Source of the DNA: a virus
Length of the DNA: 64,000 nucleotides
Virus record (IMG/VR): IMGVR_UViG_3300042396_000723
Coordinates: 32,001-96,000 of that record
Strand: one strand, 5' to 3'
Of this stretch, positions 1-64,000 are shown in pieces; position 1 is the first letter of the stretch; every line of letters starts with the position of its first letter. The notes beneath the pieces were generated by a model that worked only from the letters and a program-made list of their open reading frames with translations, was not told the DNA's origin and ran no database searches. The position numbers were made by a program, and so were the translations under genes.

Positions 1-213
1 GAGCAACTCGATTTTCCATTAGGTGAATGGACTCTCCATCAAGACACTGAGATCCTATCTCGCCCTTTCTAATTTTCAAACAGTGGCTTGTTTTATTTGT
101 CATTACCACCACAGGAATAGGGGGATAAGGTGGGGCTACTATGTATGCCGATAATTTCATAATTATTGATTTAGTCCTCTGCGCTAACTCCTATTATAGT
201 ACAAATCAAACCC

Positions 214-681
214 TCAATATCTCCGCCTTAAATATTCTGCCAATAATAACGCCTCTGCCCTCCCGTGATGTTTTTCGAGTTTAAGATTGTTAGTTTCACC
301 TGGAAACATCTGCAACGCCATCACCCTTGACGCTTTCTTATCTTTTCCTATTAGGCTGTAGTGCTTTTTCCATGCCTGGGGAGTAACAAACTCCATCGGG
401 ATTCCTAGCGTTGCAATAATCCCAAGCCAAATCCCAAAACCCATCCCAAAGTTAAAAGTAGAAGATACCCCTTGCTTGGGCATTGCATGAACATTCTCAA
501 TAATTAGGTGAGTATTGATGGTGATCATTTCCTTCAGTCCAGATGCCATTAATGTCGGGTTGGGGCGTATCTTTCCACTAATCTTAATCACTGGACAGTC
601 GAGAAATTTAACCTCACCATTAGAAATCCTACACACTGCCCCCGTCGCTCCGGGGTCAATTCCGATAAATGTTTTAGTCAT
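214..681 (-). CDS. RuvC-like Holliday junction resolvase (phage type)
   Basis: 155 aa; N-terminal FIGIDPGATGA motif typical of RuvC/YqgF-fold resolvases; last gene of the minus-strand block. Confidence 0.5.
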   Translation of the reverse strand: MTKTFIGIDPGATGAVCRISNGEVKFLDCPVIKISGKIRPNPTLMASGLKEMITINTHLIIENVHAMPKQGVSSTFNFGMGFGIWLGIIATLGIPMEFVTPQAWKKHYSLIGKDKKASRVMALQMFPGETNNLKLEKHHGRAEALLLAEYLRRRY

Positions 682-994
682 TATCCGTTGTTGTTTGTAA
701 ATAGTTGATAACAGATGGGCTATAGTCAGATATTAAAATTCTTTCAATTGCCCAAGAGAAGTTGTATTTATCAATTTTTTCACCAAGTCTTCTGCTTAGA
801 ATTTTAAATATTATTCTGATTTTATCGCCAATATAAGCAGATCCATAATTTAGATTTTTGGCAATCTCAGGATAAGTATTGTCGTTTAATATTCCCTCGA
901 GAATCTTTCTAGTCAAGCTATCAAGATGTTTTCCGGTCTCGGAAAATACCAAACTATCAACCAACCAGATATATTCTAACTGTTCCCTAGTCAC
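674..994 (-). CDS. small HTH protein (LuxR / sigma-70 region 4-like)
   Basis: 106 aa; segment EIAKNLNYGSAYIGDKIRIIFKIL resembles a LuxR-type HTH; 8-nt overlap with downstream gene. Confidence 0.3.
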   Translation of the reverse strand: MTREQLEYIWLVDSLVFSETGKHLDSLTRKILEGILNDNTYPEIAKNLNYGSAYIGDKIRIIFKILSRRLGEKIDKYNFSWAIERILISDYSPSVINYLQTTTDND

Positions 995-1319
995 CTATAA
1001 AATCTCCCTCCGCATGGTAGATCCCATTATGAATTTTAAAACCTTCAATATTCTCGGTTTCAATATCCGAAAAACTTACCCGTTCACTAACCATCCAGAT
1101 TAGTAATTTTTCTAAAGTGTCAAAAGCTGGAAGGTGTGGCAGTTCAAGCCTTAATCTATCGGGTGTTCCAAAAGCACCTTTAAAGTGAGTGCTGAATTTA
1201 AAGATAGAATAATGGCGATCGCTTACCCCTCTTGATATTTTTTCCACTTCATCGAGTAGGCATCCTAAGTTTTCCATCCTAAGTTTTCCATCCTTTCTTA
1301 GCACTGTTGGCATCCGCAA
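987..1319 (-). CDS. hypothetical protein
   Basis: 110 aa ORF in tight minus-strand array; 5' end overlaps a 14-bp tandem duplication. Confidence 0.3.
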   Translation of the reverse strand: MRMPTVLRKDGKLRMENLGCLLDEVEKISRGVSDRHYSIFKFSTHFKGAFGTPDRLRLELPHLPAFDTLEKLLIWMVSERVSFSDIETENIEGFKIHNGIYHAEGDFIGD

Positions 1320-1554
1320 AAGCTATATGATCTCGCGTTATTTGCCACTCGTAACGAGGTCTTAGTCCCTCTCCAATCCTAACACAATCCGAGTCTGTAT
1401 CAGTCAGAGGAGTCACACCATTCTGATATTTGAACAGGGTCTTAGTCACCCAATTGACATCGGTTAATAATTGATTCCCGCCGCGTTTTCTGGCAGTGGT
1501 AACAACTAACTCGGCAATCTCTGGATAATTTGATTTAACTTTTGACTTTTTCAT
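1279..1554 (-). CDS. hypothetical protein
   Basis: 91 aa ORF; stop codon lies inside the 14-bp tandem duplication at 1261-1288. Confidence 0.3.
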   Translation of the reverse strand: MKKSKVKSNYPEIAELVVTTARKRGGNQLLTDVNWVTKTLFKYQNGVTPLTDTDSDCVRIGEGLRPRYEWQITRDHIAFADANSAKKGWKT

Positions 1555-1884
1555 TTAAAATTCTTGATTGTTGTCTATGGTTTTCTTGAACTCTGAACCA
1601 ACGGGAGCTAAGTTTTCTCGCCAGCTTAACCATCGGGTTTGTTGGTTTAGTTTGGCGGCGTTATAGTCTTCTAGTGTGATGTTCCAATCCTCAACAGGAG
1701 CAAACTCTAAACCAAGATCAAGAATGGTTTTGACAGCCCCTTCACGGGGGTATTTGGCTTTAGGGTTTGTCGTCCGGTGATAGAGTGTCATCAAAATAAA
1801 GTCTTTGTTTTTGGGGATGGGATTGGGTTCTGGGATTAACAGGATTTGACTGTAGACTGATTCGACTACTTCTGGATATTGCAT
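1555..1884 (-). CDS. hypothetical protein
   Basis: 109 aa ORF abutting neighbours; no recognisable motif. Confidence 0.35.
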   Translation of the reverse strand: MQYPEVVESVYSQILLIPEPNPIPKNKDFILMTLYHRTTNPKAKYPREGAVKTILDLGLEFAPVEDWNITLEDYNAAKLNQQTRWLSWRENLAPVGSEFKKTIDNNQEF

Positions 1885-1891
1885 GAGGTTA

Positions 1892-2659
1892 TTAAGCTCT
1901 TGACGGTATCTTGTTAGTGTTGTCAGATGGAACTATTGAGGTAATACTTGAATCCCCATAATTATTCCACTGAACTATATTTGTCGCCTGCTTCCAGAGT
2001 TGTTGCACTCGGACTTTGTGAGGTAAAAATTCTTCGCTACAAAACTTTCCGAAGTAATCTATATCCCCATCATAACAATCAGTAATTAAATCCCTGGGAT
2101 ATTCAAAATCATAAATCCCGTAAATATTGTTAAAGTTTGCATCGGAATGTTTACCAGATCCCTCCCACAAACCAAATTGACCCCGAAACCACCCTCGACT
2201 TATATCTTCTCTCTTTTGGAATTGTTTACGTCTTTGTATCTCGTATTCGTAACCGTCAATCTCGCTACAGTCTTCCTGTTCATCAGGAGCGTAAAGCATC
2301 CCTATTGCTGTTTCCGAGTCAGGATCATAATGTGATGATATCCCGTTATCAAGCAAAGAAATCCCAACTAAAAGAATAAGCCCTTTGCAATTACAGTTTT
2401 CTATATTCTCCTTAATCTTCCGAACAGTTGCATCGTAATCATGGAACGGATAAACGGGTTTAACCTCAACAAATATCAATTCTTGTCTCCCTACTATCAC
2501 AAAGTCAGGTATCCATCCATCAAAATCGCAAGGTTCATATTCCCATTTCCAATTAAGTAAATCAAAGAAAGCCGCCCACTTAGCTTCTAATCTTGACCGG
2601 AATTGAATCCCATTATATCGAGTGGGTTTGTTTTTGATGGTGTAGTCAAATCCTTTCAT
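1892..2659 (-). CDS. PD-(D/E)xK nuclease-fold protein (putative)
   Basis: 255 aa; N-terminal RSRLEAKWAAFFD followed by IPDFVIV...LIFVEVKP, consistent with a D...(E)xK restriction-endonuclease-like core. Confidence 0.4.
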   Translation of the reverse strand: MKGFDYTIKNKPTRYNGIQFRSRLEAKWAAFFDLLNWKWEYEPCDFDGWIPDFVIVGRQELIFVEVKPVYPFHDYDATVRKIKENIENCNCKGLILLVGISLLDNGISSHYDPDSETAIGMLYAPDEQEDCSEIDGYEYEIQRRKQFQKREDISRGWFRGQFGLWEGSGKHSDANFNNIYGIYDFEYPRDLITDCYDGDIDYFGKFCSEEFLPHKVRVQQLWKQATNIVQWNNYGDSSITSIVPSDNTNKIPSRA

Positions 2660-2695
2660 GTTTTCCTCTTATTTGCTAATGTTTGCAATTCAAAA

Positions 2696-3316
2696 TTACC
2701 AACTCGGATTACCGCCATTAACGGCATCCGTCATGTATTTAGTTCTACGATGCCAACCCGACTTAAACACGGTTTGAGAAGGTCTACTGGTATAAATTGA
2801 GGTGTAATAACTATCTTGAGACTTGAGATAGTTTAACGCCTGTTCCTGCGGTGTTGACCCTGAGATATCCCACTTTTTACCACTATTAACATAACTATTC
2901 ATAATAGCTAAATTAAGCGGTTTCTGGGCTTTATCTGCACCTGAAGCTATCCAGTAGTCGGTGTGATATATCTTTATTGCTTGGGGTAAAGTTATTGAGG
3001 AAACGTTTAACCCGTGCCGTTTGGCTACACTTTCAATAATACCATACTTGGTTTTCCCACCGCCATCGGCAGGGTGATCCGACCAACCTCCTTCTACCTT
3101 CAAAATGTGACTTATAGCCCATGCAAAACCCTCGTCATTTATACCAGCTTGACTAACAGCTTTCTTAATCTCTTCAGGGGCTTGTGCTTTGGAAATATCA
3201 CCGGAAACATTACCCGATGGATTAGCACCCGTTACTGATTGAATTGCGGGGGATTGTAATAAATTGATAAGTGTAAACCCCGTTACCCCTAACATCATTA
3301 AGTTATTGAAAATCAT
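2696..3316 (-). CDS. GH108-type lysozyme with peptidoglycan-binding domain (endolysin candidate)
   Basis: 206 aa; EGGWSDHPADGGGKTKYGI matches the GH108 N-terminal signature; hydrophobic N-terminus. Confidence 0.75.
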   Translation of the reverse strand: MIFNNLMMLGVTGFTLINLLQSPAIQSVTGANPSGNVSGDISKAQAPEEIKKAVSQAGINDEGFAWAISHILKVEGGWSDHPADGGGKTKYGIIESVAKRHGLNVSSITLPQAIKIYHTDYWIASGADKAQKPLNLAIMNSYVNSGKKWDISGSTPQEQALNYLKSQDSYYTSIYTSRPSQTVFKSGWHRRTKYMTDAVNGGNPSW

Positions 3317-3909
3317 TTTTTCGGCTCCATTATTGGGATTACTTTTTTAGGGTCAATATATTTCCCGTTGAGTTTTATTCCTAAGTGCAGGTGATTTCCG
3401 GTTGATGTTCCCGTAGTACCAACTAGAGCTATGGGAGTACCTGCTTTGACCGACTGACCCTTTTGAGCTAAAACTTTCGAGGCGTGGCAGTATTTGGACA
3501 GGTAGCCACCTGAGTGATTGATCTCAACTGCATTGCCACAACCGCCCATGTCACCCGCAAAAGACACCTGACCATCGGCAACGGCTAAGATGTTTGCACC
3601 CCCCGGCGCTGCAAAATCAATCCCGTTGTGCATTTTTTGCCCTCCCGTTACAGGATGCTCTCTCATACCAAACCCAGAAGATATTGTGTAAGGGGTTGAA
3701 TGGGGATAGATAAACTTAGGGGCGTTTTTACCTAACGTAATTGTTTCTGATGTTGTTGTTGATTGGGATTGAGGAACTGAGGTAGAGGGTGATCCAAACT
3801 TAAAAATGCTAAAGCCCACAAGCAAAACAGAAACGAAACACCAGAACCAAACATCATCAAGCTGTTCCTCACAATCCCTTATCCTCTCCTCCAATTTCCG
3901 GTTCAACAT
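3313..3909 (-). CDS. M23 family metallopeptidase (LytM-like)
   Basis: 198 aa; HNGIDF and GNHLHLG zinc-ligand motifs; N-terminal membrane anchor. Confidence 0.8.
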   Translation of the reverse strand: MLNRKLEERIRDCEEQLDDVWFWCFVSVLLVGFSIFKFGSPSTSVPQSQSTTTSETITLGKNAPKFIYPHSTPYTISSGFGMREHPVTGGQKMHNGIDFAAPGGANILAVADGQVSFAGDMGGCGNAVEINHSGGYLSKYCHASKVLAQKGQSVKAGTPIALVGTTGTSTGNHLHLGIKLNGKYIDPKKVIPIMEPKK

Positions 3910-3913
3910 TGCC

Positions 3914-4264
3914 TTATTTTCCCCCCATATCTTGCTTGCCTATTTGTTCTGATTTATCGTTTTTGGGAACGTCAAGGTTGTAGCGCGATCGCAAGCCACC
4001 TAATTTAAACTCGCCACTAAATAGGTTTTTAGCTGTCTCTTTCTTTTCGGGTTTAGTGGAATCGGAAGATTTTTTATCATCGGTTTTGGGTTCTTCTTTA
4101 GGTTTTGCCCAGTCCTCCTTGGGTATCTGCCTAGTTATTTCTGGGATGGTTTTTACCGTTTCGGCTACACCCTTTTTAAACCACCAAGGGATTGACTGAT
4201 TCCAACAAAAGTAAATCAGAAATACCCAACCCAGAACAGATCCAAAATAGAATAAAACTCTCAT
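3914..4264 (-). CDS. small membrane protein
   Basis: 116 aa; N-terminal hydrophobic segment, lysine-rich C-terminus; start/stop overlap with neighbours. Confidence 0.35.
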   Translation of the reverse strand: MRVLFYFGSVLGWVFLIYFCWNQSIPWWFKKGVAETVKTIPEITRQIPKEDWAKPKEEPKTDDKKSSDSTKPEKKETAKNLFSGEFKLGGLRSRYNLDVPKNDKSEQIGKQDMGGK

Positions 4265-4500
4265 TATTTAACATCCTCCAGTGATTCAATTGGGGTAATG
4301 GTTGAATCGGAATCGTCACCTTGACCGGGGGGAAGTTGACGATTATTTGTGGCATTTATAGACCCGCCGAACCAATAGGTTAAAGTCCCTACACTTTTCT
4401 CGAATAATGTCTTGATAGCGGTTTCAACTGTCATCCCTCTGACTCCAAAAAAGACAAGTAAAGTTAGCGCAGAAACGAAAACAATTCTTGAGGGTTTCAT
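4264..4500 (-). CDS. small secreted/membrane protein
   Basis: 78 aa with signal-peptide-like N-terminus. Confidence 0.3.
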   Translation of the reverse strand: MKPSRIVFVSALTLLVFFGVRGMTVETAIKTLFEKSVGTLTYWFGGSINATNNRQLPPGQGDDSDSTITPIESLEDVK

Positions 4501-4512
4501 AAGTAAAGGCTC

Positions 4513-5985
4513 CTATTTATTAATTAAGACTTTGGACTGAGAGGACTGAGATAATTGAGACTCCCATGCGGGTTTGAGGTAATTCGTGTAACGCTTGTTA
4601 GTAGAACGCGGCTCTATTCCTAACTCGCTACAAATTTGTTTTAGGGGTGATGGAATCAAACCGTGGGAATATTTAAAAGCCCGAAGTTCAAGAGAAGATT
4701 TAAACAGGGCAGTATTAACCTGCTCCCACCAATCACTATCCGGGTCGGTTGATTTGGCACTGGCAAAGGTAACGTTAAATCCTGATAGGTCAGGAATTGA
4801 AACTACTCTTGATTGCCCTTTGATTGTGCAGATAGCGGGTCTTTTCCCTTCCTTGAGCAACCTTTCAGCTATCTCTATTAACCCCGTTTTCTCCCCTGCT
4901 AAATACCGTAACTGCGATTCAGGGATTGATGGGTAGCAGATTATTAATTGAGCTAAATTTTCCAGTGTTGCCAAAGTAAAACCACCCTCACCGACGGACG
5001 CGGATTGACCCACGGGGATTAACTTAATCTTGTAGCCTCTACCCTGCTTAATGATCTCAATTAGCTTATCGAGCCGGGAATTGGTTTTGTCTGACTTGTA
5101 TCGTTCCACGATACTGTCAAATTCTTCGCAGATTAGGCAAATCGGAGTCAGGTCAACTTGAATTTCTGATATCTTTTTGGCTCCGTTTTTGGCTCCGTCA
5201 ACACAAGCCTTAATCCGTTTATCTAATTGGGCGTGAACGTGATCAATTAGGCTATCAATCTCGTCATCGGGTTGCTTGATCCATTCGGTGTCCAACCCAA
5301 ACCAATTATTAAGATAACCGTCATTATCGGGCTTTCCATAGTTCGGGTCAGCAATAAACAGTTGACCATCGGGGTTATTCTCAAGCCATTGACTGATTAT
5401 CAATCCCAGGAGTTTAGATTTTCCCGACCCCGTGCCACCCGTTAGCCTTTGATGTGGCAACGATAGAAATTCGGATACCCAACCCGAATCATCTTTGATT
5501 GATTGAAACTTAGACTTGATTTCCGGTGGGATAGCGCGGATCAACAGTTGAGATGATTTGGCATAACCTTTTTCTCCAAAGTCCCCTAGACTATCCAAAG
5601 CCTGACCAACTCCCCAAACTGTCCAACTAACTGATTTAGCCAAGGTATCGGGGACGGTGCGGGGTAGATCCTCAAGTTTGACCATAGACTCATCCCCTAG
5701 TATCAACCCCGCTAAAGCACCAAGGCATCCCACGCCCGCTAAATATAGAAGGATTGAATTATTAACGGGTTTACGCTCAATTACCAAAACGCTACCCCAT
5801 TCTCCTTTCTGAGATTGGTGGGGTGAGATACCTTTTAAATCCTCAATCTGAACAGTCGCAGCGCTGAATAAACCAATGGCTGAAAATCCTAAACTTGCTG
5901 CAACGGCAACCCCCCAATTATCCTTAGTGAAGTTATTTGGTCTTGCCATCTTTAGCCTCCTTTTCTGCCAATTGTTTAGCCTCAA
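4513..5985 (-). CDS. FtsK/SpoIIIE-family P-loop ATPase with N-terminal membrane anchor
   Basis: 490 aa; two N-terminal TM segments; Walker A GGTGSGKS followed by LFIADPNYG (FtsK-like hhhhDPK), Walker B LICEEFD, then QGRGYKIKLIPVGQS. Confidence 0.55.
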   Translation of the reverse strand: MRLNNWQKRRLKMARPNNFTKDNWGVAVAASLGFSAIGLFSAATVQIEDLKGISPHQSQKGEWGSVLVIERKPVNNSILLYLAGVGCLGALAGLILGDESMVKLEDLPRTVPDTLAKSVSWTVWGVGQALDSLGDFGEKGYAKSSQLLIRAIPPEIKSKFQSIKDDSGWVSEFLSLPHQRLTGGTGSGKSKLLGLIISQWLENNPDGQLFIADPNYGKPDNDGYLNNWFGLDTEWIKQPDDEIDSLIDHVHAQLDKRIKACVDGAKNGAKKISEIQVDLTPICLICEEFDSIVERYKSDKTNSRLDKLIEIIKQGRGYKIKLIPVGQSASVGEGGFTLATLENLAQLIICYPSIPESQLRYLAGEKTGLIEIAERLLKEGKRPAICTIKGQSRVVSIPDLSGFNVTFASAKSTDPDSDWWEQVNTALFKSSLELRAFKYSHGLIPSPLKQICSELGIEPRSTNKRYTNYLKPAWESQLSQSSQSKVLINK

Positions 5986-6739
5986 GTTCTAATTGCTTTT
6001 GAAGGGCCTCAGTCCGCTTCTGCTGCTCGTAGGTTAAAGCTCTAAGTGTCATGGCAACCTCAGAGAACCGACGGACATCACTCGCCAAAACCGAGACATT
6101 AACAGAGGTAAACTTTAATTGAATTTGATCTGCCGATGTAGTTTCCCAATGGCGTTTTAGTGCCAAAAGATTTCCCCAAACCTCAAACAACAAATCAGCC
6201 GCTTGCTTCCGTTCTTTAGGTGAACCGTTAAATTCTCCCTCTAGCGTAGCTTTATCAAGTTTGTTAGCCAGAAAGTTGATTTTCTTAATCAGAAATAACT
6301 CAATAGAAATGGGTTTCTTTTCAATCTCAGAACGAGCTTGCAACAGGAATGTTTCTGCTACCGCTTCACTCAAGTTGTTAACTTGAAAACCTACCTCGTT
6401 TAATGACTTATCTAATAGCTCATTTCGTGCCATTTCTAAGTCAGGGGATGGTTGAAATTCTCCAGAATTATCATTAGCTTCGGTCGAGGTTTCCCCTGTT
6501 GGTTCTACCGTCATTTGCTGAACTTCGGCACTTTCAGCTACGGGAACGTTAGGAGCAAACTTCTTGATAATTCCTGATTTATTCCCGACTAAGGTAATAA
6601 AACTACAAACTGCAATAACTGTTAGTAAAACCGCTACTCGTTTTCGTGTTTTATTAGGCTTTCTAGGTTCCCTCTGAGTGGCTTCTGAATCCCCACTAAA
6701 AGCTGGTAAGTCATCACTAGGCTGTAAACTGTCTAACAT
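5933..6739 (-). CDS. membrane-anchored coiled-coil protein
   Basis: 268 aa; one TM segment (VAVLLTVIAVCSFITLVG) and coiled-coil-like C-terminus. Confidence 0.4.
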   Translation of the reverse strand: MLDSLQPSDDLPAFSGDSEATQREPRKPNKTRKRVAVLLTVIAVCSFITLVGNKSGIIKKFAPNVPVAESAEVQQMTVEPTGETSTEANDNSGEFQPSPDLEMARNELLDKSLNEVGFQVNNLSEAVAETFLLQARSEIEKKPISIELFLIKKINFLANKLDKATLEGEFNGSPKERKQAADLLFEVWGNLLALKRHWETTSADQIQLKFTSVNVSVLASDVRRFSEVAMTLRALTYEQQKRTEALQKQLELEAKQLAEKEAKDGKTK

Positions 6740-6744
6740 CTATA

Positions 6745-7170
6745 TCAATCTCCCTGTGCATGGTGTGAGGTTTTGATTTTCTGGGCGTTGGTGTTTGGAG
6801 TGGTGTTTTCGGGCGAAAGTACCTTTCCATAGAGTTCAAGGGCTTCAAAGTATTCAGGACTCCCAGGCTGAAGGCAATTCAGGTGATTCTCGGTTGCCCT
6901 TTGGATCAGTTCACCCAACACAAGGTTAAAGTCTGGTTTTGTGTCTGATCTGTTGGGGCTTGTTTCCTTGTTTGATTGGGTGTTATTGCGGGTTGTGATA
7001 GCCAAGAGTGCAGTAGTTGTGGAACTAGCTATTAATCCGATAAAACCCCCGTATTGACCCATTCTAACCTCTGATATTTCCGGTTCTAATGTTAGGGATA
7101 ACAGGACTGAACTAAGACCACCAATCACAGTTCCAACCATGATCGCCTTAACGGGTTCTGGGATTTTCAT
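6745..7170 (-). CDS. membrane protein
   Basis: 141 aa; two hydrophobic segments. Confidence 0.4.
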   Translation of the reverse strand: MKIPEPVKAIMVGTVIGGLSSVLLSLTLEPEISEVRMGQYGGFIGLIASSTTTALLAITTRNNTQSNKETSPNRSDTKPDFNLVLGELIQRATENHLNCLQPGSPEYFEALELYGKVLSPENTTPNTNAQKIKTSHHAQGD

Positions 7171-7460
7171 ATTGATAGTTTTGGGATTGTTCCCTGATTC
7201 GACTAAAAACTACTTGATTGCTAAATATTAAAAACCCAATAAAGAATGCTGTTAAATAATAAATAGTATTCATTAGAAACAACCTCCCATTAAAAAGGGC
7301 ATTACGTTATGTGAGCAGTAAACTCCAAATAGATTAACCAAGTCGATAACGATTCCCACTTAAAACCCTCCCATTAATAATTCTAATTGTTGACTGATTT
7401 CCTTGGGTTGAGGGATTTTTAGGATAACTTCTATTCTCTCAACCCGTGTTTCTAGTTCGT

Positions 7461-7970
7461 TTATTCTCCGAAAAAACTTCTCACAGCTAACTGGGATTTT
7501 TTTGACTTTCCCACCGCTTCGTTAAGTTGCTGTTCTAAAGCCTCAATTGAGATTTCTTGATCAAAGTCTAAGAGGTTTCCTAACTCATCCCCGGACGCTT
7601 GATCAATTGCATTCTTGTACTCAGGAATCCCAACTAATAAAGCCTTGGCGGATTCAATTTCATCGTCTGCAATTTCATTTAAGAAAGCCAATTGTTTTGC
7701 TTTTTTAAATAGTTTAGCATCTTCCCGCCCGGAGTTTTGACCCGCAACAACAACGGCTTTAGTGTTAACAATCGCGTTATCCTTAGCTTTCTTTTGGGTC
7801 TTAACAACTGCATCATTGAGTTGATCTGTTGTACTCCCTTTGGTGATAGCTGATTTAGTCTGCTGTTTCGGCTGTTCCGCCTGGGTTTGGGGTTTCCGTG
7901 AGTTCTGATACAACTCGGTAAGTTCCGGTTGAGTGTTGTTGTCGGTAGCTTGTGATTCTTGATAGGACAT
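7461..7970 (-). CDS. hypothetical protein
   Basis: 169 aa; 5' end overlaps ORF 7855-8328 by 116 nt, so one of the two starts is doubtful. Confidence 0.3.
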   Translation of the reverse strand: MSYQESQATDNNTQPELTELYQNSRKPQTQAEQPKQQTKSAITKGSTTDQLNDAVVKTQKKAKDNAIVNTKAVVVAGQNSGREDAKLFKKAKQLAFLNEIADDEIESAKALLVGIPEYKNAIDQASGDELGNLLDFDQEISIEALEQQLNEAVGKSKKSQLAVRSFFGE

Positions 7971-8328
7971 CGACTTTAAACTCCTTAAATAGTTGGGTTG
8001 TGTTTAGCATTAACATCTTCTGGAAAACTTCTATCTCGATAGATAAACCGTTGTTTAAACAGTGGTGATAGAGGCTTTGGAACTGATAGTAGGTATGGTG
8101 TGGGTATTTGGAACTAACAAAAATATGCAATAGGTACAAGATGTTTAATTCCGCCCAATCAACAGGTTTTCTTGTTATCCCCAAAACCCCTTTTCTGTCT
8201 GCGATTGTCTGGTGGGAAACCTTGAAAATCAACTGAATCTCTTTTGAGGAAAATGGTTCTAAAGCGTTTTCGTCTCTAAGATCTATTGTTTTCCTAATTC
8301 CCCCTTGCCTCGATCTAAAATCGCCCAT
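7855..8328 (-). CDS. hypothetical protein
   Basis: 157 aa; overlaps previous ORF. Confidence 0.25.
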   Translation of the reverse strand: MGDFRSRQGGIRKTIDLRDENALEPFSSKEIQLIFKVSHQTIADRKGVLGITRKPVDWAELNILYLLHIFVSSKYPHHTYYQFQSLYHHCLNNGLSIEIEVFQKMLMLNTTQLFKEFKVDVLSRITSYRQQHSTGTYRVVSELTETPNPGGTAETAD

Positions 8329-8451
8329 TCATGGCTTCCTATAGTCCTCCGTTCTGGGTTTACTCAGGCTTGATTTAACCTGATGTACCAATAGTAAACC
8401 CACCTCTAAGGGTGGGCATAGGGGAAAATACATCTGGGGTGGAATTTGCCA

Positions 8452-8655
8452 CTACTGATTATTCTTTTCCTGCCATTCCATAACATAAAGCGTGTGTTTG
8501 CAAAATCGTTTCAATACATCTCGGTCAACCCATAAGTCCACAAAGGTATTATCTTGATTAATCGTTGCAATACAGTATTGACCATTAAGGTTTTGCCCTA
8601 ATTTTATTTCCCCTTTTAGGTGATGGACTTCTTGAGAGTGTGAATAATTGTCCAT
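8452..8655 (-). CDS. hypothetical protein
   Basis: 67 aa; start overlaps upstream stop. Confidence 0.3.
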   Translation of the reverse strand: MDNYSHSQEVHHLKGEIKLGQNLNGQYCIATINQDNTFVDLWVDRDVLKRFCKHTLYVMEWQEKNNQ

Positions 8656-8852
8656 TATATTTTTCCCTCTGATTGTGCTAACAAACCTAAGTGGCGACGA
8701 AATTGAACGTATTGGGGTTTAGGGTCGTAGCCTTTGCGACGGTGATTTTTTACCGTGTCAGGGTCGGCTCCTGTTAACAATGAAATTTGGTTGATGGATT
8801 TTCCGGTAAGTAAACGAAATTCATCTACAGATAGTTCTTTTTGTGCAAACAT
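8655..8852 (-). CDS. hypothetical small protein
   Basis: 65 aa; first gene after a divergent intergenic region. Confidence 0.3.
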   Translation of the reverse strand: MFAQKELSVDEFRLLTGKSINQISLLTGADPDTVKNHRRKGYDPKPQYVQFRRHLGLLAQSEGKI

Positions 8853-8977
8853 TGTAATAGCCTCAACTGGGTTAAAGAATGGGTTGGGGTGGGGCTGATC
8901 GGCTGATATCCGGTCAGCCCCTTTCAGTATTTGTGTTAATGTTATGCTGATTATATGCTAAACGACATAAAAAAACA

Positions 8978-9229
8978 ATGGACAAAAGGTATAGAATTAC
9001 GATTAAGATCCCTGCGTGGCATAATAAGCGATTAAGGGAATGGGCAGCACTCAAGGGTGTAGCACCCACAACCTTGGCGGGTAACGTATTGCAAGCTCGA
9101 ATAGAAGCAAACGACGAACAAATTGTGGCGATGTTAAAGTCTCGGTCTGAGGATGAAGGATTAACTATTGAGGAATTTATTAAAAAGATTGTCAATGATT
9201 CAGATGATCAAGAAAAGCCCACTAGGTAG
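8978..9229 (+). CDS. ribbon-helix-helix-like small DNA-binding protein (putative)
   Basis: 83 aa; N-terminal RITIKIPAWHNKRLREWAALKGV resembles an RHH beta-strand plus helix; lone plus-strand gene inside minus block. Confidence 0.4.
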   Translation: MDKRYRITIKIPAWHNKRLREWAALKGVAPTTLAGNVLQARIEANDEQIVAMLKSRSEDEGLTIEEFIKKIVNDSDDQEKPTR

Positions 9230-9281
9230 AGTGAGCTTCTTTGGAGTTATCGGGAATAAGGGCAGGAGTTGTAAGATTGTT

Positions 9282-9716
9282 TTAAATAAGACTGTTCAAA
9301 CTATTTACAATTTCTTCCTTATTGATTTCATCATCTACAAATCTTTTTGCATTGATTGAATCAATTAAAAATTGAAAAGCTCTTGATTCAGTAAGATACA
9401 TTGGGATATTTAAAACGTTGTCAAGTTCACCGTTAAATATTTTATTTGCTATTATCACGGCATCCTCAACATTTAGAACGCCATCATGCACCAACAATTC
9501 CACAATGCCAATTAATCCCATGTAGAATCCAGCTTTTAATAAATCCGAATAATCGGGTTTTACTATTTTGGCTTTTTCGTTAATTTCAACCGTAGATTTA
9601 TGAGCTAAACTGTATTCTAAACAGTATTTGAAATTATCTGGGTTCAATTGTGAGAGTAAAATAACGCCTTTTTCACTCACAAACTTTGAGCCAGAATCTA
9701 ATTCTTTAATGTCCAT
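9282..9716 (-). CDS. hypothetical protein
   Basis: 144 aa; AT-rich ORF convergent with the RHH gene. Confidence 0.35.
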   Translation of the reverse strand: MDIKELDSGSKFVSEKGVILLSQLNPDNFKYCLEYSLAHKSTVEINEKAKIVKPDYSDLLKAGFYMGLIGIVELLVHDGVLNVEDAVIIANKIFNGELDNVLNIPMYLTESRAFQFLIDSINAKRFVDDEINKEEIVNSLNSLI

Positions 9717-9829
9717 TTTGTCTCCATAATGTTTCCTGTGGGATGCCCCTACTCTGACGGGAATCAGAAATAGGGGCTTTTAATTTATTTTATCGCCACC
9801 ATTGTCCGTCGCTGATGAAGTCTTGATCG

Positions 9830-10159
9830 TTAGATAAACAAACTTAACTGACCCTCACTAGCAACCGCTTTACGTTTTGGATTGTTCCACGATTCCCCCC
9901 GACTGTTGACACGGTTTCGCCAGTGGGGATAGGTTCTGAACGGTTGTTTCAGTGCCACAAATTTAGGAATCAGTTTCAATTCCTCAAGCCAGATTTTGTA
10001 AGGACTGTATTCCCTGGCTCCGAATGGGTAGCGGTCGTTGCAATACTTCCGGGCATCCTTAGAGTTGATCTCTTCGCTCAGACAAGCGCATTGTGCTTCG
10101 TACTCGATCAAAGAGTCTGCAATCTTTGAGATTGAACAATCGCGCCAAGACATTTGCAT
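9830..10159 (-). CDS. hypothetical protein
   Basis: 109 aa ORF. Confidence 0.35.
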   Translation of the reverse strand: MQMSWRDCSISKIADSLIEYEAQCACLSEEINSKDARKYCNDRYPFGAREYSPYKIWLEELKLIPKFVALKQPFRTYPHWRNRVNSRGESWNNPKRKAVASEGQLSLFI

Positions 10160-10290
10160 TTCAATTCCCTCCAGAATAATAATTCAACCAATACCAAAAC
10201 GTTGTCAGTTGCCACTCGTGGGGTTTTTTACGACTGACAATATTGCGCCATAGTCTGAAGTTGGCTCGAAAGTCACGCAGGCCAGTCCAA

Positions 10291-10572
10291 TCAATCATGT
10301 TTCCTCCTGTGTTTTTTGGGGTTTAGCGATCGCAAATAATCTGCAATCGCTCGGCAATGGTTTGGATCATTAACATCTTCATGACACTGAATCCAATGTT
10401 TAATCAGTGTCAAATTGTAGCCATACCCCGCCCGATTCCCCCCAGGGCGTTTGTAATAATGAATATTTTCGATCCATTTTTTGTGAGAGTGTTTAACGGA
10501 ATCGGGATTTTTTAATCCCAGGAGTTTGACCGCTTCATGTTTGGAGCCAAATTCGTAGGCTGTGGCAATCAT
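10291..10572 (-). CDS. small DNA-binding protein, excisionase/MerR-like HTH (tentative)
   Basis: 93 aa; pattern HYYKRPGGNRAGYGYNLTLIKHWI resembles excisionase-type HTH proteins; weak. Confidence 0.25.
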   Translation of the reverse strand: MIATAYEFGSKHEAVKLLGLKNPDSVKHSHKKWIENIHYYKRPGGNRAGYGYNLTLIKHWIQCHEDVNDPNHCRAIADYLRSLNPKKHRRKHD

Positions 10573-10958
10573 AAACCTTGAATCCTTAACTGAATAGGAA
10601 CCTCGTTAATCTCCAACAATCCTTTTTTAGAAAGTTTTGCCAATTCAACCTGAACATCTTGCACGTCGAATTTAATTTCTTTCTCCTTCCCCAATGGAGT
10701 TACGCCAGAACAGTCAAGTATTGTGATTAGATTTTCTGGTGTAACTTCTAAATCTTTATTGCAGCCATAAAGAAGACGAAGCATATAGAGAATGTAGACA
10801 GATTTGTTTATTCCCCCTGCTATTAAATCCGATTGCAAATTATAAACAGATTGGACTAATTTACCCTGTTTATTCATCACTGTCCCCATATTTTTCTCTG
10901 GGGCTTTTAATTGAATGACGTTATCAATTTCAGTGGTTTCAATTTGTTCAACTTGCAT
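10569..10958 (-). CDS. hypothetical protein
   Basis: 129 aa; start/stop overlap with neighbour. Confidence 0.35.
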   Translation of the reverse strand: MQVEQIETTEIDNVIQLKAPEKNMGTVMNKQGKLVQSVYNLQSDLIAGGINKSVYILYMLRLLYGCNKDLEVTPENLITILDCSGVTPLGKEKEIKFDVQDVQVELAKLSKKGLLEINEVPIQLRIQGL

Positions 10959-10967
10959 AATCTTCTC

Positions 10968-11261
10968 CTATCTAGTAAAACTGATTTGAGCATCCCAGAG
11001 GGTTTGAAGCCACTGGTTTTGCGTGGGCATTAAGTGTTGATTTTTTTCTCTTAACGGATGCGGGAACATCCTCCGAGCTAGTTTAGATGCTGCGATCGCA
11101 TCTTTTTTAGAATGAAAATACCCAGGGAAACGTCGCCCTGATGCCAAGTGAGTAACCCCCCAGTAATCGTCGTCAATCCGATGTACAGCGATCCACTTTC
11201 TGATAGTTGCCTTTACTTTCCATCGCCCATAAATAGTATGGGTTACAATCGTTTTTCTCAT
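10968..11261 (-). CDS. hypothetical protein
   Basis: 97 aa. Confidence 0.35.
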   Translation of the reverse strand: MRKTIVTHTIYGRWKVKATIRKWIAVHRIDDDYWGVTHLASGRRFPGYFHSKKDAIAASKLARRMFPHPLREKNQHLMPTQNQWLQTLWDAQISFTR

Positions 11262-11449
11262 GACTCAACCCTTGTTCTTGTGATAACTGAAACGGGAACC
11301 CCGTCCCAATCTTCCTGGATATAGTATCTGCCAGTGCCAGATTTATTCATTTCCTCGCACTTTTTCCGAGCTTGATTAAATCTCGGATAAGACGCGATAA
11401 TAACGCCTTTTCCTAGTTCCCAAATCGCGTAGCCTTTCTGTTTGCTCAT
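11258..11449 (-). CDS. hypothetical protein
   Basis: 63 aa; overlapping stop/start with downstream gene. Confidence 0.3.
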   Translation of the reverse strand: MSKQKGYAIWELGKGVIIASYPRFNQARKKCEEMNKSGTGRYYIQEDWDGVPVSVITRTRVES

Positions 11450-11541
11450 CTTTCTGTCTTAATGTTAATTTGGCATATTCAATAGCAAAAAATATGCCCC
11501 CTTTATACTGTTTTTCCCTGTATGGATTGGGGGCTTAAACT

Positions 11542-11697
11542 TTAAGCTCGTTTTAATCTCGAACCATATTGAACGTGATGGTATAGAGTCTCAACAGTTT
11601 TGAACCGATGCCCACAGTCTGGACATTTCCGCTCTCGGTACTCTTTCCTCGTGCCGACTACACAAGTCTTTTCAGCGTTGCATTTAGGACATTTCAT
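11542..11697 (-). CDS. zinc-ribbon small protein (not in ORF track)
   Basis: My own translation: MKCPKCNAEKTCVVGTRKEYRERKCPDCGHRFKTVETLYHHVQYGSRLKRA (51 aa), CxxC...CxxC; GGAGG upstream; start overlaps the TAA of a 32-aa upstream ORF (TAATG). Confidence 0.45.
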   Translation of the reverse strand: MKCPKCNAEKTCVVGTRKEYRERKCPDCGHRFKTVETLYHHVQYGSRLKRA

Positions 11698-11898
11698 TAC
11701 AACACCTCCTCCTTCTTGTTGTAAAAGTCTTTTAGTTCGCTAATGGCTTTAATGAGAAGATCAATTTCTGGAGAATAACGCTTCGTACTTGACATCTGGT
11801 TTCTGGTTAATGGGTTAAAAAAGGGGTGTAGCTAGAGGGCTTTCCACCCCAGGAGATTCTTACTTACACAAACGTTTAAATGATTAAACGATTTTTGT

Positions 11899-12054
11899 CT
11901 AAACATCACCTCCTTCATCTTCGGCTTCAATATCAATTGAAGCATCCGCTTTTTCTAGCAGCCATTCGATAAATTCTTGGTAGATTTCTTCTTTGGTCAA
12001 AGAAGGATAATCTATTTCTTCTGTGTCACCACAAGCTCTAAATATTGCTTTCAT
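11899..12054 (-). CDS. small acidic protein (not in ORF track)
   Basis: My own translation: MKAIFRACGDTEEIDYPSLTKEEIYQEFIEWLLEKADASIDIEAEDEGGDV (51 aa); ATG overlaps TGA of upstream gene (ATGA). Confidence 0.35.
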   Translation of the reverse strand: MKAIFRACGDTEEIDYPSLTKEEIYQEFIEWLLEKADASIDIEAEDEGGDV

Positions 12055-12347
12055 GATTCTCCTTTCTGCTTGATATAATCCCCAAGCGATAAAACATAAA
12101 CTTCTGTCCCTTGTTCAATTGTTCCTTCGCTCCATTCAGGCTTGGGGATTCCCTTAGAGATTCCTAACAAAGTAACTGTTACCGAGGGGACGCTGTTGCC
12201 GTATCCGTTGGTAAAGCGGATATGGGTTAGTGGCTTATGAAATCGGGATTGATAGTAAGGTTTAATCTCCCGATATTCCTCTAGCTTCACGCCGGAGGCT
12301 ATCATGTCAAACCACTTTTTCTTGATGGCTAGAGTTAAGGTTTTCAT
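12051..12347 (-). CDS. ASCH/DUF3850-like domain protein (tentative)
   Basis: 98 aa; N-terminus MKTLTLAIKKKWFDMIASGVKLEEYR resembles the ASCH beta-barrel N-terminal pattern. Confidence 0.35.
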   Translation of the reverse strand: MKTLTLAIKKKWFDMIASGVKLEEYREIKPYYQSRFHKPLTHIRFTNGYGNSVPSVTVTLLGISKGIPKPEWSEGTIEQGTEVYVLSLGDYIKQKGES

Positions 12348-12379
12348 AACCCTTTTCCTGCTCTCATAAGTTCATTGAT

Positions 12380-12589
12380 CTAGCGAGTGCGATCGCGCCC
12401 CGCTTGTTGACCATCTTCATAACACCCTTGATCAAGGTGTGCTATTACTTCATCCCCTTTCAGGAGCCACCATTTCCGGTGATAAGGGACAGAACCCGTA
12501 GCGGTTCCCCAGAGTTCAACGCCTTCGGGCATCGCGTAATAATCTTTGTCGTAATTTGAAGCCACCCGTCTAATTTCTGATGCGTTCAT
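12380..12589 (-). CDS. hypothetical protein
   Basis: 69 aa. Confidence 0.3.
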   Translation of the reverse strand: MNASEIRRVASNYDKDYYAMPEGVELWGTATGSVPYHRKWWLLKGDEVIAHLDQGCYEDGQQAGRDRTR

Positions 12590-12668
12590 AATTCTCTTAT
12601 TTATGCTGGGTTTTGAATTGGGGGAATTTCACCCCCGGAGTTAATCAGTCAAGAACCAAGGCAATTAT

Positions 12669-13352
12669 TTAGAAATCGAAATTACTTCCAGTGAGAACTT
12701 TTACTTCAACAGGTGGCAGCGCCGAGGGGAGTGTGGGAGTTTTGTTCCCAACTAAATAACTCAATTCATCTTGAGCAAGACCATCAATGCACTGCATCAT
12801 CCGAGTCCCTTCCATGTCGGTCATTCGAGACAGATTAGCCGGATCAGCTAAAACCGCCGACGCTTGATCTAACATCGCCCAGTCGGTGCGCTCCTGCCAA
12901 GACCACTTAAGGCTGTAATAATTAACAGGCTTGATAACGTTGTTGGCATCGGGTTTGGAGCTTGACTGTTTGACAAATTCGGGTACAAAAATGCCTGTCG
13001 CGGGTTCCACACCTCGCGCTTGAACTTCTGTGACGAGGCGGTTAAAATCCCCTAAAGATTGGGTTTTTAAGTACGTCACCATCACCACACCTTTAGGCAG
13101 TTCCCCCGATTCAGCGACGAACCAAATCTGTCCCCAGGTTGCGCCTTGAGTTTGTCCGAGGTCGCCCCAGAATTTGGAGAATTTCAGGATTGTCATGGAA
13201 CATTTAGAGCCATAATCGGTGTCGCCAATTGTCCATTGTCCGGCTTGGCAATTGTTACGAACGGCAATAGGGAAATTGGGAACTAAGATTGCATCTTTCG
13301 GCTTAGCTCCGAAGACGGAAATAGTGGATTTTTCGGCTGCTGTTTTTGTCAT
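12669..13352 (-). CDS. hypothetical protein
   Basis: 227 aa; long ORF, no motif recognised. Confidence 0.45.
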   Translation of the reverse strand: MTKTAAEKSTISVFGAKPKDAILVPNFPIAVRNNCQAGQWTIGDTDYGSKCSMTILKFSKFWGDLGQTQGATWGQIWFVAESGELPKGVVMVTYLKTQSLGDFNRLVTEVQARGVEPATGIFVPEFVKQSSSKPDANNVIKPVNYYSLKWSWQERTDWAMLDQASAVLADPANLSRMTDMEGTRMMQCIDGLAQDELSYLVGNKTPTLPSALPPVEVKVLTGSNFDF

Positions 13353-13445
13353 TTTGTTTTAGCTTGGTTTCTGTTAGTTTAATTAGGCTTAATCGCACCG
13401 CCCCAACGCCTCACAATCGCACTATGAAGCGTAAGGGAAAAACGA

Positions 13446-13682
13446 TTACTGATTACGCTCTTTGTACATATCAAAAGGATAAAAGTCGTCATCCGGCATT
13501 TCGGGAAAGAAGCCGTCGCTACCATCGGCAAATAGAATAATTCCCCCTGAGTTGTTGGGGTTCTTGATAAAAATGTCCCCTTCTGGATTTGAGAAATAAT
13601 CCAGACTTAAACTAGATCCACGATCAGATCCGATCTCATAGGCTCTATCTAAATTTTTTCTGTCCATGTTAGTTTTCTCCAA
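13446..13682 (-). CDS. hypothetical protein
   Basis: 78 aa acidic. Confidence 0.3.
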   Translation of the reverse strand: MEKTNMDRKNLDRAYEIGSDRGSSLSLDYFSNPEGDIFIKNPNNSGGIILFADGSDGFFPEMPDDDFYPFDMYKERNQ

Positions 13683-13866
13683 GAATTGAATTAATTAATT
13701 CGTTAAACTCATTCATTGTTCCCTGTGGAATCTGCTTAATAATTGCAGGGATCAAAACATCGTCAATCTCAATACATCGGTCGTTATAGGTTTCGTTGAA
13801 CTCGACAATGAAGTCGCGTTCTTCTATTAATTCGACGAATCTTTCAGCCAACTGCTTAACATCCAT
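13669..13866 (-). CDS. hypothetical protein
   Basis: 65 aa. Confidence 0.3.
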   Translation of the reverse strand: MDVKQLAERFVELIEERDFIVEFNETYNDRCIEIDDVLIPAIIKQIPQGTMNEFNELINSILGEN

Positions 13867-14096
13867 TACGCCACCTCCTCGTGGGATTTGTAATATTTCA
13901 CCGATCCGTTGTCGTAACGATATTCGATCCGATAGACTCGGTTAAATTTATCAGTTTCTTCTTTATTCGGAAATCCTATGATTCCTTCACATCTGAAGGT
14001 GGGATTTTCCCCATTCTCTCCCACCCATTCTTTAAATTCTTGGTAGGTGTCGAAGTTGATGGGTTCGATTCCCAGCGTGATGTAGTTACTGTTCAT
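13866..14096 (-). CDS. hypothetical protein
   Basis: 76 aa. Confidence 0.3.
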   Translation of the reverse strand: MNSNYITLGIEPINFDTYQEFKEWVGENGENPTFRCEGIIGFPNKEETDKFNRVYRIEYRYDNGSVKYYKSHEEVA

Positions 14097-14171
14097 TTTT
14101 TTTGCCTTAAATAATTAATGCTTTGTTGAACCTTTTAGGGACTTGTTCAGGTCTCGGTTGTTCTATGGGTA

Positions 14172-14696
14172 TTAATAGCGGTTTTCCTCCTCAGTCCAAC
14201 TTTGTTCAACTAAGCAATCAACAGCTAACTGAAACGAACTATGGCGGGACGTACTATACTGAAAACCTTTCCCATGCACCAGCATCTCACCGACCGCATA
14301 AAACCAGGATTTGTACTGGACTACGAAACCCAACTTACAACCCGTCTCATAAATAACCGTCCCCTGTTGTTTGGCTAAGGAAACAATCATTTCTTGAGTT
14401 GGTTGATTCGCGTCGATTAATTCCCGTTTTTGGGAACAGATTAGCTCCCAATAGAATGAGAACTGATCCGCACCAATTAGAATTGCGCCACCATCAGCTA
14501 ACACAAATTTCAAGATGTCGTGATTGGTAAAGATACCTGTTATCTGTTCGGGCGTGGGATTGATTTGTCCGAATGTGTCCCAAGCAATGACTTGGGCAGC
14601 GATGGTCTTGTCTAGTGCTAACGCCATGATTTCCCCTGAAATCAGAGGGGCGGGCGCTGTCTGAACTTGACTTGTTTGGACGGTTGTTGCTATCAT
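14172..14696 (-). CDS. hypothetical protein
   Basis: 174 aa. Confidence 0.4.
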   Translation of the reverse strand: MIATTVQTSQVQTAPAPLISGEIMALALDKTIAAQVIAWDTFGQINPTPEQITGIFTNHDILKFVLADGGAILIGADQFSFYWELICSQKRELIDANQPTQEMIVSLAKQQGTVIYETGCKLGFVVQYKSWFYAVGEMLVHGKGFQYSTSRHSSFQLAVDCLVEQSWTEEENRY

Positions 14697-14915
14697 GGTT
14701 TAGTTGGGTTTTGACCCGTAAGGCGGTTGGCACTGATGTTGTAGTCGGGTGCTGACCGCTTTTGGCTTTGTATCTACAATCTTATAGTAATCTGATTACT
14801 ATGTCAAGGGGTTTCGGAAAAATTCTTGTTACTACACAAAAAGAAGTTTAGGTATTGGCGGCAAGGCTTGTACAGAAAGGCATTTAGCTTATGCGGTTGC
14901 AATCGACAATCACTC

Positions 14916-15188
14916 TCATCGCTTCTGACTAAAGGACTTGATTGTCACGGTAGGGAACAGGTCTCGGATATCAGCACCGAGGGTCTTTAAAACAAAATCC
15001 AATCTTTCACGACTAACAGATGCAACTTTTCCCTGTTCCCATTTGAGGATTGTGTCAAAGGAAACCGTTGGCTCCGTAAGGGTTGCAAGTTTTTTTTGCG
15101 ATATGTTTTTGGCATTTCTTACATCTTGCAATCTAGTCCCAACGTCCTTATCCCAAGCAATTTGGACAATACAGTTATATGGAATCAT
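14916..15188 (-). CDS. XRE-family HTH transcriptional regulator (repressor candidate)
   Basis: HTH pattern GTRLQDVRNAKNISQKKLATLTEPTVSFDTILKWEQGK; I place the start at ATG 15188 (MIPYN..., GGAG upstream) rather than track start 15401; divergent from replication block. Confidence 0.55.
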   Translation of the reverse strand: MIPYNCIVQIAWDKDVGTRLQDVRNAKNISQKKLATLTEPTVSFDTILKWEQGKVASVSRERLDFVLKTLGADIRDLFPTVTIKSFSQKR

Positions 15189-15465
15189 AATCTCCTCTTC
15201 TTGATCTTTCGGTATAGTATTGACATTACTACCTTTTTGTTCTAACATAGCAATATTGTAGGAATCTGGCAAGACCAAATCACCAGATTCCTGCACCCCC
15301 TGAAACAACAAGCCTTGGATCGGCTTTGTAAATCGTAAGGGGAAAAACCCGAAAAGGAAAATGCCTATGGGATGAAACTGAACGGGCAGATTGTAGAACA
15401 CCTAAATACCAGAGGGAAGATTCAAGCATTCCCTTTGGTTTCCTAAATAATGAAATGAAAAAAAT

Positions 15466-15568
15466 AGCGATAGCGATTGCGATTGCGATTTTTGCAGTCA
15501 TAAATTGTTTATTAATTTTCTGTGATGATTCGCAGAAAATCGGGGAAAATTCCCCGTCGGAAGAGCAA
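15466..15568. promoter_or_regulatory. switch-region repeats and palindromes (operator candidates)
   Basis: Intergenic: 4x GCGAT(A/T) hexamers at 15466-15490; near-palindrome CGGGGAAAATTCCCCG at 15541-15556; inverted pair TCCCCGT...ACGGGGA. Confidence 0.3.
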
Positions 15569-15630
15569 CCCAAACGGGGAGATGGTCGAAGAAGCTGATC
15601 ATCATTTTCCCTAAAAATTTTGAGGAAAAT

Positions 15631-15909
15631 ATGAAGATTTCAATTTCAGAAGAATTGGATGACATTGGAATGTCCGCCGAAGCATTCCGAGTCTATTTTG
15701 CGATCGTTTGCCATATTGCAAATCACGAGACGTTTCCAACGGTTGATCAAATCACGTCAAAATGTTTTTCCAGACGACGCGCGTCTGGAAAAACGCAGAC
15801 AAGGCTTGCGTTGCGCGAGCTAATTAAGCTCGGTTTAATTAGCGGTGATATCGAAACGGAAAACTATACCTTAGTTCATCCCAGTAAGTGGGAAGTGGGG
15901 GCTGTATGA
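15631..15909 (+). CDS. winged-helix DNA-binding protein (replication-associated, putative)
   Basis: 92 aa; FRVYFAIV...FPTVDQITSKC...RLALRELIKLGLI resembles HTH domains at N-termini of replication initiators; ATGA overlap with next gene. Confidence 0.4.
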   Translation: MKISISEELDDIGMSAEAFRVYFAIVCHIANHETFPTVDQITSKCFSRRRASGKTQTRLALRELIKLGLISGDIETENYTLVHPSKWEVGAV

Positions 15910-17081
15910 AACCATCTATTCTAGCCGCCTTTGCAGAAGCCGTCCCCTATATCCCCGGACTCAGACAGCAAACAGGGAGCGTAGTAGCCACGATTCTTAT
16001 GATGCAACTTGAGTATCGTTTCGCAAAGTATCCAGACGGGTTTTATAAGTTTTTAGAACCCCCTCAAAACGGACATCAGGACTACAGGCTTGGGGATAGT
16101 TGGGTTGAGGAACTCGCTTTTTCTAAAGAAGAATTTAGGACTGGGTTTGACAAGATTGGAGTCCGTTACAACTCCAAAACCCAGTATGACGAAGCAAAAT
16201 CTAGCGGATCGGAATTTGGTTGTAATTACTACTGTTCTTACGTTGACCGGAGGTCGGGGTTAACTTTCTACTTTCGGAATCACAGCAAGGTAGATGAGCT
16301 AATTTCCGATATCGAACCCAGGCAAAAATCAGTGGGTTTTCGCCCACGGAAAACTAGACCCCAAATGGTAGATCCCAATCTACAGGAAATCGGGAATCCC
16401 AATTTACTGAATATGGTAAATCCCAATTTACCATCATCGGGAATCCCAATTTACCAGAGTGGTGAATCCCAATTTCCTATTCCTTATATAGATATTTCAG
16501 AAAAGACTTCAGAAAAGACTCCAGAAAATACCCCCCTTACCCCCCAAGGGGAATCGGAGGAGGGGGGGATTCAGAACGAAGCCGTTTTGATTTCAAACGA
16601 AGACCAGGGGAAAGAGCTTACCGAGGACTCTGCTACACAGCAAAGTCAAAAAGAGAATCACCGACCTGAACAAAATCTTAATCCGGTGATCAGACATTCC
16701 GCCGCCGTCGAGTCCGATCCTCGATTTCTACCAACGGACGCAACAGCAGACAATATGAAAACTTGGAACGCAATTGTGGCGACCGGAGCCATGAGAGGTG
16801 AGCGATCGCCCGACCCTGAGTTTTTGGAATATTACAGGGGGCTATTAAGCAAATGCACTCATTACAGGGGCAAAGACTGTAATTCAAACCATGCCAAATC
16901 TTCCCTTGCTCAGAAATGGAAATCCGAGCCACTAAAAATCCTTGCCGATGCCGAGTCGTGGTTGAAATCAAAAGCCAAGTTTAGCGGTGGCAAATCAACC
17001 CAGACCCGCAATATCAGCGAACTTTCTAGGGATGAACGCCTCGCCATCCTGAGAGCCAAACGCGAACAAAAAGGAGCCTAA
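15906..17081 (+). CDS. replication initiator / replisome organiser candidate
   Basis: Sits just upstream of DnaB; contains five direct repeats (iteron-like) plus an AT-rich stretch; C-terminal half low-complexity. Confidence 0.45.
   Translation: MKPSILAAFAEAVPYIPGLRQQTGSVVATILMMQLEYRFAKYPDGFYKFLEPPQNGHQDYRLGDSWVEELAFSKEEFRTGFDKIGVRYNSKTQYDEAKSSGSEFGCNYYCSYVDRRSGLTFYFRNHSKVDELISDIEPRQKSVGFRPRKTRPQMVDPNLQEIGNPNLLNMVNPNLPSSGIPIYQSGESQFPIPYIDISEKTSEKTPENTPLTPQGESEEGGIQNEAVLISNEDQGKELTEDSATQQSQKENHRPEQNLNPVIRHSAAVESDPRFLPTDATADNMKTWNAIVATGAMRGERSPDPEFLEYYRGLLSKCTHYRGKDCNSNHAKSSLAQKWKSEPLKILADAESWLKSKAKFSGGKSTQTRNISELSRDERLAILRAKREQKGA
16372..16473 (+). repeat. iteron-like direct repeats (putative origin)
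   Basis: Five copies of (G)AATCCCAAT(T)TAC with cores at 16372, 16396, 16420, 16443, 16466 (23-24 bp spacing), followed by AT-rich sequence to about 16530. Confidence 0.5.
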
Positions 17082-17083
17082 CC

Positions 17084-17671
17084 ATGACCGAGCTTAACGA
17101 TGAAATCTTTGATCAGGGAATTGAAAACCTGAAAGAAAATTTTTCCGACGCGATTTTCACCGAACTCAAATATGAAATTTGGTTCGACAAACTCTCTCAG
17201 GAGTTATCAGCTGAAGAATTTGAGACTGCAATCCGTGAGGCAATTTTCAACCTTAGCAAGTGTCCCACGGGAAAAGAGCTTGTAAGCCTCGTTAAAGAAT
17301 CCGAACGTGAGTTAGTAAGTAACTGTTGGTCAAGATGCCTAGAATCGCTTGCTAAACGCCTCCCGTTGAATAATTTAGACGATGCGAGTCAATATGCAAT
17401 CGTTCAACTCGGAGGGATGTCTCACCTTGGGTCGATTGAAAGTACCCAACTCAACTACCTGAGCAACGATTTCAAGACTCATTGGCAAGCCTACCGAAAA
17501 GCCCCGCGAGAATTTGAGCGTCCCACGCAGGTCATCCCCCGTGAGCAAATCGAGTTCAAGCCCAATGGACTCAAGCCACAGATTTCAGAGGAACAGAAGT
17601 TAAAAAATCAGGAATTTCTAAATAACCTGATCGCCACAAAAATGAATAAAAACTTAAATGGAGCGAAATAA
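17084..17671 (+). CDS. hypothetical protein (possible helicase loader by position)
   Basis: 195 aa between initiator candidate and DnaB; stop overlaps DnaB start; no motif recognised. Confidence 0.35.
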   Translation: MTELNDEIFDQGIENLKENFSDAIFTELKYEIWFDKLSQELSAEEFETAIREAIFNLSKCPTGKELVSLVKESERELVSNCWSRCLESLAKRLPLNNLDDASQYAIVQLGGMSHLGSIESTQLNYLSNDFKTHWQAYRKAPREFERPTQVIPREQIEFKPNGLKPQISEEQKLKNQEFLNNLIATKMNKNLNGAK

Positions 17672-18987
17672 TGGAAACAATAATCATGCAAAACGTTGAG
17701 GCAGAACAAGCCGTTTTGGGAGCGATTCTCTTAGACCCCGAAGCTATGGGGCGAGTTGCGGAAACGCTAACTGCTAAATCTTTTTCCCTGCGATCGCATC
17801 AAACAATCTACAAAGCAGCTTTAGCATTACATTCCGAGGGAATAACCACGGATTTAATGACCGTCACTACCTGGTTATCCGATCAGAAATTACTTGAAAA
17901 AGCCGGGGGACAATTAGGATTAACCCAATTATTAGACCGCACAGTTTCAGCAGTTAACATTGATCAATACGGGCTGTTAATTGCCGATAAGCAAACTCGA
18001 AGAAACCTAATTGAATCTGCCCATAAAATTATTGAATTGGCAGAAGATACCAGTCAACCTTTAGAGACAATTCTCCAAAAGTCAGAGGAACAAATTGCTA
18101 ATATTTCCCAATCAAAATCACAACAGGATTTAGTTTCGATTGGTGAAACTTTAATTGATACCTTTCAAGAAATTGAAGACCGGAGCGAAAGCAAGATTCC
18201 CCCCGGTGTCCCCTCTGGATTTTATGACCTCGATGCTATGACTGGAGGATTCCAACACACCGACTTAATTATTGTGGCAGGAAGACCTGCAATGGGCAAA
18301 TCGAGTTTGGCTTTAAATTTTGGATATAACATTGCCAAAAAAGGGCTACCCGTCGCGGTCTTCAGTTTAGAAATGTCTAAAGGTCAATTAGTCCAAAGAC
18401 TATTATCGAGCGAAACCAAAATTGAAAGTACCCGCATTCGTTCAGGAAACATTCAGCAAGAGGAATGGGAACCTTTGACAACCGCAATTAGTTCCTTAGC
18501 AGAATTACCGATTTATATTGACGACACCTCGAATATTACCATCACCGAAATGCGTTCTGAAGCTCGAAGATTGCAAGCCGATAACGATGGAAAGTTAGGC
18601 TTAATTCTAATAGATTATCTGCAATTAATGGACGGAGGAAGTGATAATCGGGTGCAAGAATTGTCAAGAATTACACGGGGATTAAAGGGAATGGCAAAAG
18701 ATTTAAACGTTCCTGTAGTTGTCCTGTCTCAGTTGAGTCGTAGCGTCGAACAGCGCACCAATAAACGCCCAATGCTTTCAGACTTGAGAGAATCGGGCTC
18801 AATTGAACAAGACGCGGACTTAGTAATGATGATCTATCGAGATGATTATTATAATCCCAACACTTCGGACGCGGGAATAGCTGAATTAATTTTAGCTAAA
18901 CATCGCAACGGCCCCACCGGAACAGTAAAGCTATTGTTCGATTCTCAATTTACCCAATTTAAAAATTTAGTACGGGGGATGAACTAA
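17671..18987 (+). CDS. dnaB: replicative DNA helicase DnaB
   Basis: 438 aa; Walker A AGRPAMGKSSLALN, Walker B LILIDYLQLM, and SQLSR/ESGSIEQDAD motifs. Confidence 0.9.
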   Translation: METIIMQNVEAEQAVLGAILLDPEAMGRVAETLTAKSFSLRSHQTIYKAALALHSEGITTDLMTVTTWLSDQKLLEKAGGQLGLTQLLDRTVSAVNIDQYGLLIADKQTRRNLIESAHKIIELAEDTSQPLETILQKSEEQIANISQSKSQQDLVSIGETLIDTFQEIEDRSESKIPPGVPSGFYDLDAMTGGFQHTDLIIVAGRPAMGKSSLALNFGYNIAKKGLPVAVFSLEMSKGQLVQRLLSSETKIESTRIRSGNIQQEEWEPLTTAISSLAELPIYIDDTSNITITEMRSEARRLQADNDGKLGLILIDYLQLMDGGSDNRVQELSRITRGLKGMAKDLNVPVVVLSQLSRSVEQRTNKRPMLSDLRESGSIEQDADLVMMIYRDDYYNPNTSDAGIAELILAKHRNGPTGTVKLLFDSQFTQFKNLVRGMN

Positions 18988-19416
18988 ATGGACATACTTG
19001 GTTGGGAAGACTTAGGAAGTATTATCAATTGGTTTTACGAACAGCAGAGACAAGGCAAAACTTCCTTTAAAGTTCAAGAAATGCGCGATAAGTTTAATTT
19101 GAATATTCCAAATTCAAACACCCGAATAAAACGGTTTCTTAAGTTTGGAATCATTAAACCACTAACTTATGGCAGATACGAAATCGAACCACTGTCAGAA
19201 GAAAGAATCCAGGAGATTAAAGACAAAATCATCCCCCCTAATCCCATTTTTAAAACCTATTATTTCAGGGGAAGACAACATACCGTCGAATGGATTTACC
19301 AAAACCAAAACCCCCCGATGACCCTCCAATATTTTGCTCAAAGACTTCAACGGGGTTGGTCACTAAAGAAAGCATTAGAAACACCGACCCGAAAATACAA
19401 AAAAGAGGTTAATTAA
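18988..19416 (+). CDS. hypothetical protein
   Basis: 142 aa. Confidence 0.4.
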   Translation: MDILGWEDLGSIINWFYEQQRQGKTSFKVQEMRDKFNLNIPNSNTRIKRFLKFGIIKPLTYGRYEIEPLSEERIQEIKDKIIPPNPIFKTYYFRGRQHTVEWIYQNQNPPMTLQYFAQRLQRGWSLKKALETPTRKYKKEVN

Positions 19417-19420
19417 CGCC

Positions 19421-19984
19421 ATGACCGCAGCAACCAAGAAGATAATTGAAAGAATCTTAAAAATTGGTGAGTGGGTAGAGATTGACCCACATAAACACCG
19501 CCCATCTTATCTAATAAGAGGTACAGCATGGCGAGTTGAAAGTTTCAATGTATTAAAACAAACCTGTCAAGTAACTAACGAAAAAACCAGATCGGAAACC
19601 CTAGACTTTGAGGAGGTTTCCGACTCATCCCCATTCAAAAAAACAGATATTGTGCAATTAAAAAAGGATAGCCGTTACATCGGACGGGTGATTATGTGCC
19701 GGGGGAATAAAATCAAAATTCAGTGGGCGAAAGGATTGGCAGAATCCTTAGACTCGGACAAGATAAAACTATTTATTCAGATGGTCAAAGGGGAACAAAT
19801 CCCCCTCGGAAATTACGCTTTCCAGAAAGGCGATCATGTCAAAACTACAGACAAGAATTTTGGCAATGTAATCCTCACTGTAAAAGAATGCTTACCCTCT
19901 GGAATGGTGGTGTTGAGTTCATCAAACGATCCTAATTTATTGCTCCCCGGCTGTGGCTTAACAATTGTTGAGGAGGGTTTCTAA
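19421..19984 (+). CDS. hypothetical protein
   Basis: 187 aa; stop overlaps methyltransferase start. Confidence 0.4.
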   Translation: MTAATKKIIERILKIGEWVEIDPHKHRPSYLIRGTAWRVESFNVLKQTCQVTNEKTRSETLDFEEVSDSSPFKKTDIVQLKKDSRYIGRVIMCRGNKIKIQWAKGLAESLDSDKIKLFIQMVKGEQIPLGNYAFQKGDHVKTTDKNFGNVILTVKECLPSGMVVLSSSNDPNLLLPGCGLTIVEEGF

Positions 19985-21015
19985 TGCCAACATTCGCAAC
20001 ATTATTCATGGGCGGAGGCGGTGCAGATTTGGGGTTAGAGGCCGCAGGGTTTAAGTCTTTATGGGGAATTGAAAGAGATCCTAAAATTGCAGAAGTAGCA
20101 CGATTAAATTTCCCAAATACCAAAGTATTTAATTCTTGCGCAGGAGACATAAACCCCCGCAGTCTTCCCTATGTTGACCTGCTTTGGATGAGTCCCCCGT
20201 GCCAACAGTATTCAAACGCTAGACGGGGTAATTTAGGCGATCACAAAGACAAGGACGCGGGGCTGTACTGTAGCAGTTATATCGCAGCGATTGATCCTCG
20301 ATGGGTAGTTTTAGAAAACGTCCCTGGCTACTCAAAATCACCTGTATTCGAGAAAATCCTACAATCCTTAATTCGCCACGGATATCGCTATCATTGGTTA
20401 ATACTTGACGCGGCGGATCACGGGGTTCCCCAAAACCGGAAACGGTTGATTATGTGGGCAGTTAAAAATGATCAACCTCTCCCCTATTTCCCCGAATCAA
20501 AACCCAAAAAGGGATGGTATCAAGCCATTGCTGACTTAATCCCAGAAATGCAGGACTGTGAGCTTGCAGACTGGCAGATTAAGCGACTAAATGAATTGGG
20601 TTATTTACCAGAAAAAGCCTGGATTGATATTGGGAAACAACTCATTAGACAGGCTACAGTTCGGGAGTCAAACGATCCAAGTTTTACTATTGTGAGTGGT
20701 CATGTTAACTCGCATTCTCCTATCCTGTTAATCCCCCGAGCGGGAGCTTGCATCAAGAATATTCTCCCGACTCCACAGAACAAACCCTGCCCAACAATTC
20801 GAGCTATGAAGGATGTTTCAACCCATTGGGCGGACATCGTGCAGGGAAGCCAAATTAAACGAATTAGTCAGAAAGCGACGGCACGGCTCCAGACTTTCCC
20901 CGACTCCTATCAATTCCCAGAATCCAAAACTTTAAGCCAACAAATAATAGGAAACGCCGTGCCTCCGTTATTGGCTAAAGAATTAGGTCTGGCAATCTTA
21001 AAATCAATTAACTAA
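19984..21015 (+). CDS. DNA (cytosine-5)-methyltransferase
   Basis: 343 aa; motif I FMGGGG, PC motif SPPCQQYS, ENV motif LENVPG. Confidence 0.9.
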   Translation: MPTFATLFMGGGGADLGLEAAGFKSLWGIERDPKIAEVARLNFPNTKVFNSCAGDINPRSLPYVDLLWMSPPCQQYSNARRGNLGDHKDKDAGLYCSSYIAAIDPRWVVLENVPGYSKSPVFEKILQSLIRHGYRYHWLILDAADHGVPQNRKRLIMWAVKNDQPLPYFPESKPKKGWYQAIADLIPEMQDCELADWQIKRLNELGYLPEKAWIDIGKQLIRQATVRESNDPSFTIVSGHVNSHSPILLIPRAGACIKNILPTPQNKPCPTIRAMKDVSTHWADIVQGSQIKRISQKATARLQTFPDSYQFPESKTLSQQIIGNAVPPLLAKELGLAILKSIN

Positions 21016-21017
21016 CC

Positions 21018-21461
21018 ATGAAAACATCAACTAAAGCCAAAACCAAACCCGCTAAAAAAGGATTTCAACCCGCCCCTAAAATTCATGACAATGACTTACA
21101 TATATTTTCTTGTGAGTGCCTTTGGTATGACTCAGAAACCGACGAGGAACTATTGACCGAATTGTGGACAGTCAAACTCGATAAACGACGGTTTCGGACT
21201 GATGTCAGGCAAGCCATTATTACGGGGTTGATCTATTGCTTTCTTGAAACACCGGAAGCAACGGAACGGCATATTAACAGGGTGTTTTTTTGGAATAATA
21301 AATCCCGTGCCTATGAGCCATTAGGGGCGGTGTCTGACGCGCCGATGGACGGATCTAGTCCGGTTGATTTTGAAGCCGATCCGGTGGTGGCTTATGAGCG
21401 ATTAAAAGCCCTTTGTGTCGAGATCGAAGTTATCAAGGTTGACGATTGCTTTTGCTCTTGA
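21018..21461 (+). CDS. hypothetical protein
   Basis: 147 aa. Confidence 0.4.
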   Translation: MKTSTKAKTKPAKKGFQPAPKIHDNDLHIFSCECLWYDSETDEELLTELWTVKLDKRRFRTDVRQAIITGLIYCFLETPEATERHINRVFFWNNKSRAYEPLGAVSDAPMDGSSPVDFEADPVVAYERLKALCVEIEVIKVDDCFCS

Positions 21462-21485
21462 CCTTTTAAAAATACACAAATAAAC

Positions 21486-21514
21486 TTGTTTTTTTTGCGT
21501 TATTTGTGTATAAT
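21486..21514 (+). promoter_or_regulatory. sigma-70-like promoter candidate
   Basis: TTGTTT (21486-21491), 17-bp spacer, TATAAT (21509-21514), preceded by TGTG; followed by about 260 nt of non-coding sequence. Confidence 0.4.
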
Positions 21515-21781
21515 GAAAACAGTCAAGAATCAAGGTTTACCAATGTAGTTTGTTGGTAAATAGTTAACCAGTCTAAGCTCTTTACTGAGCTACGTTATTG
21601 GGAAGTGTTTAAGTTCATACCTTGGGATGCGTTGCCAGTTCCAAGCTCTATAACTAAGTGATTAAACAGATGTACAGCAATTAAGTCAGCAATACTGCTG
21701 ATACCCTCTTAATAAGCAGCGATTTCCCACAAATCCCCATAATCTGTTATAACTGGTGAGTAGTTATATGAGGTTGTTTTT

Positions 21782-21982
21782 ATGGTAAGACCCCACGAAC
21801 ACAGGCAAGAAATCAAAGCCAGACTCAAACCAGAAGATAGGGAGAAGTTGAAAGCCCTCGTCGTTGGCATGGGTTATCGTTATTGGAGGCAGGAGTCACC
21901 GGAACCCGCATGGACTGAGTTTTTGGAGGCGATCGCAACGGGCGATATAATTCTTTACAAAAAAGTCGGGGGAGGGGGTTGA
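21782..21982 (+). CDS. hypothetical protein
   Basis: 66 aa. Confidence 0.3.
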   Translation: MVRPHEHRQEIKARLKPEDREKLKALVVGMGYRYWRQESPEPAWTEFLEAIATGDIILYKKVGGGG

Positions 21983-22043
21983 CCTTTTGGGATAAGTGGG
22001 GTACAGTTATAAATGTAGAAGGTTGAAATAAAGGAACAAGACG

Positions 22044-22274
22044 ATGACCACTCAAACCGAGCCAACTAAAATTTACTGCGACCGGAAATTTTCACTTTAC
22101 GACGTAACACCCTGGACAGCCGCAAGGCTGACGAATTTCTTTAACTTGGTTGACGATGGTGAAGACGTGAAACGTGCCGTCAATGGGTTGAAAACCTGGA
22201 AAGGTAGTCAGTCCTACCGCTTGACAATGAGTGACAAAGCTTCGATTGATTACGTTATTGAATGCTACGGTTAA
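22044..22274 (+). CDS. hypothetical protein
   Basis: 76 aa. Confidence 0.35.
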   Translation: MTTQTEPTKIYCDRKFSLYDVTPWTAARLTNFFNLVDDGEDVKRAVNGLKTWKGSQSYRLTMSDKASIDYVIECYG

Positions 22275-22342
22275 AGATTAATTAACCGAGTAAGGTGGCT
22301 GCCCTACTCGGTTCGAAGTCAATCATTTAAGAGGAGTATACC

Positions 22343-22852
22343 ATGTCAAGCAAAAAACAGGTCAAGCAATCTTTAGAACTGACACTAAGTTTAGCCGAAT
22401 CACTAGGGCCATTAACACGGTCAGAAGCTAAAGAGTTTTTTGGATTATTGGGAGAACTCAATAAAGTTTTCAGTAAAGTAGTTGACCCCGATGCTCACGG
22501 CCTAAAACCCGAACCCAGTCCCGAAGTAGTTAAACACCCCATTGATGCCCTACTCAAAAAAGGAAAGGTCGAACTACCAGAGGGACGCTACAAACAACTG
22601 ATTCAGATTCATGACGAGCTTTTAGTCCTCAAGATTAAATTCTTGAGTGCGAAGCAAAATCAGAATGTCACCTGGTTCCCCCTTGAGTGGAACGGGGATA
22701 AGTCAGCCGCGTTGTACTTGTCATCGTCGGAATGGTCTATAGCTCCCATCAAGTACCGAGATGACAACGATTTGACGGGCGAGTGGGAAGGATTTGATCT
22801 TACTGAGTTCATGAGTATGAACTGCCCAGAGTTTGATCAAGACGAATATTGA
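22343..22852 (+). CDS. hypothetical protein
   Basis: 169 aa; AGGAG upstream. Confidence 0.4.
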   Translation: MSSKKQVKQSLELTLSLAESLGPLTRSEAKEFFGLLGELNKVFSKVVDPDAHGLKPEPSPEVVKHPIDALLKKGKVELPEGRYKQLIQIHDELLVLKIKFLSAKQNQNVTWFPLEWNGDKSAALYLSSSEWSIAPIKYRDDNDLTGEWEGFDLTEFMSMNCPEFDQDEY

Positions 22853-22904
22853 TTTCATGGGAGGTCTTACCCTCCCTCCAAGAAGTAAAGCAGGAGAACA
22901 AATT

Positions 22905-23063
22905 ATGCTATATCGCATCACCCGAATCAAAACCGCACCCGACAGAAAAGACCGTCAAGGGTATTATTTAGAAGCCTTGAATGAGTTAGAGGCTTTGACA
23001 AGATTTCATAACCAATTCCCTGAATTTGTAGGGGAAGAATTAGAGTTAGAGGAATGGAATTAA
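22905..23063 (+). CDS. hypothetical small protein
   Basis: Start moved to ATG 22905 (MLYRIT..., AGGAG upstream) from track start 22833. Confidence 0.3.
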   Translation: MLYRITRIKTAPDRKDRQGYYLEALNELEALTRFHNQFPEFVGEELELEEWN

Positions 23064-23088
23064 AAGACCTCTAATTCAACTTAAAACT

Positions 23089-23118
23089 AACCAGGGGTTT
23101 ATATTCCCTGGTTTTTTG
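23089..23118. terminator. intrinsic terminator between convergent genes
   Basis: Stem ACCAGGG / CCCTGGT with 9-nt loop, followed by TTTTTTG. Confidence 0.6.
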
Positions 23119-23122
23119 CTGT

Positions 23123-23719
23123 TTATCTAATCACAGGGACAGGAATAATCCCCATCAGAATGCCAGATATTTCCTGAAACATTCGCGTAGTTGTTTGCGT
23201 TGCGTCAATTATAATCCAGTTATTTTGCCTAGCCAATTCCAGATATCCGAAGCGAACCCGATCTAAAAAAAGCAAGTCTCGTTCAACCTTGTCCAGAGGT
23301 TTGTCGAGATCGCGGCGCACCGCCACCTCAACAGGACAATCGAACAAAATCACCATATCGGGATCAATTCCCCCCGTCGCCTCGTGATTTAGCTTCCTTA
23401 AATTATCTAAATTAAGCCCGTGCCCATATCCCTGATAGGCAAGTGTTGAATCCGTGTATCGATCACACAATACCAAATCAGAATCTTCTAACAAATATCT
23501 AATCGTGGGATTGTGTTTAATCCTATCCTTCAGGATTAATTTAAGCTGCTGCTCCGGCGTTAAACACCCATTCTTTAATTCAAAACGAACGTCATAATCG
23601 CAGGGTTCTCTTGTGATGTAGAACTTTAACTTTAACGCCGTGAAATGGTCGCAAAGTTTTCTAATTTGGGTTGTTTTCCCACTGCGGTCAATACCTTCAA
23701 AAGCAATCAATTTACTCAT
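23123..23719 (-). CDS. tmk: thymidylate kinase
   Basis: P-loop FEGIDRSGKTTQ and DRY motif CDRYTDSTLAYQG; start placed at ATG 23719 (MSKLIAFEG), overlapping the stop of the upstream small ORF (ATGA). Confidence 0.85.
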   Translation of the reverse strand: MSKLIAFEGIDRSGKTTQIRKLCDHFTALKLKFYITREPCDYDVRFELKNGCLTPEQQLKLILKDRIKHNPTIRYLLEDSDLVLCDRYTDSTLAYQGYGHGLNLDNLRKLNHEATGGIDPDMVILFDCPVEVAVRRDLDKPLDKVERDLLFLDRVRFGYLELARQNNWIIIDATQTTTRMFQEISGILMGIIPVPVIR

Positions 23720-23880
23720 TTCATCCTCATCCAATTTTTAATCAAATCATCTTTAATCATACCTTGCCTTATTAATTCAATTATATATTCTCTAGCTTCC
23801 TCCAGTGTCAATATATCCACATTACGTTTAATTATCGCAAGTTTAAATTCTTGCTCCATTGTTAGCTGTGTTGGTTCCAT
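23716..23880 (-). CDS. nblA: NblA-like phycobilisome degradation protein (not in ORF track)
   Basis: My own translation: MEPTQLTMEQEFKLAIIKRNVDILTLEEAREYIIELIRQGMIKDDLIKNWMRMK (54 aa); matches the NblA pattern L-[ST]-x-EQ-x-F ... RQ-x-M and NblA length. Confidence 0.5.
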   Translation of the reverse strand: MEPTQLTMEQEFKLAIIKRNVDILTLEEAREYIIELIRQGMIKDDLIKNWMRMK

Positions 23881-23915
23881 TTCCGTTGTTATAAGAATAT
23901 CAACACATAGATTAT

Positions 23916-23974
23916 ATCAAAAAATATTTTGATTTTTATACCTCTTTAATACAGAATCAAAATATTTTTTTGAT
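23916..23974. promoter_or_regulatory. paired AT-rich dyad elements (operator candidates)
   Basis: ATCAAAAAATATTTTGAT (23916-23933) and its near reverse complement ATCAAAATATTTTTTTGAT (23956-23974), centres about 40 bp apart. Confidence 0.4.
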
Positions 23975-24062
23975 TTACCTGTTGCCAATTGCTCCTGATG
24001 ATGGATTTAATTTGCCAATGCGTATAGTATAGAAATATATAAATACAGCAGGAGATGGCACA

Positions 24063-24272
24063 ATGCGCGACTATATAAACAGAGTCCCCGACTATGGGGA
24101 AAAGAAAAAGCCTCACAATCTGAGTTTGACCGACACGGCGTGGCAACGGCTTGATAAATTAGCTGCGCTCTTGGGAGTGTCCAGGAGTGAGTTCGTCGAA
24201 CGCCTATCCCGTGGAGCGATTGCCCCACAAGACTTACAAGCCTTTTATAAAATTTTTTTAAAAAAAGGTTGA
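24063..24272 (+). CDS. ribbon-helix-helix-like regulator (putative)
   Basis: 69 aa; HNLSLTDTAWQRLDKLAALLGVSRSEFVERLSRG resembles RHH strand-helix-helix; AGGAG upstream. Confidence 0.45.
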   Translation: MRDYINRVPDYGEKKKPHNLSLTDTAWQRLDKLAALLGVSRSEFVERLSRGAIAPQDLQAFYKIFLKKG

Positions 24273-24296
24273 CAATTTCTAAAGTATGCGTATATT
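24269..24296 (+). promoter_or_regulatory. sigma-70-like promoter candidate
   Basis: TTGACA (24269-24274), 16-bp spacer, TATATT (24291-24296), about 30 nt upstream of ATG 24328. Confidence 0.45.
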
Positions 24297-24327
24297 ATAG
24301 AATTTGTAAACGCACAGAGGTAACGCC

Positions 24328-25131
24328 ATGACAACCGCAACCACAGCAAAAACCAAAACCGCAGCAAAAACTAAAACCCCTGAGTGGAAATGGAATAATA
24401 ATCTGGGGTGTGATGCCCTAAAACTCCCTACAAAGGGATGTCACGTTGACAACAGAGGAAACGTCTGGAAAGACGGCGACTCCATTGGTAACGTCACCCC
24501 GTTGCCAAATTCAGTTAAGGTGACACCCCTAGAATGGGTTGTCACCCACGAACAAAAACAGGAAGCCGTTTCCTGCGAAAAGCTACACGGGAGCTACAAA
24601 AAAAACGCGACTCCTGCCCGTCGTAAAGAATCCCCCGATGGGATGCGGGGAGGCAATTCTCAGTGGGGAGAAGTCTCTGGCCCTAAAGCCCATTTTGTGG
24701 CTGATGAGTACGAGGTGATTGTCACCTACACGGCAACTAAAGCCGTCAATCAATTCAGGGAAATTATTGAGGGAAAACCCAAGTTTCCTTCCCCCACTAC
24801 CATTGCCTATGAAACGGGCTATGGGAAAGAAACGGAATATACCGTGACCGAGTTGGCCGTCTTAGACTTGCCTACCGAAAAAGTGGAGAAGGTCTACACA
24901 GACCAACGAAAACACCTCTATGGAGAGGCAATCAAGGTTGTCAAAGAATACCTTGACAATTTAGATAAACCCGTTGAAGGGCTGTTAAAGGTCGGTGACA
25001 GCGTGATTCACCCTGTATATGGACAGGGAACTGTCACAAAGGCTTTCGGGACTAAAAACCCCACCTACCAGTCCGTTTGCGCGGATTTCCCCTGCGGGAA
25101 CAAGATGGTAGGAAAATGTGACCTGATATGA
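24328..25131 (+). CDS. hypothetical protein
   Basis: 267 aa; Thr/Ala/Lys-rich N-terminus. Confidence 0.4.
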   Translation: MTTATTAKTKTAAKTKTPEWKWNNNLGCDALKLPTKGCHVDNRGNVWKDGDSIGNVTPLPNSVKVTPLEWVVTHEQKQEAVSCEKLHGSYKKNATPARRKESPDGMRGGNSQWGEVSGPKAHFVADEYEVIVTYTATKAVNQFREIIEGKPKFPSPTTIAYETGYGKETEYTVTELAVLDLPTEKVEKVYTDQRKHLYGEAIKVVKEYLDNLDKPVEGLLKVGDSVIHPVYGQGTVTKAFGTKNPTYQSVCADFPCGNKMVGKCDLI

Positions 25132-25187
25132 CCTTTTCACTATGATTACCCCACGGAAGCCACAGCTAAAAACAGAGAGGAAAAACA

Positions 25188-25685
25188 ATGACAACTTTCA
25201 CAAAACCAGAAAACCTTTTTGATTCAGTTGATTTTCAAGGATTTGTCGTCGGAGAAGACGACGCGGTAACAACAGTATTGTATCGGGGTCAAGTCCCCGA
25301 TTTTAAGCGGAATAAAAAACAGGTCGTAAAGTTTGACTTCGACCTTCACTGCCTAACGGCAAAACACTGGTTTCTAGCTATAGAGCTATCTACTTCTGAC
25401 CTTTTGTTTAAGGAGGTAGAAAGTTGTCCTGTTGAACTTCCCAATGAGTTCAAGGATTCAGTTGTCCTGCACCCTGTAAACGGGAAAGTGGGCGTTTGGG
25501 TTGCGCCGATGTCACCCACTGATGTTTCGGGTTGGCAAAAAGCTATGGAAACTACAGCGACAGAGGTAAAAGCCTCTGGTAGTGTGAAGTTTCGAGGGCT
25601 TCACAACCTGTTCAACAGGCTATCCCGCGTTACCCCCAAAACAGGGGTTGTTGGGGGTGCTAAATTCCCGACATGGAGAGACTAA
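25188..25685 (+). CDS. hypothetical protein
   Basis: 165 aa. Confidence 0.4.
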   Translation: MTTFTKPENLFDSVDFQGFVVGEDDAVTTVLYRGQVPDFKRNKKQVVKFDFDLHCLTAKHWFLAIELSTSDLLFKEVESCPVELPNEFKDSVVLHPVNGKVGVWVAPMSPTDVSGWQKAMETTATEVKASGSVKFRGLHNLFNRLSRVTPKTGVVGGAKFPTWRD

Positions 25686-25712
25686 AAGTAGCGATCTCAG
25701 GTTAGCTCCTAG

Positions 25713-25737
25713 CACGGTTCGATTCCGTGCGGTCGCA
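25713..25737 (+). other. tRNA 3'-end-like fragment (T-arm plus acceptor strand)
   Basis: CACGG-TTCGATT-CCGTG stem-loop with canonical T-loop, then CGGTCGC-A; I could not find a matching 5' acceptor strand, D-arm or anticodon arm upstream. Confidence 0.35.
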
Positions 25738-25774
25738 TTCCCGAAAGGGATTATTAACTACATAGGCTAAAGCA

Positions 25775-26056
25775 ATGAAGAAACATCAAATCAATGAGCA
25801 ACTTAGTAAGTTATTGAAACTTACTAACTGCTCTAACCTAGAGGTAACGGTTGACAACAACACCAGGGATTGTATGACCGTCTGGAAGCTATGGGGTAAA
25901 GGTGGGCAAATTGCCCAAGCCGAAGCACGGTTTGGATCGGAATATTCTGATCAACCCGATGGTTTTGCCTTCTATTTAGAAGGCTACAACTGGACAGATT
26001 ACTGTCCTACAGTTCAAGATTGTGCCAGCCAACACAAGGAGCGCGCTCTTGTCTAA
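25775..26056 (+). CDS. hypothetical protein
   Basis: 93 aa. Confidence 0.35.
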   Translation: MKKHQINEQLSKLLKLTNCSNLEVTVDNNTRDCMTVWKLWGKGGQIAQAEARFGSEYSDQPDGFAFYLEGYNWTDYCPTVQDCASQHKERALV

Positions 26057-26222
26057 TATGACCCATTATTTCGGCTACGAAGTCGAGATTAAAGATAAAT
26101 CAGGGAAGTACGCCTGGTTTATCTACCAAGACGGGGTAATCATCTTTTCAAGTGGCTACGATTACCCCACAGAAGCCACAGCCTATGACTGCGCTTGCAG
26201 TCGCATTGACACATTATTCTAA
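26022..26222 (+). CDS. hypothetical protein
   Basis: 66 aa; likely starts at an internal ATG (MTHYFGYEV); contains a 23-nt repeat also found at 25144. Confidence 0.3.
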   Translation: MPANTRSALLSNMTHYFGYEVEIKDKSGKYAWFIYQDGVIIFSSGYDYPTEATAYDCACSRIDTLF

Positions 26223-26233
26223 GGAAAAATCAA

Positions 26234-26614
26234 ATGGAAATCATTAACGCTACACCCCATCAAATCGTTATCTGTAGCAACCAAGGGGTTGTCCAAGATG
26301 CAAAGACTAAGCAATTCACAGCTTCGGCTGTTGAGATCCTCCACACCCTGCCACCATCGGGAATCATCCCCCGCGTGGCGATGGGGAATACCGAATCCGA
26401 ACCCATTTTAGGTATTCCAGTCCAAAGCGTTCAATATGGCGAGATTGAGGGACTCCCCCCTGCGTCTCCCGATGTTTATTATGTAGTGTCGGGACTGGTA
26501 GCAGCAGCCGCCGTTAAAGTGAACAGGGCTGATTGCCTGGCTCCGGGTGCGCTAGTCCGCAATTCTGCCAACCCATCAGAGGTGTTAGGCTGTCTTTTTT
26601 TGCAAAAGCCCTGA
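26234..26614 (+). CDS. hypothetical protein
   Basis: 126 aa. Confidence 0.4.
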   Translation: MEIINATPHQIVICSNQGVVQDAKTKQFTASAVEILHTLPPSGIIPRVAMGNTESEPILGIPVQSVQYGEIEGLPPASPDVYYVVSGLVAAAAVKVNRADCLAPGALVRNSANPSEVLGCLFLQKP

Positions 26615-26721
26615 TTGGCGACGGTTGCCCCCGGTGTGGTAGTCATAGGCTGGTTAGATATGGTTACACCGAACACGGTCGCCGCCGAATGAAATGCAAG
26701 GATTGTAATAAATTATTTTAA
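26533..26721 (+). CDS. zinc-ribbon peptide resembling a transposase N-terminal Zn finger (possible relic)
   Basis: C-terminal 31 aa CPRCGSHRLVRYGYTEHGRRRMKCKDCNKLF fits the CPxCG...CKxC ribbon seen at N-termini of some IS transposases; N-terminal part overlaps previous ORF and may not be coding. Confidence 0.3.
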   Translation: MPGSGCASPQFCQPIRGVRLSFFAKALIGDGCPRCGSHRLVRYGYTEHGRRRMKCKDCNKLF

Positions 26722-26725
26722 AATC

Positions 26726-26758
26726 AACCCTCTAAATATTTAGAGGGTTCTTTTTTTG
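26726..26758. terminator. strong intrinsic terminator (bidirectional candidate)
   Basis: Perfect 24-nt palindrome AACCCTCTAAATATTTAGAGGGTT followed by CTTTTTTTG; between convergent genes. Confidence 0.7.
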
Positions 26759-26759
26759 A

Positions 26760-27449
26760 TTATCTGATAATCGTTAACGTCGTAGTCTCTGGCAACTTCA
26801 CCCACGGATAAACGATCCGCCAAACATCGTGACTATAAATATTTTTCGTCATGTACCGGGCGTCGGGAACTTGTTTAATCTCTATCCCCATCTTAATACT
26901 CATCGCTTTGAGAGGTCGCCAACTGAAGTTAGACTCATGAACTTTATTGAACTTGGCAACCCTGATGATTGACGAATAATCAAAAAGTTCATCCAAAGCC
27001 TCGGACAGTTGATTGTTTTCTTCCTCAAGCAGTGCTTTCTCGGCCTCTAACTTTTCTACCTCTAACGCCAATCGTCCAGCCTCTAGCAAAGCCTGAGCAT
27101 AGGTTTGTGGTAACGCAAGCGGGGTCTGAACGTGGTTATTCTTAGCAAGGGAGAAAGCCTCAACTAACCGTTCTTTGCAATCCAAAACCTGATCACTGTT
27201 TCGGGAAAACGTCATCAAAAGTGTTGCTTGTGCTTCATTCAAGAAACAGTAAGAGACTTCGTAAGCCCCACCCTGCGGGCGTCTCACCACGTCCGTTTTA
27301 AACGCGACTGGTGTTTTTCGTTCTAATCGGTCTAAATACTTTGTGATTGTTTGCAGTAAGTTCTTATGTTGAATCCCCAGTTCATCAGCAATCAATCGGG
27401 AATCGACAACTAAGGTGTCATTCTGTGTGGTAATGTCAAGAATAGCCAT
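26760..27449 (-). CDS. phage antirepressor-like protein (Rha-like N-terminus, KilAC-like C-terminus)
   Basis: 229 aa; N-terminus ITTQNDTLVVDSRLIADELGIQHKNLLQTI resembles Rha regulators; C-terminal half is a paralogue of the C-terminus of ORF 49642-50370. Confidence 0.6.
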   Translation of the reverse strand: MAILDITTQNDTLVVDSRLIADELGIQHKNLLQTITKYLDRLERKTPVAFKTDVVRRPQGGAYEVSYCFLNEAQATLLMTFSRNSDQVLDCKERLVEAFSLAKNNHVQTPLALPQTYAQALLEAGRLALEVEKLEAEKALLEEENNQLSEALDELFDYSSIIRVAKFNKVHESNFSWRPLKAMSIKMGIEIKQVPDARYMTKNIYSHDVWRIVYPWVKLPETTTLTIIR

Positions 27450-27604
27450 TGTTTACTCCGTATAAGTAAGTTGTGGTTAGACCCGTTCAAAAGCCAAAAA
27501 CTTTTGGCGGGTTGCCTATTTATATTATAATACAAACCCAATATCTTCACCAATAAAAATAACCCAACAATTAATAAATCATCGGGTGTGTTGTCCAATT
27601 TTAA

Positions 27605-28036
27605 TCAGTGTGCATTATTATTATAGCACCCTATTTCATCATCAACCATTGCTGAAACCAAAGGTTTTCTTTCTGGAAATAAATCTTTAATTGACCTGAC
27701 AGCATCAATATAAGACTTACCGAGGTATGTTCCATTCTCTCCAAAACTAACAGGGATATCAGAAACCGCCCACCACCCAGACCGACCTCTGAACTCAATA
27801 TACCAATAACCATAGTTGGTATTTTCTCCCGTTGTTTGGGATATTAAATTATTTAATTGTTCTGTTTTTGTTTGCATTCGCAACATCATTTCCTCTCTAA
27901 TTTTCCCTTGAAGTTCCCAGATATCTTTTTTTATAATGTCGTTCATCTGATTAGCTAATCTCATCTTGTACCCTGAATCCGTAGTAGCATTCTCGTACTC
28001 GGTTATTAAATTTTTTAATGCTTCCGTATCCATCAT
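27605..28036 (-). CDS. hypothetical protein
   Basis: 143 aa; AT-rich. Confidence 0.35.
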   Translation of the reverse strand: MMDTEALKNLITEYENATTDSGYKMRLANQMNDIIKKDIWELQGKIREEMMLRMQTKTEQLNNLISQTTGENTNYGYWYIEFRGRSGWWAVSDIPVSFGENGTYLGKSYIDAVRSIKDLFPERKPLVSAMVDDEIGCYNNNAH

Positions 28037-28272
28037 CCCACCTCAAAAGTAACAACATTCCACTTCAATTCTACCTGTAATTCTACCTGTAATTTTACCT
28101 GTTCTGATATCCATTTATCCATACACGAATTAATAAAAACAGGATAATCATTACGAGATTGTAGCCATTGTTTAGGATACTTAACTTTCAATTCCTTAAT
28201 CGTGAAAGTTTCCTCGGATACGGTAACTTCACGATCCAATGCAATCAGTTTAATTTTAGTTGAATTATTCAT
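28033..28272 (-). CDS. hypothetical protein
   Basis: 79 aa; contains 12-bp tandem repeats. Confidence 0.3.
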   Translation of the reverse strand: MNNSTKIKLIALDREVTVSEETFTIKELKVKYPKQWLQSRNDYPVFINSCMDKWISEQVKLQVELQVELKWNVVTFEVG

Positions 28273-28344
28273 GATAAAAAGGGACTGGGTTGTGTTGGTG
28301 TTGCATTAAATACAATCTAATGCCCTCCCGTGCAAGAGATTGTC

Positions 28345-28791
28345 TCAGGTTTGATTGCCGTCGTTAGTGTTTGAATTACTTGCATTGGTAGATACCCCTT
28401 TTAGCTTCTTTATTATTGCAATAGCTTTTTGATGTTCTGAAGCTAAGTGTTGATATTTTTCTTGAATGTTTACTAATTGTTCAGAAAAATTAGAGTTAGT
28501 TTTCTCCTGTAGCGCGGCTATCTTTTCCCTGAGTTCGTTGTTTTCAACCTCAAGCCTGTTTAAATCATTCTCCCTATAATTAGCCTCCCTCTGAAGGCTT
28601 TTAATTTCACTTTGTAATTCAACTATAACCTTGATGTTTTTGGTATCAAAAATTCTATTGATAGCAATACCAATTACACTACTACCACCCAACAGAACGG
28701 TAATCAAACCAAATACTGATTGAATCGTTTGGTCTGTAGTAGCTGTTGTTGTATTTGATTGGAGAATAACATGAAAAAAAGACATCAACAT
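28345..28791 (-). CDS. membrane-anchored coiled-coil protein
   Basis: 148 aa; one TM segment then a heptad-like coiled coil. Confidence 0.4.
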   Translation of the reverse strand: MLMSFFHVILQSNTTTATTDQTIQSVFGLITVLLGGSSVIGIAINRIFDTKNIKVIVELQSEIKSLQREANYRENDLNRLEVENNELREKIAALQEKTNSNFSEQLVNIQEKYQHLASEHQKAIAIIKKLKGVSTNASNSNTNDGNQT

Positions 28792-28808
28792 TTTGATTAC
28801 GAGGGTAA

Positions 28809-29240
28809 TTAACTTTTGTAGGCATATTTAATTGATAACATAATCTCTGCAAGCATTGAAGAAAACACCCCGCAAGCTAAGGAAGATATACTGCCATTTT
28901 GCTTGATTCCTACAGACAAAAAGAAAACTACTATAAACAATACTGAAAGGATGTGGCAGATATTTAAAAGAATATAGCAAGCAGTCCAAACAGAGGAGCT
29001 AATTTCACTACTAAACTCTTTCTTGAACTTGTAGACGAAACACCAACAAATTATCCCGCCAATCCCCACCCCAAGGGTGATAGCGTTTAAAAAATCAATA
29101 CTCTCATTTATCCATCTAATAGATGTTTCTAATGGGGTAAAAATCATTCCAAACAATCCGACCAGAATCATCACCAGGAAATGATGATTAAAAAATAATG
29201 CCTGAACTATATATTTAATTCTAAAAACAGGGCGTGGCAT
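28809..29240 (-). CDS. multi-pass membrane protein
   Basis: About four hydrophobic segments; start moved to ATG 29240 (MPRPVF) to avoid overlap, track start 29339. Confidence 0.4.
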   Translation of the reverse strand: MPRPVFRIKYIVQALFFNHHFLVMILVGLFGMIFTPLETSIRWINESIDFLNAITLGVGIGGIICWCFVYKFKKEFSSEISSSVWTACYILLNICHILSVLFIVVFFLSVGIKQNGSISSLACGVFSSMLAEIMLSIKYAYKS

Positions 29241-29250
29241 ATTGCAATAT

Positions 29251-29610
29251 TTACCCCCTCTTTCTAAAATCGTAAGACTCACCCTCTTTTTTTCGCTCTT
29301 TGAGTTTTTTGCTACGTTCATAGTGATGCCCCAATACAAGGAAAAGCGATAAAAAACTTATAATAATTTGAATTATTAAAGTTGATATTTTCATATTATC
29401 AAACTTGTCATAACCTATCTTGTTAAAGCTGTCAAACAATAACATCAATCCGTTATTTATCAACAGAGTAGATGACAAGTATTGATTCAACTTTCGGTTA
29501 TCAAATATCAAGGAAAATCCATTAATAATAGAAATCAGTCCGGCAAAGAAAAGCAAGAAGGCATAACCGGACTGGTTGAAAGGGAGCGAAAAAATTGATA
29601 TTGATATCAT
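29251..29610 (-). CDS. multi-pass membrane protein
   Basis: 119 aa; three hydrophobic segments, basic C-terminus. Confidence 0.4.
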   Translation of the reverse strand: MISISIFSLPFNQSGYAFLLFFAGLISIINGFSLIFDNRKLNQYLSSTLLINNGLMLLFDSFNKIGYDKFDNMKISTLIIQIIISFLSLFLVLGHHYERSKKLKERKKEGESYDFRKRG

Positions 29611-29930
29611 TCTATTGGTGTTAATGGGTTGTTTTTTGACGCTTCAATTGCTGCTTTTCTGGTGGCTATTATTCCCATTGCCTCTGTAACCAGTGCAATT
29701 TTTATCCACTCCATCTTTTCGGAAAATCCTGGATATTTAGTCTCTAATTCATTGGGTGTTCCCAAATTCAAAATACCTTCACCTGGACTTGTCCCCAAAA
29801 CTTCTCCAGTCTCAAGATTGACAATCGAATATTGGTGGCACAGTTCAATTACAACATCCAATAAAATCCCACTCACAGGAATCTGTTGGCTTTGTAATAC
29901 AAAAAAATGGTCTTTTTTCTCAATAGTCAT
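29607..29930 (-). CDS. hypothetical protein
   Basis: 107 aa; starts immediately after the tail-fibre gene. Confidence 0.35.
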   Translation of the reverse strand: MTIEKKDHFFVLQSQQIPVSGILLDVVIELCHQYSIVNLETGEVLGTSPGEGILNLGTPNELETKYPGFSEKMEWIKIALVTEAMGIIATRKAAIEASKNNPLTPIE

Positions 29931-29934
29931 GATT

Positions 29935-32058
29935 TTATGCCGTGTAAATTATTGTTATTTTAACTGGTTTTGATAAAATATTTTCGCTATTTGTTGGATG
30001 ATTTATTATTTGTATGTCCGCCACTGACACGGACACGGAAAAATGAAGACCAACAAACTGTGTATCATATCCAGACAATACAAACGCGTTTGCGCTGAAT
30101 TCCACTAATACTGTGACGGATACAATTTTTGAAACCGTAACTCCATGAGCTATTAATGCAACCCCCCCTTCAGTTGCAGCCGTAGTCCCCGTCAAAACTT
30201 TAATCTTAATCCCTGGATGATTAGCGTCCCCACCTAAAGAACTGAAACCACCAACATATTGATTTCCTCCAATCCCCTGTCCCCCAGGAATTACACTAGC
30301 TCCCGTGGTGGGAGATGTTGAAGGTGTTGTGGAATTAGTTGATATCACACCTCTTAGGTAGGTATTGGTGATACTTGAATCACCAATTGTTACGGTGTTT
30401 GAGCCGTTACCGGTGGCGTTAAAACAAAATACGTTTTCGTTGGTTGCGTTCTGGGTTCCTTTTGTATTTGCGCCAAAAAAACAAGAGTTATTTGAGATAG
30501 TTAGACCTGTAACGCCGTCAGAAGTGAAGCGTCCTGCACCAACTCCAAAACCTGCCAAATTACTCCCTGTTATATTGCTGAAAAGCGCACCAACTCCAGA
30601 GGCAGTTAAATTATTCCCTGTAGTGTTATTTTCTAAAGCCCCAACGCCAAAAGCAGACGAATTATTCCCTGTAGTATTAGAACGAAGCGCATTAAGTCCA
30701 GCGGCAGTTAAACTACTCCCTGTAATATTGGACAAAAGCGCACTAACTCCAACTGCCGTTGAATAATTCCCTGTGGTGTTATTTTGTAAAGCCCCAGTTC
30801 CAAAACCTGCCAGGCCAATACCTGTGGTATTGGCCTGGAGCACACTAACTCCTGTTATTGTATTTGTGTCTAAACTCCCCCCTCCTCTCCCAATAGGAAT
30901 CAAATTATAAGAATTGGCACTAACAGTACCAGCAAAAATAGCACCCGTAACCCCTAAACTAGCGACCCTTAAAGCCCCTGTAGTTGTTGATGTTGATTGG
31001 GTTGATAGGGGAATATGAAATCTCGAACTATCAACAGAGAAATAAGTAGTCGCACCATCTCCCCAGGATTGAATCCCTGTCGATATATCTCTCTCCCACC
31101 ACGTTCTAGTGGTACTCAGGGGAATGTTAAAGGAAGCATCAACAGCTATCCCGTTATGAAAACTGGTTGTATTCCAGTCTACACCATTAGCTTTCCGACA
31201 AAGCCAAGTTCTTTCTGTTATTATGTTTCCTGATGCCCCTGTTTTTGAAGATAAAACTTGAAAATCTCCAGATGTACTACCGAGAGGAGACCCTTGATAT
31301 AGACTAACTCCTGCACCTAAAGAACCTATTATGTTTCCGTTTACTGCTAGATTCCCCGTGATAGTCCCACCCGCCAATGAAAGATAGGAATTAATATCAA
31401 TTGAATAAGTCCCATCCCCTGTTTTCTTTAGGAATCCTGGGGTGTCGGATAGCGATTGAATAGCAATTAATTCGTTGCCGATACTGTTAGTTGAAACCGC
31501 AGTTACTTGACCCTTAGCATTGACAGTAATAGCAGGAATTGAACTAGCACTACCGAAAGAACCAGCATTACTATTGACCGTTGCCAGTGTTATCGCACTT
31601 GTAACATTGGCTGAACCATCAAAAGATACTGAATAACTAGCATCCCCCGTTGTTGTAATTGTCCGTGGCGTGGTTAGTTTTAAAGCCTCTCCCGCAGTAG
31701 CAGAACTCGATATCTCAACATAAACAGAACCCGACCATCGGTAAACTTTATTAGTCGTTTCATCAACGTAAATCTTTCCAGTTTCACCCGTACCTGGGAA
31801 CCCGGCAAGGTTTGTATAACTCAGGACATCATCAACATAAGACGGTAAAAGCCCAGATGAAATTGTGCCAGACGCGGCGTTTAAACTTGTTAAAACTTCG
31901 TTACCAGTAGACGCGATCGCACCAACATCAGACGCGGTTAAACTAATCTGAGCTTTAGGAACCTTGGTATTTGAATCCAAGGTAGCCACACCATTAGCCA
32001 TTGCTTTCTCTAATTGCAAAACAATCAAAGAATAATCAATATCCGAAAACATTCCCAT
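29935..32058 (-). CDS. tail fibre protein
   Basis: 707 aa; GKIYVDETTNKVYRWSGSVYV and SIPAITVNAKGQVTAVS phage-fibre repeat motifs; many NTTG/NITG Gly-rich repeats. Confidence 0.8.
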   Translation of the reverse strand: MGMFSDIDYSLIVLQLEKAMANGVATLDSNTKVPKAQISLTASDVGAIASTGNEVLTSLNAASGTISSGLLPSYVDDVLSYTNLAGFPGTGETGKIYVDETTNKVYRWSGSVYVEISSSATAGEALKLTTPRTITTTGDASYSVSFDGSANVTSAITLATVNSNAGSFGSASSIPAITVNAKGQVTAVSTNSIGNELIAIQSLSDTPGFLKKTGDGTYSIDINSYLSLAGGTITGNLAVNGNIIGSLGAGVSLYQGSPLGSTSGDFQVLSSKTGASGNIITERTWLCRKANGVDWNTTSFHNGIAVDASFNIPLSTTRTWWERDISTGIQSWGDGATTYFSVDSSRFHIPLSTQSTSTTTGALRVASLGVTGAIFAGTVSANSYNLIPIGRGGGSLDTNTITGVSVLQANTTGIGLAGFGTGALQNNTTGNYSTAVGVSALLSNITGSSLTAAGLNALRSNTTGNNSSAFGVGALENNTTGNNLTASGVGALFSNITGSNLAGFGVGAGRFTSDGVTGLTISNNSCFFGANTKGTQNATNENVFCFNATGNGSNTVTIGDSSITNTYLRGVISTNSTTPSTSPTTGASVIPGGQGIGGNQYVGGFSSLGGDANHPGIKIKVLTGTTAATEGGVALIAHGVTVSKIVSVTVLVEFSANAFVLSGYDTQFVGLHFSVSVSVADIQIINHPTNSENILSKPVKITIIYTA

Positions 32059-32059
32059 G

Positions 32060-32494
32060 TTAATATCCTCTTACTAATCGAACTGATTTACCACTAGGAA
32101 TTACCAACTCAATAGCGGGGTATAGAACATTATTAATGGCCTCAAAGTTTAGATTTTCACCGGATGAAAATGTTAATCCATTAATAGTTACATCCCCTAC
32201 GAGTACCTTTAAATAAATGAAATAACTACCAGTTGCAATTGTTGTATTTGTTGTTAGCAATCTACAATCTAACTCGGCGGTTATTGTTGGTAAAGAGACT
32301 GGGACTCTACCACTTGATAAAGATGGAAGTTTGGCGTTGATCGCACCAAGTGTTGCTTCCGCAGATCCCCCGTCGTTTGAGATAGCACGATAAATCTCCC
32401 AGTAGGGAAGTGTCTGTGCCGGGTTCTCCAGGGCTTCTATTTGCTCTTTAATTAAAGCAGCCGCCTCCGTTTGCTGTGTACTAATATCAGGCAT
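32060..32494 (-). CDS. tail-associated protein (putative)
   Basis: 144 aa immediately upstream of tail fibre. Confidence 0.35.
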   Translation of the reverse strand: MPDISTQQTEAAALIKEQIEALENPAQTLPYWEIYRAISNDGGSAEATLGAINAKLPSLSSGRVPVSLPTITAELDCRLLTTNTTIATGSYFIYLKVLVGDVTINGLTFSSGENLNFEAINNVLYPAIELVIPSGKSVRLVRGY

Positions 32495-32599
32495 CTTTCA
32501 AAAATAGAAGGATTTATAATTAATTTTAACCCCTCTTTTATTGATTGCATTTTTAATTTAAGAAAATTCACCCTAGGACTAAAAGCATAATTTTTAAAA

Positions 32600-34327
32600 T
32601 TATCCCAAGACTAAGGCATATTTTTTAGCCGAGTTTTCAATAAAACTCAAAATATCAGAATCCATCTCTAAAATCCCTTGGTGAGAAATGGCTGTCACAG
32701 TGTTTGTGTAGTAATATGCGACTGTGATCAAATAATTCCCACTAGCGAAGCCTGAAGCCCCATTGACGGCAGCTACAGAGTTAATTACAGGGCTGTACAA
32801 TCCCAGTTCCGAATCAGGAACAGTAGTTGCCTCTCCTCCTGATCCAGTTAAGACAATAGTTTGAGTTGCTTCGCCTAGCTGCACTGGAGTGCTAAACTTA
32901 TTTCCCCCTATCCAGATCCATATATCTGTTGCATTGAAATTCCCTTTTGAATTTCCTGCAATAACATCAAGATAGTCGGATCTGATATTTGTGGGATGCG
33001 TTAGTTTAATCTCTAATTGTTTTGAAGGGCTTAACGTTACACTCCCTGCCACAATTGCTTTTCCACAACCATTTAATGTCCCGACTTTAGCCCTCAATAC
33101 TTGACCTGTTCCTAACCCCGAAACTGCTAAACAAGTCCCATTCCCGTTAATGGCAACGATCTGATTGGCAGTGTTGGCAACTAAACCAAATACCCCACGC
33201 TCTCCTGCTCCAATAAATGATCGCCCATTGACAATTCCCGATCCCGATAAGGCGATCGCGCTTAAACCCGTATCAGGGACAATTCGACGTAGATCCAACC
33301 CCGCACTAATTAAATTGCCAATGATTGCAGCCACACCCGAATAATAGCCAACACGCTCCCCGATTGATAGACTGACTTCTATCTGAGCATTCTCGGCTAC
33401 CCTCCCCCCTAAACTTGCCACGTCAACCTGAATCTCCACAGCAACTAGATAGGCATATCCCGATAGCAAATCTTTTTCTAAAATTAATCCCGAATTGTTG
33501 TTGGTATAAGTAATTCTTTGATTAATTCCCGTCATCTCCCCACCTCCAGAGGCGGAGGTATCCAGAGATCCATCGGTCAAGTTGACGTATCCTAAAAATG
33601 TCAAATTGACCGCACCCGCACCAAAAAACAGATCAGTTAAGTCTGTATCCCCCCACGATATCCCTACTGATATGGATCTCCCCGCAAAATAGGGAGATGT
33701 CGTTTCGTTTCTTAGCCAAAATTTGACGGGCTCGGAATAACTTCTGTCAACTGCATAATCGGGACGGATAATAATTTCTTTTTGCTCATCTGTGAACTCA
33801 GAAAGCAACCTATCACAGCCGTTTACCGAACGAGTTGATGTAACTAAGGTTTGGAATTCTTGGGGATAAACCCTCAGCCACTGACTGTCTTGCCATTCTC
33901 TGATTTCTCCCCATTCGTCAACGTAAACCCGCATCCCGTCGATTTTATTAACAGGGATTTGAGAGGTATTCGCTACGCTTTTTTGGGTAACGAAGTATTC
34001 ATTTTTGTTAAGTGTTAGCGTCCCAGGTAAAGTATCTGAAGCTGAGTAAGTGGCTATAACATAAGCAGCTAAATAGGTATTTGTCGGGGAGAATGACAGC
34101 ACATAGGAGACTGGATCATACCCCTCACAGTTACAGTTAGGCACAATTACAGTCACACCTTGACCCGTTGTTAAATTGATGGCGGTTGGAGGGGAATACA
34201 GGTTAAATCCTTGGCGGTTCCGCATCTGCCAATACAACGAACCCGAAACCGGAGTTGTTAAACTTCCCGAAATTACTGAGACAACCGGAGCAGGAATTTG
34301 AGAGGGAATACCAGCGTAAGTCAGCAT
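32600..34327 (-). CDS. tail/baseplate structural protein (putative)
   Basis: 575 aa, Gly/Ser/Thr-rich, within structural block. Confidence 0.45.
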   Translation of the reverse strand: MLTYAGIPSQIPAPVVSVISGSLTTPVSGSLYWQMRNRQGFNLYSPPTAINLTTGQGVTVIVPNCNCEGYDPVSYVLSFSPTNTYLAAYVIATYSASDTLPGTLTLNKNEYFVTQKSVANTSQIPVNKIDGMRVYVDEWGEIREWQDSQWLRVYPQEFQTLVTSTRSVNGCDRLLSEFTDEQKEIIIRPDYAVDRSYSEPVKFWLRNETTSPYFAGRSISVGISWGDTDLTDLFFGAGAVNLTFLGYVNLTDGSLDTSASGGGEMTGINQRITYTNNNSGLILEKDLLSGYAYLVAVEIQVDVASLGGRVAENAQIEVSLSIGERVGYYSGVAAIIGNLISAGLDLRRIVPDTGLSAIALSGSGIVNGRSFIGAGERGVFGLVANTANQIVAINGNGTCLAVSGLGTGQVLRAKVGTLNGCGKAIVAGSVTLSPSKQLEIKLTHPTNIRSDYLDVIAGNSKGNFNATDIWIWIGGNKFSTPVQLGEATQTIVLTGSGGEATTVPDSELGLYSPVINSVAAVNGASGFASGNYLITVAYYYTNTVTAISHQGILEMDSDILSFIENSAKKYALVLG

Positions 34328-34353
34328 ATTTTATTGTTTACCCTTGTACTCAT

Positions 34354-34560
34354 TTATCCTTGAATTACTTGCCATTTACCATTGTGTTTAAAGGCGATCG
34401 CATTCCCTGTAACCACACCTTTAGCTACAAAACTTTTACCCATCCCAGAGAATACAGATCCACTATTCCCCAGAGGGTAAGCCTTGCCAATTAACACTGA
34501 TTTGTTAAGAGCGTTTAATCGACTTAAAGCCTGAGATGCGATTTGATTTACCGTCGCCAT
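34354..34560 (-). CDS. hypothetical small protein
   Basis: 68 aa. Confidence 0.3.
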   Translation of the reverse strand: MATVNQIASQALSRLNALNKSVLIGKAYPLGNSGSVFSGMGKSFVAKGVVTGNAIAFKHNGKWQVIQG

Positions 34561-34721
34561 GCTACTGATTCCCTTAACGTTCTGGTTCGGTTTGTTGCTC
34601 TTACAGTTTTCCCTCCATATCTGCCCGTGATGGAACTTCCTGAAATATTCCAGGTTGGCTGTCCACTGCTTAATATTCTTAAAAGTTTGGCTGCTAATTC
34701 TCTTTCTTTTGGGGACGACAT

Positions 34722-37088
34722 TTAATTCCTCCGACCGGGGACAGTTGAGGGTAAAACCCCTCCTAAAGTAATTATAGTGGCATTATTGTCTACCTTTGGA
34801 TCTTCCCCTTGGTTATTGTCCGAACCTTCGTTAGATGGAACGATATCTTCTATTGTTTCAATACGAATAGATCGACTGTCCGACAATCCTAGTGTTAGCT
34901 TTGTGCCGTCCGTTTTACAGATTGGATCTAATCCGTAGGCATTCTGACTTCCATCATATTCAAGGGTATAAGAAGCCGACAAGACTCTAAATCTTCCCTG
35001 AAACCTGTTTCCACTAAAAGTGCAAAAATCCCCGCCTTCAATATTTGGGAAGTGCCAGCTAACCGTTCGGGTTTCTTGGGTGCTTTGAAGGGTGTTAATT
35101 GTAAGTTGAGTTTCGGCTGCTTTTTTTGCTTGCTCAAGGGTAGAAGCAGCCCCAAAACTTAGACTCTCTCCCCCCTCTGTTGCCCATTCAGGGATTGAAT
35201 CAGAGTAGACAAAGTAGCGTTTTCCGACACCTTCTTTTGTCGTTACAACACTTTTTGTATAGGTTTTTTTGGGTTGCTGTTGCTCCCATGTTGTTTTCCT
35301 GTATTGAGCTTCTGGGGGTCTACCCTGAATCTCCCGATATCGAACATTCTCAACCCCATCAACAAACCCTGCTCCCGATGCGGTTAACTCCACTATTTTC
35401 TCGGTTGAATATTCGTCGTTCTTTTTAGTCCAAATTGATTGATAGTAACTTTCCTCTCCTGTAACAAGTGCTGGCAGAGGATCTTCGCTGGTTGAGTCGG
35501 GGTGAGCCATTGTTGCGATAGACGAGGCTTGGCGAGATTCTGTCCAAACCAGCATCGGCTCCACAAAATCCATGTCAGCAGTAAGCAAGCCCACTTTCAA
35601 CCTTCGATTAAAGCCCTCTTTTGGGGGTGTAACCTTTGTGAACATCTTTCGCTGCATTTCCTCATCCATTTCATCCCAAAAAACCCACTCAATGCTGTAA
35701 GGGACTGTATCCTGTCCATAGTCTGCGCGCATTGATTTGATGTAAAAGCTGGTTACATCTTGCCTGTTTATCTTTTTAAAGGTAACCACTGGAGCCCAAG
35801 GCCCTATGAGATTCCCGTTGTTATCTACCTCCATCTGACTTGTATCAGTATCCCCTCCTGGTTCTTCCTGTTGAAATCGGCTTAATTTCCATCCAGACGT
35901 GACAATACTTGTCAAGTATTTAGCATTTGAAACCTTAGATTGAAGCCCCTTCAATGAATCACCACGTCCTAAATATTCTTCATAATCTGGATGCACAGTT
36001 AACTGATATTCTATTTCTTTTGTGTTCTTAGGTGTAGTAAGTGTGTAAGTCGGTGGTTCTACTGCCTGATAATAATAGCGAGTTTCTTGAAATTCGATTA
36101 ATTTCCAGAAGTTTACTGGATCGAGAATCATTAATCCATCGGGCGTTTCAATAAAGTCTTTTAAATAATAAGCAAATCCCCAGGTTTCAATAACCTCTCT
36201 GTCTGTTTGCCCGTCAATTGAGTAGGTTGTTCTCCTGACTTTCTTTGGGCCGGATTGGTCTAAGTTGCTATCTAAACTCCTTAAAATAGCTGTTCCTTTT
36301 GGTGGGTTTGTTACATCTTGGTCGTATTCATATTCGGTTTTAAGTTCAGGTTCTTTTTCCTCGAATTCGGGAGGTGAATTTGGGTCAACTTGCTCTTTAT
36401 TACTTTCCCTTGGAGTCCATGTCAACGCGGCTCCATTGTAATAGGGTGCGACACCTAACTGGTTAGATCCGTCCGCTATTTGTTCTCCCCAACTAAAACT
36501 ATAAGAAGAGCCAGAATTGATATTCTTCAATGCGACAAACTGCCCATAATGGACGTAACAGCCCTCTACTAAGGCATATTCCTCCAATACATCATCCAGG
36601 GAAATCATAGAGTCTTCGCCAACTTCATCAATGAAGATGTCAAACCCACCAGACAAATTGACACCCGCCTTGGATGCCAACCGACTCGCCGATAATGTCC
36701 CCGTGGCAATATTAACCAAAGGCTTGATTTTCACCGACCGTGAACAATAAACCTTCCACCATCCTTCTAGGTTGATTGAGACAGTATAAACATTTATTTT
36801 TTTGGTTCCTTTATATAAATATCCAGTTCTTTCGTAGCTATAACCGCCATCGGGAGCAACTCTAAATGGAATCCCGTCTATGGTGATTCTTGTATTCCTT
36901 GAAGGATTATAAACCTGCTCGTAACTGCTAATATCTTCTTCTGTAATCCCTTCATAGGTAATTGAGGCACTGGGATGATCTTGGAAGTTCTTTGTAACAG
37001 TTAATGATCCCAGTTTTATCGGAACTGGAAGGCTAGGGGGATTTTTGACAATATTACTTTTAAATAATGGACGGGAAACAATAGGCAT
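34722..37088 (-). CDS. large structural protein (tail/baseplate candidate)
   Basis: 788 aa; position in structural block; no motif recognised. Confidence 0.45.
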   Translation of the reverse strand: MPIVSRPLFKSNIVKNPPSLPVPIKLGSLTVTKNFQDHPSASITYEGITEEDISSYEQVYNPSRNTRITIDGIPFRVAPDGGYSYERTGYLYKGTKKINVYTVSINLEGWWKVYCSRSVKIKPLVNIATGTLSASRLASKAGVNLSGGFDIFIDEVGEDSMISLDDVLEEYALVEGCYVHYGQFVALKNINSGSSYSFSWGEQIADGSNQLGVAPYYNGAALTWTPRESNKEQVDPNSPPEFEEKEPELKTEYEYDQDVTNPPKGTAILRSLDSNLDQSGPKKVRRTTYSIDGQTDREVIETWGFAYYLKDFIETPDGLMILDPVNFWKLIEFQETRYYYQAVEPPTYTLTTPKNTKEIEYQLTVHPDYEEYLGRGDSLKGLQSKVSNAKYLTSIVTSGWKLSRFQQEEPGGDTDTSQMEVDNNGNLIGPWAPVVTFKKINRQDVTSFYIKSMRADYGQDTVPYSIEWVFWDEMDEEMQRKMFTKVTPPKEGFNRRLKVGLLTADMDFVEPMLVWTESRQASSIATMAHPDSTSEDPLPALVTGEESYYQSIWTKKNDEYSTEKIVELTASGAGFVDGVENVRYREIQGRPPEAQYRKTTWEQQQPKKTYTKSVVTTKEGVGKRYFVYSDSIPEWATEGGESLSFGAASTLEQAKKAAETQLTINTLQSTQETRTVSWHFPNIEGGDFCTFSGNRFQGRFRVLSASYTLEYDGSQNAYGLDPICKTDGTKLTLGLSDSRSIRIETIEDIVPSNEGSDNNQGEDPKVDNNATIITLGGVLPSTVPGRRN

Positions 37089-37092
37089 AATA

Positions 37093-37812
37093 TCAAGTGA
37101 TTAATTTTAAAGATTGAATGGCATCATCCCAGAAAAACTGACCAGGTGTAAATTCTCCCTGTTGCTCAACAAACCGTCTACCCCTCCATTCTACATAATC
37201 AATAAATCCCAAGTTCTCCCCAATATTAAAGACATTGAGTTTACCAATTAGCTCCTGATGTGCGGTATATTGCCCTGTCATCTCCAAAGTTTCCCCTCCT
37301 CTAATCCGACAGCAGGAATTAGAGCAATCAATCACAACTCGCTCCCCTACTTGCCCAAAATTAAGAGGGACACCTCTATTTAAAACTTGAGATACAATCA
37401 TTCCCAACGGAACAGATACTATCAACTCACACATTACCCTGGGGATAGGGGCGTTAAATTCTATGGTTAAATTAATACTATCAGGAACGGTATTAGTCGC
37501 AAAATAGACAGTAGTATTTTGTAAATAGAATCTTTGCCCAGTCAATCTATCTGGGTTTGTGGCTTGAATAAAATTGTTTATCCCGACCCGTAGAACAGCT
37601 AAAAAAGGCAGATTTATTTTATAAAGGGTAAAGACGGCATCAGGGGTTGTTAGCTCTGTTGGGGAAGGGTTAACGCCAGGGTATTTGTGAAATGTTTTAG
37701 TTTGAAATAAAGGAGCTAATGTCTGATTTCCTTGTGCAGACAAAATAGGAGCCGATAAATTAAATGGACTCAGGATTGTTGCGGGTAAGTTAGAATTAGA
37801 GAGCGTGAACAT
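37093..37812 (-). CDS. structural protein (putative)
   Basis: 239 aa upstream of the 788-aa protein. Confidence 0.4.
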   Translation of the reverse strand: MFTLSNSNLPATILSPFNLSAPILSAQGNQTLAPLFQTKTFHKYPGVNPSPTELTTPDAVFTLYKINLPFLAVLRVGINNFIQATNPDRLTGQRFYLQNTTVYFATNTVPDSINLTIEFNAPIPRVMCELIVSVPLGMIVSQVLNRGVPLNFGQVGERVVIDCSNSCCRIRGGETLEMTGQYTAHQELIGKLNVFNIGENLGFIDYVEWRGRRFVEQQGEFTPGQFFWDDAIQSLKLIT

Positions 37813-37843
37813 AAAAAATTAATTTAACTACTAATATTATCCC

Positions 37844-38260
37844 GTGAATTATCGCCAAGAATTAAAACAGACCATAGAATTGTTTGTCCCTCAAGTTGAA
37901 CAAGCATTTCTCAAAGCATTCTTTCTAAAAGACCTCGATTTTGGGCGGGATTTAATGGTGGGGGAGCGGACGGGTGCGATAGATTGGTATACCTCTGACC
38001 TGGGATCTCTTGTAGGAAACGTGATGATTTCGATGGGTTGTAGCTCCCGATTAAATGCCGAGATAGAAAAAGCAACCGAGGCGATTTATGCCAGACACGG
38101 GATATTTTCCATCAACGAGGAGGTTGTTAGAGCCATAGAGCTTTCAACCGCCAAGGTACAGCTAAAAGGGGAAGTGAATGCTACAACAGTGCAACAAACT
38201 TCTTCTCGGCTCTGGGTAGCAATTTCCACGTTTCAAATTGACTGTTTTATTGGGTTGTGA
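37844..38260 (+). CDS. hypothetical protein
   Basis: 138 aa; lone plus-strand ORF between minus-strand structural genes and terminase. Confidence 0.35.
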   Translation: MNYRQELKQTIELFVPQVEQAFLKAFFLKDLDFGRDLMVGERTGAIDWYTSDLGSLVGNVMISMGCSSRLNAEIEKATEAIYARHGIFSINEEVVRAIELSTAKVQLKGEVNATTVQQTSSRLWVAISTFQIDCFIGL

Positions 38261-38261
38261 T

Positions 38262-39866
38262 CTATTTTTTCATCCAATCAGCCAGTCCTTCTCGGTAAGT
38301 TTTAGCAAACGCATAGCATACCGCATCGGCTAAGTTAGGCGATCGCCCGATAATACGCTTAATATCATCTTTTTTGGTAATCATTATTGTTTTCCCAGAC
38401 TCCCACCACCGGAATGCACAGAGTTCTTCTTTTAATTGATCGTCGGGAGGTAAACAGATCGGGATTTGATTCTTGGGGTCTAATAAGTCTCGCAGATTCC
38501 AGTACCAATAAGTCCGCATATTAGCAAAAGTCAAGAGTCCGCTTTTGTCTTTCAAATACTCGCCGTTTCCATCCTTCGCGGCTTCACTTCCTTTCAAGGG
38601 AATAACGTGCATTTTCATCCCTCGACAGGTATCGTGAACCGCAGCGCCCACCCCAATTACGTCAATTTGTACCTTTACCCCAATGTTCGCCATACAGGAG
38701 GCAATCTGCTGCGCGACAATATTGCTGTCTGGGGTCTGGCTTCCATCAAATTCCCTGAGTCTATCAAGCCAGTTGTCCCATCGCAGAGCCAACACTGTCT
38801 TATCTATCCCACCCCGCGCCACATCCACACCAATATGGGACATTTTTAAGGTTTGAGGATAGTCAACCCATCGTTGCATCGCCAAAGTGACCCAATCCCC
38901 AGGAATAACTTGATAGGGGTCTGATTCTGGCTCGATGGTCATGTCGCCATAGAGAAGCTGCGATCGCAAAGGTTCAGGGAGAGATTGCAGCACCCCTCTA
39001 TATCCTGAATCTTTCAGGAAAGGATTGTCGTCTAGTGTCGCTCGAATAAATGTGCGGGATCGGGGTTCTAAGTCTTCGTCTCCAATTCTGATCTTTTTAG
39101 GCTTGGGATAATAGAGTTTTCCCTCAACCTTTACAGGATCAAGAGAAGAAACCTCGTGGATTTCCTTGCCAATCGTGAGATAAAAGCTATCAACATCTAC
39201 TTCTTGGTCTTTCCCGTTCACCCCCACAAACCAACGCAACTCACCTGGTTCGGCAAGGTGTCTTCCTGTCTGAGATTCATATTTTGGATCAAGCCAGGGA
39301 GCCAGGTAGCCGATAATCCATCGCCCACTTACTTGACTGGGAGGATTAAACGTAAAGATTACTCGGCATTTTTGATGGGGATCGGGACTTCTGCACCAAC
39401 CTGTTAAAAAGAGGAATTGCTCAAGGGAGAACTCTGTCACCTCGTCTACTGCCTTGAGATCGTGTTCAATCCCTCGCCAGTTTTCAATATCACTTTCATG
39501 TTGCGCCGCACCAAACTTTAGAGTTCTCCCTCCGGGTATTTTCCTCCATAGCTTTTCGTTACTATTGTAAGTCGCCCCACTCCCCCGTAATAATAGCCGC
39601 GATTTTTCAATAATATCTAGCAGCCGAGGATACTCTCGCCGGAAAACAATTGATTTCCGGTGTTGTGTCACCGCCATAATCTGAATGATTGCGGTTTTCC
39701 CCCCTCCAGCACTCCCCCCAAACCCAATAATGTCAGCATGGGAAGACAAAGCCATTCTTTGTGGTTCACTTTTGGGTTCCCAAGGGTTCCAGTTTGCAAT
39801 ACTCTGTCCAGTAAATCCTAATTTGTCTAATACAGAAGGGTAGCCACTATGTCTTTGTTTTGTCAC
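38262..39866 (-). CDS. terL: terminase large subunit
   Basis: 534 aa; Walker A GFGGSAGGGKT, Walker B LKAVDEVTEF, coupling motif FTFNPP, C-terminal nuclease-like region. Confidence 0.8.
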   Translation of the reverse strand: MTKQRHSGYPSVLDKLGFTGQSIANWNPWEPKSEPQRMALSSHADIIGFGGSAGGGKTAIIQIMAVTQHRKSIVFRREYPRLLDIIEKSRLLLRGSGATYNSNEKLWRKIPGGRTLKFGAAQHESDIENWRGIEHDLKAVDEVTEFSLEQFLFLTGWCRSPDPHQKCRVIFTFNPPSQVSGRWIIGYLAPWLDPKYESQTGRHLAEPGELRWFVGVNGKDQEVDVDSFYLTIGKEIHEVSSLDPVKVEGKLYYPKPKKIRIGDEDLEPRSRTFIRATLDDNPFLKDSGYRGVLQSLPEPLRSQLLYGDMTIEPESDPYQVIPGDWVTLAMQRWVDYPQTLKMSHIGVDVARGGIDKTVLALRWDNWLDRLREFDGSQTPDSNIVAQQIASCMANIGVKVQIDVIGVGAAVHDTCRGMKMHVIPLKGSEAAKDGNGEYLKDKSGLLTFANMRTYWYWNLRDLLDPKNQIPICLPPDDQLKEELCAFRWWESGKTIMITKKDDIKRIIGRSPNLADAVCYAFAKTYREGLADWMKK

Positions 39867-39958
39867 CTATCTTCCCCGTATAACCAATTGTGATTTTAAT
39901 TTTTATCCTTCCCTTTGAAGATGGTCTAGTTGCTCTATTTAGAACAATTCTTTCCATA

Positions 39959-40618
39959 TTAAAACTCCGTAGGAACACTTACCCCAAAATTAATTAACCA
40001 GTTATATAACCTAGACCTATCCTTAACAAAATCATCGTCCAATGGTTCGTTTTCTAAGTTTTCATCCCCACCTGTTGTTTCCCCTTTGGCTAACTCCTCC
40101 GCCTGTTTTAGTCTATCATTTGCTTGTTTACATAGCTTTGCCAAATCATCTAAAGAGTAATGATTTTCAAGTCCTCCCACCTTAAATATTAAGATAGCAT
40201 CCGCTATAATATCAAGGGCTAAATCTCCCGTTGTAATAAGCTCCTGGGGAAGTAATTTAGAGTCTGTCCCATCTTCGGGATACTTGTAACCCAATAATTG
40301 TTCTAGTAAACTCAATCCTGGGATTAGCTGCTCTCGATAGGTGATCGGCTCCGTTGCTATAAAAAAATGATGGCGTGATTCTTGAGTTAATTGGTCAGGA
40401 TCAAACTCAAAAAAATGAGCTATTTTTAAATAATGACAACGAAACCGAGGGAAAAGGTAATCATCCATTTTCTCTGGGTAAATGTGAAGCCCTGCAATGG
40501 ACTTCTTTAAATCCAAAAGATATGCAGATAGTTTCCTAGACTCTCTAATAGCCACAGGGAAAACCAAGATAAAATTCCCAGTCTGATAATTTAATCGGAA
40601 GTGCAACATTAAAGCCAC
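39959..40618 (-). CDS. hypothetical protein (terminase small subunit by position only)
   Basis: 219 aa immediately upstream of terL; no motif. Confidence 0.3.
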   Translation of the reverse strand: MALMLHFRLNYQTGNFILVFPVAIRESRKLSAYLLDLKKSIAGLHIYPEKMDDYLFPRFRCHYLKIAHFFEFDPDQLTQESRHHFFIATEPITYREQLIPGLSLLEQLLGYKYPEDGTDSKLLPQELITTGDLALDIIADAILIFKVGGLENHYSLDDLAKLCKQANDRLKQAEELAKGETTGGDENLENEPLDDDFVKDRSRLYNWLINFGVSVPTEF

Positions 40619-41382
40619 TCCTCCTGACTATCTTGCCAATTAACTAACTTGATTCTATTGCCAAATAATGGCTCGAATTCGCATTGTTTTAATTCCAAAT
40701 ATCGCCACCTTCGATTTAGGGATTCCCCTTCCTTGAAGACAAGATGGGCATCTAGTTTTTCTATGGGTTCCTGTAGCTCTTGGGTCGCTTCACGGTAAAT
40801 CACCTGCGTCCTAATTTTTACCGTTTGCCCAGAAAGATTGGGAGAAGCATAGATTTTCCCGCCTTCTTCAACCACGATTTGAGATTGACCTGTAATCCTA
40901 TCTACTAATTCTACTGTTAGAGGCGATTTATTATCGGCATTTGGGAAGTAATAAGCGATCGCCTCGCTATCTGGTTTAGGGATTTTAATATCATATTTTG
41001 AAGCATTGCCAGAGAGGGATAATTGCCCACCATTCCCCGATAACCTCGCCTCTAAGAGCGTAAAGTCCAGAAATTCAGGGGTAACAGCCCATCGTTTTTT
41101 CCTGCGCAATGCTGCGACTAATGGATGACCAGCTAACTTTAACTCGATTTTATCTTCGTCAACCTTGACAGAAGAAGGCAACACCAAATCAGGAGGGGTG
41201 TACAACTCGCCTCCTGACTCCTTTACCCAAGCTCGGCAAACTTTACGCATTAACAGAAGCGGAGATCGCCTCCATGCTTGTAGGGTGATTTGCGAGGGTT
41301 TCAGTGCCTGTCCGTGAAACAGTAGGAGGGTTTCCCCCGTCATAAAAAACGGCTTGTGAAACCCCTGCAATATTCCGCCCAC
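40609..41382 (-). CDS. hypothetical protein
   Basis: 257 aa; first 140 nt overlap the upstream ORF in another frame, true start probably downstream. Confidence 0.35.
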   Translation of the reverse strand: MGGILQGFHKPFFMTGETLLLFHGQALKPSQITLQAWRRSPLLLMRKVCRAWVKESGGELYTPPDLVLPSSVKVDEDKIELKLAGHPLVAALRRKKRWAVTPEFLDFTLLEARLSGNGGQLSLSGNASKYDIKIPKPDSEAIAYYFPNADNKSPLTVELVDRITGQSQIVVEEGGKIYASPNLSGQTVKIRTQVIYREATQELQEPIEKLDAHLVFKEGESLNRRWRYLELKQCEFEPLFGNRIKLVNWQDSQEEWL

Positions 41383-41926
41383 CAGAGGGGAGAATGAAGT
41401 ACGTTTTTATCTCTCCTATTTTTCGCATTTTTGCGGTTCCCGATGCAGCAGTGGTTTGGGCGACAACAATATTACTAGGCGTGGTAGACCCACCTACATC
41501 GTAAGTAATTGTTACCCCAGGCAAGTCAGAAGTAAGGGTTAAAACATTGGTCGCTGCCGTTCCTGAAACCAAAGCAGATGCAGAAGGAACTCCATTAATC
41601 TCCTCTAAAAGTCTTGTTGCAATTGTGGTCGCAGTATCACCTGACCTTTGGGTGTGGGAGACAATAGCCGAGTTACCCCCGGCAGTGATTCCTATTAGGT
41701 AGTCATCCCCTGTACTCCCTGCTGTGATGGTCATGGTATTCACTTGAGACACCGCGCCACCAAAATCTGCCCAGGCTTCTAACACATCCTTTACCACCCC
41801 CCCTTCAGTAATTTGTGTCCGTACCCTTTTAAAAGGGATTGTTACCGTCAGGTCGGGTTGGGATGCAGGATAACTAATTGAGCCAATTGAAGAAGTCATT
41901 TGTTTTGAGTAATAACTTATTAACAA
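41243..41926 (-). CDS. structural-like Gly/Thr/Ser-rich protein
   Basis: 227 aa; first gene of the minus structural block. Confidence 0.4.
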   Translation of the reverse strand: MLISYYSKQMTSSIGSISYPASQPDLTVTIPFKRVRTQITEGGVVKDVLEAWADFGGAVSQVNTMTITAGSTGDDYLIGITAGGNSAIVSHTQRSGDTATTIATRLLEEINGVPSASALVSGTAATNVLTLTSDLPGVTITYDVGGSTTPSNIVVAQTTAASGTAKMRKIGEIKTYFILPSGGRNIAGVSQAVFYDGGNPPTVSRTGTETLANHPTSMEAISASVNA

Positions 41927-41997
41927 TATTATAATTATAATTATGCCTTAAACTCAAAGATAATTCCGCAAAAAAATACCAATAACTTTATATAAAA

Positions 41998-43986
41998 ATG
42001 ACCGCCCAATCATCCGAGACAACAAAAAAAGAAACCACCACAGAGATTGTGAATCGTTATAGAGAAGACTCTCGCGTCATGATGCAAGCGTTAGCGGAGA
42101 GTGCCGACGCAAGTTCGATGCGAAATCCTCTCCCTGTAACGGGAAGAATCCAGCCTTTCTCTCAACAGCAAGTAGAAAACTGTTTAGCAGACGCGATCTT
42201 AAAACGAATTGCATGGAGCCTTCCATCTTCGTCAACCCAAAAGATGTGGCAGTTATCCTTGGGGGATGACTTCTCTAGTAAGACGGGTTCTAAATTAGTC
42301 CGAGATTATTATGCCTATCACGAAAGATTGAAAACCATATCACAATTTAGAAAAGCATTGCAGTTCTCTCGCTCTCATGGTGGGACAGTTATTATTCTCA
42401 AGATTAACGATGGAAGACATTATTCCGAACCTGTTGATGAAGGCAAGATTAAATCAATCTCTGGGTTAATCGTTCGTCACCGATGGCAAGTTGCTCCTTC
42501 GGTGAGAACGGCTGCTAGTATATTTGACCTTGATGACATTGAACATTATGAAATCCTAACAATTGACCAACAAATAAAACAAAAATTACTATTTAACGGA
42601 ACAAATTCCAAGCAGGATGATCGCCTGATTCATCGGTCAAGAATCCTCCGGTTTAATGGGGCATTAATGCCTGATGATTGGATGATTTCCTATAACAATG
42701 GATGGGGATTGAGTGTCTTTGACGAGGTTTGGAAATATTATAAAAACTATACGAATGGACTCAATGCAGTAGGCGAATTAATTAAAACCCAATCAGTTCT
42801 ACAGCATTCTTTTGAAGGACTGCGGGAACTGATGATGGCATCTGATGAAGAAAGTATCGCAGCTATTAAGCAAACCATGAAATCAATCCGACTAATGTTT
42901 GATCTATATGGCATGGTTCTCCACGACTCCCGTGAACAATTCAACTGGAATGCCCGCCCCGTCGTCGGGATGGATTCACTCGTGCAAGTACAGAAGGATG
43001 GGGTAACAGGAGCCTCTGGGATGCCTCACACGATAGTTTGGGGAGAAAGCCCTGGGGGTTTGGGGCGTGATGGCAAGGAGACCCAAATCAACTATGCTAA
43101 CTCGGTGGCAGAGTACCAAGGAGAGAGCTTAGATCCTAGCGCAGCTATTCTTGATCGTTATATCTTCTTGGCTAAAGACGGCCCCACAAAAGGCAAAATC
43201 CCCGACAACTACCAGAGGCAGTACCCTTCTATCTTGAGGATGACCATCGAGGATCTCCGCTCTGGACGCTCATCTGATATTCAGGCATTGGCTTCAGGTA
43301 TTCAAGCCGGATTCATCACGACAGATGAAGCTCGGACAGTGCCTTCTAACTCCGGTTGGTGGCCAGAGCTTAATCTTGATCAAAAAGCATGGGAAGAAGC
43401 CAGGAAAAAAGCAGAAGAACAAGCAAACTCCCTTGGTGGTTTTGATATGGGAGCATTAGGAGGAGAGGAAGTTGCCCCACCCACTGAAGAACCCGTCGAA
43501 GAAGAATCTATAACTCAAATGGACAGTGCTGTTTACACCCCAATAAAGCGGGTTCTTAATTGGCACGGGCTATCAATTGGGGTCACTCACGATAAAGGGG
43601 ATCTTCGCTATAACAAAACGATGAAGGTAGGGTATGGGCATATTAGACGCAGCTATGGACACGCGGAGGACGCAAAAGCAATCGACGTTTATATCAAAAA
43701 TCCAAACTCACCTAGTCTCTGGAAGGTTCGGCAACTCAACACAACAACAGGGGAGATTGACGAAACAAAGTATTTCTTGGGTTTTGATTCCCCCAAAGAA
43801 GTGCGCGATTGCTATTACTATCATGCCGGATTAGATCGTTTTGGAGGAGTGGAGAAGTGCGATCCTACGGAATTAAACCAATATCGCCAAGATGCAGAAG
43901 AATTGGAGGGAGTTAATGAAGTTTATCAAAATAAGATATTAACAGATGTAGCAAATAGAATCAATCAACAAACTCAATTAGATTAA
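41998..43986 (+). CDS. portal protein candidate
   Basis: 662 aa; first gene of head block, divergent from terminase block; assignment by size and position. Confidence 0.45.
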   Translation: MTAQSSETTKKETTTEIVNRYREDSRVMMQALAESADASSMRNPLPVTGRIQPFSQQQVENCLADAILKRIAWSLPSSSTQKMWQLSLGDDFSSKTGSKLVRDYYAYHERLKTISQFRKALQFSRSHGGTVIILKINDGRHYSEPVDEGKIKSISGLIVRHRWQVAPSVRTAASIFDLDDIEHYEILTIDQQIKQKLLFNGTNSKQDDRLIHRSRILRFNGALMPDDWMISYNNGWGLSVFDEVWKYYKNYTNGLNAVGELIKTQSVLQHSFEGLRELMMASDEESIAAIKQTMKSIRLMFDLYGMVLHDSREQFNWNARPVVGMDSLVQVQKDGVTGASGMPHTIVWGESPGGLGRDGKETQINYANSVAEYQGESLDPSAAILDRYIFLAKDGPTKGKIPDNYQRQYPSILRMTIEDLRSGRSSDIQALASGIQAGFITTDEARTVPSNSGWWPELNLDQKAWEEARKKAEEQANSLGGFDMGALGGEEVAPPTEEPVEEESITQMDSAVYTPIKRVLNWHGLSIGVTHDKGDLRYNKTMKVGYGHIRRSYGHAEDAKAIDVYIKNPNSPSLWKVRQLNTTTGEIDETKYFLGFDSPKEVRDCYYYHAGLDRFGGVEKCDPTELNQYRQDAEELEGVNEVYQNKILTDVANRINQQTQLD

Positions 43987-44232
43987 TTTTAAATTAATTG
44001 GTTTTTGAATGCAACTTAGTCAGCCCATTTTATTTCACTAGGGTTGGCTAAGTTGTCTAAACTGTTACATCAAATCTTTGTCAGTTCCTGATTTACGGGC
44101 TACGTAAATCTATGTATAGGTTAAGGTAGTTTGGCAACAATTGGCACTTCGGACAGTAAGGACACCCCAGACCCACTGCAACGGTCTGTCTCCCGCCTAT
44201 TCACCAAGAAATCAATACAATAAAAAAGGTGT

Positions 44233-44257
44233 GATTTTCTTATATAGAAATTATTTT
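44233..44257 (+). promoter_or_regulatory. conserved 25-mer (late promoter candidate), copy 1
   Basis: GATTTTCTTATATAGAAATTATTTT, identical to 51250-51274; 74 nt upstream of ATG 44331. Confidence 0.4.
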
Positions 44258-44330
44258 ATAAAGTCCCGTTGATCTATAAGAATTTAACCTTAAAATTATA
44301 GTAATAACTTCTGATCAGAAGGGTTTTATC

Positions 44331-44723
44331 ATGCCAATTCCTGTTAGTTTTTTCAAGATTACAAGAGCCGGAAAGGATTACGCCTTCAAGCCCGAAGACA
44401 TCTCGTTTGGGGACGACGACACTCTTGAGGTTAAATTAAATCAAGGGGGAGATATAGCGGTCATCCCTCTTGTAAAAAAATCCGTGACATTAACAATTCA
44501 GGGTGCTGTTGACACTGATCTTGATACGTTTGAAACCGAGAGAACCCAAAATGTCCAAAACTTAATTGACAATCAGCCGGTTGGCGCAAACATGGCTTTT
44601 GCAAACTATATTATTTACAGTGCTTACTTGCGAAAAGTAACCCCCACTGCCCCAATTACCGTGTCAGGGAAGACCTTGTTTGACACAATTGAGTTAGAGT
44701 TTGCCTCTCGCGTTTACGTTTAA
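44331..44723 (+). CDS. hypothetical protein
   Basis: 130 aa. Confidence 0.4.
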   Translation: MPIPVSFFKITRAGKDYAFKPEDISFGDDDTLEVKLNQGGDIAVIPLVKKSVTLTIQGAVDTDLDTFETERTQNVQNLIDNQPVGANMAFANYIIYSAYLRKVTPTAPITVSGKTLFDTIELEFASRVYV

Positions 44724-44773
44724 ATTTATACTGCCTAAGCCAATCAAGGTTTAGGTAGTAGCCCCTAAAATCT

Positions 44774-45739
44774 ATGTATAAAAAGATGACACCAACAGAA
44801 ACTTCAGTAAAATTAGCGATTGCACAAGTCTTGTCAATGCCTTCTGTTTTTAACGCACCTCTTTACGTCTTGGATTTTAACATTGACGAAAAAGGGACGG
44901 TATCAGGAAGGTTTAGAGATGCTGCTAGACCCCGTGTATTTAGCTATGAGATTGCAGACGATGGAATAACCTTTAGTCCCTTTGTCCCTGGAAGAATGGA
45001 TAGCAGTGACTGGAAAGTAGAAGACTGGGAGAAGTTTTCAGATGGCTATTCGTTTAGGATTGACGCAGGGATGCAAAAACGAACCGACAAGCCAAAATGT
45101 AATCCGGCTGTTTCTTTTTCTTGTGGAAAGGCTTGTGTTAGTTTAAAAAAGAAATGCAAAACAGATCCTCAAGATCCGACTTCTGTAGCCAAGAAAGAAA
45201 AATTAAAAGCTGTTATTAAAGAGGTTACAGTTACCGACAAGACGAGCAAAATTAAAGTCAGTAAGGATAAATCTAGTAAGCCCAAAGCCAATAAATTGAT
45301 CAATGACCTAGAACCCTTAGAGCCATTAAACACCTCTCGGACACCCACTGAAACCGTGTTACCTGAGCTAAGTTCTAACAATGTTGTTAAGGGTCTTGGT
45401 GGTAAAGTGGGCAGAGGAAAATATTCAGGCGATGCGGGTAGGGATTTTGAAGATACTGGCAAGATGATGAACTACCCACTAAAAAGCGTTGTAGCCACAA
45501 AGGACATGAAAGGGAAGGAAAAAGAAGTGGCAGACGTAGCAAAAATGTTGAAAGAATCCGAGAGAAATTGGCTCCCTGTTTATGTCAAAGAAGTTAGACC
45601 TTACGAGTATGAAGTTGTCGGAAATCATTTGACCCATGCAGCAGCAATAAAAGCAGGGTTTGAGAGGATTTGGACTATTCCGGTTGATTCAGATCCGGCT
45701 ACTCTCAAACAGATTCAAATGTTAACAAACGGTAATTAA
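44774..45739 (+). CDS. polymorphic effector family member A (shared N-domain, Cys knuckle, ParB-like C-terminus)
   Basis: 321 aa; N-terminal VKLAIAQVLSMPSVFNAPLYVLDF...GRFRDAARPRVFSY; KPKCNPAVSFSCGKACVSLKKKCKTDP; C-terminal YEYEVVGNHLTHAAAIKAGFERIWTIPV resembles the ParB fold. Confidence 0.5.
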   Translation: MYKKMTPTETSVKLAIAQVLSMPSVFNAPLYVLDFNIDEKGTVSGRFRDAARPRVFSYEIADDGITFSPFVPGRMDSSDWKVEDWEKFSDGYSFRIDAGMQKRTDKPKCNPAVSFSCGKACVSLKKKCKTDPQDPTSVAKKEKLKAVIKEVTVTDKTSKIKVSKDKSSKPKANKLINDLEPLEPLNTSRTPTETVLPELSSNNVVKGLGGKVGRGKYSGDAGRDFEDTGKMMNYPLKSVVATKDMKGKEKEVADVAKMLKESERNWLPVYVKEVRPYEYEVVGNHLTHAAAIKAGFERIWTIPVDSDPATLKQIQMLTNGN

Positions 45740-45780
45740 TTCCTGTGTTTATTTTACAATCTTATAAATTAAGATTTGAT

Positions 45781-45858
45781 GCTCCGCCAACAGAAATCCA
45801 GGCGAAATTAGCGATCGCCAAAGTACATCTCAATATTGGTAGAAGTGAACTTAATTAA
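45781..45858 (+). pseudogene. remnant of family N-terminal domain
   Basis: Translates APPTEIQAKLAIAKV... then stop; resembles N-termini of family members (PTEAQMKLxIAQ) but no in-frame start. Confidence 0.3.
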
Positions 45859-45907
45859 GCAAAAACAAAGTACAATAGACTCATCGCATTAAAAAGGAAA
45901 ATCAATC

Positions 45908-46132
45908 ATGAAAGCTAAAAAAACTGCTGTTGAAGGACAGAAGAAAATTAAAACCGTTCCCCCTGCTGTTGTAGATGAAGATGAGGATGTTTTAGGGGAA
46001 GGGGAGACATTGCAGGAATTTGACAAGAGAATGGAGAAAAAATATCCGAAAAGAAGTTATGACGATTTGACAGAAGAAGAAAAACGCGAACGTGCCAAAC
46101 GTTTTGTAGCTCAAGGGCCGGAAGACTGGTAA
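45908..46132 (+). CDS. small acidic protein
   Basis: 74 aa between family members A and B. Confidence 0.35.
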   Translation: MKAKKTAVEGQKKIKTVPPAVVDEDEDVLGEGETLQEFDKRMEKKYPKRSYDDLTEEEKRERAKRFVAQGPEDW

Positions 46133-46181
46133 ACTCCCCAGCCCGCACCCGTACAAAAAAATTTAGTTTATCTCAAAAACA

Positions 46182-49100
46182 ATGGTCACAACCTTAAACC
46201 GTCAAAATCCCCGTCGCCTTGATGCTGCTCCTACGGAAGTGCAGATGAAACTTGGTATTTCTCAAGTTTTGTCGATGCCATTTGCCTACAACTCTCCGGT
46301 TATCGTTCTGGATTTTGAAGTAGGCAATAAAAACATCATCAAGGGACGGTTTAAGGATGCCATTAGATCCCGTGTTTTTGAGTTTGAGATTGGGGATTCT
46401 ATCACGTTCAAGCCGTTCACCTGGAGGCGAACGGATAGCGACGTTGACCCGATGGCATGGGAAGACTTCTCTAAAGGGTATTGCTACCGATTCGATGCAG
46501 TCAAGACCGTCAGAAAGGAAAAACCTAAGTGTGGCAATACTTCTTATAACTGCGGTAAAGCCTGCATTGGCTTAAACAAGAATTGCAAATCAGATCCCCC
46601 CGATAAACCGTCCCAGGAGAAAGTTGATAAACTCAGAGCCGCGGCAGGGGAGTTTAAAGCTGTTCAGGGCGATCCAACCAAGAAGCAAGAGGATAATAAG
46701 TTAACGCCAAAACCACAGGAAGTTAAGGAAGTCGCGCCCACCCCCTCTCCCGATAAAGCAGAAGTCCCTGTCACCGACCTTGCTAAACAGCCACCTGTTG
46801 CCTTAAAAATTGGTAAAAAATCAGTCAACCTAAAAGACGACCTTGATTCCTACAAAGATTTAAGAATAACCGCCGATCCCGTTTTAGGTTGGCAAGTTAT
46901 CAATAAGAATGGGAACGTACTGAGAGAACCGCCCAAGGGCAACACGGCTCCAAGTCATAGATTCAAGAAAAGAGAGCAGGCTGAAAAGTTTGCTAACGAT
47001 GTGATGACACGGGTTGAGAAGTTGCAGAAGGCTCAACCAAAACCGGATGCTGATGTAAGTGACTCTGATAAAAGGTCATTTGAAAGTCTTTACACCACAA
47101 AATTATCATCCGCCCAACAGTTGCTTAACTTAGAAAAAAACGCAAAAATAGCGCGAATATCTCCCAGTGAAGATCAAAAAAATTATGACAAAAAACAACC
47201 CGACCTCAATATTGATTCGGGGCCAGGAATAATGGAAGGTTGGAGGACTGCGAAACCAGACGGATCTGTCCAGGGAATCCCTTGGTCTGTCAAGGCGGAG
47301 GGTCAAGAAAAGTCACGGGCTATCGTGGGTGCTAGATTAACGGATCATCCAGCCAGCCCTAATTTAAAAAGACTCAGGTTATACGACGCAGACGGACGTA
47401 ATGAGACAATTGACTTCAAAAAGGGTGATAGAAACGCATCTCTTAGGGCTAGAAGACTTGTTAGAGAAATCGCACAAGGAAAGTCTCAAGAGATGGAATC
47501 TGGCGACATAAAAGCGTTGATTGAGGGAGGTAAAGAGGGTTTAGCTAAAAGAAAAGTGGAAAAGGCAAGATTAGCTGCTGAAGACAAGCAATTTAAAGCA
47601 GCCTTAGATGATTATTTAAAATCAAAAAACCTAACAAGAGAAAGCATTAAAGGTTTGACCGATATCGGAATGGACGATCTTATCGAAAAAGTTGAGAAAT
47701 ACCAGAAATCACGATCTCAAACCCCCAATTCAGCAGGGGATAAGGGTGCGGGGGGTAAAACGTTTGACCTAAATGATTTATGGCGACAAACCGCCGACGC
47801 TGCTTATTCTAAAAACAAAGATGGTGTCTCAAAAAATCTTGAGCAATGGAAGGAAGTTGTAAAAAAATTAGAGTCAGGAGAAGGGATCTCTAAAGACGTT
47901 AACTTAAACGAATACGAAAAGTTAATGGATAATTTAGAAAAAAAATTAGTCCTCGATCCCAAAGATCCGTCTAATGTTGAATTTAAAAAGATTACGGGAT
48001 CTATTTCTAAGATTCTTAGTAAAGCAGGCAGTCTCAACCCGTTAACACAAGAAGACCTAGAAAAAGCTCACCCTAACTTTAGACCAATCATGCAACGAAT
48101 TAATAAAACCGTTGCTAAGGATTATGAATTATTTGACAAAAAAGAGCGAGTTCAAAAAGAGTTAAATAGCCTAAAACAAGAAAAATCTTATAACGAGGCT
48201 GTGATATTAAATAATTCAAAACGATTCCGAGAAATAGGTATTAATAATAACGAGGTAGAAATTCAAAGACTTTCCAAGAAAAAACCGAGCGATTCAGTTG
48301 AGGTTAGAAATCCTGTCTCAAATTTACCAGAAAGGACTATTTCGGCATCCAAACGGATTAAGGAACTTCAAGATGAAATTGGGGAATTGAATAATAGTGA
48401 AAAAGCTAAAATAGAAGAAGACAGGGCTAGAAAAGAAATAGCCCGATTGCAAAGCCCAATGAAGGATGCAGAGAGTAGAATAAACGCCATTTTAGACGAG
48501 AAGAAAAAATTAAGGGAATCTCGCGGCGGATCTAGTTCACAATCAGAACCCAAGCAAACCCCAAATTCAGTAGGGGTTGATGGTGCGGGGGGTAAATCAG
48601 TTGATCAACAATATAAGGATATAATTGCTAAGTCGAAAGATCCAAAGGGAACAGAGGAAGTTTTATCGTCAGCATTAAGAGGTGGGTTTGGTGACTTTGA
48701 AAGAAAAAATTATAACGAATATTCAACCGCTATAAAATCTGGGACTGTTCCAAAAGGAATGGGGAACTATTATCAAAAACAAGTCGACAAATATAAACCC
48801 ATTATTGAGGCGGAAGATTTTATTAACGAAAGGAAGAAAAAAGCAATTAGTGGAGACTATGAAACAGAACAAGAAGCTGGGGTTTATGTTCTTAATAAAT
48901 TAAAGCAAAAAGGCTACAAAGAACACGAATATTATGACAGTCCAGACTATGAAAAAGATTATGGAAAATTGGTGGGGGTAATGAAATCTGTTAAACTTCC
49001 TCCGCCGTTGTCTGGTATCGTCCCCGGTAAAGAATTAAAACAGACATTAACTCCGGGTGACAAACTACTTGTTAAAGAGGATACTTATTCGTTAATGAGT

Positions 49101-49466
49101 AGTGGAAATACCCCTACTGGCTATCGAATAGTTGATGGTGGCGAAGTTTTAAAGGTTAATGTCAAGAATGTTAAAACCCGCGTTAGAGGCGAATACATGG
49201 GGAAACCCTACGAGAACGAGCCGTCTCTCGCTCTTGATAAAGTTACCCACGTCATCCGAGATGGTAAACGTTACAAGGTAGATGATTCTGATAGATCCCC
49301 CAATGACTTAAAGTCGGAATCCTCCAAATCCCAGAAAGCAGTAAAACAAAAGGCAGTAAAACAGAAAGCAATAAAAGTTCAAGGGGAGCGATCGCAAAAA
49401 CAAGAATCCCCTCTAATTCCGAAAGAGGAAATAGTTAAAGATGCTCCAATACTGATGTTAAGGTAA
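46182..49466 (+). CDS. polymorphic effector family member B (long repeat-containing C-terminus)
   Basis: 1094 aa; shared N-domain and KPKCGNTSYNCGKACIGLNKNCKSDP; internal repeats NSAGDKGAGGKTFD / NSVGVDGAGGKSVD; lysine-rich. Confidence 0.5.
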   Translation: MVTTLNRQNPRRLDAAPTEVQMKLGISQVLSMPFAYNSPVIVLDFEVGNKNIIKGRFKDAIRSRVFEFEIGDSITFKPFTWRRTDSDVDPMAWEDFSKGYCYRFDAVKTVRKEKPKCGNTSYNCGKACIGLNKNCKSDPPDKPSQEKVDKLRAAAGEFKAVQGDPTKKQEDNKLTPKPQEVKEVAPTPSPDKAEVPVTDLAKQPPVALKIGKKSVNLKDDLDSYKDLRITADPVLGWQVINKNGNVLREPPKGNTAPSHRFKKREQAEKFANDVMTRVEKLQKAQPKPDADVSDSDKRSFESLYTTKLSSAQQLLNLEKNAKIARISPSEDQKNYDKKQPDLNIDSGPGIMEGWRTAKPDGSVQGIPWSVKAEGQEKSRAIVGARLTDHPASPNLKRLRLYDADGRNETIDFKKGDRNASLRARRLVREIAQGKSQEMESGDIKALIEGGKEGLAKRKVEKARLAAEDKQFKAALDDYLKSKNLTRESIKGLTDIGMDDLIEKVEKYQKSRSQTPNSAGDKGAGGKTFDLNDLWRQTADAAYSKNKDGVSKNLEQWKEVVKKLESGEGISKDVNLNEYEKLMDNLEKKLVLDPKDPSNVEFKKITGSISKILSKAGSLNPLTQEDLEKAHPNFRPIMQRINKTVAKDYELFDKKERVQKELNSLKQEKSYNEAVILNNSKRFREIGINNNEVEIQRLSKKKPSDSVEVRNPVSNLPERTISASKRIKELQDEIGELNNSEKAKIEEDRARKEIARLQSPMKDAESRINAILDEKKKLRESRGGSSSQSEPKQTPNSVGVDGAGGKSVDQQYKDIIAKSKDPKGTEEVLSSALRGGFGDFERKNYNEYSTAIKSGTVPKGMGNYYQKQVDKYKPIIEAEDFINERKKKAISGDYETEQEAGVYVLNKLKQKGYKEHEYYDSPDYEKDYGKLVGVMKSVKLPPPLSGIVPGKELKQTLTPGDKLLVKEDTYSLMSSGNTPTGYRIVDGGEVLKVNVKNVKTRVRGEYMGKPYENEPSLALDKVTHVIRDGKRYKVDDSDRSPNDLKSESSKSQKAVKQKAVKQKAIKVQGERSQKQESPLIPKEEIVKDAPILMLR

Positions 49467-49641
49467 CAGATAGAGATGGAATTATTCTTGTGGAAGCCGA
49501 AGAAGTATAGAAAATTAACAATAAATTAGTGGTTTTGCTTCTGTTTTGCCCAAAATAAAACTGTTATAATTAATAATAACAAACGCCTCTCGCGGTGCGC
49601 TAACACCCAGAGGCAGTAGATCCTATCCAAGAGGAACCACA

Positions 49642-50370
49642 ATGACTAATTTATCATTATTACCTGACGATATTCGTTCTGAATTTTCCGTTAACGATCA
49701 AGGTCAGGCTTTTGCGAGTAGACGGGCGATCGCACGGTTGGCAGGCGTTTCTCATGTGTCCATCGGGAATCTATTGGATAAAATCGCTGTTAACCTAGAC
49801 CTCCCCGAAAGCATTGAAATCCTTGGAGGGCAGGACTTTGAGGGTGTTAACCTGATCCCTGATACCGTTGCCTCCCGGATTATTGAGTATTACGCTTTTG
49901 ATGCTAAACGTTATTGCACAGAACAAGCCAAGCGAGTTTATAAAGCATTCGGGGCTATCGGGTTTCGGTCGTGGGTACAAACTGAATTAGGTTGGCAATA
50001 TTCACAACCTAAGTTACCTCAGACTTATGCTGAGGCATTACTGGAGGCGGGACGGTTAGCGTTAGAAGTGGAGAAGTTGGAAGCCGAGAAAACATTGCTT
50101 GAGCAAGAGAATGGCGAACTCTCCAAAAATTTAGATGAGTTATTTGATTATTCCTCTATTGTTCGGATTGCCAAGTTTAACCAAATCTCAGAGAAAATCT
50201 TTAACTGGCGGTTACTCAAGGCATTGAGTCTTAAAATGGGGTTAGAAATTAAAAAAGTCCCGTGTCCCAGGTTTGAGACAAAAAGCCTATATTCTCACGA
50301 TGTCTGGCGTGTTGCTTATCCTGAAATGAAGCTACCAGAAACGACAACGCTAGTTATTAACAGAGGATAA
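49642..50370 (+). CDS. antirepressor-like protein with KilAC-like C-terminal domain
   Basis: 242 aa; C-terminus QTYAEALLEAGRLALEVEKLEAEK...YSHDVWRVAYP paralogous to 26760-27449. Confidence 0.55.
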   Translation: MTNLSLLPDDIRSEFSVNDQGQAFASRRAIARLAGVSHVSIGNLLDKIAVNLDLPESIEILGGQDFEGVNLIPDTVASRIIEYYAFDAKRYCTEQAKRVYKAFGAIGFRSWVQTELGWQYSQPKLPQTYAEALLEAGRLALEVEKLEAEKTLLEQENGELSKNLDELFDYSSIVRIAKFNQISEKIFNWRLLKALSLKMGLEIKKVPCPRFETKSLYSHDVWRVAYPEMKLPETTTLVINRG

Positions 50371-50446
50371 CCAAAACAGTAGGAGGGATGCGTTAAAACA
50401 TCCTTTCTCTGTACTAAGATCGGGGTATATCCTACTTTTTAACCCC

Positions 50447-50866
50447 ATGCTATCCCTAAGATTTAACGCCAATCAAGTCCGAAATTATCTAAATAAATTA
50501 ATTAAAAAGTTTCAGAATCTTAACCCCGAACTGCATAAAGTTGGGCAGTTTATGGTGGCATCAACCGATGAGAACTTCCAAAAGGAACAGAGTCCTTATG
50601 GGGAGAAATGGGAACACTTAGCACCATCAACCCTCAAATACAAGGCAAGTCGGGGTTTTATTATGCAAATATTACAACGCCAAGGATTGTTGCGATCTTC
50701 TATTCGGTATCGGATTGAAAAAGGAAGGGTTGAGGTAGGGAGTCCATTGCCCTATGCCTCCTATTTACAAGAAGGCACTAAGAAAATGCCTAAACGTCAA
50801 TTTTTAGGAGTAAGTCAACGCGATCGCAGGGAGATTATCGCTATTCTAAAGGATTCTCTTCGTTGA
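50447..50866 (+). CDS. phage virion morphogenesis protein (Mu gpG-like, putative)
   Basis: 139 aa; motif pattern and position in head module. Confidence 0.45.
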   Translation: MLSLRFNANQVRNYLNKLIKKFQNLNPELHKVGQFMVASTDENFQKEQSPYGEKWEHLAPSTLKYKASRGFIMQILQRQGLLRSSIRYRIEKGRVEVGSPLPYASYLQEGTKKMPKRQFLGVSQRDRREIIAILKDSLR

Positions 50867-51215
50867 TCTCGACGAGTTTATCAATAAGACCTGGGTTGAT
50901 TTCTTGAGGGATTTCTTGCTCAATAATCTTTAAAGTTTCCTTAGTCCAAGCAAGGATCAATCGTTCTGCCTCCGATTGATCCTCAGAAATTAACGAAGCG
51001 ATAATCAATAGTTCTACGAAATCCGTCCGTCGCTCCCCCATTAAAATCCGTCGAATTGTCTGCCAATCCCATCCACTTTTTTCACTAAATTCCATCATCC
51101 CAAAATTTGCATTTATAAGATCCCGTCGAATTGACCGACCAAGAGCGCGATAGGGAGCCAACGCACCAGATCCTAGTGTCTTCTTAGAAGGATACTCTCT
51201 TTTGATAGTAGTCAT
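50841..51215 (-). CDS. hypothetical protein
   Basis: 124 aa; lone minus-strand ORF in head block. Confidence 0.3.
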   Translation of the reverse strand: MTTIKREYPSKKTLGSGALAPYRALGRSIRRDLINANFGMMEFSEKSGWDWQTIRRILMGERRTDFVELLIIASLISEDQSEAERLILAWTKETLKIIEQEIPQEINPGLIDKLVEINEENPLE

Positions 51216-51249
51216 TATTTATATCTAAATCATTGGTTTAATTTTAGTC

Positions 51250-51274
51250 GATTTTCTTATATAGAAATTATTTT
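51250..51274 (+). promoter_or_regulatory. conserved 25-mer (late promoter candidate), copy 2
   Basis: GATTTTCTTATATAGAAATTATTTT identical to 44233-44257; 71 nt upstream of ATG 51345. Confidence 0.4.
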
Positions 51275-51344
51275 TTTACACCATCTTTAAATGACTGATA
51301 AGGTGCGTTATTCTTTAACAAGAATTATTTTTTTGTATTGAGAA

Positions 51345-52859
51345 ATGGTTGAAATCAGGCTTGATGCTCCAGCTAAATTTAGGGTAATCAGAACTGATGA
51401 TGGTCGCCTCCATTGTGAGGGGTCTTTTTGTCGTGATGGGGTGTTGGAATATCGTCAGCCTGATGGCTCCATAGTCCACGAACTCAGGAGACCGGAAACC
51501 AATGCAGAACTAGCCACAGTGGAGAGTTTTAAGCTCCTCCCCCTGGTAATTGAACATCCCCATGTTGGGCTTCTTAATAGCGAAAGTTATAAGGATTACG
51601 CAGTCGGGATGACTGATTCTTCTGCTTATTACAACAAGGCTGAAGGGGTGATCGAAGGCTTGGTGTCGTTTTTTGATGCTAAAGCGATCGCCCTAATTGA
51701 TTCAAGGGAAAAGGAACAGTTGTCTGCGGGATATACCTGCGATATCAAACAAGGGGCAGGGGTATGGAATGGTCAACACTACGACAGAGAACAGATTAAT
51801 GTTCGTGCTAACCATTTGGCTTTAACGAGCCGAGGAAGGGCAGGAGAAGATGCCCGTCTCCGATTAGATAGTGCTGCGGGGATTGGGCAAGCTGTTGCAG
51901 GGCAAGCTGTTGAAAACCCTAGTAACCCCAACAAAACCAAAGATAATGGAGATAATGAACAGCGCATGGCAATAATTAGATGCGATGGAGTCGAATATTC
52001 AGGAATCCCTGAAGTTTTCGCTTCTATTAGTGGTACTCGATTCCGTGAATTAAAAGAATTAAAGGAACGCCACGATTCGCTTGTTACACGGTTTGACGCT
52101 ACGATTCGGGAGAATCGGAAGCTAGAAGCCGCACAAGAGAACTACCAGTTTCGGTTGGATAACCTGGAAATCATTGTGGACAATGCTGACAATGTCCTTG
52201 GTGAATTAGGTTATTACCGGAACGACATGGGGCAATACGTCCGTGTTGATGGGGGCAAAAAGAAAATGATGTCTCTTGTTCCCGAAGATGAAGAAATGAT
52301 GGAAGATGAGGACAATGAAGATGAAGAAATGATGGAAGATGAGGTTATGGAAGAAAAAGAAACCATGACTTCCAGAAAGAAAAAAAAGTCCAAACCTCGT
52401 GCTGATGGCGACGATGAAGGCGAGAGTGATTACCGGGGTGATTCAATCGGGGATCTGTTGGCGATTTGGAAGGAAGCCGACAGTTTGTTACCAGGGTTCT
52501 CTGACACTCGGTTTGATAGTGGCTTCTCCACTAGCGATATCAAGCGCACTTTGTTGGCTGAAATCGAACCCAATATGGATTTGACGTTCCGATCCGATTC
52601 TTATGTAGACGGGGTTTTTGCCTACATTCAGGAGAATTATGATTCCTCCCCCACCGATCCAGGTGACGAAGAAGAAGGGGATGACGAGGAGGAAGACGAT
52701 GGAGACTCGGAGGAGTTTTCCCATCGCCTTGATTCGGTACTCAAAAGACCTGCTCAATCTACCTACGGAGATGAACTCACCGAATGGGAAAGACGACGGG
52801 TAGATGCCTATAAGCAGCCTTTAACGATAGGAAAAACACGCACGGGGTTTACTAGATAA
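51345..52859 (+). CDS. head morphogenesis protein (protease/scaffold-like)
   Basis: 504 aa; acidic C-terminal region with 33-bp tandem repeat (EDEEMMEDE x2); position before capsid candidates. Confidence 0.4.
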   Translation: MVEIRLDAPAKFRVIRTDDGRLHCEGSFCRDGVLEYRQPDGSIVHELRRPETNAELATVESFKLLPLVIEHPHVGLLNSESYKDYAVGMTDSSAYYNKAEGVIEGLVSFFDAKAIALIDSREKEQLSAGYTCDIKQGAGVWNGQHYDREQINVRANHLALTSRGRAGEDARLRLDSAAGIGQAVAGQAVENPSNPNKTKDNGDNEQRMAIIRCDGVEYSGIPEVFASISGTRFRELKELKERHDSLVTRFDATIRENRKLEAAQENYQFRLDNLEIIVDNADNVLGELGYYRNDMGQYVRVDGGKKKMMSLVPEDEEMMEDEDNEDEEMMEDEVMEEKETMTSRKKKKSKPRADGDDEGESDYRGDSIGDLLAIWKEADSLLPGFSDTRFDSGFSTSDIKRTLLAEIEPNMDLTFRSDSYVDGVFAYIQENYDSSPTDPGDEEEGDDEEEDDGDSEEFSHRLDSVLKRPAQSTYGDELTEWERRRVDAYKQPLTIGKTRTGFTR

Positions 52860-53689
52860 TGCGGTACAATTACAATCTTCAATTTGATCGGGCGACTCCT
52901 GGCATGGGCGAGGGATCTATTAATTTTCCGAGGGTCAAAGCCCTTGTTTCTGTCAAGAATGCTGTTAAAGAGGTCTGGACTCTGGCGGTTCCTGCCTCCC
53001 CCACTTCTAGCACTACATATACCGTCAAATTAAACAACGGACTAGGTACGGCACGTTTTACAACCGACGCTAGTGCCACTCAAGCGGAACTGCAAGCTGG
53101 TTTATTGAATGCAATCCGAATAAACCCTGCTTTTGGGCGACGAGGGATTGCTGCTGTTAGTGGGAATAATGTGTTGTTTACAGCACTGGAATATGGTATC
53201 GAAAATATCCTAACAGTTACTGGTGCTAGTTTAACAGCAACTAAAACTACGGCGATGACCATACCTCTTCCTGTCCCCTTCGGTCGGTTTGTCGCCAGAG
53301 CAAACACTGAAACCGATCCCAAAGTTGCAGGGCTTCCTACTGCTATTACTGACGTAATCCTGGGCATTACTCGAATCGTCAAAGATATCGAAATGCAGCC
53401 TTTGATAAATCAAGGTGCAAGCTATGGTGGAACGACTTACCCATATCAAGATGTGATGGACGTGGTTGACCGGACAGGAGAATCGTCAGGGATCTGGGTT
53501 GAATGTGTCGAGACGGATATCACAATTAATGATGCCGTCTATGTCTCTATTGCTGCGGGACACGAGGGGAAAGCAACAAAGGTGACAAGTGGCACGATTA
53601 ATATCTCCACGAAGGCTGAGTTCAAGTGTTCCCCCGTAGTCACTAGCACTGGTGCGGTGTGCGTTTTGATCGGCTTCAATGTTCCCTAA
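52859..53689 (+). CDS. head structural protein (decoration or capsid-related, putative)
   Basis: 276 aa between scaffold-like and capsid candidate. Confidence 0.35.
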   Translation: MRYNYNLQFDRATPGMGEGSINFPRVKALVSVKNAVKEVWTLAVPASPTSSTTYTVKLNNGLGTARFTTDASATQAELQAGLLNAIRINPAFGRRGIAAVSGNNVLFTALEYGIENILTVTGASLTATKTTAMTIPLPVPFGRFVARANTETDPKVAGLPTAITDVILGITRIVKDIEMQPLINQGASYGGTTYPYQDVMDVVDRTGESSGIWVECVETDITINDAVYVSIAAGHEGKATKVTSGTINISTKAEFKCSPVVTSTGAVCVLIGFNVP

Positions 53690-53714
53690 TTTGTATAGAA
53701 AGAATTTATAAACT

Positions 53715-54668
53715 ATGATGAACTTTTCTGGGACTACAAGGTTAGATGCTGATGAAATCGGCACGTTCTTTGGCTCTCTGATGGATTTAGAGGCTCAGAT
53801 AGATAAGGAATTTGACCTTGCGGACTATCCTTTCGCTGCTGGAGTCATTTGCCCTCTGAATATCCAAAACAAGCCCTGGGCAAAAACCTGGGGGTATCGG
53901 TGGCTCCGCCACGTTGGGCAGTTCAAGTTAATCCGAAACTACACCACAGACCTTCCCGAAGTGGAACTGGTCTATGGCGAGATGAAGATGCCGATTCATA
54001 AATGGGGACAAGGCTATAGCGTCTCTGAGGATGATATCGCGGCTGTTAGTCGGATGGGCGAGAGTATTGAAGAAGACAAAATCTGGACAATTCAAGAAGC
54101 CGCACAACAAAAAATCAATCAGTTGGTGGCAAACGGGGATTTAGAAACAGGAATGCCCGGTTTCTTGAATCATCCCCAAGCACTGCGGTCTTATGCTCCC
54201 TTCCCTTTGAACGGGTCAGCAACATCACAGCAAAAACTGAGTGTATTGAATGATTGTGTTAATGCTCCGACTCGGCTGACCAATAACCGAGAGAAGCCGG
54301 ACACATTGTTGATGGATTCGGAAACTTACGAACACCTCTCCTCGGATATTATTCAAATCGGCACATCCGCATTGGATCGTACGGTGTTAGAGCATTTCTT
54401 AAAAGTCAACCCTAATATCAAAGAAGTCGGCGTTGTGTCCGAGATGGCTCCTGACTATTTAGAGTCGATTGGTTTAGCTCCCACCCGCTTTATTCAGGCT
54501 TTCCGTCGAGATCCCAAAAAAGTCTCTGCTAAGATTTATCAACCGTTAAAGTGGACTGATACTCGCCCCATTGGTGTTGATTCTTTCTGGCGTGGTGCCA
54601 AGTTTAAGTTTGGGGGAATTGATCTCAAACGCCCATTCTCCATGCACGTTGTAGTATTACCTGAATAA
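53715..54668 (+). CDS. major capsid protein candidate
   Basis: 317 aa; position after scaffold and before connectors; preceded by a TATAGAAA motif. Confidence 0.45.
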   Translation: MMNFSGTTRLDADEIGTFFGSLMDLEAQIDKEFDLADYPFAAGVICPLNIQNKPWAKTWGYRWLRHVGQFKLIRNYTTDLPEVELVYGEMKMPIHKWGQGYSVSEDDIAAVSRMGESIEEDKIWTIQEAAQQKINQLVANGDLETGMPGFLNHPQALRSYAPFPLNGSATSQQKLSVLNDCVNAPTRLTNNREKPDTLLMDSETYEHLSSDIIQIGTSALDRTVLEHFLKVNPNIKEVGVVSEMAPDYLESIGLAPTRFIQAFRRDPKKVSAKIYQPLKWTDTRPIGVDSFWRGAKFKFGGIDLKRPFSMHVVVLPE

Positions 54669-54670
54669 AA

Positions 54671-55150
54671 ATGTCTAAAACTATCATCTTTGACCCCAAA
54701 CTAAATCCTCACAATCCACGCATTCCCTATGGAATATCAGTGGAGGCTATCACTTCGCCGATTCGTTTTTCCCGTCCCATTAATCGTGGGGGAACCAAGA
54801 AAACTTCCTTAGATGCGGTAGAAACACGGGGGAGTTGGATTCTTCCTGGGACTAATTTAGAACTTCCCGACGAGGACTATGAGTATATTACTCGGCATCC
54901 TCTCGGATTACAACTTATTAATTGCGGAGCATTCAGAATCATCTCTCCCACACTAGAGGAAGGGAAGTTTCCCACTGAAACAACCCTTGATTATATTGAA
55001 AAAGATGCCCTCGATCTGATTCGCAATTCTAGCGATATTGATTGGTTAGAACGATCCGAGAAAAGAGAAGGTCGTCCCGCTATTTCTAGGGCAATAGCAG
55101 AGCAAATCAAGAATATCAAGTCAGTCAATACTATGAACATCCGGGGGTAG
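54671..55150 (+). CDS. head-tail connector / head completion protein (putative)
   Basis: 159 aa; position. Confidence 0.35.
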   Translation: MSKTIIFDPKLNPHNPRIPYGISVEAITSPIRFSRPINRGGTKKTSLDAVETRGSWILPGTNLELPDEDYEYITRHPLGLQLINCGAFRIISPTLEEGKFPTETTLDYIEKDALDLIRNSSDIDWLERSEKREGRPAISRAIAEQIKNIKSVNTMNIRG

Positions 55151-55153
55151 TAA

Positions 55154-55489
55154 ATGGTTCTCCCTTCCGAATTTTTAGCGGTTTATCCTCAGTTCGCTGT
55201 GGTCGAATCTTCTGTGATTCAATACAGTTTAAACTTTGCCGAGAATAATTACTGCGCTGGTTGGGCAGATCCCAAGAGAACGGATGGAATTATGTTGATT
55301 GCTGCCCATCGAATCAGCGTTGATTGGTTCCAACAGGCGGATATTGCCTCTAGTGTTACGGGAATCGCATCGGGGTCAGGGAGTTCCACCCCTTCTGGCT
55401 CCGAGAATGATTGGTCTTTAACGACTTACGGGAGGCAATATATCCACCTCCGCAATACTATCTTCACTCCCCCTATTTTGGTCTTATGA
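55154..55489 (+). CDS. head-tail connector protein (putative)
   Basis: 111 aa; position. Confidence 0.35.
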   Translation: MVLPSEFLAVYPQFAVVESSVIQYSLNFAENNYCAGWADPKRTDGIMLIAAHRISVDWFQQADIASSVTGIASGSGSSTPSGSENDWSLTTYGRQYIHLRNTIFTPPILVL

Positions 55490-55671
55490 AAGTACAGTTC
55501 CCTGATTTCTCAGTTGATAATGGTCGAGTTACTTCTGCCGGGATGGTAACTCCTGCTTCCCCAGAATTGCAAGCTATGGCAGCGATTTATGTGGTGTTAC
55601 AAGAAATTAACGAGAAGTTAGACAAATCAGACCACGCCCCGGTTTCTCATACTCCTAAAGAGAAGAAATGA
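55486..55671 (+). CDS. hypothetical small protein
   Basis: Start moved to ATG 55486 (MKVQF), overlapping upstream stop (ATGA); track start 55411. Confidence 0.3.
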   Translation: MKVQFPDFSVDNGRVTSAGMVTPASPELQAMAAIYVVLQEINEKLDKSDHAPVSHTPKEKK

Positions 55672-56087
55672 GTCAATCTTTCGTTGAGCAAATGATAGCC
55701 CTAAGAGACCGAATCTCTCCCCTTGCGGGGGGATTTGGCAATCCCAACATTCAAAACCTCGTCGTTCGCACAAGAGTGGGCGATGGGTACGAATATTTGG
55801 AGATTTCCCCAACTCCGGTTATCCAAAAACAATTCCCAAACAAGGAGGGGATTGAAAACCTAAGCTCAGTGGAGGGGATAACTAGATCCTATTCAGTTAA
55901 AGGGATTTCACGGCGTTATTTAGAGGTGCAATTGAAAGGGGAGGGGGTTGACTATCTAGTCGGAGCCGATACTACTTATTACCCTCCTGATGGCGTTGTT
56001 TGTAACTTAGTCTCACTAACAGAAAATGTTGTGACGTGGGACATGGAGTTAGTTGAGAAGATTAGCTCACAAGGTTTTTATTTGTGA
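55668..56087 (+). CDS. hypothetical protein (connector region)
   Basis: 139 aa; start overlaps upstream stop. Confidence 0.35.
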   Translation: MSQSFVEQMIALRDRISPLAGGFGNPNIQNLVVRTRVGDGYEYLEISPTPVIQKQFPNKEGIENLSSVEGITRSYSVKGISRRYLEVQLKGEGVDYLVGADTTYYPPDGVVCNLVSLTENVVTWDMELVEKISSQGFYL

Positions 56088-56124
56088 TTAACTCACAAGG
56101 TTTCTATTTATAAAAGGTAAAATC

Positions 56125-64000: not shown

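Follow-up and report, generated by a model that had tools for sequence, protein, structure and literature searches.

A gene for a proposed modular head protein of a PaV-LD-like cyanophage contains a repeated linker that may serve as a recombination joint

The window, by which we mean the whole 64-kb stretch of viral DNA analysed here, is a relative of the Planktothrix phage PaV-LD, which is its closest cultured phage. Between the portal gene and the genes for the prohead protease and major capsid protein, with a terminase gene nearby, lies an open reading frame that we call gene B. Translation confirmed the 1094-aa product that a preliminary description had assigned to positions 46182-49466 (+ strand), and an identical protein (P0001) is encoded on a 96-kb contig. 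The product has a pI of 9.4 and a net charge of +38, compared with pI values of 5.5-5.6 for the portal and capsid proteins; the lysine-rich regions described earlier correspond to a lysine content of 13.4% over the whole protein and 21.6% in its tail. The neighbourhood is arranged as follows.

41998..43986, + strand: portal protein carrying an InPase domain at its C terminus; precedes the first two members of the family of B
44774..45739, + strand: paralogue A, N-domain plus a ParB-like C-terminal region
46182..49466, + strand: gene B, 1094 aa; modular and basic
51345-52859: prohead protease, downstream of gene B
56125..63585, + strand: paralogues C-G, the N-domain, or its Cys4 half only, fused to further domains

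The family had been defined by a common N-domain followed by variable downstream parts, and this definition stands: at least eight ORFs in the window have the domain, and their C-terminal domains differ. In paralogue C, the fused portion is a domain without assignment, in D it comprises two ADP-ribosyltransferase (ART) domains and in E, F and G it consists of HExxH domains. The N-domain (aa 1-182) is predicted to fold as a helix and a four-stranded sheet, followed by a Cx6-7Cx3Cx6C knuckle and a further helix. It belongs to no Pfam family and matches phrog_16619, annotated as 'minor head protein'; a Foldseek search of the PDB with the better model of the domain (pLDDT 79) returned no match. 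A Pfam scan of 56 distant members showed that some carry InPase, ART, LRAT, protein kinase, lipase/esterase, LPD1, GNAT or PARP domains, as has been described for polyvalent proteins (PMC5512222), and one distant protein that combines the N-domain with an ART domain is encoded directly after a Phage_portal_3 gene. No match to Phage_Mu_F (PF04233) emerged when B, its paralogues and the 56 distant members were compared with Pfam. When the N-domains were compared by tblastn with 50,697 cultured phage records, only PaV-LD was found, and a scan of GTDB yielded only metagenome-assembled genome (MAG) contigs resembling mis-binned phage, plus one Planktothrix MAG. From its place among head genes, B is probably incorporated into virions and injected into the host. 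Because the N-domain is not detectably related to MuF/gp7 proteins and has no structural match, synteny and analogy are the grounds on which we propose that this domain, encoded beside the portal gene, may direct B into the capsid.

The full order of parts in gene B is N - M1 - M2 - L - M3 - L - M4 - tail, in which L denotes a linker.

46182..46727, + strand: shared N-terminal domain (aa 1-182), with the phrog_16619 match
46767..47051, + strand: module M1 (aa 196-290)
47052..47717, + strand: module M2 (aa 291-512), beta-sheet and long helices, pLDDT 70-86
47718..47759, + strand: linker copy 1, QTPNSAGDKGAGGK (aa 513-526), predicted to be disordered
47760..48554, + strand: module M3 (aa 527-791, 265 residues), mostly helical and coiled-coil-like with one short beta-hairpin in the AlphaFold model
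48555..48596, + strand: linker copy 2, QTPNSVGVDGAGGK (aa 792-805), predicted to be disordered
48597..49310, + strand: module M4 (aa 806-1043), helical bundle and C-terminal beta-barrel, pLDDT 80-90
49311..49463, + strand: lysine-rich disordered tail with a 15-nt tandem repeat and a HIP1 site
49454..49510, + strand: out-of-frame remnant of an ART domain, DVKVTDRDGIILVEAEEV*, compared with the C-termini of P0036 and P0045

B thus contains several unrelated domains in one polypeptide, as expected of a polyvalent-type protein, and its five separable modules are distributed independently among its relatives. Whether searched whole or module by module, B gave no match in Pfam, NCBIfam or PHROGs except the PHROG of the N-domain, and PDB sequence searches with B and with an N-domain profile gave chance-level matches only (for example, NifU and keratin). 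With the full B model, Foldseek found no PDB match at E<=1e-3, M4 being without a structural match, and recovered the two proteins of PaV-LD itself from BFVD. The four middle modules therefore have no relatives in Pfam, NCBIfam, PHROGs or the PDB, and in BFVD only these PaV-LD proteins and discounted coiled-coil matches. Among the latter, the one to a tail tape measure protein (E=4e-4, TM-score 0.08) was set aside as coiled-coil-type, and the others were weaker noise of the same type. Promoter and terminator scans around gene B performed no better than shuffles.

At the C terminus, the AVKQK x3 tail described earlier corresponds to a 15-nt unit present in 2.8 copies (49335-49376), although the third unit departs from the motif (AVKQK-AVKQK-AIKVQ); the HIP1 site lies at 49388. 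In relatives of B, the tail continues into one to three ART domains. B itself has no known effector domain other than the out-of-frame ART remnant, whereas its orthologues and paralogues do. Judged by this sequence comparison, B has lost the ART, its sole recognisable effector domain, and the remnant persists.

The preliminary description had also drawn attention to two similar GAGGK-containing segments of 20 residues. Their positions were approximately right, and the similarity exceeds chance: QTPNSAGDKGAGGK and QTPNSVGVDGAGGK are identical at 11 of 14 residues with a BLOSUM62 score of 56, a value reached by none of 200 shuffles (mean 34.1 +/- 3.0, maximum 46). The extent of the segments required correction, as only the first 14 residues are alike and the last 6-8 are unrelated. 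At the DNA level, the segments form an in-frame 50-nt direct repeat with 84% identity and a spacing of 837 nt, and a degenerate 42-nt pattern of the repeat occurs at only two sites in the 64 kb, both in gene B, with 0 expected by chance. Similarity ends after 14 aa (42-50 nt), beyond which the flanks are unrelated. In the AlphaFold model, aa 513-528 and 781-804 have pLDDT <50 and no secondary structure, and lie between confidently modelled modules.

These features bear on two functions that had been suggested for the segments. The first, that they act as the phosphate-binding (Walker-A-like) loops of a pair of nucleotide-binding domains, draws on the properties that they share with P-loop NTPases, namely a Gly-rich stretch ending in GK[ST] with a helix following in the model. 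However, both copies (...G-D-K-G-A-G-G-K-T and ...G-V-D-G-A-G-G-K-S) depart from the pattern [AG]xxxxGK[ST], with D and V, respectively, at position 1. Each coil segment is preceded by a helix (494-512 and 739-781) rather than by a beta-strand, a context that is not Rossmann-like, and a Rossmann-like sheet is missing from M3 and from the first half of M4. Conservation fails as well: homologous junctions carry GAIAKS, GESGKAIAK, GVEEPGDRGK or GVKPTTK, so that the lysine of GK[ST] is not retained and, in the first three variants, any such loop is destroyed. Pfam and NCBIfam gave no P-loop family match. We therefore regard a nucleotide-binding role as highly improbable; in practical terms, the outcome for this suggestion is negative. 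The second suggestion, that the segments mark structural repeats, would make B an internal domain duplication in which each of two homologous units starts at a GAGGK segment. Two similar 14-aa segments 279 residues apart would be consistent with such an event, but because only these 14 residues are alike a repeated domain is unsupported. Self-BLASTP of B (E<=100) returned nothing beyond the self-match, so there is no longer internal repeat, and no domain-length units with significant similarity are present. The sequences that follow the two copies are unrelated (TFDLNDLW versus SVDQQYKD), as are the predicted folds, the largely helical M3 with its hairpin differing from the bundle and barrel of M4. 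Such a duplication is hardly credible.

Comparison with PaV-LD offers a different explanation of the repeat. B and PaV-LD ORF061R are 95.0% identical and differ by a single gap of exactly 279 residues (B 513-791, equivalently 527-805), which corresponds to one linker plus M3 and to the 837-nt repeat spacing. ORF061R has a single linker, of which the left side resembles copy 1 and the right side copy 2, and a crossover between the two copies in B would regenerate its exact architecture. M3 is missing from ORF061R and is 59% identical to part of PaV-LD ORF065R; its closest relative found anywhere is 68% identical. The duplication of the linker in this phage is explained by the divergent M3 cassette that separates M2 from M4. 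Neither ORF061R nor ORF065R is mentioned in the Sandusky Bay or CL131 papers.

Across 45 relatives, the linker, with the consensus [KQS][PQS][ST]PNSxGxxG(AGG|AIA)K, joins at least 7 different upstream modules to at least 10 different downstream modules, and the order, presence and identity of the modules all vary. Observed architectures, with T denoting the tail, include N-M1-M2-L-M4-T-ART, N-X-L-M3-M4-T-ART, N-M3-L-M1-T-ART, N-M4-T-ART and N-M1-M2-L-T-ART; in some relatives M1 is placed after M3, and some linker-bearing proteins differ from B at both the N terminus and the C terminus. Module identities are discordant inside a single protein, for example 99-100% for M1/M2 and 52-56% for M4. 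Where the flanks are unrelated (<45% nt identity; 70 junction pairs), the 24-nt core of the linker retains 70% identity on average, and the codons GGT GCG GGG GGT recur in 8 of 15 distinct junction DNAs (GGT GCG in 10 of 15). Half-linkers and tandem linkers also occur (P0012, P0041, P0014 and P0033), which indicates that crossovers fall inside the linker too. From these comparisons between genomes, we infer that recombination is the mechanism by which the modules have been shuffled. Among ten large ORFs sampled, none encoded a phage recombinase.

The same junctions might instead reflect a passive flexible spacer, without a special role as a joint, that is inherited as the C-terminal tail of a module; shuffling would then proceed by illegitimate recombination at any point in low-complexity DNA. 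As such inheritance would predict, a QKSxSQTPNS tail invariably follows M2 and an ESRG...TPNS tail follows M3, and other Lys/Pro-rich spacers without the motif join modules too. This account is nevertheless unlikely, given that one linker core, with ~70% nt identity between flanks no more alike than random sequence, follows at least seven unrelated modules, that B and ORF061R differ by exactly one repeat period, and that the half-linkers and tandem linkers indicate crossovers within the linker.

Selection on the protein sequence must also be considered. The serine codons of the linker include both TCA and AGT, which shows that TPNSxG is under selection as a protein sequence, something that DNA homology by itself would not account for; the synonymous changes CCA/CCC and GGG/GGA occur as well. 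The linker could accordingly be primarily a proteolytic site, at which the prohead protease or the HExxH paralogues E, F and G, encoded in the same window, would cut TPNSxG and free the modules in the capsid or the host. The site is predicted to be exposed and disordered, and peptidase processing has been proposed or established for polyvalent proteins and for the Dar proteins of P1 (PMC5512222). Within the window, however, the motif is found in B only: paralogues A and C-G lack it, as do the portal, capsid and scaffold-like proteins, and many equivalent junctions have other linkers or a half-linker (for example, the M3-M4 junction of P0007, P0012 and P0041). The motif also lacks an acidic residue, which characterised prohead protease sites are known to contain. 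We consider a primarily proteolytic role improbable. A generic prohead-protease site was down-weighted for the confinement of the motif to B. Cleavage at the linker is compatible with a modular cargo protein, and the duplication would then mean two cut sites.

The explanation that we favour, and hold to be probable, is that the product of gene B is a minor head (cargo) protein of the modular, polyvalent type, belonging to a PaV-LD-like cyanophage, and that its linkers function as joints for recombination. The N-domain would be trailed by four unrelated modules, globular or helical, tethered by disordered Lys/Pro/Gly-rich linkers; the GAGGK segments are two copies of one such linker, which recurs across the family at the junctions of many modules; and modules would be swapped, inserted or deleted by recombination at linker homology. 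Because the linker DNA is a conserved island between unrelated flanks, the linker most likely has two roles, that of a flexible tether and that of a short homology for exchange. A stronger version, which we offer as a speculative and rather doubtful extension, is that the linker is a dedicated in-frame recombination joint with which PaV-LD-like cyanophages reshuffle virion-delivered modules in an arms race with host defences. Linker variants often contain the cyanobacterial HIP1 palindrome GCGATCGC, and HIP1-associated recombination might, in that version, drive the exchange.

Phages carry head proteins that are injected with the DNA and disarm the host, and how such arsenals diversify is poorly understood. 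In the PaV-LD-like lineage of a bloom-forming cyanobacterium, the uncharacterised Cys4 N-domain defines a family of at least eight paralogues per genome with extreme module shuffling and a recurrent short linker located precisely where modules are exchanged. A linker that truly acts as a recombination joint would offer a simple natural route to in-frame domain shuffling and would help to predict module boundaries in otherwise unannotated proteins.

A close parallel is provided by the polyvalent proteins that phages and conjugative elements encode (Iyer, Burroughs, Anand, de Souza and Aravind 2017, PMC5512222), which likewise combine many unrelated domains per polypeptide, a virion packaging gene neighbourhood and extensive mosaicism. 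ART, InPase, LPD1, kinase, lipase, GNAT and metallopeptidase-like domains are found in the family of B as well, and a portal-InPase fusion such as that described there is present in the window. By contrast, B itself keeps no recognisable enzymatic domain, and the Cys4 N-domain of its family is without a Pfam model. The main text of that study contains neither the word 'linker' nor the word 'shuffling', so a recurrent inter-module linker appears to be undiscussed there. With the MuF/SPP1 gp7 minor head proteins, the family shares a gene position beside the portal, a constant N-terminal part, variable C-terminal effectors (frequently ART) and the annotation 'minor head protein'. Because the N-domain matches neither Phage_Mu_F nor any PDB structure, this likeness is one of position and architecture, an analogy rather than a demonstrated homology. 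Alt and the internal proteins of phage T4, and DarA and DarB of P1, are also head-carried, basic or enzyme-bearing, and delivered with the DNA; the ART domain of the orthologues of B parallels that of T4 Alt. The family of B has no sequence relationship to any of these proteins, and T4 uses a short cleaved capsid-targeting peptide, whereas the family of B has a domain of ~180 aa. Collagen-like Gly-X-Y repeats flank the variable region of host-specificity genes in Streptococcus thermophilus phages, and the modules of lambdoid phages have 'boundary sequences', short flanking sequences that have been proposed as recombination hot spots. Like the linkers of B, these are short conserved Gly-rich or boundary sequences beside variable cassettes, but they delimit tail-fibre or whole-gene modules, whereas the joints of B lie inside a head-cargo gene, between unrelated domains.

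The preliminary description of protein B had reported two similar GAGGK segments, which we recovered in the translated ORF as two copies of a 14-residue linker (L) in the architecture N-M1-M2-L-M3-L-M4-T, where N is a shared N-terminal Cys4 domain, M1–M4 are modules and T is the tail.

46182–49466, + strand: B ORF, 1,094 aa translated
47718–47759, + strand: linker copy 1, QTPNSAGDKGAGGK, aa 513–526, 14 residues
48555–48596, + strand: linker copy 2, QTPNSVGVDGAGGK, aa 792–805, 14 residues

The copies are identical at 11 of 14 residues, and their BLOSUM62 score of 56 exceeds the best 14-mer pair in every one of 200 shuffles (34.1 ± 3.0, maximum 46). Their DNA is an in-frame 50-nt direct repeat (84% identity, spacing 837 nt), and a degenerate 42-nt linker pattern, with a chance expectation of none, has two sites in the 64-kb window, both of them B linkers. 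The likeness stops at the linker end, the downstream sequences (TFDLNDLW... versus SVDQQYKD...) being unrelated, and self-BLASTP detected no longer internal repeat in B. Both linkers carry the run GCGGGGGGTAA (47745–47759 and 48582–48596), which leads to an immediate TAA stop in the −1 frame, an arrangement seen in 8/10 GAGGK-type junctions; insertion of one G, or slippage by −1 on the linker G6 run, would truncate B exactly at the module boundary.

An AlphaFold2 model of B built with 27 homologues (mean pLDDT 59) predicts residues 513–528 and 781–804 to be unstructured (pLDDT <50) between confident modules. M2 is modelled as a sheet with long helices (pLDDT 70–86), M3 as mostly helical with one short β-hairpin, M4 as a helical bundle plus a β-barrel (pLDDT 80–90) and the tail as disordered. 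The nucleotide-binding loops suggested earlier as one option for the GAGGK segments are excluded: the segments lie in predicted disordered coil, they do not match [AG]x4GK[ST] and variant linkers lack GK[ST]. B modules had no significant PDB match, and Pfam, NCBIfam and PHROGs scans of those past the N-domain returned nothing. Beyond the proteins of PaV-LD, a Planktothrix phage closely related to the window (~95% nucleotide identity in alignable parts), a BFVD search of B gave coiled-coil-type noise only.

PaV-LD ORF061R aligns to B with 95.0% identity and a single gap of exactly 279 residues, B 513–791 or equivalently 527–805, which corresponds to one linker plus M3. The one linker of ORF061R has DNA resembling copy 1 at its left and copy 2 at its right. 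In PaV-LD, the counterpart of M3 lies instead in a different family member, ORF065R, part of which matches it at 59% identity; its identity to any relative is at most 68%. When 45 metagenomic relatives were probed with B's modules, the architectures N-M1-M2-L-M4-T-ART, N-X-L-M3-M4-T-ART, N-M3-L-M1-T-ART, N-M4-T-ART and N-M1-M2-L-T-ART were found (ART, ADP-ribosyltransferase domain), B alone in the sample having N-M1-M2-L-M3-L-M4-T. Identities within a protein are discordant, for example 99–100% for M1/M2 with 52–56% for M4. A second carrier family outside the window (P0026, P0027, P0030–32, P0035 and P0041) has M2/M3/M4 modules and linkers like those of B with different termini (N, MIDFPTLFP...CGNKGVFIPRRNKC; C, FAKPGCCC...RRGTRYA), so that cassettes move between two protein scaffolds. 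Across these relatives, B's family is a combinatorial mosaic.

The linker motif, [KQS][PQS][ST]PNSxGxxG(AGG/AIA)K, joins at least 7 different upstream to at least 10 different downstream sequences. Among 15 distinct junction DNAs, the 24-nt linker core averages 70% identity in the 70 pairs with unrelated flanks (<45% identity); the codons GGT GCG GGG GGT occur in 8/15 and GGT GCG in 10/15. Half-linkers are present in P0012 and P0041, and in P0014 and P0033 linkers abut directly in tandem. Junction usage, core conservation and half or tandem linkers are together the marks of a conserved joint for cassette exchange; the duplication in B could be the footprint of M3 insertion or, equally, a substrate for M3 deletion. 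A competing reading still in contention is that the linker serves as a protease site: TPNSxG is kept at the protein level though its Ser codon switches between TCA and AGT, and polyvalent proteins, multi-domain proteins of phages and conjugative elements, are thought to be processed. However, the motif is absent from all other proteins of the window, and at many equivalent junctions it is missing or present by half only. The best-supported reading is that the linker is a flexible tether that may double as a recombination joint.

The window's 64 kb hold 23 copies of the HIP1 palindrome of cyanobacteria, GCGATCGC, versus 0.45 expected, including the site inside B at 49388. Across family genes of the window and related loci, 58 HIP1 sites lie almost only in the N-domain 'AIAQ' helix, linker variants (GAIAK, KAIAV and RAIAK) and the K-rich tail; the GAGGK linker is 5 nt away from the HIP1-bearing GAIAK linker.

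As described earlier, B is lysine-rich (13.4% K; pI 9.4, net charge +38) and has a C-terminal AVKQK repeat, a 15-nt tandem of 2.8 copies at 49335–49376. Relatives have between ~1 and 4 copies, a spread that replication slippage could explain in the disordered tail ahead of the ART domain. Most B orthologues have 1–3 C-terminal ART domains. Just past the C-terminus of B, an out-of-frame stretch of 57 nt (49454–49510) still codes for the C-terminal 18 residues of an ART domain (DVKVTDRDGIILVEAEEV and stop); the ART domain of B has been lost by deletion. In PaV-LD, ORF061R and the ART protein ORF062R are separated by one extra T (PaV-LD record L001, 10415–10430; CCTTAAA, where the protein sequence of fused relatives implies CCTAAA), which may be a genuine frameshift or an error in the sequence.

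B lies within the head module, where the portal gene (41998–43986), with a fused C-terminal InPase domain (PF18823), is followed by a small ORF, paralogue A, B, an Ant/KilAC-like gene, a Neck1-like gene, a DUF2213 prohead protease, an XM1 gp53-like gene and the major capsid protein. Elsewhere in the window, a DNA methyltransferase gene (phrog_116) at 19984–21015 may be related to the abundance of HIP1/CGATCG. The N-domain noted previously, B's first ~180 residues, is indeed common to at least 7 other ORFs of the window; it or only its Cys4 half occurs in at least 8 paralogues, with differing C-terminal parts.

44774–45739: paralogue A, ParB-like C-terminal part
56125–63585: paralogues C–G, N-domain or its Cys4 half; C, C-terminal part of no assigned type; D, two ART domains (Pfam, above threshold); E, F and G, HExxH domains
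63587–64000: partial family member running off the window end

Together the paralogues resemble an arsenal of putative effectors that the head would deliver. Paralogue E (59528–59620, 59598–60716) begins as a short ORF of the first ~30 N-domain residues and a stop, its Cys4 half resuming in another frame as ORF E; it appears decayed or frameshifted. PaV-LD ORF059R (38 aa; L001 7565–7681) is a truncated N-domain remnant of paralogue A.

The N-domain has four invariant cysteines (Cx6-7Cx3Cx6C) and no Pfam family, and aligns to positions 594–765 of phrog_16619, 'minor head protein'; its separate model (pLDDT 79) had no PDB match. A profile search found 191 clusters among 1.84 billion representatives. 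In tblastn against 50,697 cultured phage records, PaV-LD was the only phage with the domain. Of 56 distant members scanned, 8 carry InPase, which is also in the window's portal protein, and some carry ART, LRAT, protein kinase, lipase/esterase, LPD1, GNAT or PARP; one N-domain+ART gene is directly downstream of a Phage_portal_3 gene.

In sum, the two GAGGK segments are copies of a linker placed at module junctions, in a hyper-mosaic protein family that is putatively virion-associated. This family shares its domain repertoire and genomic context with the polyvalent proteins, which include portal–InPase fusions and for which packaging in the head and injection with the DNA have been proposed (PMC5512222). 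Given this repertoire and context, and the ART-bearing orthologues, we infer that B is a head-packaged modular cargo protein, its packaging and delivery being suggested by synteny, annotation and analogy. Polyvalent and minor-head effector proteins are known; what is new here is an N-domain outside Pfam families and a recurrent junction linker.
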